Assembly: GCA_041736305.1 (NCBI GenBank)
Contig: JBGSTX010000011.1
Coordinates: forward strand, 1-18,445
Length of the DNA stretch: 18,445 nucleotides
Direction: 5' to 3'
DNA from: Oligoflexus sp.
GTDB taxonomy: Bacteria > Bdellovibrionota_B > Oligoflexia > Oligoflexales > Oligoflexaceae
Made by a program: the position numbers and the translations under genes. Under the pieces are notes generated by a model, which made no database searches, was not told the DNA's origin, and saw nothing but the letters and a program-made list of their open reading frames with translations. Shown here one piece after another: positions 1 to 18,445 of this stretch (the first letter of the stretch is position 1; each line of letters starts with the position of its first letter).

Positions 1-90
1 AAACAAAAGTATCTTGCGCCGGTTTCAATGAAGTTTATGAGTGGAAAATTTCTGCGCTGTAGTAGGACGAAGCCGCAAGTCGCAAGTAGC

Positions 91-282
91 GCGGGGCAGC
101 CCCGCTCGGCAGAATATTGCCGAAGCATGGCACCAAGAGAGTCAATCTCGACGGTGATTTCCACCTCCTATCGTGAGACAGTCCGGGTGGAAGACATGGA
201 CCAAACCCCGAGAGCGGGGTATGTCAGGAAAAAGCCAAATTCCGAAAAAGTCTTAGGACTTTGAAGTTTTGGATTTTTCGGA
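91..282 (+). ncRNA. Candidate structured non-coding RNA (unassigned family)
   Basis: Six hairpins, the first five nearly abutting: 91-105, 106-123, 131-156, 159-192, 193-225, 241-282. Possible C(GUGA)G and C(GAGA)G tetraloops on the + strand. No convincing ORF. Family not recognised. Confidence 0.35.
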
Positions 283-289
283 CAGGCTG

Positions 290-1363
290 TTAGACCGCTA
301 GTTCATCGAGGTCGGCGAGACTCTCTTCGACTTTCTCAGGCTCTTCGAAGGTCGCGATATGGAAGAGGGCATCTCCCTCATGGACAACGGGAAGTTGCGT
401 CGCTCCGATAACAATACCGGCAACGCGGGCTTTTACGGTTTCGACCTCATCTCCGTAAGGATCTGAGATAACAGCTATAACTTCGTCATTGTGGACCAAA
501 GCACCAATCTTGCTCAGCATGCGGATGATGCCGCTGCGCGTCGCTCGAATCCAGTAGCTGCTCTTAGCGATGAAGGGCTTCTCGCGATGACGCGGAGGAC
601 GCGTCTGACGCCGCTGAGGGTCGAGCATACCGATCTCGGTCATGACCGAAACTATCCCGTGCAGGGCGATACGAATCGCTGATTCCTCAAAACGCAGCGC
701 CTCCCCTCCTTCGTAGAGCAGCATGGGAATATTGCGCTCGCTTCCTGCCTGACGCAAGGAACCGTCGGGAACGTTGGAACGGATGATCACAGGAATTCCA
801 AAAGCTTCGGCGAGCCGCAGGGTCTCTGGATCATCGATATCGGCTCGAATCTGCGGCAGGTTGCGCCGATGCACAGCTCCCGTATGGAGATCGACCCCGT
901 GGCTGGCTTTCGAAACAATCTCACTCATGAAAACGTGAGCTAAACGCGAAGCCAAGGATCCAGTCGGCGAACCGGGAAAGCAGCGATTGAGGTCGCGCCT
1001 GTCGGGTAGATAGCGGGAGAGACTGTTAAAGCCGAAGACGTTGACAATAGGGATGACGAGCAGAGTGCCAGCAATGTCCTTCAAATGGCGGAGATCGAGC
1101 AATCGTTTGCAGATCTCGACGCCGTTGAGTTCATCACCGTGAATCGCGGCTGAGACGAAGAAAGTCGGACCCGCCTGCCGTCCCCTGATGACTTCGACCG
1201 GAATGTTGATATCGGTGTTGTCGTAGAGCTTGCCGATTTTCAGTAGGATTTTTTTGCGTTCGCCCCGAACAATCGTTTGATCGGCTAGCTGGAAATTATC
1301 CTCATCCAGATGCCGGGGCCGTGGGTGCTCCTTGCCCCGGTCCTTGCTTGATTTCGCTTTCAA
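290..1363 (-). CDS. Succinylglutamate desuccinylase/aspartoacylase (AstE/AspA, M14-like) family zinc hydrolase
   Basis: Motifs AAIHGDELNG, RDLNRCFPG, DLHTG, YEGGE and a C-terminal biotinyl-like domain. Start moved to TTG at 1363 because AAGGA lies just upstream; the ORF track starts at 1429. Confidence 0.92.
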   Translation of the reverse strand: MKAKSSKDRGKEHPRPRHLDEDNFQLADQTIVRGERKKILLKIGKLYDNTDINIPVEVIRGRQAGPTFFVSAAIHGDELNGVEICKRLLDLRHLKDIAGTLLVIPIVNVFGFNSLSRYLPDRRDLNRCFPGSPTGSLASRLAHVFMSEIVSKASHGVDLHTGAVHRRNLPQIRADIDDPETLRLAEAFGIPVIIRSNVPDGSLRQAGSERNIPMLLYEGGEALRFEESAIRIALHGIVSVMTEIGMLDPQRRQTRPPRHREKPFIAKSSYWIRATRSGIIRMLSKIGALVHNDEVIAVISDPYGDEVETVKARVAGIVIGATQLPVVHEGDALFHIATFEEPEKVEESLADLDELAV

Positions 1364-1491
1364 GATATTCCTTCTGCTCAAGCACGCTAGCTCAAGCAAG
1401 TGAACGTAGAGTAGAGGTACTGCATGCATAATCTAAGATTAGCTGAAATTCAGGCATTCGTCTGTCTGAAAGCGGGGGAAAAATCGCGGCT

Positions 1492-2847
1492 TTAAAGACT
1501 CAATTCGATGCCCAAGCGGGCACCAGCTTCTTCAAAATGACTGGATGCATCATTTTCTGAGGCTTTGGTCAGGCGCTGGTAGAGGGAAAGATAAGGACGC
1601 AGGCCGCCTTTTTTCTTAGAAAATACCCATGCCGGCCAGGGCAGTGACCAGTTCAGCATGGCTTCGTTGCTGCCACTCTTGAAGTAGCGCAGCTCGGTTT
1701 CCAAGCGCCAAGGGAAATAGACGAAGGAGAGCTGGGCTCCGATGTCGCCCTTAGCCTGGTTATCTTTATCGATAGGGAGCTGCAAGAAGGCGAAAGCTGG
1801 TCCTAGGTAAAGACTGAGGTTTTCACGGCGCGTTTCTAGATTCAAGACATCCACGCCCGCAGCTCCTGAGAGTCGCACGCGCTTTTGAACTTCAGCCGGC
1901 TCTGAAGTACCGCCGACTTCGTAGCTTGTTTTCGTGGCATGAGTGTCTATATCGAGGCTAAGTCGAAGAGTCGGCTGCACAAAGTAGCTGCCACCGGCTC
2001 CACTGCCGATACCGCCGCTTTTCGGACTGGCATAGCGATCCAATCGATCCACACTAAACGATTCGTTAAACTTTTTGACAAAGGCGTAGACGCGATGAGG
2101 CCTACGCAAGGGCTTGACGTCTGCGGCACCGGCGGTCGTCGAGCTTTTCCATCCGCTTCTTTCGCTCCCTTTGAGCAGGTCTTTATATTCAGGTTCGGAG
2201 CTCACTTGATCGTCGTCCGCCGCAAATGGGTCTATTTGCAGTGTTGAAGAGCGGGCAGCTGAAGCCGCTGGCTTCGGCGGAGGTTCGGCAGCGATGAGCT
2301 GGAGGTCTTGCACAGGCAGGCTTCCCGCTTTTCCCGGGATCACCGTGGAAACCCGCATCATCCAGGGCACGCCCCGACCGCCGAGATAAGCCTGTGGCAC
2401 GGAGCTGAGGACCCAGGTTTTCTTCAAATCGGCACGACTAAAACTCAGGCGATAGCTCGCTTGAGCGTCGACAGCTTTCCAGGTCACCTTGAAGAGTTGA
2501 CCCGACGGTGGTGGCTCGAGCGCTATGATGATAGTTTCGCGTTGAATTTCTTGGCCGTGTTGAAGAGTACGGAAAAAATAGCGCCCGCTCTTATCGATCG
2601 TGATGGGATAGCTGGTCTGTTGACCTATCCGCAGCTGCACGACTAGCTGTTTGAATTCGCTATCGCTTGCGACTTCGAGCCGGTCAGCGCTCTGTCCGGA
2701 AAGTCCGACGTCGAGAAAGAAAGGTACGGCTTCGGCACGAGGAACGTTGAGGCAGCCCAGCATGAACAACAAAGCAGCGGCTAGCCATAGGCCTTGGCAG
2801 CTGGTTTGATGCTTTGACAAGCTAGCTTGCACGATCGCTTTCCTCAC
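1492..2847 (-). CDS. Hypothetical exported/outer-membrane protein (N-terminal beta-sandwich-like region, Pro/Ala linker, probable C-terminal beta-barrel)
   Basis: 451 aa ORF. Signal-like segment ends ...PRAEA. LEVASDSEFKQLV...GRYFFR resembles Fn3-like modules. EPPPKPAASAA linker. Alternating hydrophobic strands end ARLGIELSL. Confidence 0.7.
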   Translation of the reverse strand: MRKAIVQASLSKHQTSCQGLWLAAALLFMLGCLNVPRAEAVPFFLDVGLSGQSADRLEVASDSEFKQLVVQLRIGQQTSYPITIDKSGRYFFRTLQHGQEIQRETIIIALEPPPSGQLFKVTWKAVDAQASYRLSFSRADLKKTWVLSSVPQAYLGGRGVPWMMRVSTVIPGKAGSLPVQDLQLIAAEPPPKPAASAARSSTLQIDPFAADDDQVSSEPEYKDLLKGSERSGWKSSTTAGAADVKPLRRPHRVYAFVKKFNESFSVDRLDRYASPKSGGIGSGAGGSYFVQPTLRLSLDIDTHATKTSYEVGGTSEPAEVQKRVRLSGAAGVDVLNLETRRENLSLYLGPAFAFLQLPIDKDNQAKGDIGAQLSFVYFPWRLETELRYFKSGSNEAMLNWSLPWPAWVFSKKKGGLRPYLSLYQRLTKASENDASSHFEEAGARLGIELSL

Positions 2848-2867
2848 TTATAGAATGGGCTCACTCT

Positions 2868-2897
2868 TGATCGGTTAAATTGAGAGTCTCTAGAGCC
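2868..2897 (-). promoter_or_regulatory. Putative sigma28 (FliA)-type promoter for the 1492-2847 gene
   Basis: Minus strand reads GGC-TCTA-N15-ACCGATCA, versus the canonical TAAA-N15-GCCGATAA. It lies 20 nt upstream of the GTG start and has the same architecture as 4959-4988. Confidence 0.5.
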
Positions 2898-2925
2898 CAA
2901 TCGACCTGAGGAGCCTTGGTCTTTC

Positions 2926-3549
2926 ATGAAATCCATCGCGATCTACTATAGAGTATCGACCGATAAACAAGACCTTGAAAGTCAAAAGCATACTGTTGAA
3001 GCCTGGCTCGAGCGGCTCGATCCGAGCAAACGGCCCAAGCGCGTGTTGATTTTCGAAGATGAGGGCCTCAGCGGAACCGACCGCACGCGACCTGGGTATC
3101 TCGCCCTACTCGAAGCCGCCTATGCCCAAAAGGTCGACACCATAGTGGTTTACCGACTCGATCGATTTAGCCGCAATGCCTCCGAGGCCATCCAGGTTCT
3201 GCTCTCACTCGACGAGGTGGGGGTTGGTTTTATATCGGTGACGCAGCCGGTCCTGAATCTAGGGCATGAGAATCCCTTTCGCCGAACCATGCTCGCTGCG
3301 TTTGCCGAGATAGCGGAGATTGAAAGACAGACTATAGTCACGAGGGTGAAAGCCGGCTTGGAGGCGGCGCGGCAGCGAGGTGTTAAACTCGGCAAGCCCA
3401 GCAAAGATAGTGAAGAGCTGCGCGCTCAGATCCGTGAGCGGCGGGCTGCTGGTGCAAGCGTCAGAGCTATCGCCAGCGAACTTGATTTGAGCTACGGCCT
3501 GATTCAGCGGCTAGCCAGTGAGATGGAAAAGGCCAGTAGCGGAGCTTAA
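2926..3549 (+). CDS. Small serine recombinase (resolvase/invertase family) with C-terminal HTH
   Basis: YYRVSTDKQ with catalytic Ser, EGLSG, RPG, VYRLDRFSRN, ERQTIVTRVKAGLEAARQRGVKLGKP, and HTH SVRAIASELDLSYGLI. GAGGAG RBS upstream. Confidence 0.95.
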   Translation: MKSIAIYYRVSTDKQDLESQKHTVEAWLERLDPSKRPKRVLIFEDEGLSGTDRTRPGYLALLEAAYAQKVDTIVVYRLDRFSRNASEAIQVLLSLDEVGVGFISVTQPVLNLGHENPFRRTMLAAFAEIAEIERQTIVTRVKAGLEAARQRGVKLGKPSKDSEELRAQIRERRAAGASVRAIASELDLSYGLIQRLASEMEKASSGA

Positions 3550-4094
3550 AAAAGGAGGACCGGCGCGATCGCGGCTTCTGGCTCGAGACCCGAAATGTGC
3601 CGACGAACCACTTCCCGCTCGGATGCCATGGTGGTCACCTGCATCAGGGCTTTGCCGAAGTTCTGCAGGTCTTCTTCAGACGCCGGCTTCGCCCCAAAGG
3701 CTTGCCTTTGTTGTGCCCAGACCTCTAGCATCCGGCTCATATTATCGAAATTCTGCCGCATTCTATCTTGGAACTGCAAAGATTCGATGATGGGCCCGAT
3801 GAGCGAGTTGGTTTCCTCATGCTCGCTGGTGAGCGTTACCAAACTCTTGATCAGCTCGGCAGCGGGAGCTTTCTTCTTGTCGAAAGTCTGCTGCTCTATG
3901 GCTTTCCGCAGACCCTGCAGAACCTTGAGGCTCTCCTGCGAGATAGCGGTCACGCGCGTAGCATTATCGAGAAGGAGTCCAACAGTTTGGCTAACGCGCC
4001 CCGTTGCCTGCTCAGATTCTATTGCGCACCACTTCAAACTAGCCGCGGTGAAAAGTCGCAAGCGTTCGGTCAATTGCTCTTGAGACATGGTCAT
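3546..4094 (-). CDS. CheZ-like / MCP C-terminal-like helical chemotaxis-associated protein
   Basis: IIESLQFQDRMRQ matches the FQD-x3-Q pattern. TTMASERE motif and C-terminal ...VLLF. GAGG RBS. Stop overlaps the recombinase stop (TTAA). Confidence 0.65.
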   Translation of the reverse strand: MTMSQEQLTERLRLFTAASLKWCAIESEQATGRVSQTVGLLLDNATRVTAISQESLKVLQGLRKAIEQQTFDKKKAPAAELIKSLVTLTSEHEETNSLIGPIIESLQFQDRMRQNFDNMSRMLEVWAQQRQAFGAKPASEEDLQNFGKALMQVTTMASEREVVRRHISGLEPEAAIAPVLLF

Positions 4095-4117
4095 AGAAAA
4101 AGGCCTCTCTCAGTATT

Positions 4118-4786
4118 TTAGAACTCGATGAAAACGCTGCGCTGGTCCTGGCCTTCAGGGGCCTTCTCGTGCAGAACATGCTCGTAGAAAGCAGCCGTTT
4201 CCTCCACCGAAGTCATACCAGCCGCCATCGTGCGGGCAGCATCTGTATAGTCGCGAGGTGGAGGATTCTGATGGACGAGTTCTTTGACTTTGTTCCAGAC
4301 GCTGAATATATGCTGAAGTCTCTGATTCACAGCGTCCTCAAACTGCATCGAAGCCAGCGCCGGAATCAGCTGTTCGCGGATACCGTTGTCGAGAGTAATC
4401 AATCCCTCGAGCTGCTTTTGCACACCAGCCAGGCTCAAGCGCTGGCTTTTCATTTCATCGTTTTTGTCGATTTCAATATCAGTGCTGATTTCTTTACCTG
4501 CAGCGATTTGTGTCTGGAGATAGCTGACCATGTCGTCGACGGCAGCATTGACTTCATCTTTTTTGGACTGGATAGTACCTTGATTGAAATACATGTCATA
4601 GAACTGGCGCAGGGTGTCGAAGGCATCGCGCTCTAGATAGTTCGAGGAAAGAGCCATCGTCGAGCTCGTGCAGGCTACCGCACCAGCTAGAGCTTCTTTA
4701 CCGAGCTGCTCAAAGATTGAGAGAAAAGTCTGGTCGAAGTCTTCAAGAGTATAGGTCGCACGGAGCTTCTGAGCTGGACTGGACAT
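4118..4786 (-). CDS. CheZ-like / MCP C-terminal-like helical protein (paralog of 3546-4094)
   Basis: ALASMQFEDAVNQRLQHI (D-x3-Q), MTSVEE, C-terminal VFIEF. AGGA RBS. 23-nt gap to the next gene. Confidence 0.65.
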   Translation of the reverse strand: MSSPAQKLRATYTLEDFDQTFLSIFEQLGKEALAGAVACTSSTMALSSNYLERDAFDTLRQFYDMYFNQGTIQSKKDEVNAAVDDMVSYLQTQIAAGKEISTDIEIDKNDEMKSQRLSLAGVQKQLEGLITLDNGIREQLIPALASMQFEDAVNQRLQHIFSVWNKVKELVHQNPPPRDYTDAARTMAAGMTSVEETAAFYEHVLHEKAPEGQDQRSVFIEF

Positions 4787-4958
4787 GATGGTCTATTCCT
4801 GCGTTGTAGATATCGCGGCGCGTCATTGATATAGGATATCACAAAACATTATTTCTGAGAAAAACTCGGCCGGAGGACAGCAGCGGGCCTGAGCGAGGCT
4901 CTAGAAATTGACTGAAATAAAATATTTTTGTAGGAATTTCCGCAGACTAAAAAATTCC

Positions 4959-4988
4959 GGCTCAAGTAAAAAGAGCTCTTACCGATTA
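4959..4988 (+). promoter_or_regulatory. Putative sigma28 (FliA)-type promoter
   Basis: GGC-TCAA(4962-4965)-N15-ACCGATTA(4981-4988), which is canonical sigma28 spacing. Confidence 0.6.
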
Positions 4989-4994
4989 AATATA

Positions 4995-5097
4995 TGATTG
5001 TGGACAGCAGGCTAGCTTGGTGTCCTGATGCTAGAAGATAACTGATACCGTTTCAGTCCCCCTCCGTCTCTGTCCTTTGGGACAGAGATTTTTTTTT
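4995..5097 (+). ncRNA. Candidate ~100-nt small RNA
   Basis: Bounded by the sigma28-like promoter and a + strand intrinsic terminator, while both flanking genes are on the - strand. Hairpins GGACA..TGTCC and ACTGA..TCAGT. TCCCCCTCC at 5057-5065. Confidence 0.6.
5066..5097 (+). terminator. Rho-independent terminator (+ orientation)
   Basis: GTCTCTGTCC-TTTG-GGACAGAGAT stem running into a 9-T tract (5089-5097). The - strand has no U-tract after the stem. Confidence 0.85.
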
Positions 5098-5115
5098 GCC
5101 GAGGTCGCAGCAGTT

Positions 5116-6027
5116 TCAGTATCTTGCTTCGCCTAGCTGGCCCATCAGATAGGCCACCCATTCGTCGTTGGGGTCAGCTTCTTGCAGCCCCTGGAGCATC
5201 CCGCGGGCCTCCTCTGTCTGCCCCCTCTCCATCAAAAGACTGGCCATACGGATCTTGGCTGCCCGTAGTTGAGCCGGCTTATAAGGACCATCGATGACGG
5301 CCGCAAATTCCTCTAGAGCTTCATCGCCTCGGCCAGCCGACCACATAGATTCGGCCAGGGTCTCCCGCACGTCGTAAGCCTGGTATCCCGCTTCGTAGAC
5401 CGTGCGATGCAGGACTTCGGCAGCCTCGACCGGGCGGTTGAGCTCTAAGAGGATAGACCCAACCCCAAAACTTACATAAGGACTGTCGTTGGGCAGAGAA
5501 CGCATAAAGTTCAGTCCCTCTTCCCAGCTGCGGCCGTCCTGATAGATCCGCAAGAGTTCGTGCACCACTACTTCGTTCTGGGTATTAATCGTAAGAGCCT
5601 GCTCAAGGTAGGGTCTAGCCGCGGCGCTGTCCTGCTTATCGAGCATTTGTATCATGGCCATTTCAATCAGGGCAGCTTCGCTCTGGGGATTTTGCTTCAG
5701 GTACGCAGTCAAAACCTTTTCGGCCTCTGACCAGCGATTCTGGTCGACTAGGGCGCGGGCATTGAGGACAGACTCTGAGGCAGCGGCTCCGGAATCAGAA
5801 GCTCGGGTGCGCGAGCGATTCATTGGGGAAGAGGTGCCTGTAGGATTCGGGGCAGCTTCGGGACTGGCTTTTTTTGCCTGAGGCAGCGGGCTCGGCTGCT
5901 GCCACCAAGCATCGGCTTTGGGATCGCCTGCAGATAATTTGAGGACAACTCCTGCGATAATCAGGAGGATGATGAGGATGCCCGTCGAACGGAAGAGGTC
6001 CGAACTAGCTTTTAACTTTGGTATCAT
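5116..6027 (-). CDS. Membrane-anchored tetratricopeptide repeat protein
   Basis: N-terminal TM GILIILLIIAGVVL and a Pro/Ser linker. TPR helices such as WSEAEKVLTAYLKQNPQS, AAARPYLEQALTINTQN and TEEARGMLQGLQEADPND. AGGAG RBS. Confidence 0.85.
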   Translation of the reverse strand: MIPKLKASSDLFRSTGILIILLIIAGVVLKLSAGDPKADAWWQQPSPLPQAKKASPEAAPNPTGTSSPMNRSRTRASDSGAAASESVLNARALVDQNRWSEAEKVLTAYLKQNPQSEAALIEMAMIQMLDKQDSAAARPYLEQALTINTQNEVVVHELLRIYQDGRSWEEGLNFMRSLPNDSPYVSFGVGSILLELNRPVEAAEVLHRTVYEAGYQAYDVRETLAESMWSAGRGDEALEEFAAVIDGPYKPAQLRAAKIRMASLLMERGQTEEARGMLQGLQEADPNDEWVAYLMGQLGEARY

Positions 6028-6115
6028 CTGATAGATCTCCTGAAAGCGAGGGCATCATTAGATCTAGACTAAGCTCAGGCACCTTGTATAGCTGCCATTT
6101 TGAATAGAAGCCAGC

Positions 6116-7186
6116 TCAAAGACCAGCCATCCTCTGCTTGCCACCATTCGTATTTTTACCTGTCTTTTCAATATGTTTCGGACGACGATGCGCAGTGCGA
6201 GGCAAGTAGCGCCAGAAGCTATCGATAGTGAGTAGACCGAGCGCTAGAGCAGTGAACCACATGTGCCGTTCGATCCAGAGCTTCTCCCGCGTACTGTAGC
6301 TCCTTTCCTTGAGATCGGGTCTCACTTCTTCAGCGTAAATGCGATCCAGATCGAAATCTCCGGTTTCAGAACGCACATAAACGCCCTCGCCGACTCTTGC
6401 CAGCTCCTTCAGCATACCCTCGTTCAGCTGTGAAACCACCAAATTACCGGACTGATCCTTTAAAAATCCACCCTCTGCCAAAGGTAGCGGAGCACCCTGA
6501 CCCCCGACTCCTATCGCATGAATTTTTATACCTTTTTTAACGAGCCTTTCGGCCGTATCCAAAGCTTCTCCTTCATGGTCTTCGCCATCCGAAATAAGAA
6601 TGATGGCCCGGCCCTGGGTCTCATTTTCAGAACCCTGATCGAGGGCTCGCCCAGCTTCGACCAGCGCAGCGTTCACGGAGGTCCCCTGCCGCGGTAGACT
6701 GTCGACGCCAGCTTGATCTAGAAATAATTCAAAAGAATCCAGATCATTGGTTAGCGGGCACTGGATGAAAGCTACTCCTGAAAAGAGGACGAGCGCCATG
6801 CGATCACCCTTAGATAAGGCCAGCAGATCTTTGATCTCTCGCTTGGCCCGCTCGAGCCGACTGGGATCGATATCGGTAGCCGTCATGCTCCGGGACACAT
6901 CGAGCGCTATAACGAGGTCGGCCCCGTTGCGTTTGACGTCTTGCCACTCGAAGCTCCAACGCGGTTCGGCTGCGGCGACGGTGATGCTGACCAAAGCCAG
7001 GATACGCAGCAGAAATTGGGGACTGCTCAACGCCGTGCCCGGCGGGCGGCGTGCATGGCTCTGAGGTTTTTCAGGTAACCACTGTTTGAGGCGCCAGCGA
7101 TAACGTTTATCGGCTTTTAAAGTGAAGACAATATAAGGCACAAGTAAAAGAAGGAAGAGCAGGCAGACAGGCTTCGCGAAGTTCAT
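6116..7186 (-). CDS. batB: vWA domain protein, BatB-like
   Basis: MIDAS DVSRSM, PSRLERAK, GDRMALVLF, QCPLTND, LISDGEDH, N- and C-terminal TMs. The ATG at 7186 overlaps the batA stop (ATGA); the ORF track starts at 7297. Confidence 0.85.
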   Translation of the reverse strand: MNFAKPVCLLFLLLLVPYIVFTLKADKRYRWRLKQWLPEKPQSHARRPPGTALSSPQFLLRILALVSITVAAAEPRWSFEWQDVKRNGADLVIALDVSRSMTATDIDPSRLERAKREIKDLLALSKGDRMALVLFSGVAFIQCPLTNDLDSFELFLDQAGVDSLPRQGTSVNAALVEAGRALDQGSENETQGRAIILISDGEDHEGEALDTAERLVKKGIKIHAIGVGGQGAPLPLAEGGFLKDQSGNLVVSQLNEGMLKELARVGEGVYVRSETGDFDLDRIYAEEVRPDLKERSYSTREKLWIERHMWFTALALGLLTIDSFWRYLPRTAHRRPKHIEKTGKNTNGGKQRMAGL

Positions 7187-8208
7187 GCAAGGACTCTCCA
7201 GCGTGACAGAGACCAGGCAGCCTCGGCTGAGAGAAAGGCTAGCGCCAGGATCAGAAAGGGCCAGGCAAACTCGATACGTCCTCGAGGTTCCTCCCACTCT
7301 TTCTTAGTTTTTTCGAGCTTATCTATCGTATCGTAGACCTTCTGTAGAGCTTCGGTGCTGCTGGCTTGAAAATACTGAGCACCGGTTTGCTGAGCAATGT
7401 AACTCATCAAGTCTTCGTCCATTTTGATCACCTGAGAGCGATATTCTATGCCCCAGAATCCTCGCACAGGAAAGGGCACAGGCTCGTTGCTGCCTACGCC
7501 GACAGTGTAGACCTTGATTCCAAAGGACTGCGCAAGGCGTGCAGCTTCGCGGGGATCGATCTGCCCCGCTGTGTTGCTGCCGTCAGTGAGGAGAATGATA
7601 ATCCTTGACTTCGCATCGACGTCCTTCAGGCGTTTGACAGCGGTACCCAGCGCATCGCCGATGGCGGTTTCTGGTCCAGCCATCCCTATATTCACCGGCT
7701 TCATAAATTCCAAAAGGACTTGATGGTCCATCGTCAGCGGCGCCTGGGTATAGGCTTCACTACCGAAAACGACGAGGCCGATGCGATCATCCCGGCGCTT
7801 TTCAATGAAGCTTTCCACCACTGTCTTGACGACTTGCAGTCGATTTTTGCGCTCGCCCTCCAGTTCAAAATCCATCGCGAGCATACTATTAGAAGTATCG
7901 AGCGCCAGCATAATATCGAGGCCAGCGCTGCTGCGCTTGCCTTGCTGATTAAGCAGTTGAGGCCTCGCCAAAGCTATCAGCAAGAAGGCCAAGAGGCCGA
8001 TCCGTAGCAAGAGGGGCACGCGCAGCAGCCAGAGGGCGCGCGGCAAGCCCTTGCCAGAGACGATGCTGGCACTTGGGTAGGCGAGCCCGGGCCGGCCCAG
8101 CTCTCGGCGCCAGAGCCAGATATACAGCGGCCATAGCATAAAGAGGAGGAGCAGGAGCCAAGGATATTCGAAACTAAAAGGCAGATTCGGTAACCAGGCT
8201 GCATTCAT
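7183..8208 (-). CDS. batA: vWA domain protein, BatA-like
   Basis: FEYPWLLLLL N-terminus, ALARPQ, DTSNSM, DRIGLVVFG, TAIGDALG, LLTDGSN, IDKLEKT. ATGA coupling with the DUF58 gene. Confidence 0.9.
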   Translation of the reverse strand: MNAAWLPNLPFSFEYPWLLLLLFMLWPLYIWLWRRELGRPGLAYPSASIVSGKGLPRALWLLRVPLLLRIGLLAFLLIALARPQLLNQQGKRSSAGLDIMLALDTSNSMLAMDFELEGERKNRLQVVKTVVESFIEKRRDDRIGLVVFGSEAYTQAPLTMDHQVLLEFMKPVNIGMAGPETAIGDALGTAVKRLKDVDAKSRIIILLTDGSNTAGQIDPREAARLAQSFGIKVYTVGVGSNEPVPFPVRGFWGIEYRSQVIKMDEDLMSYIAQQTGAQYFQASSTEALQKVYDTIDKLEKTKKEWEEPRGRIEFAWPFLILALAFLSAEAAWSLSRWRVLA

Positions 8209-9095
8209 CGTCTTCTTTGCCTCCGACGCCCTTCCCGCTCTTTGAGAAAGCGATGCAAGGCTTCTACCGATCCCTCTTCCGTATTGAGCAGCAAGGGACT
8301 GGCACCCATCGAGCGCATCGACGCGTACCAGGTCTTGAGCTTTTCCTCCTGCTCATGGGCCCAGCGCATCTGTAGGGCTGGGCTGCTGGCATCGACCAAA
8401 ACCCTTTCCCCGTTTTCCTGATCTTGCAGCAAGACCAAACCGACGTCCGGCATGGTCAGCTCCCTGGGATCGAGAACCCGAGCACAGACCAGCTCGTGAC
8501 GGGAGGCTAGCTGCTTGAGCCGGGGAATATAGGCATCGGCCCAGAAGTCTGAGATGACGAAGGTCAGGCAGCGGCGTTTTCTGACGTTCAAAAGGTAGCG
8601 GATCGCCCCATCTAGATTAGTCCCCTGCCCTTGCGCCTGGTGACCCAAGACCGAGCGGATAATGCTCCAAACGTGCGAGCGACCCTTGCTCGGAGGGGTA
8701 TAGTGCTCCACCTCGTCTGAGAATAGAATGAGCCCGACCTTATCCTGCTGCTTAATGGCCAGGAAGGCGAGAACAGCGGCAAATTCGGCTGCCAGCTCGT
8801 GCTTCCCTTGCGCCTGCGAGCCGAAAAAAAGCGAGGAGCTCACGTCGACGAGTAGCATAATCGTCATTTCCCGCTCTTCCCGAAAAACCTTTACATAGGG
8901 ATGACCCATCCGAGCGGTTACGTTCCAGTCGATGCTGCGCAAATCGTCGCCGACTCGATACTCGCGCACCTCATCGAACTCCCAACCTCTCCCCTTAAAA
9001 GCGCTCGCGTATTCACCGAGCAGCATATCCGAAGCGAGGTGACCAGCCTTGAGCTCGAGACGGCGAATTTTGCTGAGAAGCTCAGGAGAAAACAA
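8205..9095 (-). CDS. DUF58 domain protein (MoxR-associated)
   Basis: GEYASAFKGRGWEFDEVREYRVGDDLRSIDWNVTAR, VKVFREERE, DVSSS, ISDF. TTG start with GGAGG RBS. Confidence 0.95.
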   Translation of the reverse strand: MFSPELLSKIRRLELKAGHLASDMLLGEYASAFKGRGWEFDEVREYRVGDDLRSIDWNVTARMGHPYVKVFREEREMTIMLLVDVSSSLFFGSQAQGKHELAAEFAAVLAFLAIKQQDKVGLILFSDEVEHYTPPSKGRSHVWSIIRSVLGHQAQGQGTNLDGAIRYLLNVRKRRCLTFVISDFWADAYIPRLKQLASRHELVCARVLDPRELTMPDVGLVLLQDQENGERVLVDASSPALQMRWAHEQEEKLKTWYASMRSMGASPLLLNTEEGSVEALHRFLKEREGRRRQRRR

Positions 9096-9116
9096 TGCTA
9101 GGCGCCTCCGTGTTTT

Positions 9117-10997
9117 TCAATGCAGTCCATTCAAGGATTTTTGTCTCGTCCAGCTCACCGAACCTGGCCAGTAGGCGAGCACCGTGCTGTCGGTCATGAG
9201 GCGCTCGAGCGTCGTTACGGCTTCGAGTCCGCGCACCGGTGCTTTGAAGATGCCCAAGCTAGCACCGCCCTCAATCTCGCTTACACATTCCCACATTTTG
9301 TCTTCGACCAGGCAGTCGAGCAAATTCCTAGCCTTCGGCCTAAATCGCTTAACAGTATAGAGTTTTTGCGAGTCGAGCTTAGCCAATTCTTTAGCCGCTT
9401 GCATCGCTTCCTTGAGTCCGCCGAGCCGATCGACTAGACCCAGCTTTTGCGCTTCAGCTCCGGTGTAGACGCGTCCTTCGGCAATTTCGAAGACGCGCTG
9501 TGGCGGCTGCTTTCTACCTTCAGCCACCTTGTTCACGAAGGTGTCGTAGACTTCCTTGATCGATTCGCCGAGTAGAGCCTTGTCTTCGGCAGTGCTCGGG
9601 GTTCCGAAGTTAAGATAGTTTTTCCGGTCCGAGCCCGTGATGACATGAAAATGGACCCCCCACTTCTCGCCGACCTGCAGGCCCTTGGGTATGGCGCCGA
9701 CGACCCCGATCGAGCCGGTAATCGTCGTCGGCTCGGCGATGATAAGACTGGCGGGAGCTGAAATGTAATAGCCACCCGAAGCGGCGACCGAGCCCATAGA
9801 AACCACGACGGGCTTGACGGCTACTAGTTTTTTAACTTCATCCCAGATCAGATCGGAGGCCAGAGCCGAACCACCAGGGCTGTCGACCCGCAGGACGACG
9901 GCTTTGATCTTGGCATCGGCTTTGGCCCACTGAAGCTGCTCTATCAGACGCTCAGGAGTGATGACGCCACCGCCGGCACCACCAGAGCCCATCACGATTT
10001 CTCCCGTCGCTTCGATGAGACCAAGGCTTTGATCATCGCCGCTGTACTGGGCGGTATCGATGGAATCGGAACCGCTCAGATAATGGTCATCGTCGACAAA
10101 GTCCTTCGCTTGCGCCTCTTTTTTCAGCTCTTCTTCCCAATCGGAAAGGTAGCCGATGCGGTCAACCAGCCCTTGGGCCAGAGCTTGCTGGCTCGTGAAA
10201 AGCGAGCGTCGTAGCCACTGAGCTACCTCTTCGGGAGTCTTCTTTCGACCCGCGGCTATCGAGGCCACCAGTGATTGCCGGAGCGATCCTTCTAAGGACT
10301 GATACATCTCCGTAGTTTCAGTCGAGGGTGCGTCTTGCACGAATGCTTCCATGGCTGCCTTGTATTTCCCGGCTTTTACCACTTCTAGTTGGACACCCAG
10401 CTTTTCCAAAGCTGAACCGAAGTAGGTCAGCTGCAGCGAGGGACCCGGAATGGTCAAGCCACTGACAGGCGCAAGGTTAAGTTTGGTAGCCGCTGAACCG
10501 AGGAAGTAGAACGAGCTGTCCCCTTCATTCAAGTGGACGTAGAGAGGCTTGTTGCTGGCCACATACTGCTCGAGCGAGCGGCGCAGTGAGCTCAGCGTGC
10601 TCAAATCCGCCGAACTATTCTCCACATCGATCAGCACGCCTTTTACTCTGGCATCGGCAGCGGCACGACGCAGCACCATCTGCACATCATCGACTAAAAT
10701 CGGCAGATTATCGCTGAAGAGTCGGCTCAGGAGGCGACTCCTATCGTCGATGCTCTCGATGGAAAGGGGGCGATCGAGCTTGATGCGGACGATGACATCT
10801 TCTAGCGGTACGCTCGCCTTCGGTCCGCGCTCGACGCTAATGAGGCTTTCCCCATCGAAGTGCTTGTAGAAGAAAATTCCGGCCAGCACGCCGAGAATGG
10901 TTATACCGAGTCCTAAAAGGGCAAAATAACCTGTCAGGACCATAAAAATACTGCGCAATAAGCGCATGAAAAAGCCTCTTTGACGTGTTTCCGACAT
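9117..10997 (-). CDS. sppA: Signal peptide peptidase SppA (protease IV, long two-domain S49 type)
   Basis: N-terminal TM, GKYKAAME, RVDSPGGSALASD, SMGSVAASGGY, TGSIGV, GRVYTG..A..LGLVD. The ATG at 10997 (GGAG upstream) is preferred to the TTG at 11057. Confidence 0.95.
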   Translation of the reverse strand: MSETRQRGFFMRLLRSIFMVLTGYFALLGLGITILGVLAGIFFYKHFDGESLISVERGPKASVPLEDVIVRIKLDRPLSIESIDDRSRLLSRLFSDNLPILVDDVQMVLRRAAADARVKGVLIDVENSSADLSTLSSLRRSLEQYVASNKPLYVHLNEGDSSFYFLGSAATKLNLAPVSGLTIPGPSLQLTYFGSALEKLGVQLEVVKAGKYKAAMEAFVQDAPSTETTEMYQSLEGSLRQSLVASIAAGRKKTPEEVAQWLRRSLFTSQQALAQGLVDRIGYLSDWEEELKKEAQAKDFVDDDHYLSGSDSIDTAQYSGDDQSLGLIEATGEIVMGSGGAGGGVITPERLIEQLQWAKADAKIKAVVLRVDSPGGSALASDLIWDEVKKLVAVKPVVVSMGSVAASGGYYISAPASLIIAEPTTITGSIGVVGAIPKGLQVGEKWGVHFHVITGSDRKNYLNFGTPSTAEDKALLGESIKEVYDTFVNKVAEGRKQPPQRVFEIAEGRVYTGAEAQKLGLVDRLGGLKEAMQAAKELAKLDSQKLYTVKRFRPKARNLLDCLVEDKMWECVSEIEGGASLGIFKAPVRGLEAVTTLERLMTDSTVLAYWPGSVSWTRQKSLNGLH

Positions 10998-11159
10998 GAG
11001 TGTGTTCCGACTCCAGAAAGGGTTAAGGACAGCCTCAGTGTAGCCGTGTTTGCGCAAAAAAAAAATTATTTCGCAGGGTCACAGGCTCGAGTCTTGCGGA
11101 TCACTAAGTGGCTCGATACATTAAATTCTCGGTAGGCACTGTCAAAGAGGGAGGAGTCC

Positions 11160-11927
11160 ATGAGCTCCAAGGGTCGAAATGCCCCAGAAACTCCGCTATG
11201 GGAAAGTCATCCCCAGCTGGCTGCGATTATGTTGGCTGCTCTAGCTGAGAATCCTCTTACGATCGATTTGACTGACGATCAGCGGCTGGAAATCGTCGAA
11301 CTCGCTCTTCGCGAGCAGAAAATGAATGATGCGGCCTGGCTTACTGCGACAGCGCTACGGATCCGCGGCGGCGAGCGGCTCCTCGAAGCCCCCGTCCAGG
11401 CTGGTAAAAATGCTAAGCCTGCGCTGCAGACCGACATCCCTATTTCCCGTCCAACTCCCGTACACAGTCAGGAAGATCTCGATGCGATTTTGGATGCCCA
11501 TGCTGCCTGGATCAAGCAGGTCCTGGAACCTGGTCTCGAACTCGGCAGTGGGCGCGCCAATCTCAAGGGCAATGACCTGCGCGGCTTTCAGCTCGAAGGA
11601 CGCGATCTGCGGGCCGCCCAGCTCGAGGCCTGCGATCTGCGCGGATGCAGCCTCATAGCGGTCAACTTCGCAGGGGCAAATCTTAGCCGAGCCCAGTTGG
11701 CTGGAGCCTGCTTAGATAGGGCTCGCTTGCGGCGCAGCAACCTCAGCGGTGCCGATCTCAGTGGTGCTTCTCTGCGGGGGGCAGACCTGAGGCATACGCT
11801 CTTGCAGGGGGCTCGACTCGAAGGCACCGACATTACCGACACCGTGCTAGAAGCAGCCGCCAAAGCAAAAGCTGCTGCCGAGGAAGCCAAGTCAAAAAAC
11901 TTAACGCCACCGGCGCGTCAGGGTTAA
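11160..11927 (+). CDS. Pentapeptide repeat protein with N-terminal extension
   Basis: LDAILDAHAAW followed by A(D/N)Lxx repeats (ANLKG, CDLRG, ANLSR, SNLSG, ADLSG, ADLRH). GAGGAG RBS. Confidence 0.92.
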   Translation: MSSKGRNAPETPLWESHPQLAAIMLAALAENPLTIDLTDDQRLEIVELALREQKMNDAAWLTATALRIRGGERLLEAPVQAGKNAKPALQTDIPISRPTPVHSQEDLDAILDAHAAWIKQVLEPGLELGSGRANLKGNDLRGFQLEGRDLRAAQLEACDLRGCSLIAVNFAGANLSRAQLAGACLDRARLRRSNLSGADLSGASLRGADLRHTLLQGARLEGTDITDTVLEAAAKAKAAAEEAKSKNLTPPARQG

Positions 11928-11946
11928 TTTTAAGGAGACAAACTTT

Positions 11947-12303
11947 ATGAGCGATCCGACCCATCAAGCGCGCGATAAAAGAGTCAAGCCTCGCTTTAAA
12001 ATCCAGGTAGCAGCTCGGATTCGGGCGCAGCTCATCGGCAGTTCCAACGCTTACGAATTTGTCACAGAAAACATCAGTGAGTCCGGACTGCTCGTGAGAC
12101 AGCCGCCAGACCATCGCCATAACTTTAACGAGCAGACCATCCTTGAAGTATGGGTGCGTACTGAGGTTGGCAAAGAAATCTTCTTTTTCGCTAAATACGT
12201 TCGGCAAGCCGGAGATGCTGCTTTCGCCATGCGCATCATCGATATTGATCCAGAAAACCTCGAACTTTTTCAAGATTTCATCGGCGGACTCATGGAGGAA
12301 TAA
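11947..12303 (+). CDS. Single-domain PilZ protein (putative c-di-GMP receptor)
   Basis: RxxxR motif (KRVKPRF) and (D/N)xSxxG motif (NISESG). AAGGAG RBS. 19 nt after the pentapeptide gene. Confidence 0.88.
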   Translation: MSDPTHQARDKRVKPRFKIQVAARIRAQLIGSSNAYEFVTENISESGLLVRQPPDHRHNFNEQTILEVWVRTEVGKEIFFFAKYVRQAGDAAFAMRIIDIDPENLELFQDFIGGLMEE

Positions 12304-12563
12304 GCTGCACTCTTCGCCTCCTCAGCCTCGTCGCCGAACCTCTAAACCCCTTCTGCTAGTGGACTTTGGAGTTTGCTTGCTCACCCTTGCGCAGCAGCTC
12401 TTTTCGCTTTCCTTTTAGTTTTTTTTAGACTATCTAAATCTACGCACTACTCGAACTTCCTCCTCGCGCTGATAGAGCCGGCTCTGGTCCTGTCGTTCCT
12501 CCTTTCCCCATAAGAAATTATCAACGTGAACTTATTAAACATATTTCATGCGAGGGACTGATC

Positions 12564-12986
12564 GTGAACAATCAAGAACCAGCTTCGATCAAAGCACTTC
12601 GTTATCGTCCTGAACCTAAGAAAAGCCAATCTTTGCTCTTTTTTTCGCTCTTCACAGCCGCTTTCCTCATCGCTGTAGCCAGCATGCTCGCGGGTTTCAT
12701 GTACGGCGATTCCTACGGACGCAAGCACGCTCAGTATGATAATCCGGTATTGCGGGAGTATTATGCAGGCCAGTGCTATGCCTATTGGGAAACTCAGTTT
12801 AAGAAGACCGTTCGTCAAACTCTCGCTAAAATCGGCCCCACTTCCGAACAAACAGCTCGTCTCGACGAAATGCGCATGATGATAGTCGATATGCAACAGA
12901 ACCTTAATGAGTTGGCGCTGCAGAAAGCAGGCGACCCTAAGAAAAAAATGGTCAGCACCAGTCCCGCGGGACGGCTGTTGCCTTAA
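12564..12986 (+). CDS. Hypothetical single-pass membrane protein
   Basis: GTG start with GAGGG RBS. TM LLFFSLFTAAFLIAVASMLAGFM followed by a helical/coiled C-terminus. 12 nt from the next gene. Confidence 0.7.
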   Translation: MNNQEPASIKALRYRPEPKKSQSLLFFSLFTAAFLIAVASMLAGFMYGDSYGRKHAQYDNPVLREYYAGQCYAYWETQFKKTVRQTLAKIGPTSEQTARLDEMRMMIVDMQQNLNELALQKAGDPKKKMVSTSPAGRLLP

Positions 12987-12998
12987 CACCGAGAGGGT

Positions 12999-13979
12999 AT
13001 GACGATGCTGCGCAAAACTCTTGAGGGGATCTTCCTCTTAGGTCTCAGTTTTTGCCTCGACCAGGGTGCCAGAGCTCAGGAACTCTTCCCTACATCGCCC
13101 GTGCTCGACAAGCAGATCCGCTTCTGGGAAAGCATTTTCTCGGAATATTCAAGTTCTTATATCGTTATCCACGACCGCAGCGAGCCACATATCGTGCTCG
13201 GTACGATCCACCTTCCGTCGCGCGGATACGCCAACACCCTGAGCCCCGGCATTGGCAAACTCTCCGAGCGCGAAGAGCTCCTCTACAGCCAGGTCGTGGC
13301 CAGCTTCACCGACGGCGCTTCAGCCAAAAATCGAAGTTCATTGCACCTTCAGGTCTGGAAGGCTTACAGTCGAGATAAGACCGCTCTCGAACGCCTTCTG
13401 CGCGGCGAAGTGAAAATCCGCTCGCAGGGTGGCCTGGCCGACACCTTTAAGAAAGCTCTCAAAACCTCCGAGCTTTATCTGCCTCGAATGGAAAAGATAT
13501 TCCGCGAGCATCAGCTCCCCCGAGAGCTGACGCGACTGGTTTTTGTCGAATCGATGTTCAATCTCCACGCACGCTCGAAAGTGGGCGCTTCTGGGTTCTG
13601 GCAGCTGATGCCAGGATCGGCTCGACCGCACATCCGCGTCGACCGCACGGTCGACGAACGCAATTCACCTTACCTGGCTACCAAAGCAGCCGCGCGTATC
13701 ATGTCTCAAAACTACAGTGCGCTAGGCAGCTGGCCTTTGGCCATCACAGCCTACAATCACGGACTTGGTGGAATGCGCAGGGCTGTTGAGCAGGTTGGCA
13801 GCCGCGATTTAGGCGAACTGGTGACTGCTTACCAATCCCCCAGTTTTGGCTTCGCTAGTCAAAATTTCTATGCTGAATTTGTCGCAGCTCTGCGCACCTA
13901 TGAAAAGCTAACACGAGGCAAAAACCCTCCGAAAATCGCCAGTGAACCGCTGCCCCGGCGTTCGACTCGTTCTAACTGA
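12999..13979 (+). CDS. Lytic transglycosylase (SLT domain, MltD-like)
   Basis: Signal peptide ...ARAQ. Catalytic VESMFN, SKVGASGFWQLMP, DERNSP, LAITAYNHG, FGFASQNFYAEF. No LysM domain seen. Confidence 0.93.
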   Translation: MTMLRKTLEGIFLLGLSFCLDQGARAQELFPTSPVLDKQIRFWESIFSEYSSSYIVIHDRSEPHIVLGTIHLPSRGYANTLSPGIGKLSEREELLYSQVVASFTDGASAKNRSSLHLQVWKAYSRDKTALERLLRGEVKIRSQGGLADTFKKALKTSELYLPRMEKIFREHQLPRELTRLVFVESMFNLHARSKVGASGFWQLMPGSARPHIRVDRTVDERNSPYLATKAAARIMSQNYSALGSWPLAITAYNHGLGGMRRAVEQVGSRDLGELVTAYQSPSFGFASQNFYAEFVAALRTYEKLTRGKNPPKIASEPLPRRSTRSN

Positions 13980-13980
13980 C

Positions 13981-14005
13981 CCGCCATCGTGCGGGCGGTT
14001 TTTTT
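13981..14005 (+). terminator. Rho-independent terminator
   Basis: CCGCC-N8-GGCGG followed by T7, immediately after the transglycosylase stop. Confidence 0.75.
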
Positions 14006-14185
14006 CTCAGTAGCCGCTTCATTTCTCTTTTGCCAATCAGCGAAGACTGCGGGAAAAACTTCGTCGCGGAGCCTCGCCGCCTAAGTTCCCTGGCCGAATT
14101 TTGCTTGGCTGAAAACCGCAGCAGGCGTAGCCTGTTAATGAGAGAAGGCCCGGGTTTAAGTGAACCAGCAGCAAAAGGGGAAATC

Positions 14186-14605
14186 ATGAAATTCCTTTAC
14201 TCCTTCCGCCATATGGACAGCTCCAACGCTCTCATGTACTATTTTGAAGAAAAAATGAGCACAGGCATGGAGGCCCTGATCCAGACGTCTAGCCCGATTA
14301 ACGTGACCTTCATCGTAGAAAACGGCGAGCACAAGATTCATGTCGAGCTGCTTGCACGCAACCACGCTCTTATCGAGGTAACGGAAGCATCGGAAGAAAT
14401 GCACAAGACGATCGACCTAAGCGTCGATACGATTACCAAGATGCTCACGCGGCAGAAGAGTAAACAAACCCACCATCATGTGAAAATGGATCGTTTCGAG
14501 GCTGCATTGGCCGCTTCTACTGTGGCGGCAGCTGATGTGGCTGAAGATGAGACAGATTTCGAGGGCGAGGAAGACTTTCTAAGGCCGCTCCCTCCTACTC
14601 CCTGA
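14186..14605 (+). CDS. hpf: Ribosome hibernation factor HPF/RaiA-family protein (divergent) with acidic tail
   Basis: FRHMDSSNALMYYFEEKM, beta strands, and EEMHKTIDLSVDTITKMLTRQKSK match the HPF/RaiA layout. ATG 14186 with AAGGGG RBS; the ORF track starts at 14030. Confidence 0.8.
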   Translation: MKFLYSFRHMDSSNALMYYFEEKMSTGMEALIQTSSPINVTFIVENGEHKIHVELLARNHALIEVTEASEEMHKTIDLSVDTITKMLTRQKSKQTHHHVKMDRFEAALAASTVAAADVAEDETDFEGEEDFLRPLPPTP

Positions 14606-14619
14606 ATACGAAACTAAAT

Positions 14620-14656
14620 AAAAAGCGACAGGGCCAGCCTTCTCGGCCCTGTTTTT
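14620..14656. terminator. Probable bidirectional intrinsic terminator between convergent genes
   Basis: ACAGGGCC(14628-35)-N9-GGCCCTGT(14645-52), with an A-run upstream and a T-run downstream. Confidence 0.7.
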
Positions 14657-14674
14657 CATTCAAGTTCGATCTAT

Positions 14675-16450
14675 TCACTTAATTTGTTTCAATTTGATGC
14701 AGAAGCGAGCTCCGCTTTGGTAGGAACTATCCAGTTCAATAAGCCCGCCATGATCGCGTATAATCTCGCGCGATATATAGAGCCCGAGTCCTGTGCCCTT
14801 GGTCTTACCGAAAGTGGCAAAAGGCTGGAATAGGGTCTTCGCCAGTTCGCTCGAAACTCCAGGTCCATCATCCGTTATGGCTATCTCCATCCAGACCGCA
14901 TCGATCGCCCGCGTGGCGATGTTGATTTTGCCGCCCTCTTTGAGAATGTCCAAAGCGTTGTTGGTGAGATTAAAGATGACACGCATGAGCTTCTGGCGAT
15001 CCACCCTGACCTGGCCCTGATAGGCGAAGTCCGTCGTCAGTTCGACTTTGTGCCTCTGCGTTTCGAGTTCGAGCATCGAAGCGATCTCGCTCAAGACCTC
15101 GTTAAGCGGCATCACCTCGAAGCGGAAGCGCTTCTCCCCACGTGCGACGCTCAGGAGCTCTTCGACCATGGTTATGCAGCGATTGGCCTGATTCCTGATA
15201 ATGTTGCCGATGCGCTCCATTTGGACGTCCGACATTTGCTCCCAGTTACCCAAGAGCTCTGCGCAGCCGATGATAGCCGATATGGGATTTTTCAGGTCGT
15301 GGATGATCGTGCTCGCCAGCTGACCTATAGCAGCTAGATTTTTCGAACGTTCTTTTTCTTCTACCAGTTGTCGCCGCATCAGCAAAGAGATGATCTGCAT
15401 ACCGATCACCTGCAGAAAGGCCAGATCTTCGTAAACGAAGCCGCTGGGCTTATTAAAGATCTCAAAGATGCCCTGAACCGCTTCTTTCCCAGGCTCACCG
15501 ACTTGGTTCAGCGGAAAAGCCATTAGATTATCAATTCGGAAATCCAGCTCCCGTTCGAGCAAGTCCAAGGAACTGTCAGGCTCGTTGAGCGTATTGATGA
15601 TGATGGGCTTACCACCCTGCAGAACCTGGATCAGACGCTCGCTGTCGAGGCGTTGCTCGGTCAGGTGCAGAACCTGACTTTGGGCATCGATGCGGGCCGC
15701 ATAGGTTTCCCAGCTTTGGCTGCCGGTCTGTATCATCAGACAGCCCGCCTCGGCACCGATTGAACGGACCGCACGGCGGATGACTCTACTTATAAAGTCG
15801 TAGAGAGTTGCCGAGTCGTTGACGTACTGCTCGAGCTCACGGACGACCTCGAGCTGGTCTATTTTTTGTTTGAGACGAATCTCTGTGTCGGACAGATCGC
15901 GAATGACGCGGGCTTTTTCTTGGTAGAGATAAGCCGATTCAATGGCAACGGCCGCCTGCGCGGCGAAGGCATTGGAGAAGCTCTCGTCGGATGGATCAAA
16001 ACTGCCAGTGACTTTGTTCAATAGTTGCAAGCAACCAATCGTGCGCCCTTCGACGTTGGCGAGAGGCACGCAGAGGATGTTGTGGGTCCTATAGCCGGTA
16101 GCCTTGTCGATATCGGAATTGAACATACTGGTCGTGTAGGCATCGTCGATTCTGATGGTCTTGCCACTGTCGATACAGCGGCCAGCGACTCCAGCTCCGC
16201 GTGGGAAGCGAATGATTTGATTTTCACCCAACTGTACCTTCGACCAGATTTCCTGTCTTTGGGGATCGAGAAGAAAAATGCTGCAGCGATCGGCCTGCAA
16301 GGCTTTCCGTCCTTGATCGGCAATGTAGACGAGCAGGTTATCCAGATTCTTCTCGAGGCCCATGAAACGGCAGACGTCGAGGAGCATGAGCAGCTGATCG
16401 AGACGGGGAACTTCGGGGAGCGCTTCCTGCAGCTGAATCGCATTAGACAT
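14675..16450 (-). CDS. Cytoplasmic GAF-GAF sensor histidine kinase (HisKA + HATPase)
   Basis: GAF1 has ADRCSIFL...FNSDIDKATGYRTHNILCVPL...QLLNK (PDE-type GAF). A second GAF ends EIFNKPSGF. H-box IIHDLKNP, N-box NLTNNA, DDGPG, FQPF, GTGLGL. No TM. Confidence 0.95.
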   Translation of the reverse strand: MSNAIQLQEALPEVPRLDQLLMLLDVCRFMGLEKNLDNLLVYIADQGRKALQADRCSIFLLDPQRQEIWSKVQLGENQIIRFPRGAGVAGRCIDSGKTIRIDDAYTTSMFNSDIDKATGYRTHNILCVPLANVEGRTIGCLQLLNKVTGSFDPSDESFSNAFAAQAAVAIESAYLYQEKARVIRDLSDTEIRLKQKIDQLEVVRELEQYVNDSATLYDFISRVIRRAVRSIGAEAGCLMIQTGSQSWETYAARIDAQSQVLHLTEQRLDSERLIQVLQGGKPIIINTLNEPDSSLDLLERELDFRIDNLMAFPLNQVGEPGKEAVQGIFEIFNKPSGFVYEDLAFLQVIGMQIISLLMRRQLVEEKERSKNLAAIGQLASTIIHDLKNPISAIIGCAELLGNWEQMSDVQMERIGNIIRNQANRCITMVEELLSVARGEKRFRFEVMPLNEVLSEIASMLELETQRHKVELTTDFAYQGQVRVDRQKLMRVIFNLTNNALDILKEGGKINIATRAIDAVWMEIAITDDGPGVSSELAKTLFQPFATFGKTKGTGLGLYISREIIRDHGGLIELDSSYQSGARFCIKLKQIK

Positions 16451-17270
16451 ACTTGCGCCACCTCCGCGAACGGCTAGCGAATACTAGCACCAAGGGTAGA
16501 GAGAGCAGGAGGTAGACTCCGGCTGTGTTTCCCGTTCCCGTACCTATCGCACCGCAGCCGGTGAGAGCTTCAACCTGCTGTGATTCGCCTGGCTCCGGAT
16601 AGAGGAAACTGACTCCTGCTTCGTCATCAAGAGCCAGCTTAGCTCCCTCGTTGTCGAGCGAAGAGTAACTCATAATCGATGCATAGCTCGAATGGGGATG
16701 CCCGAGCCCGAGGCAATGCCCGAGTTCGTGGACCAAGGTTCGCAGAAGCGACTTGGCTCTGACCTTGGTATCGGCGACTGCGATGTCGCAGTCGTGGATG
16801 ATATGAACGTCCTCTTCATTCGGCGATCTATTGCCTTCATCCTGACTGATGAAATTTGGTGTCGCTACCGCTGCCACTGCCTTCGACTGCTATTCGTCGA
16901 CGACGATCGCAAAGTCTTCATCATTTTCGTCGAGAGTTGCTCCAGTGTTCTCGCTAACCTGGAGCTCGACATAGGCGGTCTCGACGCGATTCCAGGCGTT
17001 AACCGCTTCGCTTAAGAGCGCTTCCATCAGATCTTCGTCACTAGCATCGGCAAAGGCGCCCTCGAAAACGCCGTCTTTCTCACTCAACTCGGGAGCTTCG
17101 CCGTTCCAAAGGAAGTCCACGGTTGGGTTCGACGGGCTTATGGCCAAGTGCGGCTTCAGCTGATGAATATGGACGAATGCTGAAGCAGCAGAGCTACTCA
17201 AAAGAAGGTAGCCGCAGAGCCCGGGAACGAGCCGACTGAATTGTTTTGGACATTCTAATTTAGAACGCAT
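16443..17270 (-). pseudogene. Matrixin/M10-like metzincin with signal peptide and C-terminal sorting signal, interrupted by one in-frame TAG at 16890-16892 (pseudogene, sequence error or readthrough)
   Basis: ORFs 16890-17270 and 16443-16877 are in the same frame (...IVVDE*QSKAVAAVATP...). Signal ...SSSAASA, AVNAWN, HELGHCLGLGH, Met-turn SIMSY, and GCG-TM-RSRRWRK tail. Confidence 0.8.
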
Positions 17271-17721
17271 AGCTCAGTCCTATCCGTAGGGAGTAAGGAA
17301 ATTGCGGACCGTAGTTGGCGATGCCTATAACTTGCCGGTACTCGAGCTGTATTTTCAGGTTCTTCAAAATATCATTCGATTGAATACCGATCGCTTGATG
17401 CACGCCGACGCCTAAGCCTCCCGTGGTAAAGAGGACACCCCCGCCGAGCGCGGCGTAGATCTGCTTCAGGTAGAAACGCTGGCCATAGGAAATCCCCGGA
17501 ATCAGGCTAAAGACCATCTCGCGCTGTGCGTCGTTCACATAGCTTATCTGCCAATCCAGAGGATTGAGTGGTGGGACCGACAGCGGATTAGAACCGCCCT
17601 GTCCAAGGCTTGGTGGTCCTATTAAAAATTCCATAGAGCCAGCCTCAAGAGGCTCTGTAGCGAGCAGGAAAAGACTGAGACTGAAAACGCCGAGACTTAA
17701 GCAGCTTCGACTTGCGCTCAT
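17260..17721 (-). CDS. Small putative outer-membrane beta-barrel protein
   Basis: Signal peptide ...PLEA, Gly/aromatic-rich amphipathic strands, C-terminal LRIGLSYAF (BAM-type motif). Overlaps both neighbours. Confidence 0.72.
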   Translation of the reverse strand: MSASRSCLSLGVFSLSLFLLATEPLEAGSMEFLIGPPSLGQGGSNPLSVPPLNPLDWQISYVNDAQREMVFSLIPGISYGQRFYLKQIYAALGGGVLFTTGGLGVGVHQAIGIQSNDILKNLKIQLEYRQVIGIANYGPQFPYSLRIGLSYAF

Positions 17722-18224
17722 AGATTATATCCGACCGAAAAGTTGAAGACCGACTTCCTAGCCGTCGTCAGGAGGATGAAAGCAAGGCCCGCTGCAAAAA
17801 TATGTGAATCCCAGCCGACGTTCGCCGACCACTTTTCGTAGGTATAGATCTTGTAATGGAGTCCGAGGTTGACGCCCACGTTGAAGCTGTGCTTCGAGCT
17901 AGATTTGCTGGGTCCACTATCGCGAGCTGTATACTGGTCCATGACGCTTATACCGTAGACAGCGATCAAATCTTCCCATGGAAAAATATCTAGATTTTGA
18001 TCGAATCCTAGGATTCCATTAGCTTCTGTAAAAGATCCGAAGCGGCGGCCATAGAAATCCAATCGATAGTGGCGATCGCTGGCGTCGATCAGTGAGAGCT
18101 GGACCCCTGGATGGAGGAGAAAGTCGCCTTGTTCGATATAGCTCTGACCATAACGCAGCTCAAGCGCCTGGGCGGGACTTGTAATAGCGACCATGGCACA
18201 GATGCTGGCCAAGAGACGGCGCAT
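17718..18224 (-). CDS. Small putative outer-membrane beta-barrel protein
   Basis: Signal peptide ...PAQA, strands such as FNVGVNLGLHY, C-terminal FNFSVGYNL. GAGGG RBS. ATGA coupling to the next gene. Confidence 0.75.
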   Translation of the reverse strand: MRRLLASICAMVAITSPAQALELRYGQSYIEQGDFLLHPGVQLSLIDASDRHYRLDFYGRRFGSFTEANGILGFDQNLDIFPWEDLIAVYGISVMDQYTARDSGPSKSSSKHSFNVGVNLGLHYKIYTYEKWSANVGWDSHIFAAGLAFILLTTARKSVFNFSVGYNL

Positions 18225-18445
18225 GAGGACCCTCTATAGTAGCGATAAAAAAATGGAGGCTATCTACCAGATTAAGGGCCGTGAAGTGGCTCGTCAACTC
18301 TGTGAATTGGTTTGCAATTAAGCGACAGACGCGATTCTCCTCAAGCTGAAAGCCTACTTGTGACGATAAGGGAGCGAAATCCAGACGCTCGCAACTAGAA
18401 CTTTTCGGACTTTTCCTGGATAAAGCGAGCAGCTGTATTGACACA

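Follow-up and report, generated by a model that had tools for sequence, protein, structure and literature searches.

A spacer between two minus-strand genes of Oligoflexus sp. very probably harbours, at positions 4962-5097 of the plus strand, a genuine gene for a small non-coding RNA (sRNA), as judged from its sequence and from comparisons with related genomes. On balance, we favour a reading in which this sRNA gene goes together with a promoter of the sigma28 class. The predicted gene, its strand, its structure, the class of its promoter and an exposed C-rich stretch are conserved. The sRNA would represent a new family specific to Oligoflexaceae (Bdellovibrionota), of an already known kind of sRNA.

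Genetic environment of the putative sRNA gene

The window, i.e. the whole stretch of DNA that was analysed, is an entire contig of 18,445 bases from a metagenome-assembled genome of 5.02 Mb (392 contigs, 92.7% complete), hereafter called the host genome (G000). The putative sRNA unit lies inside a 329-base spacer (Table 1). Both neighbouring genes are found on the minus strand, as a preliminary description of this DNA had indicated, and the unit is on the plus strand, so that it is convergent with the TPR gene and divergent from the 222-aa gene. Direct reading of the sequence placed the two promoter boxes, an ATG codon, two hairpins, the C-stretch and the terminator at the very positions given for them in that description. 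The spacer contains only two plus-strand ORFs of at least 20 aa, at 4717-4788 and 4908-4997. None ends near the terminator, which agrees with the earlier statement that no long plus-strand ORF could make use of it.

Table 1. Positions of the predicted elements of the sRNA unit and of the two flanking genes in the window
Feature	Positions	Strand	Description
222-aa gene	4118..4786	-	Divergent neighbour; conserved helical protein, function unassigned
-35 element of sigma28-type promoter, TCAAGTAA	4962..4969	+	TCAA at 4962-4965; found with the genome's own matrix
-10 element of sigma28-type promoter, ACCGATTA	4981..4988	+	15 bases after TCAA
Predicted transcription start	4994..4997	+	From promoter geometry, ~6-9 nt past the -10 element
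Hairpin 1 (5' stem-loop)	5002..5025	+	GGACA 5002-5006, N14, TGTCC 5021-5025; predicted fold
Linker	5026..5040	+	GTCCTGAT and an AAGAA-like stretch in common with the nearest relative, G009 (by eye)
Hairpin 2	5041..5057	+	ACTGA 5041-5045, N7, TCAGT 5053-5057; abuts the C-rich stretch; aligned to helix 2 of the family
Unpaired C-rich stretch, candidate seed	5058..5065	+	DNA CCCCCTCC, RNA CCCCCUCC; UCCCCUC in relatives
Intrinsic terminator	5066..5097	+	10-bp stem, 4-base loop, run of 9 T
TPR protein gene	5116..6027	-	Convergent neighbour, Pfam assignment; last gene of a DUF58-VWA-VWA-TPR (Bat-like) operon

The 222-aa gene is present in 20 of the 21 genomes of the family. Its product has no Pfam or NCBIfam family, and a profile search against the PDB gave no match. 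The AlphaFold model is poor (pLDDT 60.4, pTM 0.36), and a Foldseek search with it returned no match at E <= 0.001. We also looked in the spacers for a sigma28-type promoter of the 222-aa gene on its own strand and found none that is conserved. A conserved -10-like block was noticed by eye near the start of this gene in the syntenic spacers.

Sequence features and predicted fold of the unit

The terminator stem is composed of GTCTCTGTCC (5066-5075) and GGACAGAGAT (5080-5089) separated by a TTTG loop, and the run of 9 T occupies 5089-5097, its first T belonging to the stem. A terminator scan called this hairpin on the plus strand only (10 pairs, including 5 G-C, a loop of 4 and the tail TTTTTTTTGC). 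It ranks among the strongest in the window, in which the scan detected 32 terminator-like sites versus 18.7 +/- 4.5 in shuffled sequences. When the hairpin is read on the minus strand, an A-run precedes it and GGAGGGGG follows it, and it is therefore devoid of a U-tail on that strand. The proposal that the terminator works in the plus direction only is borne out by this analysis.

Folding of the 4994-5097 RNA predicts three hairpins and a single-stranded C-stretch (-33.9 kcal/mol, z -3.0; none of 200 shuffles as good), but this folding energy cannot choose the strand, as the opposite strand folds equally (z -3.45).

A leaderless 15-aa ORF had initially been put forward as an alternative or additional product of the unit. 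The frame is open for 15 codons, from the ATG at 4994-4996 to the TAA at 5039-5041. Nevertheless, a counterpart of this ORF was found in none of ten relatives, in which the longest closed frame that starts with ATG, if any, is unrelated. The ATG is located at or upstream of the predicted transcription start and is not preceded by a ribosome-binding site, and a strain variant alters codon 3. A small-protein gene or a dual-function RNA is thus extremely improbable, and we abandoned the proposal.

Conservation in Oligoflexaceae

A plain DNA search at the BLAST level with the spacer as the query found nothing in 60 related genomes; homology became visible only once the syntenic spacers had been extracted. 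The TPR and 222-aa genes are adjacent in 13 relatives. In eight of these 13 syntenic spacers we identified an antisense element in the same orientation as that of the window, and two more loci were fetched using the 222-aa gene alone. Altogether, the element, 83 to 95 nt in length, is carried by 10 related Oligoflexaceae genomes and by three metagenome contigs. In the window and in all ten relatives it sits between the TPR and 222-aa orthologues, antisense to both.

The copies share a near-invariant core composed of hairpin 2 followed by UUGGUCCCCUC, in addition to the 5' hairpin and the terminator with its T-run. GTCCCC and TC are invariant across the sRNA family. Across four genera, hairpin 2 and the C-stretch change very little; the flanking spacer, by contrast, cannot be aligned. 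A core of 20 bases is identical in nine of the ten relatives. Its exact sequence was found in only seven records of the species-genome collection, which include Oligoflexus tunisiensis Shr3, Oligoflexus sp., Pseudobacteriovorax sp. and an Oligoflexaceae MAG, and in three metagenome contigs, all from the same clades.

Of 131 genomes sampled from the phylum, 10 yielded a single match each to a covariance model; all ten belong to the family of the window, and the 109 phylum genomes outside Oligoflexaceae gave none. With the first model, a run at the level of the order yielded a 23-bit match in one of 74 genomes outside the family. Within the family, 11 of 21 genomes have no model match; the syntenic spacer was read in five of them, and the RNA is absent. 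These five relatives, of the same genus, retain the gene pair, with a shorter spacer, an ordinary terminator and no sRNA element. In the spacers of genomes G016, G019 and G020 and in the five RNA-less spacers, the best model match reached 12.8 bits (E 0.066). Weak matches of 21-28 bits in six other genomes (G010, G004, G001, G002, G021 and G024) were discarded, as on reading they look like terminators only.

Covariation and strand

Covariation was tested on ten distinct relatives, aligned to the model with all three helices. In these sequences, 90.4% of the cells are paired, compared with 29-55% when the partners are slid, and compensatory changes on both sides occur in 8 of 25 pairs, a number reached by none of 500 shuffles, but these figures lean toward structure because the sample is small (ten sequences) and the model itself guided the alignment. 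The compensatory pairs are distributed between helix 1 (three of eight) and the terminator helix (five of ten). Helix 2 is invariant and is therefore neither backed nor contradicted by covariation.

G-U pairs are present in six of the ten sequences at one position of helix 1, and in five of ten at one position of the terminator helix. In every copy a T-run follows the last hairpin on the sRNA strand. Since both the G-U pairs and the T-runs fit that strand only, the sRNA strand is the plus strand of the window. Together, synteny in ten genomes, covariation and the strand-specific G-U pairs argue for an independent non-coding unit on the plus strand, as first proposed. When the 11 sequences were folded singly, each of them formed three hairpins and had an unpaired stretch of 8-15 nt holding the C-run. 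Exposure of the C-rich stretch, which had been noted for the window, is thus predicted throughout the family.

A predicted promoter of the sigma28 class

The preliminary description had assigned a sigma28-type promoter to the unit. We collected candidate sites of this type with the strict pattern T[ACT]AA-N15-[AG]CCGA[TA], which has 219 matches in the host genome, 102 of them in the 15% of the genome outside crude ORF calls. A matrix was built from 56 intergenic sites with a downstream gene; its consensus is TAAAGTTT-N11-GCCGATAA, which we take to be the textbook sigma28 consensus. Sites were assigned to the class on the basis of a -35 element TAAA(GTTT) and a -10 element GCCGATAA separated by some 15 bases (11 when counted between the 8-mers), and the window's site belongs to it. 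With the host genome's own matrix, the promoter of the unit, TCAAGTAA-N11-ACCGATTA, scores 17.0 bits and ranks 88 among 10,023,958 genome positions; as the training set of the matrix was itself made up of pattern-selected intergenic sites, this rank involves some circularity. Sixty-eight of the 88 sites at that score level are outside ORFs. Pfam analysis of the genes downstream of 20 sites identified, among others, PilB, two PilZ proteins, an MCP, CheA, an EAL protein, a cNMP-binding protein and a Ser/Thr kinase, and nine of the 20 have no family.

In all 11 copies of the element, the best sigma28-like site within the 190 nt that end at the RNA 3' end lies directly before hairpin 1. The gap between promoter and hairpin is 8-10 nt in the relatives (by eye) and 13 nt in the window. 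Two bases of the -35 box, its T and second A, are the same in all 11 copies. Within the CCGA of the -10 box, one C never varies, and each of the remaining three bases is conserved in at least 90% of copies, whereas the sequence separating the two boxes shows no conservation. Scores range from 10.4 to 17.3 bits in seven of the 11 copies, and among random 190-nt segments 4.6% reach 10 bits and about 10% reach 8 bits. The window's promoter has the highest score of the 11, 17.3 bits.

The four copies of the O. tunisiensis clade read TTAAG-N16-CCGA, and their promoters score only 5.8-6.9 bits with the matrix of the host genome. When whole spacers are considered, other antisense sites outscore the sRNA promoter in three of these four. 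No antisense site above 6.1 bits was found in the five RNA-less syntenic spacers. The recurrence of the site near hairpin 1 in every copy, with conserved boxes and a non-conserved spacer, is consistent with the initial assignment.

The host genome codes for FliA, the sigma28 factor (TIGR02479, 288.8 bits for a cut-off of 189.6), and it contains eight flagellin-family genes. FliA and flagellins are also encoded in the five relatives that were checked. A loose sigma28 pattern fits only one of the eight flagellin-family genes of the host genome; the flagellin promoters, if they are of the sigma28 type, are thus weaker matches than that of the sRNA. Based on these sequence data, transcription of the sRNA is probably driven by FliA.

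The label 'motility-phase', which the preliminary description had attached to the sRNA, is uncertain: cultures of O. tunisiensis Shr3, the type strain of the genus, are reported to be non-motile (available text of PMC4179278), and promoters of this class in Bdellovibrio serve a programme extending well beyond flagella (available text of PMC3627812). The genome of O. tunisiensis Shr3 codes for FliA and for eight flagellin-family proteins.

The window's copy as a member of the family

The copy found in the window is the most diverged of the family. Its hairpin 1 is longer than in the relatives, it has an extra linker and a different hairpin 2, and CCCCCUCC replaces UCCCCUC. A model built without the window picks out 5021-5094 on the plus strand with 21.2 bits (E 2.5e-5 over 18 kb; the runner-up in the window has 8.9 bits), a weak match considering that the relatives score 40-95 bits and that part of the 21 bits comes from the terminator. 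The genome-wide model runs did not report the window's copy; such runs score a small fraction of their first-look candidates, in one case 150 of about 2,766. Its nearest relative, G009 (46.7 bits), is intermediate by eye, with the linker and the -35 and -10 boxes of the window and the C-stretch of the family. We consider the window's copy a diverged orthologue, because position, orientation, promoter type and layout are all shared.

This degree of divergence, which affects hairpin 1 (by an insertion), hairpin 2 and the C-stretch, and the frequency of the strict promoter pattern in the genome might alternatively suggest that the unit is unexpressed in the host. It would then be a decaying remnant, or its last hairpin would only stabilize the 3' end of the TPR mRNA, the promoter match being fortuitous. 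Yet the window has the highest-scoring promoter of the family, one of the strongest terminators of the contig, and the layout of three hairpins with an exposed C-run. A 97%-identical strain variant from a public run shows two differences in the 136-nt unit versus eight in the remaining 193 nt, which are small numbers, and its differences spare the promoter boxes, hairpin 2, the C-stretch and the terminator. We therefore regard an unexpressed relic as very unlikely. No RNA run is listed among the public runs that hold the sequence of the unit; the four runs that were inspected consist of contigs, and the one presumed to be RNA covers only 4724-4875, outside the sRNA.

Predicted mode of action and search for targets

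RNA polymerase with FliA would start transcription at around 4995 and stop at the intrinsic terminator at around 5095. This would yield a transcript about 100 nt long, in which two hairpins precede the unpaired C-rich stretch and the terminator hairpin follows it. Its likeliest mode of action would be Hfq-free base-pairing in trans, the (U)CCCC(C)UC(C) stretch pairing with G-rich, Shine-Dalgarno-like sites of mRNAs. Ribosome binding would thereby be blocked while the FliA programme runs. Repression by occlusion of Shine-Dalgarno sequences is a plausible but tentative proposal, which we would put at somewhat less than an even chance.

Several features are pertinent to this proposal. The conserved unpaired stretch is located between two stable hairpins and is complementary to GAGGGG(A), or in the window to GGAGGGGG. 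By eye, the complement of the seed overlaps the GGAGG-type ribosome-binding sites ahead of the flagellin genes of the host genome. Searches for Hfq found none in the host genome and in five relatives, and they detected it in control genomes. This absence fits the class of Hfq-independent RNAs with C-rich motifs described in Staphylococcus aureus (available text of PMC2790875). As the layout of the unit matches that of the S. aureus Rsa class, we favour pairing in trans at G-rich start sites.

Targets in the host genome were sought by a duplex-energy scan over the start regions of 4,202 called genes, followed by a search for 10-mers complementary to the seed. These scans yielded three start-proximal candidates, two without a Pfam family and one ABC ATPase. 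The best of them, GGAGGGGGACT abutting an ATG (C231:14999), was rejected, as the complementarity is absent in five orthologues. In five relatives, 13-mers complementary to the seed with at most one mismatch number 14, 11, 14, 9 and 5, for 13, 11, 5, 6 and 2 with a reversed control; they are no commoner than the control in two of these genomes and only modestly commoner in three. Two start-proximal sites were found in the relatives, and the one that was followed up retains only GAGGGGG in its G008 orthologue. GAGGGGG itself occurs twice in the window, which is not above chance. Altogether, the scans of the host genome and of five relatives identified no conserved target partner.

The main rival to pairing in trans is a role in cis, as an antisense RNA or a convergent-transcription element that pairs or collides with read-through from the Bat-like operon and insulates or tunes both neighbours. 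The outcome of the target scans is consistent with such a role, as is the location of the element at the same gene pair in all 11 genomes with the RNA. Furthermore, 18 nt separate the end of the sRNA terminator from the TPR stop codon, and because no U-tail follows the hairpin on the gene strand, transcripts of the operon may read through the sRNA region in its entirety. However, a purely positional element needs no fixed sequence, yet hairpin 2 and the C-stretch hardly vary from one genus to another. The five relatives with the gene pair and an ordinary terminator do without an antisense unit, and the conserved -10-like block suggests that the 222-aa gene has a proximal promoter of its own outside the sRNA. 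We consider a cis-antisense function unlikely.

The same scans and the invariance of the core could also be accounted for by a protein-binding or otherwise non-pairing RNA, in which hairpin 2 and the C-stretch are a recognition site for a protein. Consistent with this idea, they form an invariant block without covariation, with both sequence and shape fixed, and no conserved mRNA partner emerged. The host genome codes for CsrA. Nevertheless, GGA motifs are confined by eye to the terminator stems, unlike in a CsrA sponge, and the succession of a 5' hairpin, an exposed C-rich box and a terminator is that of known Shine-Dalgarno-pairing RNAs (available text of PMC2790875). A protein-binding role therefore appears rather improbable to us.

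Beyond the preferred reading of the unit as a trans-acting sRNA, it may be speculated, with considerable doubt, that in Oligoflexaceae FliA drives a broad dispersal or 'attack-like' programme, of which the RNA provides the post-transcriptional arm. The RNA would then silence growth-phase mRNAs independently of Hfq by means of its single C-box, with a seed remodelled in the lineage of the window. Under this broader proposal, the replacement of UCCCCUC and of hairpin 2 would imply that the set of targets has been rewired.

Relationship with known sRNAs

Searches of Rfam 15 with the window gave no match at the gathering score, including to RsaE and to the c-di-GMP riboswitches; the best sub-threshold match reached 20 bits versus the required 44 and was driven by the terminator. 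The loci of five relatives gave no Rfam 15 match at E <= 1. We found no study of sRNAs in Oligoflexaceae or Oligoflexia by title or abstract. The absence of Rfam matches and of literature agrees with the earlier view that the sRNA is undescribed.

FliA-dependent sRNAs of Escherichia coli reportedly include UhpU, MotR, FliX and FlgO. In addition to a description of four E. coli sRNAs under FliA, which are presented as UTR-derived (available text of PMC10578931), FliA-dependent sRNAs have been reported for Campylobacter, namely CJnc170/FlmR of C. jejuni (available text of PMC11187230) and CjNC1 and CjNC4 (available text of PMC4626219). The Oligoflexaceae sRNA resembles them by its control by the late flagellar sigma factor, predicted in our case, whereby a regulator is made alongside the motility programme. 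It has no sequence relation to them, as judged from Rfam and the family models, and unlike the four UTR-derived E. coli sRNAs (PMC10578931) it would have a promoter and a terminator of its own and stand alone as an intergenic gene. Another difference is that its hosts have no detectable Hfq.

Closer to Oligoflexaceae, the attack-phase promoters of Bdellovibrio bacteriovorus, which belongs to the same phylum, have the consensus TTAAG-N16-CCGATA, found for 92 of 140 of them, and this FliA-type class drives a programme far wider than flagella (available text of PMC3627812). Eight attack-phase sRNAs, APsRNA1-7 and merRNA, are described in the same text. The similarities thus reside in the promoter class, shared within one phylum, and in a broad programme that includes sRNAs (PMC3627812). 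According to that text, merRNA has 445 nt and contains a c-di-GMP riboswitch, and the B. bacteriovorus sRNAs have no homologues outside that species; in contrast with merRNA, the Oligoflexaceae unit matches no riboswitch family, the two being compared by description.

In S. aureus, RsaE, other Rsa RNAs and RNAIII bind Shine-Dalgarno sequences through an unpaired UCCC box and prevent formation of the initiation complex, and expression of the Rsa RNAs is Hfq-independent (available text of PMC2790875). Like the Oligoflexaceae sRNA, they have a hairpin on the 5' side and a terminator on the 3' side, and their UCCC-type motif is conserved and unpaired (PMC2790875). Nevertheless, the lineages are unrelated, there is no Rfam match to RsaE, the Oligoflexaceae sRNA has a single C-box rather than several, and pairing and repression are predicted in its case.

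The sRNA family described here is useful for annotation and for the choice of experiments, and it will not surprise specialists. As an orthologue is present in the cultivable type strain O. tunisiensis Shr3, the sRNA gene can be tested there. This copy is located at G006:C1:3642222-3642309 on the minus strand, G006 being equated with Shr3 through matching coordinates. The genome data suggest that the broad FliA promoter class of Bdellovibrio extends to the sister class Oligoflexia, in which such sites are found ahead of genes for pili, chemotaxis and c-di-GMP, and one site is predicted to drive a non-coding RNA. C-box sRNAs are known mostly from Firmicutes, and one in a lineage in which Hfq was not detected would extend the class with a Gram-negative case.

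A conserved protein family encoded next to the predicted sRNA

Two adjacent family-less genes lie between the serine resolvase gene and the predicted plus-strand sRNA, and long ORFs are also present on the opposite strand within both of them (see table). For the gene coding for the 222-residue protein, the divergent neighbour of the sRNA, the minus-strand reading was confirmed by the homologues present in 28 of 60 relatives. Other genes of the window, for which the table gives three stretches, code among others for an S30AE-type ribosome hibernation factor, a GAF histidine kinase, an S49 peptidase, a pentapeptide-repeat protein and an SLT transglycosylase; all of them appear ordinary.

Coordinates of the genes and ORFs in the window
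Feature	Position	Strand	Remark
Serine resolvase gene	2926-3549	+	
Family-less predicted gene	3546-4094	-	adjoins the serine resolvase gene region
ORF opposite the preceding gene	3595-4083	+	
Family-less gene (222 aa)	4118-4786	-	homologues in relatives
ORF opposite the preceding gene	4169-4636	+	
Further gene	9117-11057	-	
Further gene	14030-14605	+	
Further gene	14675-16450	-	

The 222-residue protein and its homologues at loci L015 to L023 of the relatives form one conserved, all-helical family, for which there is no Pfam or NCBIfam model. They share an invariant block, SMQ.(E/Q)DA..QR, in which Asp151 and Gln155 are strictly conserved, and a likewise invariant C-terminal RS.F.EF motif. Among the named clusters of the protein atlas, a CheZ-like one lies closest, with a value of 0.81; the atlas itself describes this level as often due to chance. 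Both the spacing of the D-x-x-x-Q residues and the peptide at the C-terminus are reminiscent of CheZ. A PDB profile search, an AlphaFold model (pLDDT 60) and a Foldseek search gave no support to this likeness.

Sequence elements and variants of the intergenic region

We identified other conserved elements in the relatives' spacers that correspond to the one harbouring the sRNA. In the O. tunisiensis clade (spacers L025, L026, L027 and L029), a second conserved block is found between the sRNA promoter and the gene of the 222-residue family. It consists of a palindrome, perfect or nearly so (GCTTGAGGG.CCTCAAG), with TTTC after it. Closer to the start of that gene, the same spacers contain a conserved AT-rich block that looks like a -10 box in the orientation of the gene.

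In a genus devoid of the sRNA family, the equivalent spacer (L105, G019:C123:7250-8000, antisense orientation) contains another kind of candidate antisense unit. Read by eye, this unit comprises a short hairpin with a T-run, preceded at a distance of approximately 75 nt by a -10-like ACCGAATT, and it lacks a C-rich stretch. In the genome of another relative, four copies of GTGGGGACCAAGG, all on one strand and spaced by 54 to 100 bases (G014:C18:45941-46194), suggest a repeat array.

Public sequencing runs revealed two strain variants. The first, in run X2, is 97% identical across the whole stretch 4600-5500 of the window, with 28 differences in 889 bases. The second, in run X4, covers 4993-5140 with six differences, one of which disrupts the terminal base pair of the sRNA's hairpin 2.

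Regulatory context of the genome

No match to Hfq (PF17209) was found in six Oligoflexaceae genomes (G000, which is that of the window, and G002, G006, G014, G018 and G021), while the same search detected it in the control genomes. CsrA is encoded on contig C291, adjoining flagellar genes.

A genome-wide pattern search of G000 revealed a large class of sigma28-type promoters, with 219 strict matches, 102 of them outside called ORFs. The genes downstream code for PilB, PilZ, MCP, CheA, EAL, cNMP-binding and Ser/Thr kinase proteins, together with many family-less products. The abundance of these sites and the kinds of genes that follow them suggest, at the sequence level, a broad FliA programme. 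Such a programme would resemble that reported in Bdellovibrio, going by the FliA-type attack-phase promoter class described for B. bacteriovorus (PMC3627812).
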